A DNA stretch of 64,000 bases, from the IMG/VR virus record IMGVR_UViG_3300030061_003170; one strand, given 5' to 3'. The stretch comes from a virus. The position numbers and the translations under genes are program-made. A model generated the notes under the pieces. It did no database searches. It saw only the letters and a program-made list of their open reading frames with translations, and was not told the origin of the DNA. Below are positions 1-64,000 of this stretch, piece after piece; position 1 is the stretch's first letter, and every line of letters starts with the position of its first letter.

Positions 1-227
1 AGATCAGTGTAGCCACCAATAAACTCTTCGGTGTTCTTCTCATCATTATAAACACTTATCATTGGCACTGTTGGCCAACGATTGTTTTTTAGGCTATGAG
101 CCTCTCGTAAAGACTGATTGCCTGAGACATCTATTATCTCAACGCTATGCTTGCGCTTCAATAATTCCTCTACTGCTTTCTTGCAAAAGCCACAATCGCC
201 CTTGAATACAACTTTGAACTTTGTCAT
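1..227 (-). CDS. Glutaredoxin (3'-truncated by window edge; absent from ORF track)
   Basis: Manual translation MTKFKVVFKGDCGFCKKA...WPTVPMI...FIGGYTDL has CxxC, TVP and GGYTDL glutaredoxin motifs. Confidence 0.85.
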   Translation of the reverse strand, partial: MTKFKVVFKGDCGFCKKAVEELLKRKHSVEIIDVSGNQSLREAHSLKNNRWPTVPMISVYNDEKNTEEFIGGYTD

Positions 228-493
228 CCTTTTAATAATCCTCTATTTTTTATTCTTCTGCTTAGTGAACCCGGGTCACCAACCACAACGTGCTGTCGTG
301 GCTCTGCATAACCAGTTGAAACAACAACTCTTGAGTATTTTGCCTGTGGTGCGAGGCCAATGGCTTGCGACTCTCTTATTACTTCTTGGCTTGGCGGCTC
401 TTCGGTTATTGATAAGATCCAGTCTGGGTTGACGTAGAATTCTTTGAGACGGTATCTGCCGTCCTCTTTTACAATTTCAACCAAACTAACCAT
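224..493 (-). CDS. Hypothetical protein (FlbD-like FYVNPDWILSITE segment)
   Basis: ORF; likely start MVSLVE at 493 with GAGGTG SD; ATGA overlap with glutaredoxin. Confidence 0.6.
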   Translation of the reverse strand: MVSLVEIVKEDGRYRLKEFYVNPDWILSITEEPPSQEVIRESQAIGLAPQAKYSRVVVSTGYAEPRQHVVVGDPGSLSRRIKNRGLLKG

Positions 494-725
494 AGCACAC
501 CTCTTTTTTGTTCTCTGCAAAGTATCTTATCTCTCTATTCTCGATCTCCCAAATCTTTGAGTCGATCATGACCCTGCTGTAACCTCTTTTGTTTTGACCA
601 GCATAAACACCAATCTGAGGTTTTGCAGTTACACTTATTGGAGAGAACAGGTTGTCATTCTCGGACCACTTCCGGTGCAGGACTGTCCCCTGCGGAATCC
701 ATACTAGGTCTCCCTTCTCGTACAT
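486..725 (-). CDS. Small KOW/SH3-like hypothetical protein
   Basis: MYEKGDLVWI N-terminus, GGAG SD. Confidence 0.6.
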   Translation of the reverse strand: MYEKGDLVWIPQGTVLHRKWSENDNLFSPISVTAKPQIGVYAGQNKRGYSRVMIDSKIWEIENREIRYFAENKKEVCYG

Positions 726-1002
726 CTTCATCTCCTGTATAAAAATCTATTAGCCCAGTCAAGATTGACTGTACATCATTGAGGATCGCATCGGCATCAG
801 CAATCTCTAGTCGTGTACTGTCAATCTTAGAATTAACTAGGTTTAAAGTATTAGAATCACCATCGCTTTCAACTATTGTTTCGAGGTTTTTTTCCAAAAC
901 GTCAATGCCTTGTTTCAATTTGATGATCGATCTAATTGTCAAGTCTCTCAATTCGCTTGGAACATCATCCAGTTCCACGCCATAAGATATTCTAACTCTC
1001 AT
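655..1002 (-). CDS. Hypothetical coiled-coil protein
   Basis: ORF with GGAGG SD downstream of sigma70-like promoter. Confidence 0.65.
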   Translation of the reverse strand: MRVRISYGVELDDVPSELRDLTIRSIIKLKQGIDVLEKNLETIVESDGDSNTLNLVNSKIDSTRLEIADADAILNDVQSILTGLIDFYTGDEDVREGRPSMDSAGDSPAPEVVRE

Positions 1003-1023
1003 TTTTCCTCCAGTTATAAATGT

Positions 1024-1052
1024 AATATAACCGATTAGTAATTGTCTGTCAA
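1024..1052 (-). promoter_or_regulatory. sigma70-type promoter
   Basis: TTGACA-17bp-TATATT on minus strand. Confidence 0.75.
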
Positions 1053-1056
1053 GTAT

Positions 1057-1320
1057 TTATTGGAAGATTCCCAAATAAATAGAGTTTATGACCAAGCCAG
1101 TGACAGCAAGGCCAACGGTCCAGATAACTCTAGATACACTGGCTTGCCATTGCTCTAAGTCTCTAAGGCGAGCATAGAGTCCTTGATCAGGGTTATAAAT
1201 GGCTTCCTTGATCTTCTTAACGTCTTCGATCATTTCGTCTTGTTTGTCTGCCATTCTTTCAATTGTCATTGTCAAACGAACGATAGCATCTTTCAGTTCT
1301 TGAATCTCTTTCTCATCCAC
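1057..1320 (-). CDS. Coiled-coil plus C-terminal TM protein (XhlA/holin-like)
   Basis: GLYARLRDLEQW followed by hydrophobic C-terminal helix; late-motif variant upstream (1338-1345). Confidence 0.55.
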   Translation of the reverse strand: MDEKEIQELKDAIVRLTMTIERMADKQDEMIEDVKKIKEAIYNPDQGLYARLRDLEQWQASVSRVIWTVGLAVTGLVINSIYLGIFQ

Positions 1321-1346
1321 AATCTAACCCTCCACACTAATTAGTA

Positions 1347-2915
1347 TCAGTCCGAAACAATAGCATGCGAAGTTGTCAGTAAAGTTCCTGCTGCTGATGC
1401 AGCATTCTTCAAAGCCGAGGTTGTAACTTTACAAGGGTCGATAATACCTGACTCGTACATATTGGTTATTTTTCTTCTCAAGAAGTCATAGCCATTATCA
1501 CCTGTCTCATCTTTAATCTTTGAGACAATAATATCAGCAGACTCTCCAGCATTTGTTGCCATTTGTCTGATTGGTGCTTGGCATGCCATGAGAATAACTT
1601 GTGCCCCAATTGATTGTTCATCATTATCTGTCTCAACGAACAAGTCGGTTGTCGCACGTAACAGGGCCACGCCCCCACCCGGGAGGGTACCTAGGTCCCT
1701 TGCGGCCCTAACGGCCTCCAGTGCATCATCAATACGATGCTTCTTCTCAATCATTTCGATTTCTGTGGCTGCTCCGACTTTGATGACTGCGACTCCCGAA
1801 GCAAGTCGAGTGATACGTTCTTGAAGTCGTTCACACTCAGATAGGTTGTCAGTCTGTTGTATCTCGTTCTTAATCGCCTCAATGCGCGTATCGATCTCCT
1901 CACCATTACCTTTTCCTCCAATGATTGTTGTCCATCCTTTCATGATCCTAATGTTTTTACATCCACCAAATTGAGGTAACTCAATCTCTTTCAAGAGCAG
2001 ACCATCCTCCCTGGTGATAAATGTTGCACCAATTGTGGCGCAAAGGTCTCTAAGGATATTTCTTCTTTCTTCTCCGTACTTTGGAGACTTAACGGCACAG
2101 ATTTTCATTGTTCCACGTACAGCGTTGGCAATCAAAGCAGCAAGTGCTTGTCCTTCAAAGTCATTACCAATAATGAGAAGCGGACGGTTGTCTCTTGCTG
2201 CAATCTCTAGAGTTGGCATGATCTGATCTATTTGTTCAATCTTTTCATCAGTAACAAGAACCAGTGGGTTGTCGTAATCAACAGTCCCAGTCCTCTCGTT
2301 GTTGATAAACTTGCTAGAAACATACCCAGAATCAAATCTAAAGCCCTCAATCAAGTCAAGAGAGGTCTCCATGCTTCGTGCTTCTTCCACAAGAACAGAG
2401 CCATCCTTGCCTGCCTTATCAACTGCTGTTGCAATCAGTGTGCCAATCGCTTCATCATTATTTGCTGAGATTGTGGCAATGTGCTTAATATCATCAACTG
2501 TCTGAATTGGTCGCGACATGTCCGTCAGACGTTCGCAAACTGCTTCAACCGCCTTGTCCATACCTCTCTTCATTTCCACAGGGGAAACACCAGATACGAG
2601 GTATTGCTGTGCAGTCTTAAGGATGCTGCGCGCAAGTACAGTTGCGGTGGTTGTTCCGTCACCAGCAACGCTGACTGATTGCTCTGCCGCTTGCTTGATG
2701 ACTTGCGCACCAAGGTTCATGAACGGATCTTCGCAGGTAACAAACTTTGCTACGGTCACTCCGTCTTTTGTAATTACAGGAACGTCTTGCCCCTTGTGAT
2801 ATAATGCTACGTTACGCCCACGGGGGCCTAGGGTAGTAGCAACGTTATCTGCTAAAAGATCAACGCCCTCAATGATTTTCGCATTAAGGGGTTGACCGTT
2901 CTTAAAATGTTTCAC
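1347..2915 (-). CDS. groEL: Chaperonin GroEL
   Basis: TLGPRGRNV, ITKDGVTVAK, AGDGTTTATVLA, GGGVALLR, GIIDP motifs. Confidence 0.97.
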   Translation of the reverse strand: MKHFKNGQPLNAKIIEGVDLLADNVATTLGPRGRNVALYHKGQDVPVITKDGVTVAKFVTCEDPFMNLGAQVIKQAAEQSVSVAGDGTTTATVLARSILKTAQQYLVSGVSPVEMKRGMDKAVEAVCERLTDMSRPIQTVDDIKHIATISANNDEAIGTLIATAVDKAGKDGSVLVEEARSMETSLDLIEGFRFDSGYVSSKFINNERTGTVDYDNPLVLVTDEKIEQIDQIMPTLEIAARDNRPLLIIGNDFEGQALAALIANAVRGTMKICAVKSPKYGEERRNILRDLCATIGATFITREDGLLLKEIELPQFGGCKNIRIMKGWTTIIGGKGNGEEIDTRIEAIKNEIQQTDNLSECERLQERITRLASGVAVIKVGAATEIEMIEKKHRIDDALEAVRAARDLGTLPGGGVALLRATTDLFVETDNDEQSIGAQVILMACQAPIRQMATNAGESADIIVSKIKDETGDNGYDFLRRKITNMYESGIIDPCKVTTSALKNAASAAGTLLTTSHAIVSD

Positions 2916-2929
2916 TTTTCCTCCAAAGG

Positions 2930-4159
2930 TTATTTCTCTTTACTTATTATAACCTCTTCTATGAGTTTGTCAAGGGAAAAGTGTAACTTTTTTTCTTTTT
3001 GTTCCATTACACCATCAGCAACTTTATCATCACATGATCCAACACTGAATGCTTTGAAAGTAAAATCAGAGCCAGAACTTAAGTGGTCCTGTAATTGATC
3101 AAAGTTTTCTCTCTCAAGTGTTGATATATAACTAACAATCAGTTGCTTCATTTGTCCATACCAAGCATCGAGGACAGAGAGAGAATCGAACACCTCTTGC
3201 ATTTCGCTACGAAGTGCATTGTTAAAACTCTCTGGGGTTAACAGAGATTGCAATTCGTAAGTTGCTTTCTCTGCAACATCAGGGTCATTGCTTGACAGCA
3301 CGTTATTCAGAGAGTCTATGTCATAATACTCAACTCCCTTAACTTCCTGTGGTATTGCCGAGCCGATGATGTCAGCCTTAGTGATCTTGTAAGCGTTGAT
3401 TGAAATGTCACCACCACTACCAACAAATGAAAGATAATAAAGTCCCCCATCGTTTATTGGATCAGTAGGTGGGTTAATAAATTTTCTATCTTCACTCTTT
3501 GCTACAGTAGAGTTACGTATGGTGCGGTGACCTTTGTCCAGCGGCATTGAGTAAGGTATTGATAGGGTCTCCAATAAGTTACCAAAAGAACCTCCGAGTT
3601 TTGACTTGGCCTTTACTTTAAGTGAGACACCAACTCTGAGGCCTCCACGTTCGACGATGATGTCTTCAACACCACCAGTACGTGAGGGAACAGTCTGGCC
3701 ACCCATAAGAGTTGCCATATAAGCCTCGTTTACATAACCACCAGCAGACCTATTGAACTGCTCAGTGATTGAAATCAAACCAGCAGATAAAGCAATCTTT
3801 GACATCAATCCGCCAAGGCTTGAACAACGCTCGCTCAAGACCTCTTGAGACTTAAAATCAAAGAAACTAAACGAATCAACCAAAGATTGAGCAGAAGACA
3901 AGTCAATACTGACATTCGCGCTAGACATCAGGGTGTTTAATGCTGCACTGGATGATTTGAGAATCTTATCTGATTCAGTTCCAGTAACAAGAATGTCTGC
4001 TATCTCTGCTAAGTCAAGCCCAAGATTGTCCATACTCTTTGGCGCTGCTGCTTTCTTCTCAACACCACCTTTCTCTTCCTCGTTAAGGACGGGGCTTTTG
4101 TGAAGTTCGCGCTTTTCTGCTAGCAATTTATCAACTAATTCATCCAGAATGCTTCTCAT
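2930..4159 (-). CDS. Hypothetical protein, possible PD-(D/E)XK-like fold
   Basis: 409-aa ORF; GYVNEAY...EDII...VSLK pattern. Confidence 0.6.
   Translation of the reverse strand: MRSILDELVDKLLAEKRELHKSPVLNEEEKGGVEKKAAAPKSMDNLGLDLAEIADILVTGTESDKILKSSSAALNTLMSSANVSIDLSSAQSLVDSFSFFDFKSQEVLSERCSSLGGLMSKIALSAGLISITEQFNRSAGGYVNEAYMATLMGGQTVPSRTGGVEDIIVERGGLRVGVSLKVKAKSKLGGSFGNLLETLSIPYSMPLDKGHRTIRNSTVAKSEDRKFINPPTDPINDGGLYYLSFVGSGGDISINAYKITKADIIGSAIPQEVKGVEYYDIDSLNNVLSSNDPDVAEKATYELQSLLTPESFNNALRSEMQEVFDSLSVLDAWYGQMKQLIVSYISTLERENFDQLQDHLSSGSDFTFKAFSVGSCDDKVADGVMEQKEKKLHFSLDKLIEEVIISKEK
2946..2973 (-). promoter_or_regulatory. sigma70-type promoter for groEL, inside upstream CDS
   Basis: TTGACA-16bp-TATAAT. 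Confidence 0.7.
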
Positions 4160-5049
4160 TTAATGTCCTCCAATAACTTTTTAATGTCCAAACCAGCACA
4201 ATCTATCTTTCGATTGGTCAAATGATAGTGGCTTACAAAGCCTTCAAATCTTCCATCAGCCACCGGTTTACTTACTTTGGTACTAGTGTTGCCTTTTCTA
4301 TCCAAAGGGGCCTTCAGGGGGATTCCTGTGGCTGTATGGACGGCTTTCATTAGTGCTTGCAGTGCTTGAAGTTGAACTGGGTAGAAACCAAGGTGAGTCT
4401 CCAGTTTTTTACCATGAACCATAGCATCTCTGACCACTGGTCTTTCTCCGAAACCTTTTCTCTTGTACCAATCTTGATACTTTGGATAGAAAGCGTTAGC
4501 AATCTCAACACCAACAGAAGCATTGTTCCATTTGCGAGAACCAGCATGGTAAGCAACATCATTCATGTCCATGAATTGATAGATGGTTCCATCGTTGTCA
4601 ATGGCGAAGTGAACAGAGATGCCTCTCTTCTTCAGTACTTTAAAGCAAGTCTCGGAAGAAAGGCAAACGTCCCAATGACACACGAAAAACTTTGGGTCTC
4701 TCTTCTGTGTCATCTTTCTGAAGCCTTTGGTCAACTTGTAACCATCGCCCTCAAAGAAAAGACGGACGTTTGGCCATTCAATCGGTAGATAGTCTGAGTT
4801 ATAGACAATGAAAGACTCTCTGTTCTGCTTCATTGACTTTGGCTGATAGTCTTCGAGGTTAGCCACTCTATCGTTGTAAACACGTCGATAGGTGGTAGGA
4901 CCCATAAGGCCATCTGCCGTTAGATTATGCTCTTTTTGGAACTTTATGATAGCATTGATGAGATCCTCATCAAAATCATCGCAACCAAACCACTCAGGTG
5001 TCCACCCAAGTTTTGCAGCAGAGCCTTCATTGTAAAAAACCTTATCCAT
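4156..5049 (-). CDS. Endolysin: peptidoglycan-binding domain plus N-acetylmuramoyl-L-alanine amidase
   Basis: FQKEHNLTADGLMGPTT PG-binding motif; VCHWD, SVHFAID, AYHAG, SVGVEIA, SHYH, KIDC amidase_2 motifs. Confidence 0.9.
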   Translation of the reverse strand: MDKVFYNEGSAAKLGWTPEWFGCDDFDEDLINAIIKFQKEHNLTADGLMGPTTYRRVYNDRVANLEDYQPKSMKQNRESFIVYNSDYLPIEWPNVRLFFEGDGYKLTKGFRKMTQKRDPKFFVCHWDVCLSSETCFKVLKKRGISVHFAIDNDGTIYQFMDMNDVAYHAGSRKWNNASVGVEIANAFYPKYQDWYKRKGFGERPVVRDAMVHGKKLETHLGFYPVQLQALQALMKAVHTATGIPLKAPLDRKGNTSTKVSKPVADGRFEGFVSHYHLTNRKIDCAGLDIKKLLEDIK

Positions 5050-5720
5050 CAGTAAACCTCGTCAGCCAAGCCTTTCTCAATGGCTTCTTCAGCGCTTAGA
5101 TACACGTTAACCTTTCTGTTAATTAGGCTTTGAATTTGCTTTTTGCTCATCTCAGTCTCATCAGACATAGCCTGAATGTAAGATTCTTGCAGTAGGTTCA
5201 TTTGCTCAAGTTCATTTTTGATTGAATGTAACTCTCCCATAGAACCGCCGGCCACAGAGTGAATCATAATTCTTGTATGTGCCCCAACTCTACGATGCCC
5301 TTTCGTTCCACAAGCCAACATCAGCGTTCCTGCCGACATTACCTTTCCAAGGCCAATAGTTTCAATAACGACACCCTGGGCTTTAATGTGGTTTATTACA
5401 TCATAAATTGCAAACATCTCGTCTGCTGCTCCACCATAAGTTGAGACATAAAGTTTGATGGGGTCAATTTCACCCTCTGAGTTCTTTTGTTTTGATAGAA
5501 CGAGTAGGGCTGTGATAATTTCTGCACCTCTTTCTTCGTTCAAGTCTCCACTGAAATAGATTGATCGAGCCTCAGGATTTTCTTCAGCGGCTCCTGCTAA
5601 TAATGTCAATAAGTCGGCTGCAGTTGCTTCCTCTGACTCTTCCACTTCTTCCACTTCCGGTGGTACTTCTTTTTCTTTATCTTTTTTAGTTTTCTTTGTC
5701 TTCTTAGTAACCTTTGTCAT
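5049..5720 (-). CDS. clpP: ClpP-family serine protease
   Basis: LYVSTYGG, GKVMSAGT, IMIHS, YLSAEEAIEKGLADEV; start MTKV at 5720 with SD. Confidence 0.9.
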   Translation of the reverse strand: MTKVTKKTKKTKKDKEKEVPPEVEEVEESEEATAADLLTLLAGAAEENPEARSIYFSGDLNEERGAEIITALLVLSKQKNSEGEIDPIKLYVSTYGGAADEMFAIYDVINHIKAQGVVIETIGLGKVMSAGTLMLACGTKGHRRVGAHTRIMIHSVAGGSMGELHSIKNELEQMNLLQESYIQAMSDETEMSKKQIQSLINRKVNVYLSAEEAIEKGLADEVY

Positions 5721-5747
5721 TTTAACTCCCGTGTTTGACAATTTCAC

Positions 5748-5777
5748 AAAATAAAAAGGAGAGGATTGCTCCTCTCC
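5748..5777 (-). terminator. Intrinsic terminator overlapping downstream promoter start site
   Basis: GGAGAGGA-GCAA-TCCTCTCC stem then TTTTTATTTT. Confidence 0.75.
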
Positions 5778-5779
5778 CT

Positions 5780-5807
5780 ATTATAACACATATTTAAGGG
5801 GTGTCAA
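5780..5807 (-). promoter_or_regulatory. sigma70-type promoter
   Basis: TTGACA-16bp-TATAAT with TGT extended -10. Confidence 0.75.
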
Positions 5808-5814
5808 GTGATAA

Positions 5815-6348
5815 TCACTTGTTTCCAAGAGCGCGGTTAAGTCTTCTTTGTGCTCTTTTGGCTTCGTTGAGACGACGTGCAACTCGACGTGCAACTTCCT
5901 CAACAACTTCTTTTCGGCTTGGCTCTACAGAAACACCTTCGAGCATGTCTTCAGGCATCTCAGGCTCAGGCATATCCATTGCATCCTCAGCGCCAGCCAA
6001 TTCAGCATCGGCCTCCATGTCATCCATTTCAGCATCAGCGCCCATGATTCCCTCAAGTTTCTTGCCAAGTTCAATCAAAACTCGTGCTTCTTCCTCAGTG
6101 AGGTCAAGATCGCCACTAGGTGCATCCATTTCTGGTTCCATTTCTGGTGCATCCATTGGTTCCATATCCATCTCTTCTTTTTCTTCTTCGTGCATATCTT
6201 CTTTCATTTCATGCTTTTCTTCGTCCATGTGAGCACCTTCTTCAAGGTCCTCATCTTTCTTGGCATAAGCCATTTCGTTTACGACAGGCATGTTGGCAAG
6301 TGATTGAAAGCGACGGATTTGTGCTTCTGATAATAATTTCTTAGACAT
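5815..6348 (-). CDS. Acidic scaffold-like/internal head protein
   Basis: Start MSKKLLSE with AAGGAG SD; late motif upstream; E/D/M-rich like the scaffold. Confidence 0.6.
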   Translation of the reverse strand: MSKKLLSEAQIRRFQSLANMPVVNEMAYAKKDEDLEEGAHMDEEKHEMKEDMHEEEKEEMDMEPMDAPEMEPEMDAPSGDLDLTEEEARVLIELGKKLEGIMGADAEMDDMEADAELAGAEDAMDMPEPEMPEDMLEGVSVEPSRKEVVEEVARRVARRLNEAKRAQRRLNRALGNK

Positions 6349-6417
6349 AACAGTAATTCTCCTTATATTATGTGTTACTGACATAAATAGAACTTAAAAA
6401 AGAAAAAAGACTCTCTT

Positions 6418-6741
6418 TCACAGTTCTGGGTGCTCTTTTGCTATGATGTCAAAGATGTTATCAATTTCATCGTCACCTAAGCCAAGTTTATTTACCAATT
6501 CTTCGCCCTGGTTTCTTTCGGAGCGGATTCTTGATCTTGCTTTCTTTTGCCTAGCGGTGCCTTTCTTGTCTTTGTAATCCTCGATAAAATCCTCAATGAG
6601 GTCTTCTCTTTCAATTACTGCTTCCACACAGGCTCGGAAGAACTCAGATTGAGACATAGAGTGATACTCCATTCTCAACTTAAACTGAGCATGGTACTCT
6701 TCCTTGCCATAGAATGTGAACTTCTTTTTGTATTCAGACAT
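6418..6741 (-). CDS. Ribbon-helix-helix-like DNA-binding protein
   Basis: KKFTFY...HAQFKLR...SQSEFFRACV pattern. Confidence 0.55.
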   Translation of the reverse strand: MSEYKKKFTFYGKEEYHAQFKLRMEYHSMSQSEFFRACVEAVIEREDLIEDFIEDYKDKKGTARQKKARSRIRSERNQGEELVNKLGLGDDEIDNIFDIIAKEHPEL

Positions 6742-7202
6742 TATGAGCCAGTAGAGCCAAACCCGCCTTCTCCTCTGTCGGAAATGCAGACTGGTCGATT
6801 ATAAATAGTACCACTTGGCTCTTCTTGACACTGAAAATGATAAACAGGCAATAAAACTAGTTGGGCTATCTTATCGCCAGGCGCTATCATTTGAGGCCTC
6901 ATACTTACATTATGGAGATTTATGAAAACTTCTCCGCTGTAGCCGGGATCAATTACACATGCTCCAACAAGCAGTTGTTTCTTTGATGCCATTGAGGATC
7001 TGTTCTTGACTTCCAGCATAAAACCATGTGGAACTTCAAACCTTAGTCCCGTCTCTAGAACTACAGATTCTCCTGGTCCAACGGTTAGTGGAGAAGAATC
7101 TGCTGTCGAAGGACAATAGAACACGTCAAGCCCGGCATCAGAGGGATTTGATCGAGAGGGTGCTTTCACACCCAATCTGGTTTTTTCATACCTCAGGATC
7201 AT
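6741..7202 (-). CDS. dut: dUTPase
   Basis: AGLD, RSS, VIDPGYSGE, IAQL, RGEGGFGSTG; true start MILRYE at 7202 with GGAGG. Confidence 0.95.
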   Translation of the reverse strand: MILRYEKTRLGVKAPSRSNPSDAGLDVFYCPSTADSSPLTVGPGESVVLETGLRFEVPHGFMLEVKNRSSMASKKQLLVGACVIDPGYSGEVFINLHNVSMRPQMIAPGDKIAQLVLLPVYHFQCQEEPSGTIYNRPVCISDRGEGGFGSTGS

Positions 7203-7431
7203 TTGTTTCCTCCGATGGCATGGATTTAAGCAAAGAATCAAACTTAATAAATGCTGTTCGCAAATGATTAAGAGATGTTTCGTATTGCTCTTTAGACATT
7301 TCTCCAAACTCTTCAGCCTGGTATGCTCCAAGATAAGCATTGAATGTCTCAGACAAAGCAAATGCTGCTACGGCAAGATCTGCCTTTGTCAGGCGGAGTG
7401 TATCCTCCGCATTTTCATTAGTTACTTCCAT
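7186..7431 (-). CDS. Hypothetical protein
   Basis: ORF coupled to neighbours. Confidence 0.6.
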   Translation of the reverse strand: MEVTNENAEDTLRLTKADLAVAAFALSETFNAYLGAYQAEEFGEMSKEQYETSLNHLRTAFIKFDSLLKSMPSEETNDPEV

Positions 7432-7640
7432 TATGAAACCCCCATGCTCATTGATGCTGCACGTTGAATGTAATCAACTGCTGCTTCGATTGATGTAAAT
7501 TTTGTGGTGATTGCTTTGCCATTAGAGTAAATAACAGCACAACTGTGCATAGAATCTGACCAGAACTCTACGTGACCAATACTATCTGTATTAATCGCTA
7601 TTATTTCATTTTTTTGATTTTTTATCGTAATAAATCTCAT
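7431..7640 (-). CDS. Hypothetical protein
   Basis: ORF with GGAGG SD, ATGA overlap. Confidence 0.6.
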   Translation of the reverse strand: MRFITIKNQKNEIIAINTDSIGHVEFWSDSMHSCAVIYSNGKAITTKFTSIEAAVDYIQRAASMSMGVS

Positions 7641-7936
7641 TTTCCCTCCTTTTTTCTAAGTGATTCGTAGATGTCAATCAGTTGGTCAAGATCTACTTCT
7701 GTCTTCAGTAGACGATAAGCCTTTACTGTGAGGCTGATGTCTTCTTTTGTTAGCCAACCATTTTCAATGTAGTTGCCTTTTAGTTCTCGCTTCTGCTCTT
7801 TGTAAGGTTCCATAGCCTCTTCAAGTGCTTTTATTGATGCAATGTAGTCAGCCATATGCTGTTCTTTGCTTTTCTCTTCTTCTACTTGCTGATGCATTGC
7901 GACTACGTTCTGTAATCCTCTCTCAAATCTAGTCAT
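7637..7936 (-). CDS. GapR/DUF2312- or T4 DsbA-like DNA-binding protein
   Basis: YIASIKALEE...KEQKRELK...G...ISLTVK..LLK pattern. Confidence 0.55.
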   Translation of the reverse strand: MTRFERGLQNVVAMHQQVEEEKSKEQHMADYIASIKALEEAMEPYKEQKRELKGNYIENGWLTKEDISLTVKAYRLLKTEVDLDQLIDIYESLRKKEGK

Positions 7937-7967
7937 TTTCACCTCCTGTTTTTTTGACTATAATATT

Positions 7968-7999
7968 AATGTAACATACCCTCGACAATTTGTCAAGGG
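7968..7999 (-). promoter_or_regulatory. sigma70-type promoter with inverted repeat over the -35
   Basis: TTGACA-17-TACATT; CCCTCGACAA/TTGTCAAGGG inverted repeat. Confidence 0.7.
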
Positions 8000-8012
8000 C
8001 TTTTTGTTACTT

Positions 8013-11000
8013 TCATGCTAACCTTGCCCAGTTCTCATCAATACGACCAGAGGTTGAGAAGCCCCAGTCCTCAGAGTATCTTGGCTTCAAGAAGTATGGC
8101 ACATTAACCTGTGGTTGATCCTCGTAGTCATTACCGATGTTCCAGCATCTGACCTGGGTTGTGACAGAGTTAGAGTCAATCACAGTTACAACGTGATACC
8201 ACTTCTTGTTCTTGGTTTTCTTTGAATTGACATTTATCGGTATGCACCAACAGAACTCTTCACCACTCTCAACATACTCGCTGATTGGTGGCAAACCTTT
8301 CTTTTCAAATCTCTTGAGCAGTTCGTCGGGAACCACCAAGTTCATTGGGTAAATGCCTGTAAGATTCTGGATGTGTTCGATGAACTCATTCTTGGAGAAG
8401 TCTCCCTCTGGTAAATACTTTTCAATGTTCTCATTAAGTTTCTTCTTGGTCTTCGGCTTATCAACCACAACAGCAGACCAGAAGTGCTTGGCTCCACTGA
8501 AGCGTTCATCAATCAAATCAGTCATTGCATTAGAGCGGCATAAAGCATCCAGAGACTTCTTGTTTAGTTTCCGAGCCACTACACCCTTGTCGAACAATAA
8601 GTCCTCTGGTGAATGGAAAGGTCGCTTCTCTATGATCTCATCTATGGCTGCATCACCTAGGCCTTTGATTGTCGTGAGAGGAGCAACAAGAGTTGTACCG
8701 TCAAGAACAGTCCAGTTACGTCCTGAAGTGTTGATGTTCAATGGCTTCACGTTGTAACCTTGAGCCTTTACAATGTTGATGGCTTTTTCTTTTCTTGTCT
8801 CCGGCTCTTTGTCCAAGAACGCACAGCACCACTCTGCATTGTAATAAGTTGCAAGCCAAGCGCACTGATAAGACACGATAGAATAAGATACAGCGTGAGA
8901 CTTGTTGAAACCGTAACCAGAGAAGTATTCAAACTTCTGCCACAGTTCATCCGCCATGTCTTCGGTCATACCTTTCTCAACACAACCAAGAACAAACTTG
9001 TTGTAAATCTCTTCTTTCTTTGCTTCCTTTGCAGGATCGAGGCCTTTCTTAGTCAGAAGTTTACGAAGCAAGTTGGCATCATCAAGACCAAGGTCTTTAC
9101 CAAGATGGTGAGCCAATAGAGCAATCTGCTCCTGAAAGATAAGGAAGCCATTTGTTTCTCTTGTGTATTCCTCAATAATCTCATTCTCATAGCGAACGCT
9201 TAGCGGATCTCTGATGGCAGCAACATAGTCGTTGTGAACACCGGCAGACAAAGGTCCAGGTCGAAAGATAGATGTGATGGCAGAAATGTCAACGATAGAC
9301 TTTGGCTTTGCTTTCTTTGCAAACTTCTGTGCTCCTCGCTCAGCAAACTGGAAGATACCAACCCACTTGCCCTCGTGAAAGATGTTCTCGTAGACTTCTT
9401 GGTCATCCAGGTTAATAACGTCTGGGTGGAGGTTCTTGTCGTAGTACTCCTTGATGTCAGCAAACGTTGGGTTCTCAACACCGTGATGGCGTTCAAGGAT
9501 CCTGCGGATGCACTCTTCCATCATTCTAAGTGTTGCGAGACCAAGGATATCAAACTTAATGAAACCCATTGGCTCAAGTTGACGAACGTTCTGCCCCTCA
9601 GACCAAGGAGTCTGTCGGACACCCTTGGAAGCAATCAATGGCATGAACTGGTCTAGTTGCTCACCAATAACCACACCACCAGCGTGACGAGAAGTTGAAC
9701 GAATCTGTCCCATCAAACCCTCAACGTGAGACTTGACACGAGGATACTGTCGGAAGAAAGCCTGGAGTGACGGTGAAAACTCGCACACTTCCTCAAAGTT
9801 AGGAGTGTACATACCTGCTTTCATACCTCTGCGCTTCTTAGCAGGGCCTGTCGCTTCACGCATCATCACAGCAGTCACTTTGTTTACCTCAGTGAAAGGG
9901 ATGTCGTAGAACTTAGATATGTCCTTGATAAGAGAACGTAGTTGTAGCGTATTGAAGTTAGAGATAGGAACAACAGTGTTGGATCCCCACTCCTCAATCA
10001 GTTTCTCTTTGAGAGTCATTGGATCAGACACATCAAAGTCGATGTCCGGATAGTCAGTTGCATCCGCTCGTAGGAAACGAGAGAACAGCAAGCCGTATTT
10101 GATAGGATCAACCTGTGTAATGCCGAGGGCATAGGCCACAAGAGAACCAGCAGCAGAACCACGGCCAGGACCAGCGAGTTGAACCTCGTCAGTCTTGTCC
10201 ACGATTGCTTTCATAGTAAGAAAATAACGGCTAAAACCACGGTCAGAAATAACAGAGAGTTCATGATTGAGACGGTTATTGTAAAGTTCAAGCACTCCCT
10301 CAGCATCTTTAGTTCCTCTTCGTTCAAGGATTCCGAGAAGACCCTCGAAAGCCAACTGTGATAGGTAATTATCAGCGGTATGGCCAGCAGGGACGACAAA
10401 GTTAGGTAAGCGGACAGTATTGTCTGGGATAAAGTCTTCAATTCTGTCAAAAGCAATTTTATGTGTCTCTTCAAGAGATTGCAATATAAGGTCATCATTG
10501 TATTTTACTCCACATTGTTTAGAATATTTTAAGTAGTCCTCCCACATTTGATTACCGTTCTTTGGATACAGTTCGTATTCCATTTCGTCAATGTGGTCAG
10601 GAATGTTGTTATCAAGCCATTCGGGCGCACCCTTGCCGAGCCAACCGATACGCTTGTAAAGTTCGCGGTCTTGCCACGCAGTTGGATTTGGATAGTGTGA
10701 ATCGCAAGTAGATACAAGAGGAATACCAAACTCCTCGTGCATTTTGATAATGTATTGGTTTAGTTCGTGCTGTTCTGAGATACCATTCCATTGCAGTTCG
10801 CCGTACCAACGGTCACCAAAGATGTCCATCATCTTGGTGGTCATTTCACGCATGCAACTAAGGACTGCTTCTTCACCTTGTTCTCGGTTCTCCCAGTAAC
10901 AACCAGCATAAACACCACCAAGACAAGCGGACATAGCGATGACACCCTCGCTGTTTTCACGGAGGAGGTCAAAGTCGATGCGTGGCTTACGATAGAAGTA

Positions 11001-11465
11001 ATCGCCTGAATAAGAGGTTGATACCATCTTGAAGATGTTGTTCAAGCCAGTCTGGTTCATTGCAACAAGAACAAGGTGTCTCTTGCGGTTGATGTCGTGC
11101 TTGGTGGCAGACTTTGACTCCGCTTCGTTCTCAACCGTGGTTCCAGAACGTGCGTTATCAATCTGCTTAGACTTAACCTTGTCGGCTTTGTACTCCTCTA
11201 GTTTTGATCTCCATCCATCGAGAGACTCGATGAAGTATGCTTCGACACCAAAGATAGGCTTGAAGTCCTTACCTTGCTTTTTCATACGCTTAGCGTGAAG
11301 AACCTGATAGGCAAAGCCATTCATATTCCCGTGGTCGGTCAAGGCCAGAGCCTCTGACCCGTTCTTGTAAGCAAAGTCCATGTGATCTGCTGGGTAGCCA
11401 AAACCATCAAATGGTGAGCCGACACCAGAGTGAGCGTGCAATCCTACAAAATTAATCTTTTTCAT
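8013..11465 (-). CDS. dnaE: DNA polymerase III alpha subunit (family C) with PHP domain
   Basis: HAHS, LTDHG, GRGSAAGSLVAY, PDIDFD, HAGGV, KFDILGL, FQEQ, YGFNKSH. Confidence 0.97.
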   Translation of the reverse strand: MKKINFVGLHAHSGVGSPFDGFGYPADHMDFAYKNGSEALALTDHGNMNGFAYQVLHAKRMKKQGKDFKPIFGVEAYFIESLDGWRSKLEEYKADKVKSKQIDNARSGTTVENEAESKSATKHDINRKRHLVLVAMNQTGLNNIFKMVSTSYSGDYFYRKPRIDFDLLRENSEGVIAMSACLGGVYAGCYWENREQGEEAVLSCMREMTTKMMDIFGDRWYGELQWNGISEQHELNQYIIKMHEEFGIPLVSTCDSHYPNPTAWQDRELYKRIGWLGKGAPEWLDNNIPDHIDEMEYELYPKNGNQMWEDYLKYSKQCGVKYNDDLILQSLEETHKIAFDRIEDFIPDNTVRLPNFVVPAGHTADNYLSQLAFEGLLGILERRGTKDAEGVLELYNNRLNHELSVISDRGFSRYFLTMKAIVDKTDEVQLAGPGRGSAAGSLVAYALGITQVDPIKYGLLFSRFLRADATDYPDIDFDVSDPMTLKEKLIEEWGSNTVVPISNFNTLQLRSLIKDISKFYDIPFTEVNKVTAVMMREATGPAKKRRGMKAGMYTPNFEEVCEFSPSLQAFFRQYPRVKSHVEGLMGQIRSTSRHAGGVVIGEQLDQFMPLIASKGVRQTPWSEGQNVRQLEPMGFIKFDILGLATLRMMEECIRRILERHHGVENPTFADIKEYYDKNLHPDVINLDDQEVYENIFHEGKWVGIFQFAERGAQKFAKKAKPKSIVDISAITSIFRPGPLSAGVHNDYVAAIRDPLSVRYENEIIEEYTRETNGFLIFQEQIALLAHHLGKDLGLDDANLLRKLLTKKGLDPAKEAKKEEIYNKFVLGCVEKGMTEDMADELWQKFEYFSGYGFNKSHAVSYSIVSYQCAWLATYYNAEWCCAFLDKEPETRKEKAINIVKAQGYNVKPLNINTSGRNWTVLDGTTLVAPLTTIKGLGDAAIDEIIEKRPFHSPEDLLFDKGVVARKLNKKSLDALCRSNAMTDLIDERFSGAKHFWSAVVVDKPKTKKKLNENIEKYLPEGDFSKNEFIEHIQNLTGIYPMNLVVPDELLKRFEKKGLPPISEYVESGEEFCWCIPINVNSKKTKNKKWYHVVTVIDSNSVTTQVRCWNIGNDYEDQPQVNVPYFLKPRYSEDWGFSTSGRIDENWARLA

Positions 11466-11494
11466 TTAGTCTCCTTGTTTTGTTGTGTGTAAAT

Positions 11495-11531
11495 AAAGTA
11501 ACACGCCACTCAACATCTGTCAAGGGGCGTG
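11495..11531 (-). promoter_or_regulatory. sigma70-type promoter in stem-loop cassette (copy 1)
   Basis: TTGACA-17-TACTTT; CACGCC/GGCGTG flank the -35. Confidence 0.7.
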
Positions 11532-11543
11532 CGTAAGTTTTAT

Positions 11544-12464
11544 TTAATTTTGTTGCATAAGTTCTCGCATCTTGAACAGGCCAATCTCCTTGTGCTTGCA
11601 CTCAAGCATAATATCCATACGGTGACCAAAGGTATCAATTGAATCCCAGTAAGAGTCACTGTGTGCTTGAGGCTTGATCTTTGGATCGTTGTGCTCAACA
11701 GCACGAGACTGACTGTAGTGAACGACAGGGACGACATCGCCCCATGTTTGAAGAGCCAACTCAACGGCATCCTGTTGCGACAAGCCACCGGTACACATTG
11801 TGTGGTGATGGTAGTCATGCACGATGGGGATGCCTAATTCTTTGAATATACCATCGTACAACTCTTTGGTTGAGTATAGGCTTTCTTTATCGTCATTCTC
11901 CACGGTCAGTCGAGACCGTACAGACTCTGATAATCGACCGAAGTTCCGGCAAAAATTGCCAAGGGCCATAGGTTTATCATTGTATGCTCCTCCTACATGA
12001 ATGTTTAGTTTTGCTTGCGGTGTGCGCGGTTGACACAACAAGTCCATAAGACGACCATGGATCTCCAGATCGCGAATGGTATTGAGAACAACCTGCTCGT
12101 TTGGCGAGCAAAGTTTGTTGAACGGGCCAGGATGCATTGTAAGACGAATGCCGTGCTCTTCCGCATACAAGCCGCAGTCAAACAAGGTCTCCTCGATCAT
12201 CTCGAAGTCCGGAAGATCCTCAAGGGCATACTCGGATGCCCAAGGGAATATCTCGGATGACATCCGAAAGAATGTGATGTTGTTTGCAACATTCCACTCA
12301 AGGATTGTCTTTAGATCCTTTACGTTCTGGGTAATTAGTTCCGATGCATAGTTGATACCTTTCTCTTGAAAGGTTTTCTTGCGCATTGTGCGGTTGGTTG
12401 AAACCTTTGGTTTTAGACCAGATAGTTCCATATTGATGCACGCATAACCAAGTCGATAATTCAT
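11544..12464 (-). CDS. uvsE: UV DNA damage endonuclease
   Basis: LGYACIN, FFRMSSE, RLTMHPG, NIHVGG, LTVENDD, DYHHH, QAHSD, DIMLECKHKE. Confidence 0.95.
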   Translation of the reverse strand: MNYRLGYACINMELSGLKPKVSTNRTMRKKTFQEKGINYASELITQNVKDLKTILEWNVANNITFFRMSSEIFPWASEYALEDLPDFEMIEETLFDCGLYAEEHGIRLTMHPGPFNKLCSPNEQVVLNTIRDLEIHGRLMDLLCQPRTPQAKLNIHVGGAYNDKPMALGNFCRNFGRLSESVRSRLTVENDDKESLYSTKELYDGIFKELGIPIVHDYHHHTMCTGGLSQQDAVELALQTWGDVVPVVHYSQSRAVEHNDPKIKPQAHSDSYWDSIDTFGHRMDIMLECKHKEIGLFKMRELMQQN

Positions 12465-12482
12465 GTTGTCCTCCATGAATGT

Positions 12483-12510
12483 AATGTATCACGTTGTTGG
12501 TTTTTGTCAA
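12483..12510 (-). promoter_or_regulatory. sigma70-type promoter
   Basis: TTGACA-16-TACATT. Confidence 0.65.
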
Positions 12511-12516
12511 GTTATT

Positions 12517-13098
12517 TTAGAAAAATTGCGAAGTATATTCGTCTTGAATTCTTCTCTTCTCACCGGCATAATTTAGGATATCATCTCGAAGCGCAAGATA
12601 TGAAACCTCTTCTGGTCTTACAAGGAACTCGAGTTTATCAATTGGAATTTGGCACTTAAACCCGTCTGATAATTCTGTTGAATAGTTATCAACAACTTGT
12701 TTATAAGATATTATTGCCATTGAATGATTCGTGCTATCAATTATAATAAGATAGTCAGCGGTTGCCCTTAGGTCTTTTTCTTCGCTATTTTGCATTGTAT
12801 TTGTTAATTTAATATCACTAGTTTTCTTTGGCTTAATATTACCGCCTTTAGTATACAAAACATTTCCTTGTGATTTTATTTCAAACTTTTTTCGCGTAGC
12901 AGGGCAAATCATATCATAACCGATTTGATCAACCCATTCCAGTTTTCCTTTTGTTGCTTTCTCTAAACCACTCTCAAAAACGTCCGCCTTATCAAATCGA
13001 TTTTTTCTTTCATTCAGGGTAGGCCCGACGTGCTTTACCATTGTAAAAAACCCATCGTAATCAAAGTCATACTTTTCATAAAATTCTTGACGGTTCAT
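12517..13098 (-). CDS. Putative PD-(D/E)XK endonuclease
   Basis: E...GYDM...FEIKSQ...ADYLIIID; start MNRQ at 13098 with GGAGG. Confidence 0.55.
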   Translation of the reverse strand: MNRQEFYEKYDFDYDGFFTMVKHVGPTLNERKNRFDKADVFESGLEKATKGKLEWVDQIGYDMICPATRKKFEIKSQGNVLYTKGGNIKPKKTSDIKLTNTMQNSEEKDLRATADYLIIIDSTNHSMAIISYKQVVDNYSTELSDGFKCQIPIDKLEFLVRPEEVSYLALRDDILNYAGEKRRIQDEYTSQFF

Positions 13099-13114
13099 AT
13101 TACCTCCATACAAT

Positions 13115-13152
13115 AAGATAACACGTCCCCCAACATTTGTCAAGGGACGTGT
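13115..13152 (-). promoter_or_regulatory. sigma70-type promoter in stem-loop cassette (copy 2)
   Basis: TTGACA-17-TATCTT; 9-bp ACACGTCCC/GGGACGTGT around the -35. Confidence 0.75.
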
Positions 13153-13171
13153 GCAAGTTTTTTTGTTTTAC

Positions 13172-13444
13172 TTACTGATTTTTCATGCGAAGCATTCTGT
13201 CCTCGGCATATTTCTCTTTCATCGCATCAAGACCTGCATCTAACTTATCCAGTGCTTTCTCAAGCATTATCTCCTGGTCTGTTAGTTTCTCTGCGATCTT
13301 GTCCTGGTGATAGCGAAGTGCTTCGGCTGCTCTTTTCTCGTCTGCTTCCGCATCTTTGCGTTGTTGCCAGTTCATCCACAGCAGTGATGCCGTCCATAAA
13401 CCAAGCGGACCGTATTGGGCCAAGCCCTCAATTATAGCCTCCAT
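13172..13444 (-). CDS. BhlA/UviB-like holin
   Basis: MEAIIEGLAQYGPLGLWTASLLW single TM plus charged coiled coil; late-motif variant at 13469-13476. Confidence 0.65.
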   Translation of the reverse strand: MEAIIEGLAQYGPLGLWTASLLWMNWQQRKDAEADEKRAAEALRYHQDKIAEKLTDQEIMLEKALDKLDAGLDAMKEKYAEDRMLRMKNQ

Positions 13445-13475
13445 TCATAAACCCTCCATGATTTACAATAATTAG

Positions 13476-13556
13476 TTACTTGTTACCGTAATATCTGTAG
13501 AACCACGTAGCGCTCGCTGCTGTTGCAAGGAAAAATATAAGATTAAAGTCGATCAT
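13476..13556 (-). CDS. 26-aa single-TM microprotein (not in ORF track)
   Basis: MIDFNLIFFLATAASATWFYRYYGNK with GAGGTG SD. Confidence 0.5.
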   Translation of the reverse strand: MIDFNLIFFLATAASATWFYRYYGNK

Positions 13557-13645
13557 GTAGCACCTCTTTTTTACAAAAACTCATCCGAGTCCTTTAACTA
13601 GCGCCCGGAATAGAAAAATTTTGGCGCCGTGCTGCGCTAAGGAAG

Positions 13646-13831
13646 TTAGTCACAATCAAGTCTAGAGAGAGTCTCTTGAACGTGATAATCAAAGACACCT
13701 CTGTTTGGCCAAAACACTTTGTAAAGCCCTACCCACTTATCATAGGACGTTACGATCCCTATCCCATAGGTTAATTCATGATAGAGTGCCCGATGCATAA
13801 CCAAATCTCCCTTTTCATAAACTTTTATCAT
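13646..13831 (-). CDS. Small KOW/SH3-like hypothetical protein
   Basis: YEKGDLV...GIGIV...YKVFW. Confidence 0.6.
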   Translation of the reverse strand: MIKVYEKGDLVMHRALYHELTYGIGIVTSYDKWVGLYKVFWPNRGVFDYHVQETLSRLDCD

Positions 13832-13840
13832 TTGCTCTCC

Positions 13841-14116
13841 CTAACAACAATCTTCTTCGCACTCTTCTATTTCTTCTTTCATCCTGTCGGTCATTCCTTT
13901 AAGAAATTCCGCTTGACTCTCTAGGTCTTTGATAAGCAACTCATTGTATGCATCTGTGATTTGCGCTTCAAATCTTGCAAAATGTCTTTTCAACATTCTG
14001 TGCGTGAAATACGTAAACACCAAGTAGATTAATGACGGGATTAGCATTCCGTAAAAGAACGCACGCCAATACAGCGCCGAATAATAAGTGTCTATAATGA
14101 TTTCTAAGTTTTCCAT
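13841..14116 (-). CDS. Membrane protein, hypothetical
   Basis: One TM segment; GGAGG SD. Confidence 0.6.
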   Translation of the reverse strand: MENLEIIIDTYYSALYWRAFFYGMLIPSLIYLVFTYFTHRMLKRHFARFEAQITDAYNELLIKDLESQAEFLKGMTDRMKEEIEECEEDCC

Positions 14117-14421
14117 GTTTCCTCCGTGTTTTTAAAACTTATAATTGGTGCCCCGGTAATGGGACAATACTTCTCTGTTAATGCTCCGCAGAAATATGTG
14201 CGATGCCAAATATAATCAGGGGCATCTTCAACATATACCACAAGAGTATTGTTTATCCGCTTTACTTCAAGTATTTTTGTCTCAGAAGCAGATATAATAT
14301 TATCTTGGTCTACAAATTCCAAGAAAGTTTCTAAAATTGGTTCCCACCCTATTGGACAGTAGAACTCTATCAAAATAGGTGACATAAGGTGTTCGTACTT
14401 GTCATACAGTCTTTGGCTCAT
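14104..14421 (-). CDS. Hypothetical phage protein
   Basis: CPIGWEPIL...CPITG; TAATG coupling at 14421. Confidence 0.6.
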   Translation of the reverse strand: MSQRLYDKYEHLMSPILIEFYCPIGWEPILETFLEFVDQDNIISASETKILEVKRINNTLVVYVEDAPDYIWHRTYFCGALTEKYCPITGAPIISFKNTEETWKT

Positions 14422-14651
14422 TATATTTTTTTCACCTCGGAACACCAAACGTCTATCTCGTTACCGTCGCAGTCTGAGATTCTGTAATGGAAACCATCCA
14501 CCAGTTCTTCTTCAACATAATGCTCGGGCGGATAGACTTTAATAACAACACACACTTTGTCTAAATATTGATTGATCATTAGAATTTCTGGACCAACGAC
14601 AACAACGACAAGATCCCCAACCTCACAACGAAGTCGAGGACTTATATTCAC
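14421..14651 (-). CDS. Small KOW/SH3-like hypothetical protein
   Basis: EVGDLVVV; GTGA coupling. Confidence 0.55.
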   Translation of the reverse strand: MNISPRLRCEVGDLVVVVVGPEILMINQYLDKVCVVIKVYPPEHYVEEELVDGFHYRISDCDGNEIDVWCSEVKKI

Positions 14652-14806
14652 TGATCACCCCAATGACAATCACAAGGTGTGCATTCGCAGACTGGGCAAG
14701 ATTCTTTGGCTTGCTTGGCGCTTTCCTCTTGCTTTCTTCTTCGTCTCATTGAGTAAAATTCGGAAACTCTTCTTGAACTAGCGACTGCTCTTCTAATGTT
14801 CCTCAT
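14648..14806 (-). CDS. 52-aa Arg-rich, Cys-cluster microprotein (not in ORF track)
   Basis: MRNIRRAVASSRRVSEFYSMRRRRKQEESAKQAKESCPVCECTPCDCHWGDQ; overlaps both neighbours' stop/start codons. Confidence 0.65.
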   Translation of the reverse strand: MRNIRRAVASSRRVSEFYSMRRRRKQEESAKQAKESCPVCECTPCDCHWGDQ

Positions 14807-15774
14807 CAATCTACTCCTATTATTTTCTTACCATTTGTCGTGGCTATTTTAACTAGTTCTTTCATATTGTAAAAATGGGTTGCCTCAAGCATTACCCTTA
14901 ATTCAGTCGCCATGTTTCCGTCTGAATATGGCTTGTATATATCGTGAATGTTGTCAGAACCGATAGCAACGACCAATTCATTCTCTACCAATTCCTCGAC
15001 TGGGGTGATCGCATTATGGTCAACTGACATCTTATCGCTTCTTCTATGGTCTATCCATGCAGTTGGACAGGTAACGAATGAAAGGTCAGCATCTTTACTA
15101 AGATCATAGATATACTGTCGGTAATTTTTTGGATGGGCTGCCAAACTAATGCTATGCACTGCCGTTACTCTTCCTTCAAGTCCGTGCTCAATTGTTTTTC
15201 TGGCCAAAAGTTCTGTTTCTTTCTCCGAAATATCATTTAGTTGATCAACGTGGGCATGAAGTCTTTTGCCAGTTTGTTTTGCCCATTCCATAACAACGTC
15301 AAGGTGTTCAGCCTCTCGGCCCTCGTCTGCTCTTGGCAAACACCCAATGACATCAAAGTCTTCAATGCGAGACTCCAATAACGCTCTGGGTTGTGGTGTT
15401 AACACCCCTTTCAGAGTCTGGTTTGCTATTCTTAGGTCAATTCCAAGTTCTTTAGCAAGAACCTTAGCGTGAATTGCTGCATTTAACGCACGTTCTCCAC
15501 AAACAGGATCTAGATCCACGAAAGATAAGGCTGATGTTACACCAAAGTGTTTTTGTCTTGTCAACGCCTTGTCAAAATTAATAAAATATCTCTCCATCAT
15601 AGCAGATTTCTTGAACTTATCAACTAACTTCCATTTTTCAAACAAATGATTGTTGACTGTTTCATTCAAGTCTTCTCTGGTAACAGTATAGGCCCTATCA
15701 AAATGAGCATGAGCATTACAAAAACCTGTCTTGTAGATTTTATCTAGCAGATCCTGAAGCGGGGAATATGTCAT
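14806..15774 (-). CDS. codA: Cytosine deaminase-like amidohydrolase
   Basis: NAHAHFDRA, HAHVD, GRVTAVH, GSDNIHD. Confidence 0.8.
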   Translation of the reverse strand: MTYSPLQDLLDKIYKTGFCNAHAHFDRAYTVTREDLNETVNNHLFEKWKLVDKFKKSAMMERYFINFDKALTRQKHFGVTSALSFVDLDPVCGERALNAAIHAKVLAKELGIDLRIANQTLKGVLTPQPRALLESRIEDFDVIGCLPRADEGREAEHLDVVMEWAKQTGKRLHAHVDQLNDISEKETELLARKTIEHGLEGRVTAVHSISLAAHPKNYRQYIYDLSKDADLSFVTCPTAWIDHRRSDKMSVDHNAITPVEELVENELVVAIGSDNIHDIYKPYSDGNMATELRVMLEATHFYNMKELVKIATTNGKKIIGVD

Positions 15775-16646
15775 TGTATGTATCCTGTTCCTATAACTTC
15801 GTGTTCCATGTGGGTCTCAACAAAAGTGTTTCTGTCCTCCCACAAAACATTTTCAATCTTGTGTCTCGCAAGGTGTACAGCAACGAGTGAGTTTGAAGGA
15901 TATCTGGACAAATATTGTCCGGGAATTGTTATCATGCCATTGTCGCCTGTCGCACATGCAACGTACCCAAGAAGTTGGGCGCCATCATAAGAATAAACTG
16001 CAATGGTAACCATGAACGTAGAATTTGTTCCAGATGGAGACCACCAGAAATTTGTGCCATTTCTATTGATTGGTGCAGCAAATGCATAAGATGGATCGGT
16101 GTAAAGCAGTTCCTGTGGTGTAATCGAGTCAAACCCATGAAAAGAGCGAAACTTAAAACTTCCCTCTTGGGTGTTTACTTCATGCTCTGTGTCTCTGTCG
16201 TATTGGGTCTCGTAAATACCAGCATCATAATCATCGCCAACCTTGGCCATTACAATCTCTCTAAAGTTGTTGATAACATTGATGTTTGGCCCCACGTTGA
16301 TTGATTGAACAGAGGGGTTGGTAAATGTTAGGTTCTCAGTGCATTCGCCTTGAGGAACAACCCACTCAGTGTGAGATTGATTGGTCGGATCATGAAACTC
16401 AGCATGAAGAGTAATTGAAATCTCCTGTGGTTCTCCGACACACGCTGGGCACGCGACCTGACGTGCGTAATAACTAAAGTACCCTCCGATACCCTCTGGC
16501 CCTGGGTTTGGAGAGGTACCGGGTTGGGCTTCTGGTTGTGGCGAGACAGATGTGTCAATCACTGTTGTTTCGTTTGTGTCAGTAGGATTGTTTTTATACT
16601 TTACTAATCCAACCTCGGTACACGCTAATAAAATTGCTAATAACAT
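15771..16646 (-). CDS. Lipoprotein, hypothetical
   Basis: Short signal MLLAILLAC; P/T-rich linker; beta-rich domain with paired Cys. Confidence 0.7.
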   Translation of the reverse strand: MLLAILLACTEVGLVKYKNNPTDTNETTVIDTSVSPQPEAQPGTSPNPGPEGIGGYFSYYARQVACPACVGEPQEISITLHAEFHDPTNQSHTEWVVPQGECTENLTFTNPSVQSINVGPNINVINNFREIVMAKVGDDYDAGIYETQYDRDTEHEVNTQEGSFKFRSFHGFDSITPQELLYTDPSYAFAAPINRNGTNFWWSPSGTNSTFMVTIAVYSYDGAQLLGYVACATGDNGMITIPGQYLSRYPSNSLVAVHLARHKIENVLWEDRNTFVETHMEHEVIGTGYIQ

Positions 16647-16699
16647 TTTCTTCTCCTCACTTTATCTCACTGGAAGTCGTTCTGCTTCCGTATAATTAT

Positions 16700-16728
16700 A
16701 GTCTAACATAACAAACAGGCATTGTCAA
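16700..16728 (-). promoter_or_regulatory. sigma70-type promoter
   Basis: TTGACA-17-TAGACT with TGT. Confidence 0.6.
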
Positions 16729-16736
16729 TAAATAAT

Positions 16737-17774
16737 TCATCTATTCTTCACAAACACCGAGTTAAACTGCTGAGTACATCGAACGAATGTGGTACATTTG
16801 CTTAGTTGCTTTAGGGTTGGTGCGCCAACATACGTACAAGTTGAACGAATGCCTCCCAATAAATCTCTAATTGTATCTTCAACGCTTCCTTTATATGGAA
16901 TCTGCACTGTTCTTCCCTCTGAAGATCTGTAGTCTGCAACGCCGCCAGAGTGTTTATTCATCGCGGTATCGGAAGACATTCCGTAAAACTGTATCATCTT
17001 TTGGCCGTCAACTTCTATTATTCGTCCTCCGCCCTCTTCATGACCAGCCAACATACCACCAAGCATTACGAAGTCAGCACCAGCGCCAAAAGCCTTTGCC
17101 ACATCGCCAGGACAAGTGCATCCACCATCGGCTATAATATGCCCTCCAAGGCCGTGTGCAGCATCAGCGCACTCAATGACCGCAGAGAGTTGTGGATAGC
17201 CTACACCGGTCTGTATGCGCGTTGTACAAACAGATCCGGGGCCAATACCAACCTTTACAACGTCTGCTCCAGCGAGGATCAACTCCTGGGTCATGTCAGC
17301 GGTCACAACGTTTCCTGCTATGATGTTCTTCTCAGGATAGTCGGCTCTAACTTGTCTTACAAAGTCAACGAAATGTTCTGAGTATCCGTTAGCAATGTCA
17401 ATACAAATCCAGTAAAGATCAAACTCATCTATTATTTCTCTTGCTCTAATGTATTCTTCTTGGTTTGTCCCAATGCTAATCGCAGCGCATGATTTAGTAA
17501 ATAGTCTCCAGATGTTTCTGTTCCAATCGCCAAACGTATGTTGCTTTGTAATACAGGTAAACATACCTTCTGAACTTAAAGCCTCGGCAATCCCAAATGT
17601 TCCGACTCCATCCATATTTGCAGCCATAATTGGCACACCTTTCCAGGTTTTACCACTATTGCGAAAAGTAAACGTTCTGTTTAGATTTACTTCTCCTCGA
17701 CTCTTTAAGATGCTCCTCTTTGGGCGAATAAGCACGTCCTTGTAGTCAAGTTTAATTTCATTGTCAATTCTCAT
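16737..17774 (-). CDS. guaC: GMP reductase
   Basis: [50 protein letters not shown]. Confidence 0.96.
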
Positions 17775-17796
17775 GATGTCTCCTTGTTGTGTTAGT

Positions 17797-17825
17797 AAGA
17801 TAACACGACATCATAAGTTTGTCAA
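17797..17825 (-). promoter_or_regulatory. sigma70-type promoter
   Basis: TTGACA-17-TATCTT with CGTGT. Confidence 0.7.
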
Positions 17826-17828
17826 GTA

Positions 17829-19325
17829 TTAATCCTCATCTTCTTCTAGATCTTTAAGTCTTCTCTCTATCTTTTTGACCTTTCTCTCTAACAAGTCTGC
17901 ATCAAAATCAGCAGTAAGAGCAAGTTTCTTATCTACATTGGCAAGTTTTGATTTCATCTCTTTTAGTTCCGCTTGAATCTTGGCATTAGCAGTTTGACAT
18001 GGTGGAGGTTGAGCACCTGCCAATCCATCGGCTTTTGCCTGTAATTCCATCTGCTTCATTTTCTGCTCATGCTTTTGTTCACTGTATTGAGTGTAAAATT
18101 TCCAAGCGGCTCCACCACCAACAACCGCTATGATTGCGAGCAGCAAGCCAAGAGTTCCGTCTCCACCGGTTGATTGAGATAGTTGGGTTAATTGCTCAGG
18201 TGTTACGGGTGCTGCTGGTTGCAGTTCGTATGACTCTGTCTTAGGTCCTAGTTTTGGGTCTTTCATTGATTTTTCTCCGCTTGATTTGTTAATATCAGAC
18301 CTTGAGCGTTTAGTTTTGGTTTTGTTTGATACAATGGGTGATTCTGCCGGAGCAGTTGTTACCACTTCAGTTGTATCTTTTTCAAGATCTTCAATTACGT
18401 CATATTTAATTAGTTCCTCAGAGGACACTTCTTCTTCTGGTTCTTCAGTAACTTCTGTTTTCTCTTCAACGGGTGAAACTTCTTCTGTTTCCTCCTCCTC
18501 TTCCGTTGGTTTCTCTTCCTCCTCCACAGGCTTTTCTTCTTCCATTGGTGGTTGTTTTTTCTTGCCAAAATCCATTGAGATGGACAGCATAAAATTAGTT
18601 GAACTTCCCAGGTTAGAGTTTGTTCCAATAGAAAACGCTGGCATTACAAAAACTTTACCAACCTTGCTTCTCGCCGCTATTGTAACCTGTGAAGGTATTT
18701 TGTCTTGTGTAAATCTAGTTGTGTATTCTAAGTTAAGTCGGTGCTTCTCTGTTCCAACATAAGTTCCAAAAGATGTCTCTAAAGAAACAGAAGACACGTC
18801 GTGTGTAATAGCGGAGACAGCAACACCATACTTCTCTTTTTTAATACCAGCAGATAACATAAACCCATTGGTAGAGTCTTTATTTACAGCATCAAACGAT
18901 TTTATACCAGCAAGACCGATCTCAGATTCACCAATGGCACCAAAGGCAATACCCGCAATCACATCAGTTGTTTGGAAAAACTCTGGTGGTGCTCGGGTTC
19001 CTGATGACTTTTGACCTGCTACATTTAAAGAAACAAACGGGTGCAAGTAATCGTCGCCGAATGATTTTTGGATGGATGCATCAAAATGACCTAAGTGCTC
19101 GATGTAAGGATCAAGTATCTCGCCGGTCGTTGTGCTCATAGAAACATAGGGGGTCGGTGAATAACCCATATTGATTCTAGTTGTTAGTTTGCTACTGACA
19201 TGAGGAGAGTTAACTCTTGCATAATCATCACCAACTGGGACATCATAAAGAAGATAATCTGGTACATCTTCTGCCTTTGCTACGAGCATTAGGGAGAAAA
19301 ATAAAACTAAGACTTTAAACAGCAT
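17829..19325 (-). CDS. Secreted beta-rich protein with acidic linker, C-terminal TM and coiled coil
   Basis: Signal peptide, alternating hydrophobic strands, E-rich linker, TM LGLLLAIIAVVGGGAAW. Confidence 0.7.
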   Translation of the reverse strand: MLFKVLVLFFSLMLVAKAEDVPDYLLYDVPVGDDYARVNSPHVSSKLTTRINMGYSPTPYVSMSTTTGEILDPYIEHLGHFDASIQKSFGDDYLHPFVSLNVAGQKSSGTRAPPEFFQTTDVIAGIAFGAIGESEIGLAGIKSFDAVNKDSTNGFMLSAGIKKEKYGVAVSAITHDVSSVSLETSFGTYVGTEKHRLNLEYTTRFTQDKIPSQVTIAARSKVGKVFVMPAFSIGTNSNLGSSTNFMLSISMDFGKKKQPPMEEEKPVEEEEKPTEEEEETEEVSPVEEKTEVTEEPEEEVSSEELIKYDVIEDLEKDTTEVVTTAPAESPIVSNKTKTKRSRSDINKSSGEKSMKDPKLGPKTESYELQPAAPVTPEQLTQLSQSTGGDGTLGLLLAIIAVVGGGAAWKFYTQYSEQKHEQKMKQMELQAKADGLAGAQPPPCQTANAKIQAELKEMKSKLANVDKKLALTADFDADLLERKVKKIERRLKDLEEDED

Positions 19326-19345
19326 AATACTGTAAATAGTTACAC

Positions 19346-19951
19346 TTACTCACTGTATCTAAAAACAGCAAACAAAAAGTTCTTTATCACACGTTCCGTA
19401 CAGTCCTCAGTTTCCTCGCACTCGTAAAGTGCCCAAGAAAAAGTTTTCTTTTCGTTATCAATCTTCGCTGTGATTTTTTCTATCTCTTCCTTCAGAGAAT
19501 CACAGAGAGGACCGAAATTTCTAGCGTTAACATCAAAGCGTTCAGCAAGATCAAACAAATCCCCCCACGAACCGTTATCAAAGGCCGCAGCAGCATCCTT
19601 AAAGGCTTGTTCATATTCATCATACCTTGGGTCTCCTTCTGGTAGACGATCAGGATGAAGTTTTTTGGCGAGATCTCGATACAACGACTTGTGTCTTACT
19701 TCTTTTGCTTTGTTCTCTACTATCTCTTCCTCTTCTTTAGGCACAGGTTTGTTAGAAAATAGTTTTTCAACCTTCTCTTGGTTCTGTTCGTGAAGAGCCT
19801 GTAGGTCTATGTCATTCTCTGCACAGTACTTCCTATAGGTTCTCTCAAAGATAAGATGATACTCGCTCAATACGTCCTCAACAAACTCAAGTTCAAAACG
19901 TAACGAACGATACTCACTCAATAATTTTTTAAACTTAAGTTTCTTCCTCAT
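19346..19951 (-). CDS. J-domain (DnaJ-like) protein
   Basis: YRDLAKKLHPDR with HPD motif. Confidence 0.8.
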   Translation of the reverse strand: MRKKLKFKKLLSEYRSLRFELEFVEDVLSEYHLIFERTYRKYCAENDIDLQALHEQNQEKVEKLFSNKPVPKEEEEIVENKAKEVRHKSLYRDLAKKLHPDRLPEGDPRYDEYEQAFKDAAAAFDNGSWGDLFDLAERFDVNARNFGPLCDSLKEEIEKITAKIDNEKKTFSWALYECEETEDCTERVIKNFLFAVFRYSE

Positions 19952-20855
19952 CGTATCCTAAATAGTCATTCCCGATTCCACGGGCCTTGTCGTTAACCAA
20001 AATGAAGTTTGGACGTTTGATTGGCTTCTCCATTGCTTTAAAGAATGCCATGTATTCTTCCCAAGATCCAATACTATGATAATTTTCAATTTCAATGCCA
20101 TTTGCATCATCAAGATCAAACGGCTCAAACACTTTCTCTACCTCAAAGAATCTTGCCGACCATCTGTCTTCAACCGGAAGACGTTCTCTATCTTTGTAGT
20201 CCACATACCCTTTCCCAGGAACATGTATCCCTGATCCGGTTCTTATCACTCTACGAAAGTTTAAGAAGTCGTCTTTGCCAAATGTAAAAGAAGTGTAGAG
20301 GTTATCCTTTATGGTCTCGCCATTATGGGAAATGTAGAAGTTTTTATCAGATGAAATCAGACCACGATGCTCTCGCAACTGCCATGATGGAAAGTATCCA
20401 TAAGGGAAACTGACATAGTATTTGTTCGGCACAACCCAGGTTGATAAGTCACTAGCAATCTTAAAGCACACTAGTGAGCCATAAATAACAGACCATGATA
20501 AACAGTCTCTCTTGTCCCTATCTTTTGGATGAACCGGAACATAATAGATTGGAATAAATTTTTTCTTCTCGGAAGGGTTCCAATCGTGTCTTCGATAAGA
20601 ATAAACAGGATCCTCAACAAAGTCTCCCAGTTTCTCGCGTATTAAAGGCGATGCATCATCATTACAAATAACCCAAATTGTGTCACAGCCAGCGTAAGCA
20701 CACTCCACCACCGCTGCTTCAATCAGCGTGTAATCCGGCGCTATTGGCATCAAACAATCAGGGAGAACCTGGTTGAAGTCTAACTTTTGACCTGCAACTG
20801 GTACTATGCCAGCGAGGTGGAAGTAATTGGTATTATGCTCCTTAGTAACTTCCAT
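19935..20855 (-). CDS. Sugar-nucleotidyltransferase-like protein (degenerate)
   Basis: AGIVPVAG...PDCLMPIA...AGCDTIWVI resembles the NTP_transferase N-terminus. Confidence 0.65.
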   Translation of the reverse strand: MEVTKEHNTNYFHLAGIVPVAGQKLDFNQVLPDCLMPIAPDYTLIEAAVVECAYAGCDTIWVICNDDASPLIREKLGDFVEDPVYSYRRHDWNPSEKKKFIPIYYVPVHPKDRDKRDCLSWSVIYGSLVCFKIASDLSTWVVPNKYYVSFPYGYFPSWQLREHRGLISSDKNFYISHNGETIKDNLYTSFTFGKDDFLNFRRVIRTGSGIHVPGKGYVDYKDRERLPVEDRWSARFFEVEKVFEPFDLDDANGIEIENYHSIGSWEEYMAFFKAMEKPIKRPNFILVNDKARGIGNDYLGYDEEET

Positions 20856-21589
20856 GCGTATGACTCCTCCTGTGTCAAATTGTAAATCTCATCAAAGGTC
20901 ATTGGTGACTCAAAACGGTTAAGGACAATTCTTTTTTCCCACTCAATTTTAGTTCTGTGGATGATTGGATTGCCATTGTCTCTGTAACCGCTAATTTTAC
21001 CTTTTAAACCGGCATCAGACATCATAGAGAGGCTTTTAAGTCTAGAGTAGACAGATGACACCTCTAGATCATCCAACGATGTCTCAGGGCATTGTGAGAC
21101 CGCTATGAGGTCTCTAATGTTTGGCTTGGTTGGTCTTGGATAAAAAATGATTTTGTTTACGAAATCATTCTCTGTGTCCTGGATGTAATCTCTATCATGA
21201 GCGCCACCAACTCTGCACCAAAAATAGTCGTATACATCAATAATTTTGCTTTTGTTTGTATCAAAATGCTGAACCTTGTCGCATTCAACAACAAAGTTTC
21301 TGTTCCTCTTGTTAATAATCTCAACTTGACCTCCTTCATGTCTTAAAGATTGTATATTGTCTGGGAATAAAAGAAGACCGGAAGCGTTCATTACGAAGCA
21401 CATCCGATCCCATAGAGATATTGGTGTCACGTCACCAAACATAGAAAAATCGTAAAGATCAAAATTCGAACAAAACTCAAAAGGTCGCTGCGCCTCATGC
21501 AAAATGCAGTGACTGTTTGTTCTGAAAGCGTAAAGAAGCGTTGAAAACGTTTTCCCAATAACTAAATTTTCAACTCTTATCTTCTTCAC
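20804..21589 (-). CDS. Hypothetical protein with degenerate FAD-Rossmann-like N-terminus
   Basis: NLVIGKTFSTLLYA. Confidence 0.5.
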   Translation of the reverse strand: MKKIRVENLVIGKTFSTLLYAFRTNSHCILHEAQRPFEFCSNFDLYDFSMFGDVTPISLWDRMCFVMNASGLLLFPDNIQSLRHEGGQVEIINKRNRNFVVECDKVQHFDTNKSKIIDVYDYFWCRVGGAHDRDYIQDTENDFVNKIIFYPRPTKPNIRDLIAVSQCPETSLDDLEVSSVYSRLKSLSMMSDAGLKGKISGYRDNGNPIIHRTKIEWEKRIVLNRFESPMTFDEIYNLTQEESYAWKLLRSIIPITSTSLA

Positions 21590-22304
21590 TTAGGCCTCTG
21601 ACTTTTCTGTACGATTCAATTGCAACCGGCCATCTTTCTCTCGCTATTTCCAAGCATGCTTTTGCCACCTGTACTATTTCCCATTGGGCACCTTCGTGAA
21701 TTCTCAAATCGATAAACTTTAGCAAGTTGTTCAAGTTCACAGTACCATAATATTCTGTGTAAAGGTTCTGAGGAAGTACTCCTCTTGCCTGTTCTCTACA
21801 GACACCAGCAGCCAATAAGTCGTCAAACAATTTAACACTGGTCTTATGATGGTTGGCTATCATAGTGGATGCCAAGACAGGTATTGGGTGAGAACAAGCA
21901 GGGTTATATCTTTGCAGCATTGGATTACAAGTATCATCAGGATTACTTGCCTGTCTATTACTCTTGTGCTGGCTTCGGAACTCTTTTGGTTCGTAAAATC
22001 GGAGATCCTTATCTGTATATCGGCGAGAAATCTCATTATAAGACCACGTTCTGTGTCTGTGGTGTTGTGAACGGATAAACAAGGGCACTGTGAACTTAAA
22101 TGTCATAACATTGTGTTCAAACGTGCTAGTGTGTTTGTGTTTGATAAGGTAATTAATTAATTTCTTATCTCGACCATTCAGTTCTTGCTTTTCTACTCCA
22201 AATGATACTCTGGCAGAATTTACTACGGTGAGATCCGAACCCATATGGTCAATGTATTGAACTTTTCCAATACCATCTCCAAACAATTCAATTTCGTTAC
22301 TCAC
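21570..22304 (-). CDS. thyX: Flavin-dependent thymidylate synthase
   Basis: SARVS, HTSTFEH, RHRTWSYNEISRRY, REQARGVLP, AQWEI. Confidence 0.95.
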   Translation of the reverse strand: MSNEIELFGDGIGKVQYIDHMGSDLTVVNSARVSFGVEKQELNGRDKKLINYLIKHKHTSTFEHNVMTFKFTVPLFIRSQHHRHRTWSYNEISRRYTDKDLRFYEPKEFRSQHKSNRQASNPDDTCNPMLQRYNPACSHPIPVLASTMIANHHKTSVKLFDDLLAAGVCREQARGVLPQNLYTEYYGTVNLNNLLKFIDLRIHEGAQWEIVQVAKACLEIARERWPVAIESYRKVRGLSEEDKS

Positions 22305-22572
22305 TTGCTCTCCCGAATACATAATTCTGTAGCATTAAATAGTGTGTCGTATCGTTTGTTTTCACTTCGTGAAGCATACGACGTTCACATACAATAATGT
22401 CTCCTACTTCAACCGGTATGTCAACATTTTTTGCTTTTGCCAGTACTTGAGCATGCAAATAAGGCGACTTTTGCGGCTTGTATTCATTTGGCAGAACAAT
22501 TACATTCTGCTCTTCTTCATTGTCTTCAATAGGCTCAATTAATAGATGCCTGTTCATTGGTTCAAAGTTCAT
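22297..22572 (-). CDS. groES: Co-chaperonin GroES
   Basis: FEPMNRHLLIEP, IVLP, VEVGDII. Confidence 0.8.
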   Translation of the reverse strand: MNFEPMNRHLLIEPIEDNEEEQNVIVLPNEYKPQKSPYLHAQVLAKAKNVDIPVEVGDIIVCERRMLHEVKTNDTTHYLMLQNYVFGRASE

Positions 22573-22583
22573 GTTACCTCCAT

Positions 22584-22633
22584 AAAAAACTCCAACGTAC
22601 TAATAATATAATACGTTGGAGGGTGTTTGTCAA
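22584..22633 (-). promoter_or_regulatory. Combined terminator and sigma70 promoter
   Basis: TTGACA-17-TATATT, with the -10 in the loop of a 10-bp CTCCAACGTA/TACGTTGGAG stem followed by T6. Confidence 0.75.
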
Positions 22634-22645
22634 GTTATTTTTTAA

Positions 22646-22834
22646 TTATTGATGAGAATTTTTAACTTCTTGAACTTGCTTTCTGACTTCTTTTAGTTCC
22701 TTTGAGGCCTCAAGGGTTGCTCGTCGTGCGCGAACTGCAGCAGCCTTGTACCCTCTGGTTCCTTTCTCAACTAACTCAAGATCCAAAAGTGACTCTTGAA
22801 GTTCAGCAATAATTTTTTCTACTTGTTCTCTCAT
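22646..22834 (-). CDS. Histone H1-like Hc1-family protein
   Basis: EKG...KAAAVRARRATLE..KELKEVRK. Confidence 0.7.
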   Translation of the reverse strand: MREQVEKIIAELQESLLDLELVEKGTRGYKAAAVRARRATLEASKELKEVRKQVQEVKNSHQ

Positions 22835-22846
22835 GTTTTTTCTCCT

Positions 22847-24703
22847 TTAGAAAATTTCGCAAGCACCACCGGCGCAAGCCAATTCGCCCTGCAGATCTGT
22901 ATTATCTTCTTCTTCCGATACTTTTGATAAATCAACAGATTTCAAAGATGGAAGCAGTGTCTCATATTCTTCTTTTGTACAGTCCTCAAAAGGTGCTTGT
23001 TTATAACTATGGTCCGAATGAGGTAAAACACTAAGCCCGTTGTAAACTTTTCTGTTCAGCCACATCCATTCACCTACTGCTCCCCACTCATCTGGCTTGA
23101 TTGTAATGGTCGCAGAAACATTATGTGAATTCTGACCTTTAATGTGCCCTGTACGTATCCATTCTTGTGACACTTGTCTTACCCTTTCTAAGAGTTGAAG
23201 CGCGGTCTCATGGCGTGTTATGGCTCCCTCTGGGGCTTTTTGAGGCACACTAATCACTGCTGTATCATGTGGTCTGAAATACTCATCCTCAATCATGGCA
23301 GGGTGATTTTTTGCCAAGTAATTGTAGATCGCTTCATTCTTTCCAACACGAATTCGACGAACGTAATATTCATTGTGCCATGCATGGATCCCACTTGACG
23401 TTCCAAGAGTAAGAGAAGTTGTTCCTGCAGGTTTTACACAAGTTGTTCTTGCGGCTGGATTGATGCCAATCATTTCTGCAACTCTTTTATTCTCCTCCTT
23501 GACCGCCTTAGCGGCTGCTTTCATATCCAAGTTCAATACACCACCGGAAGCGATACCAGTCATAGATACTCCAATCAAAGCATCTTTCTCTGTATTTCGT
23601 TGCCATACTGGTCGTAAGTAATGAAAGTCAGTGTAACTGGCCTGTAGTGTTCCAATGAACGCTGCTGCTTTGACTCTGGCCTCGTACTCTTCTTGTGTGT
23701 CAACATCACTAACGTTTACTTCTGTTAAATTACAGAATTGGTATGGTCTTAAACCGATCTCACAGCAAGGGTTGGTTCCCCAGTCTTTATCATTGGAGAA
23801 ATAAAATCCTGGCTCTCCTGATCCACTTGCTTTAACTCTGTCCCAAATATCCAAAAACGTATCGCGGTCAATACGATGGCGCATGATAACCACACTGTTA
23901 TTTGCACGACCTCTCTGAGGGTTAGTCTCCCACCAACTACCAACTTTGGCAGACAGCATATCTTGATCGTCAGCACTGAAAAGAGAGATAAGAGCGGCTC
24001 TGCGAATACCGCCAGCAAGCACAGCATCAGCGATGTGACAAACGATATCGTGTACTTCAATAGGCGCAAGAGTCTCTCCATTTTCTTTGTGATCTAAAAT
24101 TCCTTTAATCTTCAACAAACACTCTTTCAGTGGCTGGGAGCCTGGTGCTTTTCCACCACTAGTTACCAGTCTAGCGCCTTTTGGGCGAATATCTGAGAAA
24201 TCAAATCTTAACTGTGATGTCCCCTTGAAATAAGAGAGAACAAGGGCCTTAACGGCATCTGCCCATCCTTCAATTGAGTCTCCAATGAGATAACGCCTAG
24301 TTCTTTTGGTCGATGGTCTACGGATCTCTGGTAGTTTCTCGACGTGATGCTTCTGCACTGAGAAGCCCACTCCGGTTCCTCCTAAGAGAAGAAACATAAT
24401 TTCACCAAAGACTCGAGGGTCATCAATAGGAGCAAAAGCACAATTGAAAACACGATTGGGAGATACTTGGATTGGCTTACCACCGAACTGCATTGAACGC
24501 ATAGATGGCAAAACTTTCTTGTCAAGCACCATTTGATAATTATCTTTTATCTCTTTTCTCATCTTAGGGAATTTCTCTAAGTGCATATTCATGTTGCGAG
24601 TAACCAGTTCCTTCCAGTTCTCACGACGATTCTCGCTGTCTATGTATCTCGCATACTTCATATGGACAGTGATGTCCGATAGTATTTTCTTCTCCAAATC
24701 CAT
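22847..24703 (-). CDS. nrdJ: Class II (adenosylcobalamin) ribonucleotide reductase
   Basis: FNCA, GTGVGFSV, GGIRRAA, TNPCCEI, FCNLTE, TCVKPAGT, C-terminal CAGGAC. Confidence 0.95.
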   Translation of the reverse strand: MDLEKKILSDITVHMKYARYIDSENRRENWKELVTRNMNMHLEKFPKMRKEIKDNYQMVLDKKVLPSMRSMQFGGKPIQVSPNRVFNCAFAPIDDPRVFGEIMFLLLGGTGVGFSVQKHHVEKLPEIRRPSTKRTRRYLIGDSIEGWADAVKALVLSYFKGTSQLRFDFSDIRPKGARLVTSGGKAPGSQPLKECLLKIKGILDHKENGETLAPIEVHDIVCHIADAVLAGGIRRAALISLFSADDQDMLSAKVGSWWETNPQRGRANNSVVIMRHRIDRDTFLDIWDRVKASGSGEPGFYFSNDKDWGTNPCCEIGLRPYQFCNLTEVNVSDVDTQEEYEARVKAAAFIGTLQASYTDFHYLRPVWQRNTEKDALIGVSMTGIASGGVLNLDMKAAAKAVKEENKRVAEMIGINPAARTTCVKPAGTTSLTLGTSSGIHAWHNEYYVRRIRVGKNEAIYNYLAKNHPAMIEDEYFRPHDTAVISVPQKAPEGAITRHETALQLLERVRQVSQEWIRTGHIKGQNSHNVSATITIKPDEWGAVGEWMWLNRKVYNGLSVLPHSDHSYKQAPFEDCTKEEYETLLPSLKSVDLSKVSEEEDNTDLQGELACAGGACEIF

Positions 24704-24713
24704 TTACGTCTCC

Positions 24714-26066
24714 TTATTTGCTTTGTAATTCTGAATATTTGTTTTTTAAATAGGATAATGCATCACCTGTTGACTGCATCCCTTCGCTTTTTTCTTCTTT
24801 GTCGAGGACCTTGATTGTAACGTCAGACCAATCGACAAAGCAAGGAAACACCAAACCATCAGGACCATTTCGGTTTTTTGCAATAAAAATGCGACCTTTG
24901 TTTGCTTGTTTGTCCGTAACCGTTCGAGACAACGAAAAAATAAAATCAGCAACAAAACACTTGTTAAAAGCCTCAGAAATTGCCTCCATTGTAATAACTT
25001 CCGCATTAAGACCACCGCGATTGGTCTGAGAAGCAGTCCATACAGGCATTTCGTAGATTTGAGCCAATGCACGAAGGCTTTCATATGTCTCCTCAAGTTC
25101 GTGTCTTTTTTCGCCAGATGATCTCGTTGGTCTTAGAAGATCAGCATAATCTACAAGGATCATGTCTGGTTTCATTCCTTTCTTAATCAAGCGGTCAACG
25201 TGTCCACGAATTGTTTGAACAGAAGCAGACTTTGTTGGGTACTCTTTAATAATTAGTGTCCCTTCAACATCTTGGATCATGTCCATAATCATTTCTTGTT
25301 GATCCAGCAATTCGTTCAAAGGCACCTTTGTAAGGGCACTATCGAAACGTCCGCCAACTACGGTATCCTTGAGTTCTAAGGTATAATAGACAACAGTCTT
25401 ACCTTTTTTAAGAGCCTCGGCTGCAAGGTGAACAAGAACCATAGATTTACCAGCACCTGTTGGAGCGATAACAACACCAAGTTCATTCTTCCCTAAACCG
25501 CCCTTTACAATATCATCAATACGTTCCCAGCCTGTAGTGATTGGTGATCTATGAATCCTCTGAAATCTCTTGAGGGCATCAACGTGATAATCATGTCCAA
25601 AGTTATTATCTGTACCAAGTTTCATGGCATCTTCAATAACCTTTGAAATCTCATCAAAAGAAGATGATTTCAGCAACTTAACCGACTTTATCATAGCACC
25701 CTTGAGGGTTTGTTTACGGCAGAAGTCGATTGCCTTGTCCTTGATGTATTCTGCTTCTTGCACTCCTTCAGAGTTGTAAATTCTGGCATAGAAGTGACGT
25801 ACTTGGTCAGCAACAACCTTATCTTGGTTTTGCATACCTGATTTAAGTTCTGTCATCATAATCTCGTGATTAGGATGGCTACGGTATCTTTCTCTATAAC
25901 TTAGCAAAACCTCAATGAAAACCTGTAAGTACTTCAACTCAAAAAAGGATACATCGATTACTTCTGATACTTGGTCACAGAATGGTCGATCATCTAGCAT
26001 AAGTTGGCAAAGATTTTCTTGAAAAGATTTTCCAAAACGTAGAAAAGTCTCTTTCTCGTCTAACAT
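24714..26066 (-). CDS. Replicative helicase (DnaB/gp41 family)
   Basis: APTGAGKS Walker A, ILVDYAD, TASQTNR, KNRNG. Confidence 0.93.
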   Translation of the reverse strand: MLDEKETFLRFGKSFQENLCQLMLDDRPFCDQVSEVIDVSFFELKYLQVFIEVLLSYRERYRSHPNHEIMMTELKSGMQNQDKVVADQVRHFYARIYNSEGVQEAEYIKDKAIDFCRKQTLKGAMIKSVKLLKSSSFDEISKVIEDAMKLGTDNNFGHDYHVDALKRFQRIHRSPITTGWERIDDIVKGGLGKNELGVVIAPTGAGKSMVLVHLAAEALKKGKTVVYYTLELKDTVVGGRFDSALTKVPLNELLDQQEMIMDMIQDVEGTLIIKEYPTKSASVQTIRGHVDRLIKKGMKPDMILVDYADLLRPTRSSGEKRHELEETYESLRALAQIYEMPVWTASQTNRGGLNAEVITMEAISEAFNKCFVADFIFSLSRTVTDKQANKGRIFIAKNRNGPDGLVFPCFVDWSDVTIKVLDKEEKSEGMQSTGDALSYLKNKYSELQSK

Positions 26067-26096
26067 AATTTCTCCAGTGTTTGTGTGTGTGTTTTA

Positions 26097-26124
26097 ATTA
26101 TAACATGACCGCTTGAAAAGTCAA
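26097..26124 (-). promoter_or_regulatory. sigma70-type promoter
   Basis: TTGACT-16-TATAAT with TGT. Confidence 0.65.
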
Positions 26125-27074
26125 GTTGTTTTTATTTTTTTCATAACTCGATTTAAATTATCAAAGTTTAAATGCCCACAATCGTCTTCAAACAACATCT
26201 TGACGAAGCCCATTTTACTGTATGCTGGTTCAAAGTTTTGCAAAGCATATTCCAGTTGCATTTTACCCTGAATAGAGATGTTAGGGTGCTTTAATTGCAT
26301 GATCTGATAATTGTTTTTTATACGGGAATCCAGCCTGATAATGTTCTCGTGTAACTTGAGCCTTTTTGCAGCCATGTGGCAGTTTTTGAGAATCGTCTCG
26401 CAATCAAATTCTTCTTTGAGAGACAAGAAAGGAAAACGTTTGGCAACTGTTTTGATACCAGCACCAGGAACACCTTCCAGGTTATCTGATTTGTCTCCCA
26501 CAATTGCTCTAGCAAGGGCAAAATTGTTGGGATGAATGCTGAACTCATCAATAATGTCTTGTTCGCAAACCAGTTTGTCTTGAATCGGTCTATAAACGCA
26601 AGTGTCCTCTGAACAGAGTTGAAAGAAGTCTTTATCTGAGGAAACAATAATTTTATTCCATCCGTCATACTTAATGTTCCTTGCTCCAAAAGCAATAACA
26701 TCGTCTGCTTCAACAAAGTCAATAACCAATTGAATGATAGGTAATTCATTTAGATACTCCATAAGCCTAAGAAGTTGATAGGCTTTATTCTCCTCTTGTT
26801 TCTCTGGTGGTAGATCTATTAATCTCCGATTGAATCGGATGGGTGCTCGACCTGCCTTGTAATTTTTGTTTAGTTGCTTACGTTTTTGAGAGCCACCATG
26901 ACCATCCCAACAAACTACAACCTCATCTGGGCTGAACTTATTACAGGTTTTCTGTAGTGATTTTAGAAATCCAATGCAGCCACCAATTGGATTACCGTGT
27001 TTATCCATTGTAGGATTAACTATGTATGACCTAATAAACATGTTTAGGCCATCAATCAACATTACTGTGCTCAT
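26121..27074 (-). CDS. 5'-3' exonuclease / flap endonuclease (T4 RNase H-like)
   Basis: LIDGLN, YKAGR, EADD, SSDKDFFQ, GDKSDNLEGVPGAG. Confidence 0.93.
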   Translation of the reverse strand: MSTVMLIDGLNMFIRSYIVNPTMDKHGNPIGGCIGFLKSLQKTCNKFSPDEVVVCWDGHGGSQKRKQLNKNYKAGRAPIRFNRRLIDLPPEKQEENKAYQLLRLMEYLNELPIIQLVIDFVEADDVIAFGARNIKYDGWNKIIVSSDKDFFQLCSEDTCVYRPIQDKLVCEQDIIDEFSIHPNNFALARAIVGDKSDNLEGVPGAGIKTVAKRFPFLSLKEEFDCETILKNCHMAAKRLKLHENIIRLDSRIKNNYQIMQLKHPNISIQGKMQLEYALQNFEPAYSKMGFVKMLFEDDCGHLNFDNLNRVMKKIKTT

Positions 27075-27226
27075 TTGTCCTCCAGGATTATATATGTACA
27101 CTTGTCTTTAGGATAATGAAACTCAATGTTGCCCTTTTCATTTGTGAAAACAATTTTTTCTGGTCTTTCTTCAATAAGATAACCTACGAATTCGCCATTC
27201 TTATGGGTCACTTTTATCTTCTTCAT
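27071..27226 (-). CDS. 51-aa hypothetical protein (not in ORF track)
   Basis: MKKIKVTHKNGEFVGYLIEERPEKIVFTNEKGNIEFHYPKDKCTYIILEDK; GGAGG SD, ATGA coupling. Confidence 0.65.
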   Translation of the reverse strand: MKKIKVTHKNGEFVGYLIEERPEKIVFTNEKGNIEFHYPKDKCTYIILEDK

Positions 27227-27243
27227 TTTGTCCTCCTATAGAT

Positions 27244-27271
27244 AATGTAACATGATCAGGTGATTTGTCAA
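27244..27271 (-). promoter_or_regulatory. sigma70-type promoter
   Basis: TTGACA-16-TACATT. Confidence 0.7.
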
Positions 27272-27282
27272 GTAGAAACAAT

Positions 27283-27314
27283 AAAAAAACCCCCAAGGCA
27301 TAAAGCCAAGGGGG
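27283..27314 (-). terminator. Intrinsic terminator after recA
   Basis: CCCCCTTGGC-TTTAT-GCCTTGGGGG then T7. Confidence 0.75.
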
Positions 27315-27366
27315 CCAAAAGGAGGTTAATATGAATAACAACATATTATTAATCACCCGAGGATGA

Positions 27367-28482
27367 TCATTCATCAATACCAAAGTTAATACCTTCAGTA
27401 TCGAATTTCTTAATGATCTCATCGTCCATAATGTCAAAGACAGTTTGTTTGAACGAAGGATCTTGAAGTTTTGTGGTCCAATTGGCTGACCTAAACTTCG
27501 TCTCATTACCTTGCGAGTCTTTCAGATAACACCAACCGCCGCCAACTCTGTATCGGTCGGTACCAGAAGCCTTGATGGCCTCCAGCCAAGATTCTTCATC
27601 TTGTATCCTAACCTCGTCACCCCAAAGAATTTTGAAGCCACAGGTTCGACCCTCAGATCCGAATCGAGATTTCTCAATCTTGACCTTCACTTCAGAGCCT
27701 TTTCTTACACCTGACTCGTCAGTAACATATGCGGCTTTCGCCTTTCGTTTGGTGAGCCAAATTCGTAATGAGGAAAAGTATTCAATAGCCTTACCGCCGG
27801 GAGCGATGTATGGAGTTGTCATGGCCTCAGCAACATTACTGGTAATGTTTGTCTTCAACTGATTGATGAGCAACAGCGTACACTGCTGATTTGCGAGGGG
27901 AACGGTAAGTTTTGGAAAAGCACGAGCAAAAATGCGAGGCTTTACTGCCATTGAACTTTGAGGGTTGAAGTTTCCCTCTAGTTCCTTTTCAGAACTAGTT
28001 GCCGCAATAGAATCCCAAATAAACAAGAATTGGTTATCCGGATAATCTGACATTAACATTTCAATTGTTTCCAGAGTTTTCTCTACTGAGACAGCCTGAA
28101 CATACATAAAGTCATCATTTACGTTTATCCCTGCTTGCTCTAGAAACAGTGGGTCAATTGCAGACTCAGCATCAAAGTACACAACAAAGTGCCCCATCTG
28201 TTGAGCATTTGCGGCAATTTGGCAAGCCATGTAAGACTTACCGGCAGAAGATAGACCAGCGATTTCGATAATCTTGCCTACTGGAATACCAGCAAGTTTT
28301 CCTCTGCAGACGATTGAATCCAACCAACGAGAACCAGTGGGAATCCACTCGGTTACTGCTGTAGGATTATCCTCGTTAAGATCATGGGCAACATCCATGC
28401 CCACAGATTTATTGATCCTTTTTTTCATGGCTGATAGATCAATTTTTCCAGCCCTAGATGACATTTTTAGCACACTCCCCAT
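27367..28482 (-). CDS. recA: RecA/UvsX recombinase
   Basis: IPTGS, GLSSAGKS, FDAE, WDSIAA, INQL, PGGKAIEY. Confidence 0.93.
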   Translation of the reverse strand: MGSVLKMSSRAGKIDLSAMKKRINKSVGMDVAHDLNEDNPTAVTEWIPTGSRWLDSIVCRGKLAGIPVGKIIEIAGLSSAGKSYMACQIAANAQQMGHFVVYFDAESAIDPLFLEQAGINVNDDFMYVQAVSVEKTLETIEMLMSDYPDNQFLFIWDSIAATSSEKELEGNFNPQSSMAVKPRIFARAFPKLTVPLANQQCTLLLINQLKTNITSNVAEAMTTPYIAPGGKAIEYFSSLRIWLTKRKAKAAYVTDESGVRKGSEVKVKIEKSRFGSEGRTCGFKILWGDEVRIQDEESWLEAIKASGTDRYRVGGGWCYLKDSQGNETKFRSANWTTKLQDPSFKQTVFDIMDDEIIKKFDTEGINFGIDE

Positions 28483-28497
28483 TGAACCTCCCTAATG

Positions 28498-28677
28498 TTA
28501 TTCTGCTTCTTCAGTCTCTTCTGTAGTTTCTTCGGTTTCCTCTGACTCCTCTGATTCTTCAGATTCTGTCTCTTCGGTTTCCTCAGTTTCTTCAACTACT
28601 TCTTCTACTGGTTCAGCAGAATCTTCCTCTTTCTCACCACAAGCAAGAAGGGAACTTAGAATAATTACATATTTCAT
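28498..28677 (-). CDS. Small acidic lipoprotein
   Basis: MKYVIILSSLLAC-GEKEEDS then E/T-rich tail. Confidence 0.7.
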   Translation of the reverse strand: MKYVIILSSLLACGEKEEDSAEPVEEVVEETEETEETESEESEESEETEETTEETEEAE

Positions 28678-28772
28678 TTTTGTTTTTTCCTTTGTTTTAA
28701 AAAATGTGCCATCCCTTTTTTCCAACCAAGGGCGGATGGCTTTCCCTCAACACAACACAGGAGGACTATGAC

Positions 28773-29546
28773 TTAATCATCATTATTCATGAAATTCTTA
28801 AAAGCCTCGTCGATGCCCGATGTTTTCTGTGAGTACTTAGAAGTCTCTCTTGATCGACTTTCGGAGGACGAATCGGAGGACAAGTAGTCATCAAGTAGAG
28901 CCTGTACATCATCTGCATTCTTTTTATCGAATAGTGTATCGATTTCAGGAATGGAACTCAGCAGTTCAGCACAATCGGCGACTGCATCGTCACAGAGAAC
29001 GCTTGGGCGCCGACGAGGTTTAAGAGTGGTCTTCGGGAAAGAACCTGGTGTTCCTGGTACATGATAGTTGAGAACAATGTCAGTTCCGGTTTCAGGATCT
29101 GTAACGTCTCCGTAATCAGGGTCAAGAACGTAACCCAAAAGGGTTTCATAGGCAGTCTTTCCATAAGACCAAATTTTTACACCCTCAGTCTCTTTACCGC
29201 GAACAAGAATAGGTGAATAGTAACGCTTACGAACAAATAGTTTCTTTGCTTCTTGCTTCAGTGTTCCATCATCATTTTGAACACCATCACGCCAGAGTTT
29301 AGATGCGAATTCACAGATTGCGCAATCATCTCCGTCATTCTTCTTAGGACAGTAAATGCCAGGGTTTCTTCCAACATTATAGTGGAAATGAAATTCTTTG
29401 AACGGGTCGCCATCTTCTGTTGGGAGAATTCTAATTGATTGATCTCCCTCGGATGGTCTCCATTTAAAGTCATTCTTTTTGTTAGTTGATGTGCCGTTTT
29501 TAGATGCATTTAGTTTAGCACGCATCGCTTCTAGATTAATAGCCAT
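28773..29546 (-). CDS. Single-stranded DNA-binding protein (gp32-like)
   Basis: IRILP, H..CP...CAIC zinc site, KIWSYG, DPETGTDI, acidic tail. Confidence 0.85.
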   Translation of the reverse strand: MAINLEAMRAKLNASKNGTSTNKKNDFKWRPSEGDQSIRILPTEDGDPFKEFHFHYNVGRNPGIYCPKKNDGDDCAICEFASKLWRDGVQNDDGTLKQEAKKLFVRKRYYSPILVRGKETEGVKIWSYGKTAYETLLGYVLDPDYGDVTDPETGTDIVLNYHVPGTPGSFPKTTLKPRRRPSVLCDDAVADCAELLSSIPEIDTLFDKKNADDVQALLDDYLSSDSSSESRSRETSKYSQKTSGIDEAFKNFMNNDD

Positions 29547-29623
29547 GTTTGTCTCCTTATAGTTGCTATTTTTTTGTGTTTAATCACTAAGGTACGCAGG
29601 GTTTCAACCTTACGTCCATATAT

Positions 29624-29666
29624 AATATAACATATTTTGGATGTGTTGTCAAGTAAAATATGTTAT
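29624..29666 (-). promoter_or_regulatory. sigma70-type promoter in 12-bp stem-loop
   Basis: TTGACA-17-TATATT; ATAACATATTTT/AAAATATGTTAT encloses the -35. Confidence 0.75.
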
Positions 29667-29819
29667 TTAATCATCTAATTCATAGTCTGAAACATATTTG
29701 TGTCCGCCTCTACCATCTGATACTTTGTGATAGGTATCCTCACGATCCCATCCATTTTCTTCTGTTTGATGCGACTCTTTGACAGGACGACCTTTATATG
29801 TTTTTTCTTTTTTGCTCAT
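29667..29819 (-). CDS. 50-aa hypothetical protein (not in ORF track)
   Basis: MSKKEKTYKGRPVKESHQTEENGWDREDTYHKVSDGRGGHKYVSDYELDD with GGAG SD. Confidence 0.6.
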   Translation of the reverse strand: MSKKEKTYKGRPVKESHQTEENGWDREDTYHKVSDGRGGHKYVSDYELDD

Positions 29820-29881
29820 GTTATCTCCGTGGTTAAAAATTGAAGGTTTTTTGTGTGAGAAACCAGCAAAACTCGAGAACG

Positions 29882-30139
29882 TTAGCCGCGTGTAATGGTG
29901 ACTTGTCGGTGACCAGTTCGGATAGTGCCAATTTGACGATTGAAGTTAATGGTTCGGAAACCATTATTATCAACATCCCACACTAGTTCCAGACCAGGTG
30001 CCATAGTTCGTGGCTTTGCAAATGAACTAACAAATTGTTGCGGAAGATCCGAAAAACTAATGTAGTTCATAGTACGTTGGGTTCCGTCAGCCTTAGTAAA
30101 GGTTACGGTGTTTACTCGAAATTGGTTTGTAATGCTCAT
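29882..30139 (-). CDS. WYL_2/DUF2693 Sm-like beta-barrel protein
   Basis: VTFTKADGTQRTM...VWDVDNNGFRTIN. Confidence 0.8.
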   Translation of the reverse strand: MSITNQFRVNTVTFTKADGTQRTMNYISFSDLPQQFVSSFAKPRTMAPGLELVWDVDNNGFRTINFNRQIGTIRTGHRQVTITRG

Positions 30140-30191
30140 TGTTGACTCCTTTGTTTGTTAATGAGTGTTGCGTGATTTGAATCACATTTAT

Positions 30192-30220
30192 AATGTAACA
30201 TGTTTACTTGTTGTTGTCAA
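30192..30220 (-). promoter_or_regulatory. sigma70-type promoter
   Basis: TTGACA-17-TACATT. Confidence 0.7.
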
Positions 30221-30230
30221 GGATTTTTTT

Positions 30231-31037
30231 TTACTTTTCTTGTAAAAAGTGAGTGAAGTGCTTCACATAAAAATGAGTATCATGTGGAGTTTCATACACT
30301 GCGAACGATGTTTCTCTTTCTAACTCTTTGTTGACATAGGCCATCTCTTTGATGGTAGGAATTAGTTCATCATTAGTTTCTAGATCATCATTGCTCACAT
30401 TTATAATGTAACACGTCTCTGTAATGTTGTCAAGCGGAAAGAATAACTTTTCTTTATTTTCTCCAAGAAATCCCATACCAAGTGTCGTGATTCTCGAAAC
30501 TTCTCTCGGCGTATGATGTTCTCCAAATATTGGCTCAACATTTTTACAGAAGTTATTCATGTGTATGGCTGAATAGTAATAGTGGTTTGCTTTGTCATAA
30601 TAATCCTTAATTGAACCGTGACCAAAGTTTTCCAATGTTAGTTCGTTATCAAACATAATCATTTCATCAATCATACCAGACCGTGTAAATTCTTGCAGAA
30701 CATTAAAGTGTACTCGGTTTCTTTTCTTGGCATCCGAAGATAGATAATCCAACTCGGCAGTTATGTAACAAACAGTCGTTCTAAGGCTCTTGAGAGGCTC
30801 TAAAACGCGCAGAATAGCACCAGACACCTTACCACTACCGCAAGTAATTACAAGGGCCTCAGAGTGCTTTTTCAGCCATGTTTTGGGTGGGCTATATTCT
30901 ATCTCGTCATATTCTTCAACTGTATTGCATTTCTTAATACCTTTACCCTCGTCCAAAAGAACAACTTGGTATGTCTTGTGTTGCTTGAAGAGTTTTGCAA
31001 CAGCACAGCCGGCTTTACCCAGTCCGATAATTACCAT
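30231..31037 (-). CDS. Divergent tubulin/FtsZ (PhuZ/TubZ-like) protein
   Basis: IIGLGKAGCAVA T1 loop, CGSGKVSG at the GGGTGSG position, MFDNE. Confidence 0.65.
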   Translation of the reverse strand: MVIIGLGKAGCAVAKLFKQHKTYQVVLLDEGKGIKKCNTVEEYDEIEYSPPKTWLKKHSEALVITCGSGKVSGAILRVLEPLKSLRTTVCYITAELDYLSSDAKKRNRVHFNVLQEFTRSGMIDEMIMFDNELTLENFGHGSIKDYYDKANHYYYSAIHMNNFCKNVEPIFGEHHTPREVSRITTLGMGFLGENKEKLFFPLDNITETCYIINVSNDDLETNDELIPTIKEMAYVNKELERETSFAVYETPHDTHFYVKHFTHFLQEK

Positions 31038-31498
31038 TATGTTTCCTCCGTCAACTTCTGGTAACGCTCTACCAACCTCTTCACTCCCGTTGGGTTCCAC
31101 TTTGCCTTTCCTCGTGGAGTGGGGATTTTAGCAGCCATCAAGCATTGGGCAATCTTTGGGAGTGATTTTCCTTGGCTGCGTAGTAAGGCAGCATACTCAC
31201 CGTGCTTCATCGCGTGTCTATTTGCTGCTTCTATCTTTCCTCTCACCAAGTCAGCAGGTGCGGATGGGTCTTTTGATCTGCCCCATCGAGCACGGAGGCT
31301 TGGGTCTCTTTCAAATGCCCTCTTTACTCCCTCTCTAGTCAAACGTCTATGTTCAAGACCTTTTGAGTCTCTTCCATGTGCTCTACAATGACACGAGTAA
31401 CACAAAGGAATTGTTTTTGTTCCTCCGCGACTTCTTGGGACAACGTGATGCTCGTTAAGATCTTCTGTTGTTCCGCATTCAAAACATTGCTTTACCAT
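31037..31498 (-). mobile_element. Free-standing HNH endonuclease fused to recombinase-type DNA-binding domain
   Basis: CFEC...HHVVPRSRGG...CYSCHCRAH; IAQCL..IPTPRGKAKWNPTGVKRL; 8-bp direct repeats at the ends. Confidence 0.8.
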
Positions 31499-32679
31499 TG
31501 TAGTTTCTCCATGTTACCTAAATCTCTTCCGATGTGAACAGAGGACATAAAATGTCCGAGTTTTGTGTCCTCAAAGATTTCTTTCAACTGAGGGATGATT
31601 TGGCGGTCTTCAAAGGACAAATCAACAATAACGCAGTCGTGAACCGTAAAGGCTACGTGTGATTTGGTGCCGATAAGGAACTTGTTTATCTTATTTACGC
31701 GATCCATGCAGTTATCACTCGAAGTTGATTGCAATAGATAGTTGAGAGCATGAAACTCCCCACACTCTATTTCTCTACCCATGGGTGTGTGTATACTTCC
31801 TTCTCTATAATACTCTCCAAGAACTTTTTCTCGACTGTAGAAATCTGATTGAATGGCTTTTGATCCTCTGTTATAGAGCCAAGCAAAGAAACGAGTTTTA
31901 GCCTCTTCTCTAGTGGCCCCTTTAAATATTTCTTTTTGGTTGAACTCATGTATGTCTCCTTTAGGTTGTTCTTGTCCCGATAACGAGATTAAGGTGCGAA
32001 TTTCGGCAGCATTGAAATCCAACTCGATAAACACATCATTTGTTGGTCTCACAATGTCTTTTAGTTCCGTTTTTACGTTCATTATTGGAAATGAACCCGG
32101 CTTGGTTGTCAATCGGCCTGTAACCGAGCCAAATAAGTCATAATTTACATAAATATCTTGTTGTTCTCCAAAGTTTTTCCAAAGGGTGCGTGCCTTGAAG
32201 TCTGTGTTCTTGTAGTTGTACAATTTATGCTTATTTATGTTAAGTTTTCTTGACGAAATGTCTTGTATTGTTTCGTAAGTATCATGAAGATGCCGATAGT
32301 TACTTGGCTTCTCGCTATTTTCCATAATCCACTCACAAATCTCATTCCGGCATTCATAATAATGCTGAAGATGCTTGTCGGGAACTAAATCATAAAAGCA
32401 AACATCGGACAAGTTAACTGATGCCTTACGGAATGAGTTAAAATGAGCCTTGATGCGCTTTTCTGATGTTTCATAACGATATTTTAAGTGTTCTGGGCAG
32501 ATTTCGCTTAAATTCTTGCCCTGCACCCACAAATAAAAATATGTAATGTCTTTTTGACTGAGTTTTTCATTGTAATTCCAAGTATGTGATAGTTGTTTAG
32601 GTAGTTTGTCATAATAAAAATTACCATTAGCGTAAACTGCAAAGCATTCACGCTTGTCGTCCATGACCTGAAAGATCAT
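31492..32679 (-). CDS. Minimal family A DNA polymerase-like protein
   Basis: TGRLTT, LDFNAAEIR (motif A), REEAKTRFFAWLY (B), ALNYLLQ, VHDC (C). Confidence 0.85.
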   Translation of the reverse strand: MIFQVMDDKRECFAVYANGNFYYDKLPKQLSHTWNYNEKLSQKDITYFYLWVQGKNLSEICPEHLKYRYETSEKRIKAHFNSFRKASVNLSDVCFYDLVPDKHLQHYYECRNEICEWIMENSEKPSNYRHLHDTYETIQDISSRKLNINKHKLYNYKNTDFKARTLWKNFGEQQDIYVNYDLFGSVTGRLTTKPGSFPIMNVKTELKDIVRPTNDVFIELDFNAAEIRTLISLSGQEQPKGDIHEFNQKEIFKGATREEAKTRFFAWLYNRGSKAIQSDFYSREKVLGEYYREGSIHTPMGREIECGEFHALNYLLQSTSSDNCMDRVNKINKFLIGTKSHVAFTVHDCVIVDLSFEDRQIIPQLKEIFEDTKLGHFMSSVHIGRDLGNMEKLQW

Positions 32680-32708
32680 TGTGCCTCCAAAATTTCATCG
32701 TCAGTTAC

Positions 32709-32736
32709 ATTATAACACGTTATGAACGTCTGTCAA
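32709..32736 (-). promoter_or_regulatory. sigma70-type promoter
   Basis: TTGACA-16-TATAAT with CGTGT. Confidence 0.75.
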
Positions 32737-33919
32737 GTCTTTTCTCAAACTTTTTTCGATAATAATTTAAACTTCCATCTTTCTGATTGTAATTTGCCCT
32801 AAACTGATCATCAATGTATCTCATTGCTTTTTCATTGTCAACTTTTAATATTCTAATTGCATTATTCTTTATGACATTTAGTCTACTATCATTGAATGGT
32901 TTTCTTTCTTCTATATTTCTTAAATCTATATATAATTTATATAATATATTATTATTAATATTATTAATAGGGGTTCTTCTCCGGAATGTCGCCCTGGTTT
33001 TGTCAGAACAAGTTTGCAAAATCTTTTTTCTTGGATTTAAGTTGACAAATGAGTTGTAATTTGTTATAATTAAATTTGATAAAAGATTTATGTCATTGTT
33101 ATAAGCAAAATCATATTGATCAGTAAATACTGAATCGATAGTTGGTAAGTTGTATTTAGATCTGTAGTTCTTTGTGACGGGACTTGCAAGATCTGAAATA
33201 ATAATGCTAGGTGCGCGTTTACTGACACTAAAACCGTACTGTTTGGCCAAATTAAGATAATAGTCAAAAGCAGGATTTGTCAAGAAAAATTCTTCTTTCA
33301 ATTCATCGTCACCAATAGGCAAATCTGCAATGTCAATACACAACCCGGAGGAAAAATTGGAAGATCTATAAGACCGTTGAAAACCGGATAACGTTAACGG
33401 AAATGTATCTCGTATTTTTCCCATATACTCGACGAGATAGTGAATGTAGTCTTGAATATTAAAGACACGTCCCATATATTGCTGTAAGTAAGTTGAATTA
33501 AAAGTAGACATGCTCTCTGCCACAAACGAACTATAATTTGGCAGGGTGTCTTCGTATGTCCTGACTGCTCTTACTGCTGAAAGATAAGGATCATTAACAG
33601 GGAGCAACCCTAATCTACATGCTCTAATGAAATGATTTTCAAAGTCTCTAAACTGCTCTGCAACAAAATTCATTACAAGTTTTGTTCCTTGAGATTCATT
33701 TGTAATTTTTAATGGTACAAGGAACTCTTTTTTTGCTATAACCGGTGTTAATTCTCTATTAACTTTTCCGTAAAGAGTCTTCTCGGCAAAATTAAAATCA
33801 ACAACCTGTTCTGGTCCTAGTCCGCCGTTCTGAGGGAATGCCTCACGGTTGTATTTTGAACGTTCAACAGCAAGGGCTGAGATTGACTCTAAGTCGTTTT
33901 TTCCTTTAAATCTGCTCAT
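32720..33919 (-). CDS. Hypothetical virion/baseplate-associated protein
   Basis: 399-aa ORF at the end of the baseplate operon. Confidence 0.55.
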   Translation of the reverse strand: MSRFKGKNDLESISALAVERSKYNREAFPQNGGLGPEQVVDFNFAEKTLYGKVNRELTPVIAKKEFLVPLKITNESQGTKLVMNFVAEQFRDFENHFIRACRLGLLPVNDPYLSAVRAVRTYEDTLPNYSSFVAESMSTFNSTYLQQYMGRVFNIQDYIHYLVEYMGKIRDTFPLTLSGFQRSYRSSNFSSGLCIDIADLPIGDDELKEEFFLTNPAFDYYLNLAKQYGFSVSKRAPSIIISDLASPVTKNYRSKYNLPTIDSVFTDQYDFAYNNDINLLSNLIITNYNSFVNLNPRKKILQTCSDKTRATFRRRTPINNINNNILYKLYIDLRNIEERKPFNDSRLNVIKNNAIRILKVDNEKAMRYIDDQFRANYNQKDGSLNYYRKKFEKRLDRRS

Positions 33920-36900
33920 GGCGTACTACTCCCAGGATTATCAGGGTCACTTTCTTGTCCATAAAGTGAATCCAATTCAGCATCTATTGCATCACTAGCG
34001 TTACTTGACACTCGATTTGAAGTCTCCATGGTGTCACTGATGTTTGAAAGATAATAAGGGCTTTGATTTTGTTCAACCAAGTTAAGGTCTGACTCTACTG
34101 CTATAATAACATTCTCGCACTCAACAGAGTTTTTGGTATTGGCGCGACCTTTTGCTTTACTTATAGAAGGAACATTTTGTCCATTAGGGGCGCCATTACT
34201 GACATATGAGGTACTGCCATCCCCGGCATAATACATTTGAGCCTCAATAGTAGTTTTGAAACCACTAACCCCAATTGAAGATTTAACACTTGTTACAGTA
34301 TGGTATCCGCCTATCCCCAGTTTATTCGCCAGAGATCGCTCTCCGCCGGGCGCAAAGGGTCCCTGGGTAGGGGACCCCAGTTTATCCCCACCAATACCAT
34401 AAGGGTTAAGATACAAATCCATTCCTGGGTAAAAAATTGTATTACCAAACATCTCAATTGTCACCTTATAAACAGTTGATAACTGAAGTAAGCCATCGAT
34501 TCCTTGCTGAAAGAACCTGGCTTCACGAACAAACTGCATATCTGTTTTGGCAAAATTAACTGATTTTACAATCCCTTTGTTGTTTCCAATTTCAATATGG
34601 TACATCCCATTCTTGTTATCTGCTGCGTATTTTCCGTTACCGTTAGTAGACAAAGAACTACCAAGAACACCAAGATATATATAATTATGATAATTTGAAA
34701 TATCTTTAACCTCGGAAACAGTGTCTCCTTTAAAAGGAAAAATACGCCCACCAGAGGACCCAGATGTATTAGTTCTGTGTGATTGAATTTGAATTACAGG
34801 TTGCTGAGATTTGTTGTCAAAAACTTTTCTTAAAGGGTCTCTAGAATTTTTTCCGGATGCGCCTTCATTATATGCTGTGATTTGCCCGGTTTGAAAACTA
34901 TAGTTTTTATCAAGTCTTCTGTTAACACAACTTTCAAGTAAAGACTGCTGCAACAGGTTGCTTGATAGGTTCCTAATAAATGTTATGATGGGAAATGTTT
35001 TTCTAGTACTACCCTTTTTAATTACATTGTTTGTAAACCAATCTGCAAAATATTCAACAGATATAGGTATTTGAGCAATATTAATTGTATGATTTAACCC
35101 AGAAGCATCTTTATATACGTCAAAGTCAAAACTGCCCAAAATAAAACGACAGTTTTCAACTTCTTCTCTTAAAACGGTTGGGTCCTCTTTTTTGTACATT
35201 GTGTCAAGGATCGTATGAAGTAGATCTCCGAAGTAAAAATATTGAATTGTATTATCATTGGGGGAATTATAGTTATAACCATCTGGTAAAGCAACTTGGT
35301 TTAATATAATTTCTGTTTTCTCTTCCTGAAGAGTGTCCCCTTGTTGAATAGCATCCTCTTGTGTTACATCTTCAGTTTTTGTTTTAAGTCCTGTTAGTAC
35401 AGGCTTATCTTTAAAGAAACCTAGGGTTCTATAACTACTTGCTTGTTCACTGCTGATCTCACAAACAAAAATTTTCTCCCTGTCTAACAATCTTTTGATA
35501 ATTGATTGTAATGATTTCTCTCTAAAAATTTGTTGCTGAGCATCAAGTGCCGAACGATATCTTTGAAGTTCTTCTTGTGTGCAATTTCTCTTGTTAACAA
35601 TATCAATAAAATTTTTAAAAATTTGTTTTCTATTCTCAACTATTTCTGGGGTTGCTAAGGCATCATATTGATGTGTCTTTAATATTGTCTCTACATAAGC
35701 GCCATAAGTAATGTTAAGATTCACGGTGCCATCAACGTTTATCTGGAAGTCATGGTCAATCATACAAAGATAAAATGATTTATTGGTTCTTACGAGAGAC
35801 TCCACTAATTGCTCTGCCTTGTTATACCACGGGAACATGACTTCTAAGTCAGACTTTTTTGGTATATGATAGCCAACCTCAGCCATAATTCTATAGTATG
35901 ATGGACTATACTGGTTTCTGTGTATTATTTCTTTTTCATCTTTAGGAGGGTGCAAGATAAGATCCACAAATCTGTATTTTTCGCCATTATATCCAATCCT
36001 TTCTGCGACAAAATCACCAAATGATTGAAAATGCAATTGTAGTGTCGCTTTGATGTCCTTTCGTGACTCAGCAGGGTTGGTTCCATTAAATTCAAAAGAA
36101 AAATTCTTAAGACCGACACCCGAACCTTTATCAAATTGAGAATCAAAAAAGTTTATAGTTTTTTCAAAGTTTCTTTCACGATTCAAATCCTCCGAGGTTT
36201 CAAACACAAACTCTGTTTTTACTGCTTTTTTCTCGTCATTCTGTACCCTAAATAATTTGATTTTTGGAACCAAAGAAGACAACACAGAAGGCGGAATATT
36301 AAACAACTCTTTTGCAACATCAGAGTTTAACATTTTACTTAAAGTGGCCGATTGATTATCAGGGTTTGATACCATGTAAAGTCTTCCATCAAACGGAACA
36401 TTATTGAACTTCCTAGAAAAGGTTTGGCAAGTAACTGAGCCTCTAGATTGCGCACTTTGAGCAGCCATTGTTTTTTGTATTCTATTTTTAATAATTTTTT
36501 GATAAGATTTTGCAAGTTGTGGCAAGTTCATCATTAAAGCGCATTGCTTAAAAAATCTTTGTCGGTTCTTTATATCTTCTTCAGTTAGTTCTTTCTCGCC
36601 CTCTTCACCCAACGGAGAGCCAGATAATTCCCCCAAGGCTTTCTTTTCTATATCATCAAGGGTTTTTTGAAAACCTTCAGAATCCGGATCTGGAAATTCA
36701 TCAAAATCCCTTCTATCTTCAACTAGTTGTTCTCTTCTGGCATTTTCAATAAACCTTGCAACAATTGAATAAAGACCTGAGTCTAATAAATCTATCAACT
36801 CTCCATCCATAACCATGTTAGAATTAACAGAGATGTCTATTGTTTCTTCAAATTTTTCCAACAAAGAACTATCATTTGGTTCTTCAAAGATGTTTTCACT

Positions 36901-37779
36901 ATCTTCAATAACTTTTTCTATAAACTTATAGTAATCATTTTCTAATTTTGTAGAAATATTAACAAATTTATTGGATCTACTAAAAGAAGTTAAGAAAGAG
37001 CCTAATTTATCTAGCCAATTACTAGAGACATCAGCAGGGTCGATTTTAATCACACTAGATGCTAAAGAGTCTTTTAAATATTTCCCGACAAACTCTTCGG
37101 TTAAATTATTTTTTAAACTTTCCTCGGGAAAAAATGCTGGATCGGTTAAGTTTAATTTTGCAAACAATTCTTCACTTATTTCTCCATGCTCAGGTCCTAA
37201 TAAATTAAAAATTTCAACTTCTTTTGCTGATTGAGGGGAAGCATTGCCACTTAAAGTGTATTTGCCTAAAAGGTTTTTTTTGATTAAGTCTGTTACAGAC
37301 GTATCAAAAGTTTGAAAATTATAAAATTGCTTTATTAAAGATATCAAGGGTATTGTAAAAATACTTTCAGTAGTGTTCATCGCATATCTTACAATTTTTA
37401 CTTTTATTTTTTTAATTTCATCAGCAGAAAAATCCAGTTGATCAGTGTGCAGCGTTCCATCGACTACATCTTGACCTTGTCTAGTTGCAACACCTGTTTC
37501 ATTTTCTCCAAAAACCTCAAGATCCACATATTCAAGTTCATAAGTGTTATAAAAAGGTGTATTATTTTGAAGCACTTGTTCTAGCAAATAAACACCATTG
37601 TTTAGTTTGCCCAATTCTTCTAAAGATTCTTCTACGCCTTTTTGGTCAGTGGCTTTCACCAGTGACCTTATTTTTCGGACAATTGTTCTTAAATGTTCAT
37701 CAATTACACTTTTTGCTTTTGCCTCGGCGTTGAGTCGAAATTCGTTCTCAAGACCTTCTAGCCTAATTGTTTCAGCCAT
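33916..37779 (-). CDS. Large baseplate hub-like protein
   Basis: C-terminal IEMFGNTIFYPG...GGYHTVTSVKSSI...FKTTIEA hub-like pattern; synteny after LysM gene. Confidence 0.6.
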   Translation of the reverse strand: MAETIRLEGLENEFRLNAEAKAKSVIDEHLRTIVRKIRSLVKATDQKGVEESLEELGKLNNGVYLLEQVLQNNTPFYNTYELEYVDLEVFGENETGVATRQGQDVVDGTLHTDQLDFSADEIKKIKVKIVRYAMNTTESIFTIPLISLIKQFYNFQTFDTSVTDLIKKNLLGKYTLSGNASPQSAKEVEIFNLLGPEHGEISEELFAKLNLTDPAFFPEESLKNNLTEEFVGKYLKDSLASSVIKIDPADVSSNWLDKLGSFLTSFSRSNKFVNISTKLENDYYKFIEKVIEDSENIFEEPNDSSLLEKFEETIDISVNSNMVMDGELIDLLDSGLYSIVARFIENARREQLVEDRRDFDEFPDPDSEGFQKTLDDIEKKALGELSGSPLGEEGEKELTEEDIKNRQRFFKQCALMMNLPQLAKSYQKIIKNRIQKTMAAQSAQSRGSVTCQTFSRKFNNVPFDGRLYMVSNPDNQSATLSKMLNSDVAKELFNIPPSVLSSLVPKIKLFRVQNDEKKAVKTEFVFETSEDLNRERNFEKTINFFDSQFDKGSGVGLKNFSFEFNGTNPAESRKDIKATLQLHFQSFGDFVAERIGYNGEKYRFVDLILHPPKDEKEIIHRNQYSPSYYRIMAEVGYHIPKKSDLEVMFPWYNKAEQLVESLVRTNKSFYLCMIDHDFQINVDGTVNLNITYGAYVETILKTHQYDALATPEIVENRKQIFKNFIDIVNKRNCTQEELQRYRSALDAQQQIFREKSLQSIIKRLLDREKIFVCEISSEQASSYRTLGFFKDKPVLTGLKTKTEDVTQEDAIQQGDTLQEEKTEIILNQVALPDGYNYNSPNDNTIQYFYFGDLLHTILDTMYKKEDPTVLREEVENCRFILGSFDFDVYKDASGLNHTINIAQIPISVEYFADWFTNNVIKKGSTRKTFPIITFIRNLSSNLLQQSLLESCVNRRLDKNYSFQTGQITAYNEGASGKNSRDPLRKVFDNKSQQPVIQIQSHRTNTSGSSGGRIFPFKGDTVSEVKDISNYHNYIYLGVLGSSLSTNGNGKYAADNKNGMYHIEIGNNKGIVKSVNFAKTDMQFVREARFFQQGIDGLLQLSTVYKVTIEMFGNTIFYPGMDLYLNPYGIGGDKLGSPTQGPFAPGGERSLANKLGIGGYHTVTSVKSSIGVSGFKTTIEAQMYYAGDGSTSYVSNGAPNGQNVPSISKAKGRANTKNSVECENVIIAVESDLNLVEQNQSPYYLSNISDTMETSNRVSSNASDAIDAELDSLYGQESDPDNPGSSTP

Positions 37780-38111
37780 TATTCAAATGCTCCCAATACA
37801 ACATTAAGGTTGGTTGGGATCTCAATTACATCTCCTGGCATCAAGTGTCCTTCTGTTGGTGTTTGATTCCACTGAGCAATGATATACCAAAGAGTCTGAT
37901 CCCCATAGTATCTATAGGCAAGTTTCCAGAACTTGTCTCCTTGTGTCCAAAAGTGTTTAACAACATTAATTCTTTTTATCTCTTCTTCGTCGGGGTAAAT
38001 TAATTCCGTGGTTGTATATTGAACAATTTTTTTAACCCCTCGGTTATCCAAAGTGTTTTCATACATCTCATCATCATTCACTGCTCTGGTTCTAGTTTTA
38101 AACCTACTCAT
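37779..38111 (-). CDS. LysM-type baseplate wedge protein (gp53/tail X-like)
   Basis: GDKFWKLAYRYYGDQTLWYIIAQWN...GDVIEIP. Confidence 0.85.
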   Translation of the reverse strand: MSRFKTRTRAVNDDEMYENTLDNRGVKKIVQYTTTELIYPDEEEIKRINVVKHFWTQGDKFWKLAYRYYGDQTLWYIIAQWNQTPTEGHLMPGDVIEIPTNLNVVLGAFE

Positions 38112-38113
38112 AG

Positions 38114-38779
38114 TTATCTTCCTTTAAACGGGAAACCAATAATCCCTCCACCAAAAGTACCGTCGGTATCTTTAACTTTACTAAATCCAAGTTGATGCTC
38201 GTGCAAAACATTAAAATCAATTGAGATTTCAATAACCTTTGGGTAGAAATTCTGATTTTCTGTAAACATTCCCATCTCTAATGTTGGTGTCCAAGTAAGA
38301 CTTGTCACGTAACCTAATAATCCTTGACCATCATCGTTAGAATTGACAATTAAGTTTGCAAATGACAATCTAATTAATGGTGATTTTGAAATACTTAACG
38401 CATTTTGCGAGACTGTATTTGTTCCCACTTGTTTATTGTCTGTGTTGTATTGAGGGTACAGCATTTGTGTCAAAAAACCACAGTTTGCCAAATTATATTG
38501 AGCCTCCTGAATGGTTCCCGCTGGTACTGTCCACGAAATAGAATAAGATCTTTTAGTACCTTGAAACGTTGCAATGTTATCATTGCGACCATAAACTGGT
38601 TCTGCGTTCCAGGTCGAGTTAAAATTCTGTGTAAAATTATTTAAAAAAGCCATAAATTCTATTTCAATATCAGGCTCTACCATAGATTGAAATTTAAGTT
38701 TTGCTCCAGTAGCAGATGCGTACCCTTTAGGCACTGAAGTCGGCATCTTATTGTAAAATTCTTTTGGATATTTTGTCAT
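38114..38779 (-). CDS. Tail tube initiator / baseplate protein
   Basis: WNAEPVYGR...FQGTKR...YP.Y...PLIRL...PKVIEISIDF. Confidence 0.7.
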   Translation of the reverse strand: MTKYPKEFYNKMPTSVPKGYASATGAKLKFQSMVEPDIEIEFMAFLNNFTQNFNSTWNAEPVYGRNDNIATFQGTKRSYSISWTVPAGTIQEAQYNLANCGFLTQMLYPQYNTDNKQVGTNTVSQNALSISKSPLIRLSFANLIVNSNDDGQGLLGYVTSLTWTPTLEMGMFTENQNFYPKVIEISIDFNVLHEHQLGFSKVKDTDGTFGGGIIGFPFKGR

Positions 38780-40980
38780 TGACTTGCGACCTCCTCAACA
38801 AATCCTGTTAATGTAGTCACACCAGCATCATCAAGTTTTAGAACCATTTTCATTCCTTCAAAGACATTGTTAACACTTGACACTACATTGACAGCACTAG
38901 CGGCCACAGCAGCACCAGTAATTGAATCCTTTGCCCTACCAGCAGTAACTAATGCCAGATTTTCAACAGTTGCCCTTGCTCTTACCATCACATCATTATT
39001 GGCTCCAATTTGTTTTAACTCTTCATTCATTGTTTCTAATGCTCTAGAGTCAGCCCCTATAAAAACGTCTGATAGCATTGCCAAACCAGCCCCAGCAGCG
39101 CCAACTGCTGCTAGCGCAGCAGCAACTTTCAACAGTATTGGACTTGCGGCAACAAGGCCCCCAATAAGACCACCGCCAGCAGCCCCTGCGCCTCCTGCCC
39201 CTAAAAGGCCTGCGCCTCCAAGAGCAGCGCCTCCAAGCAAAACACCTTTCAAAAGCGAAAATGCTTTAACAGACATAAGGATAGTAGGGACTAATACTTT
39301 TAGAGCGATAGTGAATGAGCCAAATATAACGACACCTGCACCAATGGCTTGTCTTGTGTCTTTGTCTATTGAATCAACAAATTCGAGTGTAGCATCTAAA
39401 ACATCATGTATACCAGCAAGTATTGGCTTTACTGCTACAGCAAATTCAGCAGCGAGAACTTTAAACTTAGTTGTAATATCCATTGTCGCCGCGACGGCTT
39501 CCTTTAGCCTTGCTGTACCATCAGCACTTCTTTCCATTTGAGATCGATACTCTTCAAATTGGCCCATGTTCATGCCAAATATTCTTTGTGCTTCATTTAG
39601 GTCGCTAATACCAGCAGCGGCTGCAATTGCTTTTTGACTGAACTTATCCATATCATTAAATGCAACCCCTTGGGCCTGAACTTGTTCAATAAGCATTTTA
39701 ATTCTTTCATCTTCTTTCAACATCAACATTTCAGTTGTTGACAATTGAGTACCAAGAAGGGCATTAAATTTGGCGACTCCTTCAGCAGAACCTTGGAAAG
39801 TGTCAAACTTACGAGCAATGCTAAGAAGAGTTTCAGTCTCAACTCCTGCTACTTTGGCTGCGGCTGCAATACCTTTAAAAACGTGTATTGATCTCTCTCC
39901 ATAAACTGCTAATAAGCCTAAAGATTTATTAAAGTCTTGAGTCATTTTAGAAGCAGTTATTCCAAGAGTATCACCCATCATTGCTATGTTAGCAGCAGTA
40001 TTACTGCTTTGTTCTTCAGTCATGCCTAAATTTAAATTTAAGAATTGGAATGTCTCAGCAGACATTTTTCCTGTCACGTTAAGTTTTTGAAGCATTGCTA
40101 CTTGAGAGGCCATAGCCACTTTAGAAGAATCGGATATATTAACAAAGTTTGTTGTTTGTGCCTGAAGTATGCCAACTGCATCGGCAGCATCAGCCATGCT
40201 TACACCAAATAAATTGGCGGCCAGTTGGGTTTCTACCATAACATTAACAAGATCTCTACCAATAGAAGTTGTTTTTGCTAAAGATGCTTGTGCCTTGTCT
40301 GCTGCGATAACTAGCAGGGTTGTTTGTTCAACAATTTTAGTTACCATGGTGTAAACTAAATTTGTAAAATTAAATAAACTTTTAAAGTTTTCCGCAAAGG
40401 ATTTCGCGGCATCTTCACTTGTTTTTAGGCCGTTACCAACGTCCATCATCGTCTTCAGAAAAGTGTTGCTCTTCATTGATACAAAGCCAATTGAACCAGC
40501 AATGTCATTAAGTAACCTTTTCTGGTCTCGGCCTGCTTTGTTTTGAGCCACACCTACCTGGTATAATTCCTCAGCATTGTTAAGTATCTCGCCAGCCTGT
40601 TCGCTAATAGCCTCTCGCAACTTAGTGTTCTCAGAGATTGATGTGGCTTGTGTTCTTATTTGATCAAGTATCCCCTCTTCAAGTTCCCCTCGTTTAATTG
40701 CTAATTTAACTTCAGATTCTAAAAGATTTATCTGTGCTTGTCTCCGGGACTCAAGATCTTCTAAAGATGAGGCAGTACGAATTTGAGCAGCGGCTAAATC
40801 TTTTTCAAGACTTAACACTTCTTCTGAATTATTGATATACAATTGTTGTTTTGCCAATAATCCCTCAAGAGCATCTATGGCCAGACGTTTTTGCTCTAAG
40901 GCTTTGCCATCTAGCAATTCTGCTTCTTTCTTAAGTTTATTCAGTAACTCTTGTATTTCTAATTGTTTTTGCGTTGACAC
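38776..40980 (-). CDS. Tail tape measure protein
   Basis: Helical A/G-rich 734 aa with hydrophobic C-terminal segments; synteny. Confidence 0.75.
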   Translation of the reverse strand: MSTQKQLEIQELLNKLKKEAELLDGKALEQKRLAIDALEGLLAKQQLYINNSEEVLSLEKDLAAAQIRTASSLEDLESRRQAQINLLESEVKLAIKRGELEEGILDQIRTQATSISENTKLREAISEQAGEILNNAEELYQVGVAQNKAGRDQKRLLNDIAGSIGFVSMKSNTFLKTMMDVGNGLKTSEDAAKSFAENFKSLFNFTNLVYTMVTKIVEQTTLLVIAADKAQASLAKTTSIGRDLVNVMVETQLAANLFGVSMADAADAVGILQAQTTNFVNISDSSKVAMASQVAMLQKLNVTGKMSAETFQFLNLNLGMTEEQSSNTAANIAMMGDTLGITASKMTQDFNKSLGLLAVYGERSIHVFKGIAAAAKVAGVETETLLSIARKFDTFQGSAEGVAKFNALLGTQLSTTEMLMLKEDERIKMLIEQVQAQGVAFNDMDKFSQKAIAAAAGISDLNEAQRIFGMNMGQFEEYRSQMERSADGTARLKEAVAATMDITTKFKVLAAEFAVAVKPILAGIHDVLDATLEFVDSIDKDTRQAIGAGVVIFGSFTIALKVLVPTILMSVKAFSLLKGVLLGGAALGGAGLLGAGGAGAAGGGLIGGLVAASPILLKVAAALAAVGAAGAGLAMLSDVFIGADSRALETMNEELKQIGANNDVMVRARATVENLALVTAGRAKDSITGAAVAASAVNVVSSVNNVFEGMKMVLKLDDAGVTTLTGFVEEVASQ

Positions 40981-40992
40981 TTAAAGTTCCCC

Positions 40993-41352
40993 TCAATCTC
41001 TAAATGGCCACGGTAGATTTGTTTTTTCTGTAAAATCTACGGCTGCTTTATCAAGTTCTAACTTGATAGCCCTTGTGTCCTCATGACTCTTACCAAGTTC
41101 AACGTATGATTCAAGATATTCTTTCTCAAGGTTTAGAACTTTAGCGTAAGCCCTAACATCCTCATACTCACCTCGAATTACAAACTTAACTTCCTCAGCA
41201 TCTTCTTCATTAAGGTTAGCAACAACATTAGCATCTTCGCCATAAATATATTTAAGAAGTTTTTTGTTCCAAAAACCCCACATCTTCAAGAATGACTCTT
41301 GAAGGATTTCTTTGTTTGTAAAATCAATACGGATCACGAGAATCCCCTCCAT
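40993..41352 (-). CDS. Hypothetical protein (start may be GTG at 41337)
   Basis: Late motif upstream; ends LPWPFRD. Confidence 0.6.
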   Translation of the reverse strand: MEGILVIRIDFTNKEILQESFLKMWGFWNKKLLKYIYGEDANVVANLNEEDAEEVKFVIRGEYEDVRAYAKVLNLEKEYLESYVELGKSHEDTRAIKLELDKAAVDFTEKTNLPWPFRD

Positions 41353-41394
41353 CTCTTATTAAATAGTCAAAAATTATAAATGCTCATGGAAGTA

Positions 41395-41601
41395 TTATCT
41401 TGAACTTCCACGAGCCTTTTCTATTTCTTTTGCTTCATCTTCAAATTGTTTTTGTAATCTTTCAACAAACCATCGACGAAGACCTATAGGTAAATTGTAA
41501 GCCTCGGTCATACTCCAGCCCCCATGATGTTTTAGCAAAAAGAACTGTTCATACACTGCTTCCATATACCTATCGGTTAGGCCAAAAAAAGTCGATCCCA
41601 A
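41395..41601 (-). CDS. gp51-like tail/baseplate assembly chaperone (possible frameshift extension)
   Basis: YEQFFLLKHHGGWSMTEAYNLPIGLRRWFVERL. Confidence 0.75.
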   Translation of the reverse strand: MGSTFFGLTDRYMEAVYEQFFLLKHHGGWSMTEAYNLPIGLRRWFVERLQKQFEDEAKEIEKARGSSR

Positions 41602-42406
41602 ACGGGACCTCTACCTCCTGTGTATAATCGCAGTTTTTACAACTCATGTCTTGCTTAACTTCAATGTTCGGAGTAACTGCCTCTAAACACAGTTTAATAT
41701 GCCTCGCATCAGATGCCGTGATATTATCTAAAACATTTTGAATAATCTCTTTATCTTCAACGCCATGTATGTTAACTGTTACCATACTAATTTGCTCATA
41801 AGATAAACTAAGTTCTTCACTCTCAATATTGTCAACAATATATTTTGAAAGATAATTTTCATCCTTTCCAGTTAACAATCTAAACTGTAAACTAAAATTT
41901 GACATCGGTAATGTTGTTGTGAATGTTCCATCTCCATTTGAAGACACGTTAAGGCCCTCTAGAGATTGATTTTCAAACATCCTAGGGCTACCAATATCAA
42001 AGCGCAATTCGTTCGTTACAGAGCATTGTGGACACTGTAATTCAGCATCATACGCTGCCCCATATGCTGTCGCTCTTGCTGCAACTAATAATGCATTCTT
42101 ATCACCTATCAAAAGATCCTCAACAATGATAGAATCGTCAATGATAATATTCTGTAGGAATCTGTCTAGAGCAATACCTTTACGGATGAGTGATTGATTT
42201 GTAAGTATATCCTCATCTTTTGCTGTCATGTATCGAATCTCAACTGAATCCTTGCCTTTTAGTGGATGTCCTTCGGGATAGTGATTACCCTTCGAAGGAA
42301 TGTCAACGATTTCTGTTGGAGAGACAAAATCCAGTAAACTTACTGGTGGTGCCTCTGCTGGTTCCGCCTTATTATTGCCTAAGCGGTTTGAATTATTTCT
42401 TCCCAA
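41570..42406 (-). CDS. gp26-like baseplate hub assembly protein
   Basis: IPSKG..YP, MTAKDEDIL, GDKNALL, CPQC and CKNC, ends DFFWP. Confidence 0.8.
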   Translation of the reverse strand: MGRNNSNRLGNNKAEPAEAPPVSLLDFVSPTEIVDIPSKGNHYPEGHPLKGKDSVEIRYMTAKDEDILTNQSLIRKGIALDRFLQNIIIDDSIIVEDLLIGDKNALLVAARATAYGAAYDAELQCPQCSVTNELRFDIGSPRMFENQSLEGLNVSSNGDGTFTTTLPMSNFSLQFRLLTGKDENYLSKYIVDNIESEELSLSYEQISMVTVNIHGVEDKEIIQNVLDNITASDARHIKLCLEAVTPNIEVKQDMSCKNCDYTQEVEVPFGIDFFWPNR

Positions 42407-42429
42407 TTTTCACCTCATTAAATTTATTG

Positions 42430-43152
42430 TCATGGAAGTTGTTCGTATGTACCTCTACCAGATTTGTCGGTTTGTCGTTTTGGCGCGCCTGGTGTAGTCG
42501 ATCCCGGGGTGTTATTTGTAACTTCATCTGATAGTGGTGGGGATGTTGTCGTTTTTGATGGACTTGGTATGGCAGACAATGCTGCTGTTGTTGATGTGTT
42601 TAGTATGCTTTTTTGTTCCTGCTCAGACTTTTGTTGTGCTTGCTTGTTCTGTGCATTACTTCCTTTATTTAATTCTGCAAAGTCATATGTAATTTGTATT
42701 GTTAGTTGAACTAGTTCATCTGACGAATAGTCTAGTTTTCCAAAGTCAACGTTTGTTATAATGCTATTATATAATGTCCATTCCTCAGAAGACGTTCCGT
42801 CTGCTTCTAGTTGATGGAATATAATATCATTTAAAGCGCCATCGAAGCCATTTTTTTCAATCCCGTCTCTGCCACTTTCTGCAACTGTATTTGGCGTATT
42901 GTAACCAGAACTAATTAAATAATTATAAATTTCATTTGTTCTAACAGAATCATCTATTATTGTAATAGTGACTGGTAACCACGTAGCAACACCAGGGTAA
43001 TTAAATTTGTGATTAATTAATTGGTATGAATTACTAGAGACCTCAACAGTGGGCTTATCAATTGATTTCGCCCAATACCAAACCCCAGTTCCTAAAATTT
43101 TAAAACGAAATTGCCTTTTTGGGTTAGTTTTATTGTCTTTCCAGAAAGCCAT
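42430..43152 (-). CDS. Tail tube protein (gp19-like), paralog with S/T/P-rich tail
   Basis: PKRQFRF, KFNYPG..W, EEWTL, LDYSSDE, YDFA. Confidence 0.85.
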   Translation of the reverse strand: MAFWKDNKTNPKRQFRFKILGTGVWYWAKSIDKPTVEVSSNSYQLINHKFNYPGVATWLPVTITIIDDSVRTNEIYNYLISSGYNTPNTVAESGRDGIEKNGFDGALNDIIFHQLEADGTSSEEWTLYNSIITNVDFGKLDYSSDELVQLTIQITYDFAELNKGSNAQNKQAQQKSEQEQKSILNTSTTAALSAIPSPSKTTTSPPLSDEVTNNTPGSTTPGAPKRQTDKSGRGTYEQLP

Positions 43153-43160
43153 CCATCACC

Positions 43161-43712
43161 TTATTTAAAGTATTTCGCCGGATCAACAGATCTATTACCA
43201 GTCTTAATTTCACACTCAGCATAATCGTAAGCAATTGTCATTGAAATTTCACGAAGATCATCTGAATCATAACTAAAAGTTGAAAGATCAGCATCAACAA
43301 TCATTGGGTGCTTTACAGTCCAAACTTCAATTGGGTTACCATCTGCATCAATAACTGATATTATAAGATCCTTGATTGAAGTTTCAGTAGCATCTACTTT
43401 GTTAATTGTTTTGTATGTTGGTGCCTCGCCTGGGGCATCTTTTACTGCGTAACCACTATCTCGCAAAAGCCTCATAACTTGACTGGCTGCATCTGGACTA
43501 GCAGGGTCTACTAGTGTCAAGGTAATATCTTGCCATCTAACCTTCCCGGGAAACTTGTAAACGTTATCTAGATATTGATGTTCTACTGGGGTTGAAGTAA
43601 AGGTAGGGATCTTTACATTTTTTGCCCACCATAGAGGACCATCATCGCCAAGTTGAACCTTAAATCTAAATAGCCTTTTTGGCTCCTGTTTATTATCTTT
43701 CCAAAAACTCAT
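43161..43712 (-). CDS. Tail tube protein (gp19-like)
   Basis: EPKRLFRF, FPGKVRWQDITLTLVDP, IEVWT, YDYA. Confidence 0.88.
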   Translation of the reverse strand: MSFWKDNKQEPKRLFRFKVQLGDDGPLWWAKNVKIPTFTSTPVEHQYLDNVYKFPGKVRWQDITLTLVDPASPDAASQVMRLLRDSGYAVKDAPGEAPTYKTINKVDATETSIKDLIISVIDADGNPIEVWTVKHPMIVDADLSTFSYDSDDLREISMTIAYDYAECEIKTGNRSVDPAKYFK

Positions 43713-43742
43713 GTTTCATAACTCCTTCAAATTAAATAGTGT

Positions 43743-46667
43743 TTACTCGAATTCTACACCGCTTCTAGAGATAACAAAATCAATAGCGATGAATTCAATA
43801 GCACGAGCCGGCTTAATGTAGATCTGGGCATACATGATGTTCTGATCGATCAGGTCAGGTGTAGTGGTTGTCTCATCAAGAACAATCTTAAAATCAGTTA
43901 CACCATAATTGGATTTAACATTCTGTAAGATCCTCGAGGCTTGTCCCTTAAATCTATTAAAGGTCACGTCAACTGCTTGGTCGAACAAGAGGTTACGAGC
44001 AACAGCACCGATACGCTTCTTGATGAACACCATCAATCGACGAACGTTGATGCGATCTAGAGCAGACTGATTAAGTTGAAGTGTCTTCTGTCCGAAAGCA
44101 ACAATCCCACCAGCAGCAGAGAAGTTGGCAATTGGATTAATCTTTGCAGCATAAAGATCATCACGAAGTCCTTTGGTGAGTCTCTCATAAGTATCAAGCA
44201 CTTGTGGACCATTAGGGCCGCCGAGAGGACTAAGGCCCCCGCGATTAAACCCAGCAGGTGCAAACCATGGTTGAGAAGCAGCCTCAGATGCTGCAATCGC
44301 TCCAATACCAGCAACTGAAGAAGGGACATAGAGATTTACATCATTAATTGTATCTCCTAGCAAAACTGCTGGGTAATATGCAGTAGCATAAGAATTGTTA
44401 ATAAATCTGTTTTGAAGATTGTTAACAGTACTACTTACCGAACCGGCCTGTTCAACACCAGAATTACCATCGTAACCTGGTACATATCCACCATCAAGGT
44501 CAATAATTGCAAGGTGATCAGTCCGCTCGGCAGCAATTTCTAACATGCGATCTGTGATATCGTTATCGTTGATACCAGGGATTGCTAAAAGATCGAATGA
44601 TACGTTTTCTGGGTCTGCAACAATGTCTAGAGTCTTTTCTAGTGTTGCTCTTTCATAAGATGTGTTAAGATTGGTTCCAATGTTTGTATTATCAAATGGA
44701 TCTGCTTCAAAAACATCAACACCGTTTGTACCGCCCATCAATGGTGCAACAAATTGTCTAACGCCACCGCTAATAGTGCTTGTGAAAAGTGTCTTAAGAC
44801 CATCAGATGCTCTCGCAGTAACAGAGACATTGTCTTTGAAAGAACCTGATTGAAAATAGAATCTTCTAGAAGGAAGACCAGATTCAAGGTTTTGTCTTAT
44901 ATCATCAAGAGAGAATATAAAAGAGTACTCCATTGCAGCCGGTGGTGCAGCAGTTTCTGAAAGAAAATGACTAAAACCACCAGGCAATTCTCTGACTAGA
45001 TCATTATAACTTGCATCTTGATAAGTGTCTGCTGCAAGTCTTCTGTGGTCCACTCCAAAGTTATAAGTATGAGCGTATGCCGGTTGATTATTTGGGGCTG
45101 TACCTTGTGTGGTTAGTTTCAAAGAAGGATATATGAAAGACCCAGTGAAGGCGAGGGATGTTCCTAACTCATCAAATATAAAACTATCGGCAACAGCATC
45201 AGAGCCTGGCATTTGAAGCCCACCAGTAACAACTGTGTTGAGTTCGCGTGCTGGCGATGTGTCCCCAAGAGCCAGACCAAAAGGTCTGATCAGTCCAGAA
45301 CCGGACATGATACTGAAACCCTTAGGCCTAAGAGGTCCATAGAACCCAACTGGTAAACTAAGAGCACTTGCTAGAGTTTTGTTTTCTACTTTTGAAGAAA
45401 CTTCAACTCTAATTAAGTTCCCTCTAAGTGGATGCAGACCTCTATTGCTAAATCTTTTCTCGGTCGAATCCCACTCTGGTCTTTGATCACCAATCTTTCT
45501 AGAGATATAGTCAGAACGGCCTGGATCTAAAGTACATCCAGTATACAATTCTTCTGCTTGACCAGCACTATTAATAACTGACACAGAAAAAGAGGAAGGC
45601 TCTTCCGCTGTTCCCATTTTAAGATCTGAGATTTTAATTCTGTATTTCTTTTGAATCTCATCGCCTTCACTTAAAGCAATAAATCTAAATAGTTTTTCTT
45701 GCTGTGGTTGCTGGCTGATGAACCACCCAGTTTGAGCAGCCTGAGCATCGCCTAGATTATATCCCCAGTTATTACTTGTCAACGAACCAGATTGTAAGGC
45801 TAGGATGAGTCCATATTGCTTACCTGCCGCTCCAGAGATATCAGTAACAATTCTTTGTACCGACTCTTCATATGTTTCACCTAGGAAATACTTTAAATCA
45901 GTTCCTCCAAAGTTTGCATTGTTTCTTATCATCTGAGGATTTGTATTAAACTTGTTTCTAATATAATTGTTAGTATCAGTTGGATCAAAGTTTACAACAT
46001 GTTGTACATCATCAACCAATATTCTAAAAGTATTAGGTGCGGCTGCAGTGCTAATCGAGTTAATAAGCCTTCCAGATGCAGTGATTGGGGTGATGGCTGC
46101 AGGCTGTGTTGCTGTTTGACTACTTGTGGTTGGTGTTCCAATCAACTGAACACCGGCACCAGTTACATAAAAAACAGCGGCAAGAGATCCTGTGAAAGAA
46201 CCGACTTGAAATGAATTCAATGATGATGATGGCATGATAAACAAACCATAAGCAGAAACGTTATTAGTAGCATTTTGATTAGGACCATTCACGTTCAGTC
46301 CTGGAATTTGCCAACCTGCTTCTCCACCAGCCGTAGCATCTGAGGACTTTTCTCCCAAAAGACGGATATACTTTACAGGACCAACACCAGATGCCAAATA
46401 TGCTTGTGCAGCATACATTGCATACATTGGCGAGCCATAATTTCCACCTCTCCAAACATCTTTAGATTGAGATCTACCGGAAACAGGATCTCCAAAAACT
46501 TGTCTAAATTCTGCAAAATTATTAACTTTTACTGGCTTCATTGCCGGACCCATCGGTGCTCTACCAATAAGAAGGAGGCCGTCTTCCTCCGGGACTGGGC
46601 TAATCTGTGATTCGTCAACTTCTCTCAGTTGAACGCCAGGTGAAATAAAATCAAATCTTCTAGGCAT
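43743..46667 (-). CDS. Tail sheath protein (gp18-like)
   Basis: SPGV..REVD, PWFAPAGFNRG, INPI, GQKTLQ..SALDRINVRRL, KPARAIEFI. Confidence 0.95.
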   Translation of the reverse strand: MPRRFDFISPGVQLREVDESQISPVPEEDGLLLIGRAPMGPAMKPVKVNNFAEFRQVFGDPVSGRSQSKDVWRGGNYGSPMYAMYAAQAYLASGVGPVKYIRLLGEKSSDATAGGEAGWQIPGLNVNGPNQNATNNVSAYGLFIMPSSSLNSFQVGSFTGSLAAVFYVTGAGVQLIGTPTTSSQTATQPAAITPITASGRLINSISTAAAPNTFRILVDDVQHVVNFDPTDTNNYIRNKFNTNPQMIRNNANFGGTDLKYFLGETYEESVQRIVTDISGAAGKQYGLILALQSGSLTSNNWGYNLGDAQAAQTGWFISQQPQQEKLFRFIALSEGDEIQKKYRIKISDLKMGTAEEPSSFSVSVINSAGQAEELYTGCTLDPGRSDYISRKIGDQRPEWDSTEKRFSNRGLHPLRGNLIRVEVSSKVENKTLASALSLPVGFYGPLRPKGFSIMSGSGLIRPFGLALGDTSPARELNTVVTGGLQMPGSDAVADSFIFDELGTSLAFTGSFIYPSLKLTTQGTAPNNQPAYAHTYNFGVDHRRLAADTYQDASYNDLVRELPGGFSHFLSETAAPPAAMEYSFIFSLDDIRQNLESGLPSRRFYFQSGSFKDNVSVTARASDGLKTLFTSTISGGVRQFVAPLMGGTNGVDVFEADPFDNTNIGTNLNTSYERATLEKTLDIVADPENVSFDLLAIPGINDNDITDRMLEIAAERTDHLAIIDLDGGYVPGYDGNSGVEQAGSVSSTVNNLQNRFINNSYATAYYPAVLLGDTINDVNLYVPSSVAGIGAIAASEAASQPWFAPAGFNRGGLSPLGGPNGPQVLDTYERLTKGLRDDLYAAKINPIANFSAAGGIVAFGQKTLQLNQSALDRINVRRLMVFIKKRIGAVARNLLFDQAVDVTFNRFKGQASRILQNVKSNYGVTDFKIVLDETTTTPDLIDQNIMYAQIYIKPARAIEFIAIDFVISRSGVEFE

Positions 46668-46729
46668 TAAAATTCTCCTTATGCATTAATACATTCAAAG
46701 TAAATAGTTTCTTCAACTACGAAACGCAT

Positions 46730-47560
46730 CTACGGCCTATACTTTCCATCATCTTTGGCCCACGGTCTTGTATCCCCAACAATGACCCTTTCCCTTGTAA
46801 TTCTAACTTCGACTTGGTTTTCTCTTCTCGTTATCTTTGGACGGTCTCTGTTTGGACCTTCAGCCAAAAGATACCCAAGTACTTTTATGTTAATTGTTGA
46901 TTCAAAAACTCGTTCTTCGGAACCTAAGTCGGTAACATTATTTATATTGTAATTATCTTCTATAAAGGCCTCATAACGATGACCGTCATACTCAGCAAGA
47001 AAACTATTTTTAGTATCAAAAACAAAACCAGGAAGTATCTCGTTCATCTGCTGTTGATACTCTGTTTTTACCTTAATATCATACATGCACGTAACGTATG
47101 TTGGAACAGGAACTGTAATGGTTTCATAAACAATTTTTGAATTATCAGTCCTTCCAGTCTCATCACCACGACTTTTTGACTTTCTTAGACGATCAGCATT
47201 GGCAAAGTTTCTCGTTTTGTCCTGCTTGATGACTTTTGTTACCGCAACTGTGCCTCCTCGATAATCATTTACTTCTCCAATTGTAGCCTGAAAGCCACCC
47301 TTGAAATTATCGTCTCTACTTACCGATGAACGCTGAACAGATATAATTGGTAATTTTAACTTACCAACAGAGTCTCTAAGTTCTTTGTTGTTCTTGATTT
47401 GATAAGGTCTTTCTGATCCGTGCCATACGATTGGTACCTTTTTAAAACCATCATTTGTCGTACATGAAAGGTTAAGTACCTCATCTAGATAATAGTAGAT
47501 GGCAGAGTCAATTGTCTCCAGACTTGATGGTTCAACTATTTCTACGCTTTCACTCGGCAT
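46730..47560 (-). CDS. Tail completion/terminator protein (gp15-like)
   Basis: VPIVW..ER, LPIISV.R, VPVP, QQMNEI; synteny; start MPSES. Confidence 0.7.
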   Translation of the reverse strand: MPSESVEIVEPSSLETIDSAIYYYLDEVLNLSCTTNDGFKKVPIVWHGSERPYQIKNNKELRDSVGKLKLPIISVQRSSVSRDDNFKGGFQATIGEVNDYRGGTVAVTKVIKQDKTRNFANADRLRKSKSRGDETGRTDNSKIVYETITVPVPTYVTCMYDIKVKTEYQQQMNEILPGFVFDTKNSFLAEYDGHRYEAFIEDNYNINNVTDLGSEERVFESTINIKVLGYLLAEGPNRDRPKITRRENQVEVRITRERVIVGDTRPWAKDDGKYRP

Positions 47561-48119
47561 TAAATAATCCGTCCCTTGCTCTAATGCACTCTGCTTGTAT
47601 CTCAAAGCGTGGTGCCTCCACTTGTCCAAATAATAGTTTTGGTTCATTAAGATTTACTATCTCGTAGTAAATACTACCGTACCTAACAAAGTCGCCTTCT
47701 CGCACAAACAGGTTCTGGTCTTCTGTGAGTCGTCTCTTGTGGAAGTTAACTTTAATCTTTGTTGATTTGTCAATTGCAATACCGCTCATATCAGAGGTTT
47801 CAACCCCTTGGTATTCAACTAGGGCATAAACTCTGACAGGATGAAGGAAAGTTTTTTGTATTGCTTCTCCATAGATTGGGTGGTAGTCTGTGTGGTCAAT
47901 GTCTATTGGGAAGTAAAGAACTTGTTGACCAACAACTCGTTCGATAATTTCATCGTTGATTTGCTTTACAAGATTCTTTTCTTTTTCTCCAAGAAACATT
48001 GGAGGAGGTGGCGATGCCGGTTGTTCCCATTTATTTGACACGCTTCCATTTCCTCCAGAGTTTCCAGAATCTCCGCCACCACCGATTTCCGGGTCGTCAC
48101 CACCTGCTAATCCTGACAT
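47550..48119 (-). CDS. Neck protein (gp14-like)
   Basis: YHPIYGEA, REGDFV..G..YEI; synteny. Confidence 0.7.
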   Translation of the reverse strand: MSGLAGGDDPEIGGGGDSGNSGGNGSVSNKWEQPASPPPPMFLGEKEKNLVKQINDEIIERVVGQQVLYFPIDIDHTDYHPIYGEAIQKTFLHPVRVYALVEYQGVETSDMSGIAIDKSTKIKVNFHKRRLTEDQNLFVREGDFVRYGSIYYEIVNLNEPKLLFGQVEAPRFEIQAECIRARDGLFNAE

Positions 48120-48122
48120 TTA

Positions 48123-50789
48123 TTATCCTCTTAAAATTCTTAGTTTAACTCTTTTCTTTGATTCGGTTATTTCCTGCTCAGGCTCTGGGTCATCAAAGGA
48201 AACCTGTGATGGCGTTTGTCCGAGGTCCTGGTCGGCCTGGGCGATAACATCTGCAATACCTAAGTTTTTAAGTGGAATGTTGTTATCAATGTAATCTACA
48301 AGATGGTCATTGATTCCCTCAAAGTAGGCATCCTCTGCTATTGCATCAAGGTGATCTTGGATGTCTGATTTCTTCTCGAAGTCATACTCATTAGCATACC
48401 AGCCAAGTTGGTATACAAACTGATCTTCGTCTTCGTCTTCTAATTGAAAGTAAATTCTCATTTTGTCCACTGGAATTCTCAGTGCAACCTCACCTCCAAG
48501 TGCATCATACACAACTTCTCGGACAAGACCTTTTGCATAATCATCTCCCTTTACATAGGCGAGATTAAGAAGTGCAGCAATCTTGATACCTTCCTCTTCG
48601 TCTTTTTGATACTCGGTCATGCCCTTGATTCTGTAGCCAGAGGACATCGGCTCACCAGTTTCATCATCATGGTAAAGTTCAAAATCAATTTCAAAGTCAC
48701 CATTAACAAGTGGTGTGTTCCAGCCGGCCTGGAATTCGTTCTCGGCTATTTGACCAAACTTGTATTCGTTACCACCAGGCATAAGGTCATCATCTTGAAG
48801 TGCCCTATAAACCACCTGTTGCATTGCACCACCTCGTGTTGCAAGAGTGCTAAATCCAAGACCAATTCCATAGTTAGAACCATCACCACCAAAAACTCGC
48901 TCAAGTTGATACTCTATCTCTTCATACTGCCAATATTCTTCCCCAGACATCATTACCAAGTACTCGGGGTTGATGTCTACCAATACTTTGTAGCCTGAAA
49001 ATGTTGGGTCTTCGATGTATGTTGTTGTAACATTATCAACTAGACTTTCTTGCGGACCCAGCAATTCACCAAAGTTTTCAAGTTTGCTATCGATTAGATC
49101 ATTAACAGATGATGCTTCAGCGTAAGTCATGCCGGTTTCTCTTGGAAATTCAAAACGAAATTCAACAGTAGCACTAATGCTGATGCTAAAAGTTTCATCC
49201 CATCGTTCAACTTCATAATTAACATCGATGTTGGATGAAACACCGAGATTTTCAACTGCCTGTTCGATAAGTTCTTCAACTGCCGCTTCGTTCACAAACC
49301 CAGTCTCACCGGCTAATTCCCTCTCCATGTCGTTGTCATAGTTTATTGAACCGATAAAATTAATCTCAACGTCAGGAAATGCAATGTTAAACATTCTTGG
49401 CAAAGCATCTTTAACACGATAGCCGCCGTCTTGATATGAACCACCATAACGAGTAAAGGCATACATGCTAACATTATCGGAGGTTGTAAGTTCCTTCTCG
49501 GCAATGGCCTCAATCTTTTCTTTTTGTGCTTCTACTGTTGTTTTGTAAAGGTGATCTATAAGACCAGGGACTTTTTGTCCATAAATGTTTCCTTGGGGAA
49601 CAAGAAGTCTGATTGGGTCCTCATCATCACCGTTGCTATCGTATGACACATGCTTAATTCTGACTCTTGACACAGGAACCATACCTTCAACGCCCCTTTC
49701 TTCGTCTGCGAAGATTTCTCCGTCTCCCGCTTCTGGTAGTTCGTGTAGGTCAAGTTTCTCTCTAATCATTTCTGGGGTTATTTCTTGTCCTTCTTCTGCT
49801 CCGATAAATTCTCTTATGCTCTCGGCGGTCACAACATAAGAAATAAGACCGTTACCGTGAGCCTCAGCCAAAGCACAGACGTTGTATTCGTCAAATCCCA
49901 ATGTTCCTTTACGAGAAGGTAATGAGTGACAAGAGTCTAAACCACGAAAGTCAGACATACGATAGACATCGATTGGGTGTCTGGAATAAATAATGTAGTT
50001 CTGCAACTTGTAATTGTCAATGTTTCTGGTTAGGTCATCTAAACTACTTCCGTCCAAAAGAAAATCAGCAATTTTCTTAGCCGGTGGTGCGAGGACTGTT
50101 TCAAAATAATTTCCATAACCTTTTGCATCACCTCCGAGTTTCAAATGGCGATAGGCTTCCGTTGCATCACTATCCCAATTATCATAGTTTCCATTTCCAA
50201 ACAATTCCTTAAATGAAGCAATAAGTTTTTTAGAGCGGTTTGTCGCCTTTTGTAATCTTGGAATATATTCTCCCGCGACTGCCTCAAAACCCGGTCTTTC
50301 TCCATCTTCGTCTACTGGAAGTTCTCCGAGTTTGTCGGTGTATTCCATAGCAAGGTCCCAGACACCTTCGACTCCTTCTTTCCAGGTTTCCCAGTTGTTA
50401 ATAAAGGAAATTATGCGAGAGCCGATTTTTGATAACTTTAGATCAATTGTCTTTGAGACCTGTCTTCTGTTACCTTCTTTATCCTTGTATTCCTTCTCGA
50501 CAACTTTAGTTGCCTTAAGAACAGGTTTTTTACCTGATTCGTCAAGATAGATAGTCCAACCGGCTCTACCGAACCACTTCTCCAAGTCGGCAAGAATACC
50601 GGTGGATTCTGTAGCACTAAAGTTTTGGACCATGCGATACTTGCCATTGAAGAAATCATCAAACGGCAAAGCAGACGGAGGCATCTCAAGAAGGTCTCCG
50701 AGATACTCAATCTCTTCTTCTGTGGCCTCAGTGACCTGTTCTTTTGATTCTAGGAGAAACTTTCTCCAAGCAGTATCATTAAACTTCAT
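48123..50789 (-). CDS. Large acidic hypothetical protein, probable internal head protein
   Basis: 888 aa; N-terminal WRKFLLES, C-terminal ITES; SRHPIDV..MSD..SCH core. Confidence 0.6.
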   Translation of the reverse strand: MKFNDTAWRKFLLESKEQVTEATEEEIEYLGDLLEMPPSALPFDDFFNGKYRMVQNFSATESTGILADLEKWFGRAGWTIYLDESGKKPVLKATKVVEKEYKDKEGNRRQVSKTIDLKLSKIGSRIISFINNWETWKEGVEGVWDLAMEYTDKLGELPVDEDGERPGFEAVAGEYIPRLQKATNRSKKLIASFKELFGNGNYDNWDSDATEAYRHLKLGGDAKGYGNYFETVLAPPAKKIADFLLDGSSLDDLTRNIDNYKLQNYIIYSRHPIDVYRMSDFRGLDSCHSLPSRKGTLGFDEYNVCALAEAHGNGLISYVVTAESIREFIGAEEGQEITPEMIREKLDLHELPEAGDGEIFADEERGVEGMVPVSRVRIKHVSYDSNGDDEDPIRLLVPQGNIYGQKVPGLIDHLYKTTVEAQKEKIEAIAEKELTTSDNVSMYAFTRYGGSYQDGGYRVKDALPRMFNIAFPDVEINFIGSINYDNDMERELAGETGFVNEAAVEELIEQAVENLGVSSNIDVNYEVERWDETFSISISATVEFRFEFPRETGMTYAEASSVNDLIDSKLENFGELLGPQESLVDNVTTTYIEDPTFSGYKVLVDINPEYLVMMSGEEYWQYEEIEYQLERVFGGDGSNYGIGLGFSTLATRGGAMQQVVYRALQDDDLMPGGNEYKFGQIAENEFQAGWNTPLVNGDFEIDFELYHDDETGEPMSSGYRIKGMTEYQKDEEEGIKIAALLNLAYVKGDDYAKGLVREVVYDALGGEVALRIPVDKMRIYFQLEDEDEDQFVYQLGWYANEYDFEKKSDIQDHLDAIAEDAYFEGINDHLVDYIDNNIPLKNLGIADVIAQADQDLGQTPSQVSFDDPEPEQEITESKKRVKLRILRG

Positions 50790-50793
50790 TATA

Positions 50794-52056
50794 TTATCCT
50801 ACGAAAATTTTAAGTGGGGTGTTACCAACCATAGCATTGGTATTATCAATCATGCCTTTATCTGTCTCGGCAAGTTTAGCGTAAAGCATCTCATCAAGTT
50901 GCTTGTTAAGTTCTTCACGGAGACTGTTTTGTTCTTCTTTTGCCTGAGACAGCAGTTCACTAGCATTAAGAGTTACATTATCACCAGGAATAGGAACAGA
51001 GTTTCCAAACTTACCTCGGATCTGACCGAGAGTCTCTTTAGACAAAGCAAGAGAAAATTTACGAATCCATTGTTGTCCAATCGAATTGATACTAGCAAAT
51101 GGTAAATTTTCCATCGGTAGCGTGTTCATATTGTTAATTCCATCAACCCCAGAGTCATAAGAACCAGTTGCAAATGCATTATTGTCTTCAATAGAAAATT
51201 TAAACCAAAATTTTTCCGGCGATACTGAATCAGGGTTTGGGTATAATCTTAATTTATTATCTATGATCTCATAAGAATAATGAGATGTTCTTGTATACAA
51301 ATGGTCTTCATATTGAATTGCTTGCATTTTGTTTTGCCACACAGGAATAACCTGGAAAGACGAATCATCAGCATATTGTCCGTATGTCTGGAGGTCACCA
51401 GTTACATTAAGGCCGCCATAATACCCGTAGAACCTCCACATTTGTCGAGGAGTGACATAGTATACTTGGCGAATCTTAATTCTTTTTGTTTTACTTTTTT
51501 CATTATCAGTAAAGTCTGCATACGGGACACCACCGGCATTAGCCGATGCGCTTACAATCGATTGAAGATCATAATCTTGTTGGTCCGTAACTCTATCAAA
51601 AGAAGCAGAATATATAGGAGTGGTGCCACCAATACCAGATTCGGTTGAAAACTTATCTGCTACTCTAAATGCATAGTCAAAAATAAACTTTGGATATTTA
51701 AGAGATACAGAATCTGTTCCTGATACGTTCCCTTTATGGTCAAAGGATCCCGTAGAGCCTCCTAGAGCACTCCCCAAAGAGTTTCTTGCCTGATGTAGGT
51801 TAACGATGTAAGAGTACTCTAAAACAGCCTCCTCGTAGTTATTATAGACGTTCTTTGCTGTTAATTCAATATCTAGAACATCTCCGCCTAATCTTTTGTA
51901 TGTATATGCAACCTGAGCAACAGCACCAGTTACAAACGACTTTGTGCTTCCATAGAAGTTAATTGCTAGGGAAGACGACACATCAGTTAAGGTACCACTC
52001 GCTGGTAAAATTATGGCACTTGTTGTTGATGCTGGTTTTAAACTTGGAAATGACAT
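50794..52056 (-). CDS. Neck protein (gp13-like)
   Basis: RLGG.V.DIEL, WIRKFSLALSKETLGQIRGKF...VTLN. Confidence 0.8.
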   Translation of the reverse strand: MSFPSLKPASTTSAIILPASGTLTDVSSSLAINFYGSTKSFVTGAVAQVAYTYKRLGGDVLDIELTAKNVYNNYEEAVLEYSYIVNLHQARNSLGSALGGSTGSFDHKGNVSGTDSVSLKYPKFIFDYAFRVADKFSTESGIGGTTPIYSASFDRVTDQQDYDLQSIVSASANAGGVPYADFTDNEKSKTKRIKIRQVYYVTPRQMWRFYGYYGGLNVTGDLQTYGQYADDSSFQVIPVWQNKMQAIQYEDHLYTRTSHYSYEIIDNKLRLYPNPDSVSPEKFWFKFSIEDNNAFATGSYDSGVDGINNMNTLPMENLPFASINSIGQQWIRKFSLALSKETLGQIRGKFGNSVPIPGDNVTLNASELLSQAKEEQNSLREELNKQLDEMLYAKLAETDKGMIDNTNAMVGNTPLKIFVG

Positions 52057-52095
52057 TAATAGAATTCCTCCGCTAACACTAAATAGTTTCAAGAT

Positions 52096-52132
52096 AAAAG
52101 AAAAACCCCTGCCGCATCATATGCAGCAGAGG
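52096..52132 (-). terminator. Intrinsic terminator
   Basis: CCTCTGCTGCAT-ATG-ATGCGGCAGGGG then TTTTTCTTTT. Confidence 0.8.
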
Positions 52133-52157
52133 CGCCATCGTATTCACACAACACAGT

Positions 52158-52370
52158 TTAATCGGAGGAGTCAGATCCTTTGGACGGCTTTTTCGTTTTA
52201 GCAGCGGCAGCAGCCTTTCTTGCTTTTTTATTTGCTTTTTTCTCGGCAGCAGATGTGTCTTTTACTGGTGCTGGTGTTGCCTCTTTTACTTTAAGTTTTT
52301 TTGGCAAAGCAGCGCTAGCATTTTTTCGTTCTTTTGCTAGTCTACCAATTCTAATAGTTTTATTGCTCAT
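52158..52370 (-). CDS. Small Lys/Ala-rich basic (histone-like) protein
   Basis: AEKKANKKARKAAAAAKTKK; own late motif and terminator. Confidence 0.65.
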   Translation of the reverse strand: MSNKTIRIGRLAKERKNASAALPKKLKVKEATPAPVKDTSAAEKKANKKARKAAAAAKTKKPSKGSDSSD

Positions 52371-52399
52371 AGCATTCTCCATTTATTATAAATAGTTAT

Positions 52400-52433
52400 A
52401 AAAAACAAAAGTCCCAAATTAATGGGACTTTTG
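52400..52433 (-). terminator. Intrinsic terminator
   Basis: CAAAAGTCCCA/TGGGACTTTTG then T-run. Confidence 0.75.
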
Positions 52434-52462
52434 AAGTGATCAGTTTAAATCAACCTTTTTGA

Positions 52463-53050
52463 TCAAAAGTCGGCGAATAGTTCATATCCGTGTAGACGAA
52501 GAATAAACTTACCAGCGGTATACGTATCATTAGTTGATCCAGATGCACAAAGATAAATGTATTTGCCATCAATATCAGCAGAAATATCATCGTTTACTGC
52601 AATATCACCAGCAGCAGTATAATTTTCATTAGCCAATAGAACTACTGGGTTGGTTGCCTGTGCCATGCTCATTGATGCACTAAGAACATTATCAGCGTAC
52701 AATACTCCGATTCTTGTTTCCCCACCTGCAGGTGGCTCAACACAAACTAGTTCTGCTTGAGCAAGAATACCCTGAGCAGGTGCAACTAGCATAATTGATG
52801 AACTAAGTGAACCAGAACCAATAACAGTACTACCACCAGCATTCTCAGCGCCAACACCAGCAAAAGAGTTAATCGCTCTCAAAGATGTTCCTAAATCAAT
52901 CTGAATATCAGTTGTCATAAGTGAACCATCTCTTAATTCTGTTTGTGAGGCAATAGCATCTACAATACCAGGCTGTGCTGTTGATGTCGAATTTTGTCCA
53001 AATTGATTTAAGTTAGCCAAACGGCCTCTTCCTAATCTTCTACTTCCCAT
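52463..53050 (-). CDS. Putative capsid-associated/decoration protein
   Basis: Directly downstream of MCP; beta-rich, ends TYTAGKFILRLHGY. Confidence 0.55.
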   Translation of the reverse strand: MGSRRLGRGRLANLNQFGQNSTSTAQPGIVDAIASQTELRDGSLMTTDIQIDLGTSLRAINSFAGVGAENAGGSTVIGSGSLSSSIMLVAPAQGILAQAELVCVEPPAGGETRIGVLYADNVLSASMSMAQATNPVVLLANENYTAAGDIAVNDDISADIDGKYIYLCASGSTNDTYTAGKFILRLHGYELFADF

Positions 53051-53182
53051 TTTATTTTCTCCTTATAAATTAAAATATTATTGCAATAACTTGTCTCTAA
53101 TCAATGAATCACACCAGCGGCCTCGATGTAATTCTTTCTAGGGACAGCCGCCCCGCCCCAAGGAGAATAAATCCAAGTTGCT
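53051..53182 (-). ncRNA. Structured late leader RNA (kissing hairpins plus anti-SD)
   Basis: Two stem-loops with complementary loops, closing helix, and a segment complementary to the downstream SD. Confidence 0.6.
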
Positions 53183-53183
53183 T

Positions 53184-53191
53184 TAAATAGT
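53184..53191 (-). promoter_or_regulatory. Candidate late promoter ACTATTTA (representative; also 6384, 19333, 19959, 41360, 43733, 46701, 52080, 52389, 56444, 57841, 60086)
   Basis: Recurs just upstream of structural/late genes, often right after terminators. Confidence 0.7.
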
Positions 53192-53199
53192 TCTCAGAT

Positions 53200-53235
53200 A
53201 AAGAAAAACCCCCAATCGCAAAAAGCGATCAGGGG
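53200..53235 (-). terminator. Intrinsic terminator after major capsid gene
   Basis: CCCCTGATCGC-TTTTT-GCGATTGGGG then TTTTTCTTT. Confidence 0.8.
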
Positions 53236-53264
53236 CCGTTCAGGAAGAACTAACTAATCAAAGA

Positions 53265-55136
53265 TTAGGCGTATTCTTCACCATTTAGTCCACGTACAAC
53301 AACAAGACCGTACATATCTGGACGAACCATCTTCTTGGCATAACGAGTCATCACACCCTTTCTAGGTACGAAGTCCTCTGGCCCAAAGATGGTTGGGGTT
53401 GTCTGGAGAGGCACGTAAGGTGCATAGACATAACCACTTTCAAGGAAAGAAGAACCTCTACGACCAACAAGAACAATCTGTCTTGGGAAGTAAGGGTCAA
53501 CAATTACGTCAAACTTACGGCTCAAAGAACCAACGTTAACAGCACCAATGTCGCCTTTGTCAGCATCAGCAGTAACATTCGCACGGAATCCAGCAGTGAA
53601 TTCAAGAATGTTTGCTACTTCAGGAGAAACAACTACGAAGTTAGCACCACCACGAAGGGTCTTTCTGTGGATTGCAGCAGACACATCATTGATGGTTTCA
53701 ATGAGAGTCTCGTACCATTCAGAAACAGTTCCAGTGAAGTCAGGAGCCGCTTTGTTGGCACCAATCTCAGCACCAGTGGTACGATCAACAAAGAGACCTG
53801 GAGAGCGAGACCAGTAGTAAGTAGCAGCAGTTGCGCCACGAATAAGGTCAGCAAGGATCTCACGATCAATTTCAAGAGCAATTTGCTCAGAAAGGATAGA
53901 AGTCAATTCAACCTCAGCATCCAAGTTGTGGTAAGCATTCAAGTCTTGTCCCAATTCTGGGGTCCACTTGGCCTTCAACTTCTTGGTTTGCGCTGTGATT
54001 GCAGTGCTGTCTACCTTGATGTCGATCTCAGGGATGTTCTCAGTGTTCTCAAGAAGCATTGTGTAAGTATCAATAACACCAGTTCCTGCACCATCAGTAG
54101 CGGTATCAGCAGCAGGGTACTTAAACTTAGCAGCAGCAAGGATACCAGCGGCGCCAGCAGCCTGTTGAGTAGTAAGAGTTTGAGTTGCAGATGTACCACC
54201 AGCAGTTGTATCAAGAACCAATACAAGTCTTACAGAGGCAACACTTAGTGATGATTCAGTAGCAGTTCTACGCTTAGTTAGGCGACGGATGGATCGAAGT
54301 TCAGAAGCACCAGTAGCAATTGAAATTGTGGCGAAGTTGTTTAATACAGCAGCCAAAGAGTTAGCAGAACCAACAACAGTTGCATCAATTACATCAGGCA
54401 AGTTGAATGCACCCATGTTCTCAAAATCAGGATTAGTACACTTACTCTCAGCAATATCCATAACAATACAAGATGCATTGCTAGTAATAGACAAGAGGTC
54501 TGGATCATAATCAATTAGTTTTTTCTGAGCATCAGGAACTGCACCGTTCAATGTAAAAACAGAGGCCAAAGCACCTTGAGCATTGTTTTGGAAGTCAACG
54601 GTTCCATTTGCTTCACTTTCTACTGAAGCATAAGCATAACCTGGCATTCCACGAGGACCAGACTGATCGCCACCAAGACTATCAGTGATACTTACGCCAT
54701 CAATGATTCCAGCACCAACCTTGTCGGTACCATAGAGTGATTTTTCATCTTGGTTACCAAGACGTTGAGTCTGAGTTGTTGATCCAATATCAGCAGAATA
54801 CACAAAGTCAAGGAAGAAGATCAGACCAGATGGCAATGACATCGGCTGAACGCTTACAAGATCGTTAGCAATAAGTCCGGCGAATACACGACGAACGATT
54901 GGGAAAGCAACAGCAGCAAAGCCATCAACATTTGCCAGACCGGCACCCATACCAGAAGCCTCACGAAGAAGTTCTTTTGCTTGGTTTTCCAAGAGACGAG
55001 CCATGTTGTTTTTGTCATGCTCGTTTTGAAGGCCTTCAAGTAAACCAGTAGATTCCCACTTAGAAAGAAGAGCGGCGCCTTCCTGCTTCATGTCACGGTT
55101 TACAATGCCTTCGGTCAATTTTTCAATAATAGACAT
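53265..55136 (-). CDS. Major capsid protein (T4 gp23-like)
   Basis: PIVRR, VSVQPM..PSGLIF, KLKAKWTPELGQDL..H.LDAE.EL, EIDREI, YAPYVPL, GVMTRYA. Confidence 0.97.
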   Translation of the reverse strand: MSIIEKLTEGIVNRDMKQEGAALLSKWESTGLLEGLQNEHDKNNMARLLENQAKELLREASGMGAGLANVDGFAAVAFPIVRRVFAGLIANDLVSVQPMSLPSGLIFFLDFVYSADIGSTTQTQRLGNQDEKSLYGTDKVGAGIIDGVSITDSLGGDQSGPRGMPGYAYASVESEANGTVDFQNNAQGALASVFTLNGAVPDAQKKLIDYDPDLLSITSNASCIVMDIAESKCTNPDFENMGAFNLPDVIDATVVGSANSLAAVLNNFATISIATGASELRSIRRLTKRRTATESSLSVASVRLVLVLDTTAGGTSATQTLTTQQAAGAAGILAAAKFKYPAADTATDGAGTGVIDTYTMLLENTENIPEIDIKVDSTAITAQTKKLKAKWTPELGQDLNAYHNLDAEVELTSILSEQIALEIDREILADLIRGATAATYYWSRSPGLFVDRTTGAEIGANKAAPDFTGTVSEWYETLIETINDVSAAIHRKTLRGGANFVVVSPEVANILEFTAGFRANVTADADKGDIGAVNVGSLSRKFDVIVDPYFPRQIVLVGRRGSSFLESGYVYAPYVPLQTTPTIFGPEDFVPRKGVMTRYAKKMVRPDMYGLVVVRGLNGEEYA

Positions 55137-55159
55137 TTTATTTTACTCCTTATAAATTA

Positions 55160-56410
55160 TTATTTAATGCCTGCGAGTTTTTGCATCTTTTCCATAAATG
55201 GATCAGCGCTTTTGTTCTCGCTTAAGTTTTGTCTCGAATTAAGCATAGCCGAAAGATTCGATCTTCGGTTGACTGACTCGCTTAGTGATTGTGGACCATG
55301 CTTTTTAGAGGATGATCCCACTGTTGCTTTGAGTGTCTCATGAAGTTGCTTTGCTTCTTTTGGAGACTCCGCTCCGGCAATGGCTTCGACAATTTTTTCT
55401 TTTTGTCGCTCATTCAAGGAGGCATCGCTTAAAGTGCGGTTTTTATAAATTAACTTTGCGTTTGATAGCAAAGTTGCTTCAAGTTGTTCTTGAAGTTTGT
55501 AAATCACGCCTTCAAGTTTCTCATTTTGAGAGACAAGGGCGGAAACTGTTTCTTGAAGATCGTTGACTTTACCGGTTTCTTTTAACTCAGAGTCATCTTC
55601 CTCTTCTTCTAATTTGTCTTCATCACTGTGAGCATCATGTGCTTCTTGTTTTGCTTGTTCATATTCTAAAGTGGCTTCATTTGTTTGAAACGTTCCATCT
55701 TTATCTTCTGCCATATCAACAGTGATTTTTTCTTCTAGTACTTCATCCTCTCCAAGAAGATCAAGCAATTCTTGTAATTGGAGATCCATATCGTCTTCTG
55801 TTTCTTCTGTGCCTTCAGTGTCATCAATGTCAGACAACAGGCTATCAAGACTCCCCAGATCATCAGCGCCAAGTTCAGCAGCAACATCATCACGAGGAAG
55901 TGCATCTTCTACTGGGGCATCATCCATAAGATTCATTGCTTTTTCAAGAGCATCAAGATCAATGCTGACCATCCCATCACCTAAGTCTTCGATATCAAGT
56001 GAGAACTCAACGGATTGATCAGCGGACATAGAAGGGTTTACAGCGAAAGGCGCTTCAATCTCGCCACCTGCTGCTCCCGCATCCATACCCATTTCTTCTT
56101 CTTGTAGAATGTCTTCTTCATTTAATTCTTGAAGATCCATCTCATTCACAAGATAAGGCTTCTCTCCTTCGGCTTGAACGAGATACTGTCCTTCTTCATT
56201 GAGATCTTCGATAATCTCAACGATTTTTTCTTCGTGTCTTAATTTAGACCCGCAATGGGATTCCGCTACTGGTTCTCCCTCAAGCATGGACTCTACAGCC
56301 TCTTTGATTTGTGGAGCATATTTTTCAATAATAGCCTGCTCGGCGTTTTTGAGGGCGGCCTCTCTCAATGCAGCAGCATCGACAATAGCCTGTTCTAGCA
56401 TATTAGACAT
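55160..56410 (-). CDS. Prohead core/scaffold protein (gp22-like)
   Basis: Acidic, many LxE sites, LLSNAKLIY, ends MQKLAGIK; upstream of MCP. Confidence 0.8.
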   Translation of the reverse strand: MSNMLEQAIVDAAALREAALKNAEQAIIEKYAPQIKEAVESMLEGEPVAESHCGSKLRHEEKIVEIIEDLNEEGQYLVQAEGEKPYLVNEMDLQELNEEDILQEEEMGMDAGAAGGEIEAPFAVNPSMSADQSVEFSLDIEDLGDGMVSIDLDALEKAMNLMDDAPVEDALPRDDVAAELGADDLGSLDSLLSDIDDTEGTEETEDDMDLQLQELLDLLGEDEVLEEKITVDMAEDKDGTFQTNEATLEYEQAKQEAHDAHSDEDKLEEEEDDSELKETGKVNDLQETVSALVSQNEKLEGVIYKLQEQLEATLLSNAKLIYKNRTLSDASLNERQKEKIVEAIAGAESPKEAKQLHETLKATVGSSSKKHGPQSLSESVNRRSNLSAMLNSRQNLSENKSADPFMEKMQKLAGIK

Positions 56411-56489
56411 TAACGGGTCTCCTGAGAATACGTATTTCTTTATTAAATAGTGTTCTCGATAAGAAAAGGAAGTTTATTCGCTGTAGTGG

Positions 56490-57254
56490 TTATTCTGTTA
56501 CTGTTACTAAATTTCTCATCAAAACAGCATCTACTCTGTGAGTGTAAACATAGAATCTCAAAGGCTGGTTTGGATCAAAATTAGAATTGAAAGTAGAATT
56601 GTTACTAACTGTGACACGATCAGTATAATAGTTATGCGTGGTGTTGTATGTCTGCCATTTAACAGTTAGATTCCCGCTGCCATCTTTTGAGAACCTAACA
56701 GCCGAGGTGTTAAGAAAACTAACACTAGTGCCAATCTGAGTTCTATTTTTCGTATAAATACGACCATTGTTGCTTCCGTTTCGTTGATCTAACCACAGAA
56801 CCGAGTTTCTTTCAACGTCAGCGTATTGGAATGACTCTAGATCGTCCTGAGCCATAAAGCCATAATAGGCACCTTTGCTTTCAACTCCAAATCTAATGAC
56901 AAGGTCTGTGTTATTTGATATGCTAGCAATACTTGGTAGAGGAGCGGTTAGAAGCGCATAGATTTGATCATCGTTACCGTTTGGAAACTTGTCTGCTCTA
57001 ATTCTGTAGATGCCACCACCTTCATCTTCATACTCATATGTCTGATCTGACTGAGGGCTTTGTATAACTTGGTTTAGGTATGATTGGTTTTGCACGCCTT
57101 GCATGACCACCATTGCACCATACTGCTCAATACCAGCACCACCGCCACTATCAGGTGTTAAGCCGTCAACCTTCTCAATGCTATCAGCGCTAATGCCTTG
57201 TATCTTACTTAAGTTATCAAGACTAATATCAATTATTTTTGTAAAATCAGGCAT
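56490..57254 (-). CDS. Virion structural protein, hypothetical
   Basis: Beta-rich ORF coupled to upstream gene. Confidence 0.55.
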   Translation of the reverse strand: MPDFTKIIDISLDNLSKIQGISADSIEKVDGLTPDSGGGAGIEQYGAMVVMQGVQNQSYLNQVIQSPQSDQTYEYEDEGGGIYRIRADKFPNGNDDQIYALLTAPLPSIASISNNTDLVIRFGVESKGAYYGFMAQDDLESFQYADVERNSVLWLDQRNGSNNGRIYTKNRTQIGTSVSFLNTSAVRFSKDGSGNLTVKWQTYNTTHNYYTDRVTVSNNSTFNSNFDPNQPLRFYVYTHRVDAVLMRNLVTVTE

Positions 57255-57814
57255 TACAATTCTATCCAGGTACTTGATGGATTAAAGTAAATAACATTAG
57301 ATGTGTTTGTACAATACCCAACAATTCTTACATAGTCTCCTCCACCACTTGGTGCTGTGGTGTCCATACCACCAGCGGTTGCACTAATGTAAACAGCCTT
57401 TCCGGCAGAGAAGTTTGATAGGTAACTGTGAGCATCAAACATTCCTCTAATTAAAACACCCGCCCCAGCAGGATCTGACCCTAATGCAATTCCCAACAAC
57501 TGATCTGCACCGGATGCTACAGCATCAGCATCTACTTCTGTCCATGCTGAACTGCCGTTAAGATAATACAATTTTCCAGCGGTCAATGTACCAGATCCAA
57601 ACTTTACAATTTCACCCATACCAGCATCATTCGCAAGTTGTGCTGGGTCATAGTAGGTGCTTGTCCCGGCATTTTTAACCTGAAACCTTAGTGAGCCACT
57701 TGTTTCTAAATCAATTTGATCCTCGCCGAAATCTATTTGTGTATTTCTCTCAGCATCATCTGCTGCCTTAAGGTCTCCAATTACTTGAGCACCTTTTGAA
57801 TAATTGTATCCCAT
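57254..57814 (-). CDS. Virion structural protein (capsid cement/fibre-like)
   Basis: LLGIAL...GKAVYIS...TAPS...VRIVGY...IYFNP. Confidence 0.65.
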   Translation of the reverse strand: MGYNYSKGAQVIGDLKAADDAERNTQIDFGEDQIDLETSGSLRFQVKNAGTSTYYDPAQLANDAGMGEIVKFGSGTLTAGKLYYLNGSSAWTEVDADAVASGADQLLGIALGSDPAGAGVLIRGMFDAHSYLSNFSAGKAVYISATAGGMDTTAPSGGGDYVRIVGYCTNTSNVIYFNPSSTWIEL

Positions 57815-57853
57815 CTGGTTATCCTCCGTAGATTACGTAATAAATAGAAATGT

Positions 57854-57886
57854 AAAAAGAAAAACGGACAACCCGAAGGTTGTCCG
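57854..57886 (-). terminator. Intrinsic terminator with UUCG loop
   Basis: CGGACAACC-TTCG-GGTTGTCCG then TTTTTCTTTTT. Confidence 0.9.
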
Positions 57887-57925
57887 CCCAAGTAAAACTT
57901 GTAGGGAATAATCCCAATCCGAAGA

Positions 57926-60013
57926 TTAGAATACTCTCCAAATGTCATTAGCAACATACACTAATTCAACAGCAGCAAATGGTGACTCAAGACGAATTGA
58001 GGCAGCGCCATCAATTAGTTGAGAACCAGCACGGTTGATTGTAATGTAACGCGCAACTGAGCAGTCAGATGGAGCCTTAACTTTAACTGATTGTCCTACA
58101 GAAGGAGAAGCAGGAAGAGTTACAGCATCTTCACCATCAGCACCCATTGCAGAGAAGTAGTTAACTCCAACAACAAGAGTACCAGCAGCAGCAACATTCT
58201 GAACCACAGCAGCAGCATCAGACATGTATACTTTGAGGCTGTCAAGCCCAATCTTCTTAAGTGTTCCACCATCAGAGATTAACATCTCATCAGCATCAAC
58301 AGCAGCACCAGAAGCCAACTCGGTTTGACCAGAGATAACGTTGTCGTTAAGCATTCCGCTTTCAACAGCATCATTAGCAATAGTCAAAGCACCACCAGCA
58401 GCGATAGTAGCATCACCACTAACATTTCCGAAGATAGAATCTTCGAAGTTAGAGAAGGTGATTTTCTTGGTAACATTACTTCCGTCAGCATCAACGACAG
58501 CAAGGCTGTCTGCTTGAGCAACAGCAGTCAAAGAAGCACCAAGGCCATTAAGGCTAACTTCCAACTGACCACTACCATTTGCAACCAATCCATCAGATGC
58601 CAAGTAGTCACCAATTTTGTTGATAGAAGTTTGCTTCATAGTTCCATTGTCATTATGCAAGAAACCATCACCAGATGCAAGAGCAGTAGTTCCAACTGTT
58701 GAGCCTCCATCAAGAAGAGCAAATTCAGCAGCAGTTACAGCAGCAGAAGCATCAGTAGCAGCACCAGCAATAGCAGGAATGAAGTAAGATCCAGCACTCA
58801 ATGTTGGTAATGTAAGAGTAGTATCAGCCGCTGGAGCGCCAGAACTAAGTACAGTCTCGTGAGCATCAGCAGGTCCTTCAAAAGTGAAAGAACTGGTAAT
58901 GTTGATTGTGGTTGAGTTAACAGAAGTAACAGAACCGTTTACAGTCAAGTTTCCACCAACAGTAAGGTGACCAGTTGTAGAAATAGTATCGTCAGACTGG
59001 TTACCGAAAGTGATATCACCACCAAGATCAACATTGAAGTCAAGTTTGTTAGCAGCGATTGCAGCACCAGTAGCAACAGAAGCATTGACAACAGCGTTTG
59101 CGGCCAACTCGTCAGCACCAACAGCATCATCAGCAAGCATGCTGTTTTCAACTGCTTGAGCAGCAATAGTCAAAACACCAGCATCTGAAGCAGTAGCATC
59201 ACCACTCATAGCAGCGTAGATGTACTTCTTAACACGAGACAAAGCAGACTTGCGGTTAGTACCACCAGCACCATCATCAACAATCATCAAGTCAGCATCA
59301 ACAAGATCAGCACCGATATCGGTAGAACCGTCGATGTCAAGTTTATCAGCCTTAAGAGCGCCATCAACAACAGAAGCGTTAACAACTGCATTTGAAGCCA
59401 ACTCATCAGCACCAACAGCATCATCAGCAAGCATTGCGTTTGTAATACCCTGAGCCTTAACACGAAGAGCATCAGAATTCAATTCGATAGAACTGTCATC
59501 AACTCCAACAGCAAAAACACCAGAAGAAGCAGCAAGTCCGTTACCAGCCATTGCAGTAGCAAGGTCAGCAATAGTATCAGTCTTAGCAAACCCATCAGCA
59601 TCTTTGAAAACAAGAGCATCAGATCCAACTGCAATAGCAGTATCAGAAAGGTTCTGAAGATCAAGTCCACCAGCACCAACAACAATCTCAGCAATAGTTG
59701 CAGTACCGCCAGCCATGGTCAAGTTTCCACCAAGACTCATGTTTGCAGAACCAGAGATTGCCTTAAGAAATTCTACTTGCTCAGCACCGTCAGCAGTGCT
59801 TGCTCTCATGTAGATGTTTGAACTCTCTTTAATAACAAAAGCAGTGCTTCTATTATCAGTCATGTTGATTTCCATGTCATTGCCATCAGCAGAGATAGAA
59901 TCTAGTGCGATGTCAGCGACATTCGTAATGTTCGAATCACCAGCATCGAGACCATGCTCGGCAGTGATCGAACCGGAAGCAACGAATGCTCCCAATTGAA
60001 ATTTATAAGCCAT
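57926..60013 (-). CDS. Fibre-like structural protein with internal repeats
   Basis: A/D/G/S-rich; start MAYKFQLG with GGAGG; C-terminal VTLPASPSVG...IDG fibre-type domain. Confidence 0.75.
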   Translation of the reverse strand: MAYKFQLGAFVASGSITAEHGLDAGDSNITNVADIALDSISADGNDMEINMTDNRSTAFVIKESSNIYMRASTADGAEQVEFLKAISGSANMSLGGNLTMAGGTATIAEIVVGAGGLDLQNLSDTAIAVGSDALVFKDADGFAKTDTIADLATAMAGNGLAASSGVFAVGVDDSSIELNSDALRVKAQGITNAMLADDAVGADELASNAVVNASVVDGALKADKLDIDGSTDIGADLVDADLMIVDDGAGGTNRKSALSRVKKYIYAAMSGDATASDAGVLTIAAQAVENSMLADDAVGADELAANAVVNASVATGAAIAANKLDFNVDLGGDITFGNQSDDTISTTGHLTVGGNLTVNGSVTSVNSTTINITSSFTFEGPADAHETVLSSGAPAADTTLTLPTLSAGSYFIPAIAGAATDASAAVTAAEFALLDGGSTVGTTALASGDGFLHNDNGTMKQTSINKIGDYLASDGLVANGSGQLEVSLNGLGASLTAVAQADSLAVVDADGSNVTKKITFSNFEDSIFGNVSGDATIAAGGALTIANDAVESGMLNDNVISGQTELASGAAVDADEMLISDGGTLKKIGLDSLKVYMSDAAAVVQNVAAAGTLVVGVNYFSAMGADGEDAVTLPASPSVGQSVKVKAPSDCSVARYITINRAGSQLIDGAASIRLESPFAAVELVYVANDIWRVF

Positions 60014-60103
60014 ATATTTTTCCTCCATTAATATAATATTATGACAAGATGCAAATGCCAACTAGTGACAAGTTACATCTCGCAATAAATAGTATTTTAG
60101 TTG

Positions 60104-61201
60104 TCAATAAACAAAGAATTTATTGCTACCATTGGTGTAAATGTTCACAGCAGCATAGGGCGATTCCAAGATAATTGACGTTCGTCCATCAATAGTATCA
60201 GATCCGGCTGTCCTAATTGTTATGTTAAAATTATTTGAATTACCTGCCTCATCTTTGATTGTAAAGTTTGCGCCACTAGAGAACCCAGATGCAGCAGGAA
60301 GTCTTATATCAAGTGCAGCAGATGCAGAAACACCAAGTATCCGATCATTGACAGATGACGTTGTTGTCGATGTCACCGCAGTTCTAGAGAAAACGGCAGA
60401 GGATAATGTAACGGTCACATCGTTACCGCTGTTAGAAGCAGCAACAGAAGCCCCAACAAAGTTTAAACTAGCGGCTGCTGTTGTTATATTAGAGCCTTCA
60501 TCTTTAACGATTAGGCTACCACCGGCAGAAGATGAGATGTCTGTTAATTTCTCATTAAGATACTTTCCAGTATAAATATAAGCAGATGCAGTCACTGGTA
60601 TTGTGGAGGAGTTGTAATCCTGTATAAAGATAACTCCGGAGTAATAATCAACTTGCCAATCAACTGTATCGCCACTTGTAATTTCATTGGCGGCATTTGT
60701 TGGATCACCCTTGTATAACTTAAGGAAATACTTGTTGGGACTAGCATTTGAAATAAGAGGGGGTACCAACTGTAAAGAACCACGAGAGTCATAGACTCTC
60801 TTACTGTTAACAAAAGAACCAGTGCCTCTTTGAGGATTTGATGAAGTAGTTTGGTAATTTGCTGGTAATTTGAGATAGTATCCGTGAGCACCGCTTGTTG
60901 AAGACTCGTCACCACCTCCACCAGAAACATTTGCATCATAGATTGTATCTGAAAGAGACACTACATCTAAATAAACTCTCTCAACAGTCCCAGGGTCGTT
61001 TGCAGATGCACTCTGAACAACAAAGAAAGTATCACCAGGACTGTTTGGAATGGTCTCCGCAAACACACCATCAGATGGCATTGATACGTTTGATGGAATA
61101 GCCTCGTTAACGTCCCCCTTTAAGTTGGACGTGTGTGCTTTACCAAGAAGTTTCTTGGCGGCAAATTGCGTTGATGTTAAGTTAGTTTTTCCCGTACTCA
61201 T
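60104..61201 (-). CDS. Virion structural protein
   Basis: WQVDYYSG; C-terminal IKDEAG...TIDG...LESPYAAV domain shared with the 57926 protein. Confidence 0.7.
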   Translation of the reverse strand: MSTGKTNLTSTQFAAKKLLGKAHTSNLKGDVNEAIPSNVSMPSDGVFAETIPNSPGDTFFVVQSASANDPGTVERVYLDVVSLSDTIYDANVSGGGGDESSTSGAHGYYLKLPANYQTTSSNPQRGTGSFVNSKRVYDSRGSLQLVPPLISNASPNKYFLKLYKGDPTNAANEITSGDTVDWQVDYYSGVIFIQDYNSSTIPVTASAYIYTGKYLNEKLTDISSSAGGSLIVKDEGSNITTAAASLNFVGASVAASNSGNDVTVTLSSAVFSRTAVTSTTTSSVNDRILGVSASAALDIRLPAASGFSSGANFTIKDEAGNSNNFNITIRTAGSDTIDGRTSIILESPYAAVNIYTNGSNKFFVY

Positions 61202-61210
61202 TTATTTGCC

Positions 61211-64000
61211 TTAATAAGAGATGTTTATCCTAGATAAATATCCTGTCCAATCTTTGTGTGCTGTAATTTTTACAATTACATACTGATTATTTCTAATTTG
61301 TTTCTGTTGAAGTTGAAGTTGGAAACTATTACCATTAGCATCAACTGTTTGATCTAGTCCAGATCCGCCACCACCATAAACACCAACACCATCAGTGTTT
61401 GGTTGAACTCCTGCAGAGTACGGCTTGACAGCATCACTCCATGCAGTAGATGTATCATCGCCACCTGTAAATGATGGATCAAATGGGACTTTTATTTCTA
61501 CATTAATTAACTTGTTCGCACCTAGTGTGCCTGTATAGAAAGCACCAGACTTAGCAACTATTGTTGCATCACCATAAAGTTGTAGTGTTGGTGTTGCCGA
61601 TGATACACCGGTTTGGTTCCGGAAATATCTGTAGAACGTTCTGGTAGCCTTTGTTAAAGATGAATAGTTTGGGTTGTTTGCTGGTGCTTGTAAGATTCCG
61701 CCGTTAGCAACATTTCTCGTATCGCCAGCGTTTCCAATTTTCAATGGAGAAATGGCGTAACCATTCACTGTAACCATACCATCACAATAAGTAGCATAAT
61801 TGTCATTGTCATTAACAGAAATTGTAGAATTCCAAGCATTACCACCAGAGGTTACATGTGACTGAGACACATAGTTTCCAGATACAATTCTGTAGGCTTC
61901 ATTATTAAAGTATTCATTAGTGTTCAAATTTGTGGATCCAAGAGAGCCAGAATAAACCATAAAAGCGGTTTTTGAATATGTTGTCGTCGTGAGGTTTGTT
62001 TTTAATGGATGAACCACCGTTGAGGCAACTGCTATATCATAAGCAGTGAACAAACTAAGACCTTCCTTAATACTGGTTAAGTTATCAAATAATACTGTTC
62101 CAGTTATTTGAATATCTTTAGCCTCGCAACCTGCACTATTATTAAGAGAAGGAAGCGCAACTGCTGCCGCTGAGGTTTCTGCATCATTGATACCAGTTCC
62201 AATAATTTTAATTTTTGTAACAGAAGAGTTGGTTGTTGTTCCATAGGATACAGCAGTTGAAGAGTTTGAGTAGACATTAGAATAAACCTGAGAGGCTATG
62301 TACTTGAAACTGGCACTTGGCCTACTAGCAAAGTATCCGACACCTGATTGATAATATTTATTACCATGGTCAAAATTATCCATAACAGCAGACGAAGAGG
62401 CCATAGCGACTGTTGATCCGGATGGGTCATTAACCCAGTCAACATAGTTGGTAGTAGTATTTGACCCGCCAATTCTGTGTATTACTCTCGCATAGTTCCA
62501 ACCATTCCTTTGATCGTTGTTTCCAACAGTATAAGTTCCCGTCCTATAGTTCTTGGTGTAATCAGGAATTCCGTCTGTAGTTTCAGAGAAACTTAGAGCG
62601 TTTAAAGCAAAACCAGATCCATTACCATTTGTGCTATTTATTGTGCCAACTGAACTGTTTAAATTTACAGTATGTAATTCACTACCATTAACTTCTATTA
62701 CTAATGATCCAGTGTACGCATCTTTAAAAGAGTTAGCAAGATAATTGTTTCCGTTAGCGCCAACATCTTCATTTAAGTTTCCATCTATCACTCTTACAGA
62801 TTGGAAAGCACCGCGCTGATCCCCAGAAATAGAAAACGTAGCATTTGAATCCAAGTTAGATGCTCCAATTGATGACCTGGTTGCATTTGAATAACCAACA
62901 ACACCATTTGTTGCACCAAAGGATAGTTTCACTGTTGAACCAACATCATTGCCATCAATATCATCAAGTGCCGGCGCCTCTGTAGGAGCAGAAACATCAG
63001 ATGCTCCAAACTGAAAATTAATCTGCGAGAAGTTACCGGTCCACCCAGCATCAGCAATCATCTTGACAACAATGTATTCGTTATTCGCAATGCTTTGTGT
63101 ACCAAATGTTACACAATGCACAGCATTTGAATTTACTGTCCCACCAGTATTTGAGTTGTCATCAGCACCATTTATTAAGGCGCCGGCACCATTACTATAA
63201 GTTCCAAATGAGAAATTCTGAGATACGTCCATAAACCCTGTGGCGCCCGGAAGTTTCACAAACATCTGAACATTATTGGTTGTAAGAGAATCATTATTTA
63301 TTCTGCTGCTCTTAGTTGTTGTGATTTTCAAGTCTCTCTTGGTTGCACCAGAAGTGTTCTGAACTTTTCTAAAATAAGTCCGTGTCCCAGACACACTAGA
63401 ATAGTTAGGCTGACCGCCGTAAGCATTACCAGGGCCAGTAAAGTTACCGTTTGTAATTCCTGTCCCAGAAGTGTTCTTTGGTGATTGTATTTTTTGAGCA
63501 AAAACCAACAGTCCATTTGCGTGATCCGACCCAGTCATATGAGAGCCAGAGAACCAAGTTGCTGATGTTACTGCTGACTGGTTTGCAAAAGACCCAGATG
63601 GCAAACGGAACGCTTCACTAGTAAACCGCTCTGACAAATTAGTTGTATTATTTGTAATATTATCCAGCAAGATTCCACTACCAGTTGCAGGACCAACACC
63701 AGTTTGAGTTTTAAATGGGTGAGAAACTGCAATTTGATTCGTGAAAGATGTGCCATAATAAGTTGTTGCAGTGTTTGTAAAACTGGCAGTTAATAAAATC
63801 TGCTTAGTGTAATCTTCTGACCCTCCAATTGCTGGAGGAGTTTGAGCGTTGGAAGATCCAAAATTAGAAGAGAAAGTTATTACGCTTCCTGTAGGATAAG
63901 TATTTCTATAGAAATTTGAAATCTGTGTATTGTAAACTGGGGCAGCAGAAGTATGATACCTAACACCAGATAAATACTTGTTGCCTGAGAGGCCCAAGGA
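61211..64000 (-). CDS. Large S/T/N/G-rich virion protein (5'-truncated by window edge)
   Basis: Open frame to the window end; two related halves (RT(Y/F)..R...N motifs). Confidence 0.7.
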   Translation of the reverse strand, partial: SLGLSGNKYLSGVRYHTSAAPVYNTQISNFYRNTYPTGSVITFSSNFGSSNAQTPPAIGGSEDYTKQILLTASFTNTATTYYGTSFTNQIAVSHPFKTQTGVGPATGSGILLDNITNNTTNLSERFTSEAFRLPSGSFANQSAVTSATWFSGSHMTGSDHANGLLVFAQKIQSPKNTSGTGITNGNFTGPGNAYGGQPNYSSVSGTRTYFRKVQNTSGATKRDLKITTTKSSRINNDSLTTNNVQMFVKLPGATGFMDVSQNFSFGTYSNGAGALINGADDNSNTGGTVNSNAVHCVTFGTQSIANNEYIVVKMIADAGWTGNFSQINFQFGASDVSAPTEAPALDDIDGNDVGSTVKLSFGATNGVVGYSNATRSSIGASNLDSNATFSISGDQRGAFQSVRVIDGNLNEDVGANGNNYLANSFKDAYTGSLVIEVNGSELHTVNLNSSVGTINSTNGNGSGFALNALSFSETTDGIPDYTKNYRTGTYTVGNNDQRNGWNYARVIHRIGGSNTTTNYVDWVNDPSGSTVAMASSSAVMDNFDHGNKYYQSGVGYFASRPSASFKYIASQVYSNVYSNSSTAVSYGTTTNSSVTKIKIIGTGINDAETSAAAVALPSLNNSAGCEAKDIQITGTVLFDNLTSIKEGLSLFTAYDIAVASTVVHPLKTNLTTTTYSKTAFMVYSGSLGSTNLNTNEYFNNEAYRIVSGNYVSQSHVTSGGNAWNSTISVNDNDNYATYCDGMVTVNGYAISPLKIGNAGDTRNVANGGILQAPANNPNYSSLTKATRTFYRYFRNQTGVSSATPTLQLYGDATIVAKSGAFYTGTLGANKLINVEIKVPFDPSFTGGDDTSTAWSDAVKPYSAGVQPNTDGVGVYGGGGSGLDQTVDANGNSFQLQLQQKQIRNNQYVIVKITAHKDWTGYLSRINISY

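What the first reader, a model, noticed from the sequence alone, without database searches (positions are those of the whole stretch)
53051..53191. Kissing-loop RNA with an anti-Shine-Dalgarno switch next to the major capsid gene
Seen: after the MCP terminator, a late motif (53184-53191) opens an unusually long, GC-rich leader of about 130 nt. On the minus strand it contains hairpin A, CUUGGGGC-[GGGGCGGCU]-GUCCCUAG (53162-53138), and hairpin B, GAAUUACAUC-[GAGGCCGCU]-GGUGUGAUUC (53134-53106, 10 bp with G-U pairs). The two 9-nt loops are complementary (GCGGCU/GGCCGC). A closing helix AACUUG/CAAGUU makes a multi-way junction. The leader's 5' segment UUUAUUCUCCUU (53171-53160) is also complementary to the SD/spacer AAGGAGAA(AA)UAAA (53064-53051) of the next gene, and that pairing competes with hairpin A and the closing helix. 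Inference: a two-state translational switch (protein- or ligand-responsive) setting the stoichiometry of a capsid-associated protein. Alternatively, an RNA whose loops pair intermolecularly, as in phi29 pRNA. I do not recognise it as a known family.
Basis: partly seen in the sequence, partly recalled or inferred. Interest (0 to 1): 0.85.

Follow-up and report, generated by a model that had tools for sequence, protein, structure and literature searches.

The report
Conserved kissing-loop leader RNA in phages
The long leader in front of the small gene after the major capsid gene is a real, conserved folded RNA found in at least 95 distinct versions in uncultured marine T4-like phages; its two hairpin loops pair with each other, it carries a built-in complement of the gene's ribosome-binding site, and it matches no catalogued RNA family.

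Summary
The 133-nt leader (minus strand, 53183-53051) folds into a three-way junction. It has a long closing helix P1 (P1a plus P1b) and hairpins P2 and P3, whose loops are complementary over 6 nt.

I collected 93 distinct relatives from IMG/VR marine phage contigs, plus two divergent ones. In 86 of 90 testable cases the element lies just after a gp23-type capsid gene, and in all cases it precedes a small gene whose product begins MG(N/S/K)RR.G.KRL.

- **Pairing:** 97% of base-pair cells pair, and 14 of 26 pairs show compensatory double changes (0 of 500 shuffles match).
- **Kissing loops:** the two central loop-loop pairs occur as CA/UG, GG/CC, CC/GG and CG/CG. They are complementary in every sequence, with several independent switches.
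- **Strand:** G-U outnumbers A-C 146 to 2, so the fold lies on the sense RNA.
- **Anti-SD:** CUCC(U)U next to P2 is invariant and always complements the Shine-Dalgarno. In nearest-neighbour folding this pairing is the minimum-energy state in 46 of 93 leaders. It excludes P1.

Rfam 15 has no match, and I found no paper describing it.

It is most likely a cis-acting translational regulator of a jelly-roll capsid cement-like protein. The trigger is unknown, and switching itself is inferred, not shown.

The parts
53265..55136 (-). Upstream gene: gp23-type major capsid protein, 623 aa
   Evidence: Pfam PF07068 E 4e-75; PHROG 138. 86 of 90 related leaders have this gene's C-terminus just upstream.
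53207..53237 (-). Intrinsic terminator after the capsid gene
   Evidence: 13-bp G+C-rich stem followed by a U run. The weak NsiR1 hit is this hairpin.
53184..53191 (-). Promoter-like late motif ACTATTTA. It places the inferred transcript start at or just before P1a.
   Evidence: 14 copies in the window, all on the minus strand, against 2.9 expected. Conserved as CTA(N)TTA 3-9 nt before P1a in all relatives. The transcript start itself is inferred, not measured.
53174..53178 (-). P1a 5' strand, ACUUG. Pairs with 53093-53089.
   Evidence: 98.5% of cells paired across 93 sequences, including one G-C to A-U double change.
53165..53171 (-). P1b 5' strand, UUUAUUC. Pairs with 53102-53096 and overlaps the anti-SD by 3 nt.
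   Evidence: fold. In the 16 type-2 relatives the equivalent 8-bp helix covaries strongly (UA/GC/UG; UA/CG; CG/GC/UA).
53160..53167 (-). Anti-Shine-Dalgarno UUCUCCUU, immediately 5' of P2
   Evidence: CUCCUU is invariant in the 93 relatives (CCUCCU in two divergent ones). It forms 6-10 bp with the SD in 94 of 94 leaders. This pairing is the minimum-energy state in 46 of 93.
53141..53159 (-).
   Evidence: 97.1% paired; 4 of 5 pairs show double changes.
53135..53140 (-). Junction J2/3, UAGAAA
   Evidence: Conserved in type-1 leaders. It is replaced by UUGAAG or CUG in other subtypes.
53106..53134 (-).
   Evidence: 97.2% paired; 5 of 7 counted pairs show double changes.
53146..53151 (-). L2 kissing segment GCGGCU. 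Pairs with 53122-53117 (GGCCGC).
   Evidence: At least 5 of 6 loop-loop pairs form in 93 of 93 sequences. The central dinucleotide occurs as CA/UG 57, GG/CC 18, CC/GG 16, CG/CG 2. The same holds in a scan that left the loops unconstrained. There are at least 10 class changes on a tree built without the loop columns.
53117..53122 (-). L3 kissing segment GGCCGC
   Evidence: As above.
53089..53102 (-). P1 3' strand: P1b 53102-53096 and P1a 53093-53089
53077..53090 (-). Hairpin P4, GUUAU-UGCA-AUAAU. Its first two bases are also the last two of the P1a 3' strand.
   Evidence: Conserved in type-1 leaders. The C/U variation at the last base keeps the pair with G. Variants GUUGU/AUAAC, GGUU-GCGU-AACC, GGUUA-ACGU-UAACC and GGUU-ACGU-AACC keep the hairpin. 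P4 is absent in type 2.
53057..53064 (-). Shine-Dalgarno AAGGAGAA
   Evidence: Sequence; pairing with the anti-SD.
52463..53050 (-). Regulated gene: 195-aa protein with a basic N-terminus (MGSRRLGRGRL) and a jelly-roll body, probably a capsid cement or decoration protein
   Evidence: No Pfam or PHROG match. 27 unnamed homologues. AlphaFold model with pLDDT 79. The best fold matches are phage cement proteins 7eel_H, 8h89_J and 7dou_4 at Z 7.3-7.4, which is modest.

Best explanation
This is a previously uncatalogued, conserved structured 5' leader of the late mRNA for a small capsid cement-like protein in a clade of uncultured marine T4-like phages.

**Shown.** The RNA forms a three-way junction. 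A roughly 13-bp closing helix P1 sits at the inferred 5' end of the transcript. It carries two hairpins, P2 and P3, whose loops form a 5-6 bp Watson-Crick kissing interaction. In most members there is also a short hairpin P4.

**Inferred.** The leader sets how much protein is made by partitioning between two mutually exclusive folds.
- In one fold, P1 forms. It ties up the first bases of the invariant UUCUCCUU segment and leaves the Shine-Dalgarno free.
- In the other fold, P1 is open, P4 forms fully, and UUCUCCUU pairs with AAGGAGAA. This hides the ribosome-binding site inside a four-way junction that still contains P2 and P3.

The kissing-loop module is the conserved recognition or stabilising element that biases this equilibrium. 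What acts on it is unknown. My preferred guess is a protein, possibly the arginine-rich N-terminus of the gene's own product, which would couple synthesis to capsid assembly. A small-molecule ligand seems less likely.
For: **Structure**
- MFE fold, z = -2.3.
- A covariance model built on 10 relatives found 93 distinct sequences at 70-151 bits, and one copy per locus.
- 97% of cells paired, 14 of 26 pairs with double changes, 0 of 500 shuffles as good, and slid controls at 29-48%.
- Loop-loop pairs are complementary in 93 of 93 sequences, with four dinucleotide classes. The same holds when the loops were left free in the search.
- At least 10 class switches appear on a loop-free leader tree, and about 4-5 are forced by well-supported branches.
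- Type-2 P1b covaries.
- G-U cells outnumber A-C cells 146 to 2, which fixes the strand.

**Context**
- The element lies just after the gp23 gene and its terminator in 86 of 90 cases.
- It is always followed within about 30-45 nt by an SD and an MG.RR.G..RL gene.
- In L320 and L353 it precedes the second of two tandem paralogues. It therefore tracks the small gene, not the capsid gene.
- There is no terminator between the motif and the gene.
- The leader is 133 nt, against 17-35 nt for other genes with the same promoter motif.

**Two-state design**
- The anti-SD is invariant and pairs 6-10 bp with the SD, mean -9.8 against -5.5 kcal/mol for shuffled controls.
- Forcing anti-SD:SD pairing costs on average only 1.2 kcal/mol. 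It is the MFE in 46 of 93 leaders, with a mean ensemble probability of 0.52.
- P1b overlaps the anti-SD by 3 nt, and P4 overlaps P1a by 2 nt. This overlap is kept in divergent variants with different P4 sequences.
- L381 and L389 carry UCCUCCU together with AGGAGGA.

**Precedent.** T4 genes e, soc, 49 and I-TevI hide their SD or AUG in RNA helices (PMC3014915).
Against: - No experiment or RNA-seq was available. The transcript start, the fold in vivo and any effect on translation are therefore inferred.
- The anti-SD:SD helix has no convincing covariation. Four leaders with UCCUCCUU keep AGGAGA, a C-A mismatch, while only two show the compensated C-G.
- An invariant CU-rich junction could be conserved for tertiary structure and be SD-complementary only as a by-product.
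- Nearest-neighbour energies ignore the kissing interaction and model large multiloops poorly. The near-equal energies are therefore approximate.
- P1 and anti-SD:SD could in principle coexist as a pseudoknot if only 3 bp of P1b open. That would make a constitutive structure rather than a switch.
- Type-2 leaders favour P1 strongly, with an anti-SD:SD probability of about 0.02 in L197.
- A paralogue of the gene (L320) and many homologues in related phages do without this leader.
Confidence: 0.55

Rival explanations
1. A constitutive structural leader with no switching. The 5'-terminal P1 and the compact kissing-loop junction protect the late mRNA from 5'-end-dependent decay or endonucleases, or simply throttle translation to a fixed level. 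The SD complement is either part of a single pseudoknotted fold or incidental.
For: - P1a begins 3-9 nt after the promoter motif, at the inferred 5' end.
- P1 and the anti-SD:SD helix overlap by only 3 nt, so a pseudoknot holding both is conceivable.
- There is no covariation for anti-SD:SD.
- Type-2 leaders sit almost entirely in the P1 state in silico.
- RNA structure is known to protect T4 SD sequences from RegB cleavage (PMC3014915).
Against: - A simple 5' hairpin would suffice for protection. The invariant loops, the kissing pairs and the preserved P1a/P4 overlap suggest more than stability.
- The alternative fold is near-isoenergetic in most type-1 leaders.
Confidence: 0.22
2. A metabolite- or ion-sensing riboswitch of a new class. 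It would have a purine-riboswitch-like tuning-fork aptamer (P1, P2, P3 with L2-L3 contact) and an SD-sequestering expression platform, as in the adenine add riboswitch.
For: - Same overall architecture: a three-way junction, loop-loop contact and an anti-SD adjoining P1.
- The junction is conserved within type 1: UCCUU, AGAAA, AUU.
Against: - Junction sequences are not conserved between subtypes. J2/3 is UAGAAA, UUGAAG or CUG, and J3/1 is AUU, GAAGA or AAC, while the loops and CUCCUU stay fixed.
- The regulated gene is a late structural gene, not a metabolic or transport gene.
- There is no Rfam riboswitch match. FMN scores only 14 bits, E = 1, and Purine is absent at E up to 10.
- The motif is absent from 185,579 species' genomes for the type-1 pattern.
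Confidence: 0.07
3. An RNA that oligomerises through intermolecular L2-L3 pairing (and perhaps the palindromic P4), as phi29 pRNA does. It would act in assembly or in bringing transcripts together, rather than only in cis.
For: - L2-L3 complementarity within one sequence equally allows head-to-tail pairing between molecules.
- A 6-bp kiss between two hairpins of about 8 and 10 bp joined by 5-8 nt may be strained in cis. This is a geometric argument and was not computed.
- P4 is a perfect palindrome including its loop in most variants.
Against: - It is an mRNA leader, with an SD and gene 30-45 nt downstream and no terminator between.
- There is no pRNA model match.
- T4-type packaging motors are not known to use an RNA (established knowledge).
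- The conserved anti-SD is unexplained by this model.
Confidence: 0.06
4. A self-cleaving ribozyme or RNase processing site that trims the 5' end of the cement-gene mRNA.
For: The three-way junction with interacting loops resembles the hammerhead layout. J2/3 contains GAAA.
Against: - The hammerhead core (CUGANGA, GAA, NUH) is not present in the junctions.
- No ribozyme family matches, even at E up to 10.
- Junction sequences vary between subtypes.
Confidence: 0.03

Closest known systems
Purine riboswitch aptamer, especially the translational adenine (add) riboswitch of Vibrio vulnificus (Rfam RF00167; from my own knowledge)
   Same: A three-way junction with a closing P1 and two side-by-side hairpins whose loops contact each other. 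The Shine-Dalgarno is sequestered by an alternative pairing that competes with P1.
   Different: - No covariance-model match.
- The loops form 5-6 Watson-Crick pairs rather than two G-C pairs plus base quadruples.
- Junction sequences differ and vary between subtypes.
- The gene is a phage late structural gene, and no ligand is known.
SD-occluding helices of T4 genes e, soc, 49 and I-TevI (PMC3014915)
   Same: T4-type phage genes, including a capsid decoration gene (soc), whose SD or AUG is hidden in an RNA helix formed with an upstream segment.
   Different: In T4 the upstream arm is present only in longer early transcripts, and late transcripts start inside the hairpin. Here the anti-SD lies downstream of the late-promoter motif and is embedded in a covarying kissing-loop junction. 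Relief must therefore come from refolding, not from promoter choice.
phi29-family prohead RNA (pRNA, Rfam RF00044; PMC4201828)
   Same: A phage RNA with a three-way junction and two loops that are Watson-Crick complementary and covary.
   Different: pRNA is a free-standing roughly 120-174 nt transcript. Its 4-nt loops pair between molecules to ring the portal of a phi29-type motor. This RNA is an mRNA leader in a T4-like phage, has 6-nt complementarity and has no model match.
Kissing loops in large riboswitches: lysine L2-L3 and cobalamin L5-L13 (from my own knowledge)
   Same: Intramolecular kissing loops of about 6 bp that organise a junction (lysine) or gate the ribosome-binding site (cobalamin).
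   Different: Here neither loop contains the SD. The junction order and sequences are unrelated, and there are no Rfam matches.
Autogenous translational operators of phage genes (T4 gene 32 pseudoknot, gene 43 hairpin, MS2 coat operator; from my own knowledge and PMC3014915)
   Same: A structured element in the leader of a phage gene, through which the amount of free product can set its own translation.
   Different: No binding has been shown here. The operator would be a kissing-loop junction rather than a hairpin or H-type pseudoknot.

Membership tests
Any Rfam 15 family | Covariance-model score at or above the family's gathering threshold | tested here: not met
   0 matches in the whole window and 0 in six related loci. 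At E up to 10 over 52900-53400 there are only chance-level hits, for example FMN at 14 bits against 66 needed.
Purine riboswitch (RF00167) | Model match and a conserved ligand-binding junction (J1/2, J2/3, J3/1) with the specificity pyrimidine in J3/1 | tested here: not met
   Not listed even at E up to 10. The junction sequences here vary between subtypes.
Purine riboswitch (RF00167) | P1-P2-P3 three-way junction with L2-L3 loop-loop contact | tested here: met
   This is a resemblance in architecture only.
Hammerhead ribozyme | Core CUGANGA between stems I and II, GAA between II and III, and a NUH cleavage site | tested here: not met
   The junctions read UCCUU, UAGAAA and AUU. There is no hammerhead model hit.
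phi29-type pRNA (RF00044) | Free-standing transcript with its own end, not an mRNA leader | tested here: not met
   The SD and ATG follow within about 30-45 nt, with no terminator-like site between 53190 and 53051. There is no model hit.
phi29-type pRNA (RF00044) | Loop-loop pairing is intermolecular | not testable with these tools
   Covariation cannot tell cis from trans pairing.
SD-sequestering cis-regulatory leader (generic class) | A conserved segment complementary to the gene's own Shine-Dalgarno | tested here: met
   6-10 bp in 94 of 94 leaders, mean -9.8 kcal/mol against -5.5 for shuffled controls.
SD-sequestering cis-regulatory leader (generic class) | Two mutually exclusive folds of comparable stability | tested here: met
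   Forced anti-SD:SD costs a mean of 1.2 kcal/mol and is the MFE in 46 of 93 leaders. This is in silico only.
SD-sequestering cis-regulatory leader (generic class) | Covariation in the anti-SD:SD helix | tested here: inconclusive
   U-A in most leaders, U-G in 6, C-A in 4, C-G in 2.
SD-sequestering cis-regulatory leader (generic class) | A measurable effect on translation | not testable with these tools
Phage jelly-roll capsid cement/decoration proteins (the downstream gene) | Jelly-roll fold matching solved cement proteins | tested here: inconclusive
   The top three of 48,161 chains are cement proteins of phages Pam1, GP4 and KHP40, but at Z of only 7.3-7.4. Foldseek found no hit at E <= 0.001.

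The most novel reading that the evidence does not exclude
The kissing-loop junction is a sensor that a protein reads. The most interesting candidate is the arginine-rich N-terminal arm of the cement-like protein it precedes. Free, unassembled protein would then shift the leader between the SD-open and SD-closed folds and tie cement-protein synthesis to capsid assembly. This would be a new class of autogenous riboregulator, widespread in marine T4-like phages. A less likely but also open reading is that the complementary loops and the palindromic P4 make the leader self-associate.
Probability: 0.2. Interest if true: 0.82.

Novelty: new variant of a known kind. Interest (0 to 1): 0.7.

Why it matters
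- **Rare quality of evidence.** Structured cis-regulatory RNAs in phage late operons are rare and mostly known from T4 itself. This one has textbook-quality covariation, including a loop-loop pseudoknot that switches partner bases together at least four times.
- **Widespread.** It is common in an abundant, uncultured marine phage group.
- **Testable biology.** It sits where the stoichiometry of a capsid accessory protein relative to the major capsid protein must be set. It gives a concrete, testable example of post-transcriptional control of virion stoichiometry.
- **Practical uses.** It offers a compact natural kissing-loop three-way junction for RNA structure work, and a candidate for addition to Rfam.

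Tried and rejected
- **DNA search of named phages.** blastn of the region against 50,697 phage records gave no match. Relatives had to be reached through the capsid protein instead.
- **Small-protein searches.** The search for related loci with the 195-aa protein gave no confirmed relatives. tblastn of it against named phages gave nothing.
- **Pattern scans.** CCTCCT... was mostly chance, but gave two useful divergent members.
- **Genome collection.** One scan with the type-1 pattern gave 0 hits, so there is no host clue.
- **Fold search of the protein.** Foldseek against the PDB gave no hit at E <= 0.001.
- **Hammerhead reading.** Rejected, because the core motifs are absent.
- **Sigma-70 promoter reading.** CAUUGA plus UGCAAUAAU gives TTGATT-16-AATAAT. 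I rejected this as the reason for conservation. About half the relatives have AATAAC, which loses the key last T but keeps the RNA pair with G. Divergent P4 variants keep the hairpin but not the hexamer. Type 2 lacks the block altogether.
- **Opposite-strand ORF.** I considered a plus-strand ORF using AAGGAG as its own SD. There is no start codon at a usable distance and no ORF of 40 aa or more.
- **Leader peptide.** There is no ATG in the leader.
- **Literature.** Three searches and one preprint check found no description of this motif.
Full report
**1. What is in the window**

The window is part of a T4-like phage with 40% G+C. ORF 53265-55136 (minus strand) is a gp23-type major capsid protein (Pfam PF07068, E 4e-75). 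Its nearest cultured relatives are Flavobacterium phage immuto, at about 50% identity over about 60% of the protein, and Rhodothermus phage RM378.

After the capsid gene comes a strong intrinsic terminator (53237-53207). The motif ACTATTTA follows at 53191-53184. A 133-nt leader then runs up to the ATG at 53050 of a 195-aa ORF.

ACTATTTA occurs 14 times in the window, always on the coding strand, against 2.9 expected. Where it precedes a gene, the start codon is normally only 17-35 nt away. It therefore behaves like this phage's late promoter, and this leader is exceptional in length. The leader core has 53% G+C.

**2.

RNAfold returns hairpin A (P2), hairpin B (P3) and the closing helix as the minimum-energy fold, at -37.5 kcal/mol and z = -2.3.

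Two refinements:
- The closing helix continues inward as P1b (53171-53165 with 53102-53096). P1 is therefore about 13 bp long.
- A short hairpin P4 (53090-53077) shares its first two bases with the 3' strand of P1a.

**3. Relatives**

DNA search of named phages found nothing. The capsid protein did pull out 80 IMG/VR loci at 56-66% identity. Ten of them carry the same leader downstream of the capsid gene.

Pattern scans of IMG/VR and a covariance model built from the first ten (R1) brought the set to 93 distinct sequences at 70-151 bits, one per locus. Two more divergent members were also found (L381, L389).

The window has a single copy.

**4. Covariation**

On the 93-sequence alignment A3, the given structure (P1a, P2, P3, three pairs of P4, and six loop-loop pairs) scored as follows:
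- 97.0% of 2351 cells are paired.
- 14 of 26 pairs carry compensatory double changes, in 194 cells.
- The covariation score is 0.314 against 0.149 for shuffles (0 of 500 reach it).
- When the 3' partners are slid by 1-3 columns, only 29-48% of cells pair.

The only 'unpaired' loop-loop cells are the 16 type-2 rows, where an insertion shifts the columns. When loop L3 is anchored on its 3' side instead, all 93 sequences have 5 or 6 of 6 kissing pairs.

The two central kissing pairs occur as CA/UG (57), GG/CC (18), CC/GG (16) and CG/CG (2). L381 and L389 provide a third CG/CG background.

Because my first scan fixed parts of the loops, I repeated it with the loops unconstrained. All 73 type-1 sequences recovered show G-R-G-G-C-N-N-C-U and R-G-N-N-G-C-U with complementary NN.

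On a tree of the leader built without the loop columns, the class changes at least 10 times. Several changes are forced by branches with support of 95 or more, for example L361/L329 (CA) beside L159/L127/L336 (GG), and L167 (CA) beside L362 (CG). The loop-loop pairing is therefore supported by several independent double switches.

In the 16 type-2 leaders, P1b is an 8-bp helix that covaries heavily. In the divergent L175, the P1a pair G-C becomes A-U.

G-U cells outnumber A-C cells 146 to 2 once invariant and misaligned pairs are set aside. The structure therefore belongs to the sense-strand RNA, not to the opposite strand or to DNA.

**5. Subtypes**

- Type 1 (77 sequences, including the window) has J2/3 UAGAAA, J3/1 AUU and hairpin P4.
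- Small sub-branches have UUGAAG with GAAGA or CGUGA junctions.
- Type 2 (16 sequences) has a 3-nt J2/3, a G+C-rich P1b and no P4.

What stays fixed across all of them is the pair of loops, the closing pairs of P3, and CUCC(U)U immediately 5' of P2.

**6. The anti-SD**

UUCUCCUU (53167-53160) is complementary to AAGGAGAA (53064-57).

- In 94 distinct leaders, the 10 nt before P2 form 6-10 bp (mode 8) with the 20 nt before the start codon. The mean is -9.8 kcal/mol against -5.5 for shuffled anti-SD segments.
- Forcing four anti-SD:SD pairs costs on average only 1.2 kcal/mol relative to the unconstrained MFE.
- In 46 of 93 leaders this state is the MFE.
- Its mean ensemble probability is 0.52, and the SD is on average only 41% unpaired.

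In that fold P2, P3 and P4 persist inside a four-way junction closed by the anti-SD:SD helix, while P1 is open.

P1b uses the first three bases of the anti-SD, and P4 uses the last two bases of the P1a 3' strand. P1 on one side, and P4 plus anti-SD:SD on the other, are therefore mutually exclusive in a nested model. The P1a/P4 overlap is retained even where P4 has a different sequence (GGUU-GCGU-AACC in L175, GGUUA-ACGU-UAACC in L381, GGUU-ACGU-AACC in L389).

This is the layout of a riboswitch-type expression platform. Direct covariation for anti-SD:SD is nevertheless weak:
- Most leaders have U-A at the one variable position.
- Six have U-G, with SD GGAGG.
- Four have C-A (UCCUCCUU with AGGAGA).
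- Only L381 and L389 have the compensated C-G, UCCUCCU with AGGAGGA.

An earlier first-reader note on another genome of this scan (e1-5667134) describes what appears to be the same kind of element. It reports UUCCUCCU paired to AGGAGGAA as the closing helix of a four-way junction. I could not see that sequence, so it is a lead and not evidence.

**7. The regulated gene**

The 195-aa product has no Pfam or PHROG match. It has 27 unnamed metagenomic homologues.

Its AlphaFold model (pLDDT 79) is a jelly-roll beta-sandwich behind a flexible basic N-terminus. An exhaustive structural comparison ranks three phage capsid cement proteins first: cyanophage Pam1 7eel_H, Ralstonia phage GP4 8h89_J and H. 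pylori phage KHP40 7dou_4. Their Z of 7.3-7.4 is in the range the tool warns can be a common fold. Foldseek gave no hit at E <= 0.001. 'Capsid cement or decoration protein' is therefore likely but not established.

All leaders precede a gene beginning M(G)(N/S/K)RR(L/I/M)(G/S).(K/R)RL. Of 90 instances with enough upstream DNA, 86 have the capsid gene's C-terminus just upstream.

In L320 and L353 the gene upstream is instead a paralogue of the small protein. That first paralogue has a short, unstructured leader. The RNA therefore belongs to the small gene rather than to the capsid gene.

Homologous genes in other relatives carry different leaders, some of them also structured.

**8. Mechanism**

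Shown: a conserved three-way junction with kissing loops on the sense RNA, in the leader of this gene.

Inferred: the RNA partitions between an SD-open fold (P1 formed) and an SD-closed fold (anti-SD:SD plus P4). The kissing-loop module biases this partition, by itself or when bound by a factor.

I consider a protein effector more likely than a metabolite, for three reasons:
- The junction sequences vary between subtypes, while the loops do not.
- The gene is a late structural gene.
- The motif is absent from cellular genomes for the type-1 pattern.

The product's own arginine-rich N-terminus is an obvious candidate, but nothing here tests it.

Rivals:
- A constitutive stabilising or throttling structure, possibly a pseudoknot holding both P1 and anti-SD:SD.
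- A new riboswitch.
- A self-associating RNA, since the loops could pair in trans and P4 is a perfect palindrome in most variants.
- A ribozyme, although no core motifs and no model hits support this.

**9. Comparison with known systems**

Rfam 15 gives nothing at gathering thresholds for the window or for six relatives. It gives nothing meaningful at E up to 10.

- **Architecture.** The closest analogue is the purine-riboswitch tuning fork. The adenine add switch also competes P1 against SD sequestration. Membership fails on the model score and on the junction.
- **Biological precedent.** T4 hides the SD of e, soc, 49 and I-TevI in helices (PMC3014915). There, relief comes from starting late transcripts inside the hairpin. 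Here the anti-SD lies inside the late transcript.
- **phi29 pRNA.** It shares a three-way junction and covarying complementary loops (PMC4201828), but it is a free RNA acting in trans.

Literature searches found no description of this motif.

**10. Verdict**

This is a genuine, well-supported new RNA family of a known general kind, a structured translational leader. It has an unusually clean kissing-loop pseudoknot and a plausible two-state design. The regulatory logic and the trigger remain to be shown.

Noticed in passing
L320:4474-5916 and L353 (related loci): Two tandem paralogues of the small cement-like gene follow the capsid gene. Only the second carries the kissing-loop leader. The first has a short plain leader.
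   Followed up: partly
L017, L023, L042, L038, L039, L048, L069 (region just downstream of the capsid gene): Homologues of the small gene (MGTKRVGLAR...) in other relatives have different leaders with their own strong hairpins, ending in GAUUAUAAA(A/U)GGAGGGUUUU. These may be one or two further leader families for the same gene.
   Followed up: no
window 53077-53090 (minus); L381, L389, L175: P4 is a perfect palindrome including its 4-nt loop in most variants (UUAUUGCAAUAA, GGUUAACGUUAACC, GGUUACGUAACC). This would also suit RNA dimerisation or a dimeric DNA-binding protein.
   Followed up: partly
window 53077-53104 (minus): There is a sigma-70-like promoter match, TTGATT-16-AATAAT with an upstream TG, inside the leader. 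It lies downstream of the anti-SD, so a transcript from it would lack the anti-SD. It is not conserved as a promoter in relatives.
   Followed up: partly
window, 14 sites including 60093-60086, 56451-56444, 52396-52389, 52087-52080, 46708-46701: ACTATTTA occurs 14 times, all on the minus strand and mostly 17-35 nt before structural-gene starts. It is probably this phage's late-promoter consensus and differs from T4's TATAAATA.
   Followed up: partly
window 53265-55136 (minus): The capsid protein has 623 aa. The Pfam Gp23 match covers mainly residues 329-609, so the protein carries a large extra N-terminal or insertion region compared with T4 gp23.
   Followed up: no
window 53146-53154 and 53116-53124 (minus): Both kissing loops begin with an SD-like GAGG/GGGG that is left unpaired or only partly paired by the kiss. 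I did not explore whether this matters, for example as a ribosome standby or decoy site.
   Followed up: no
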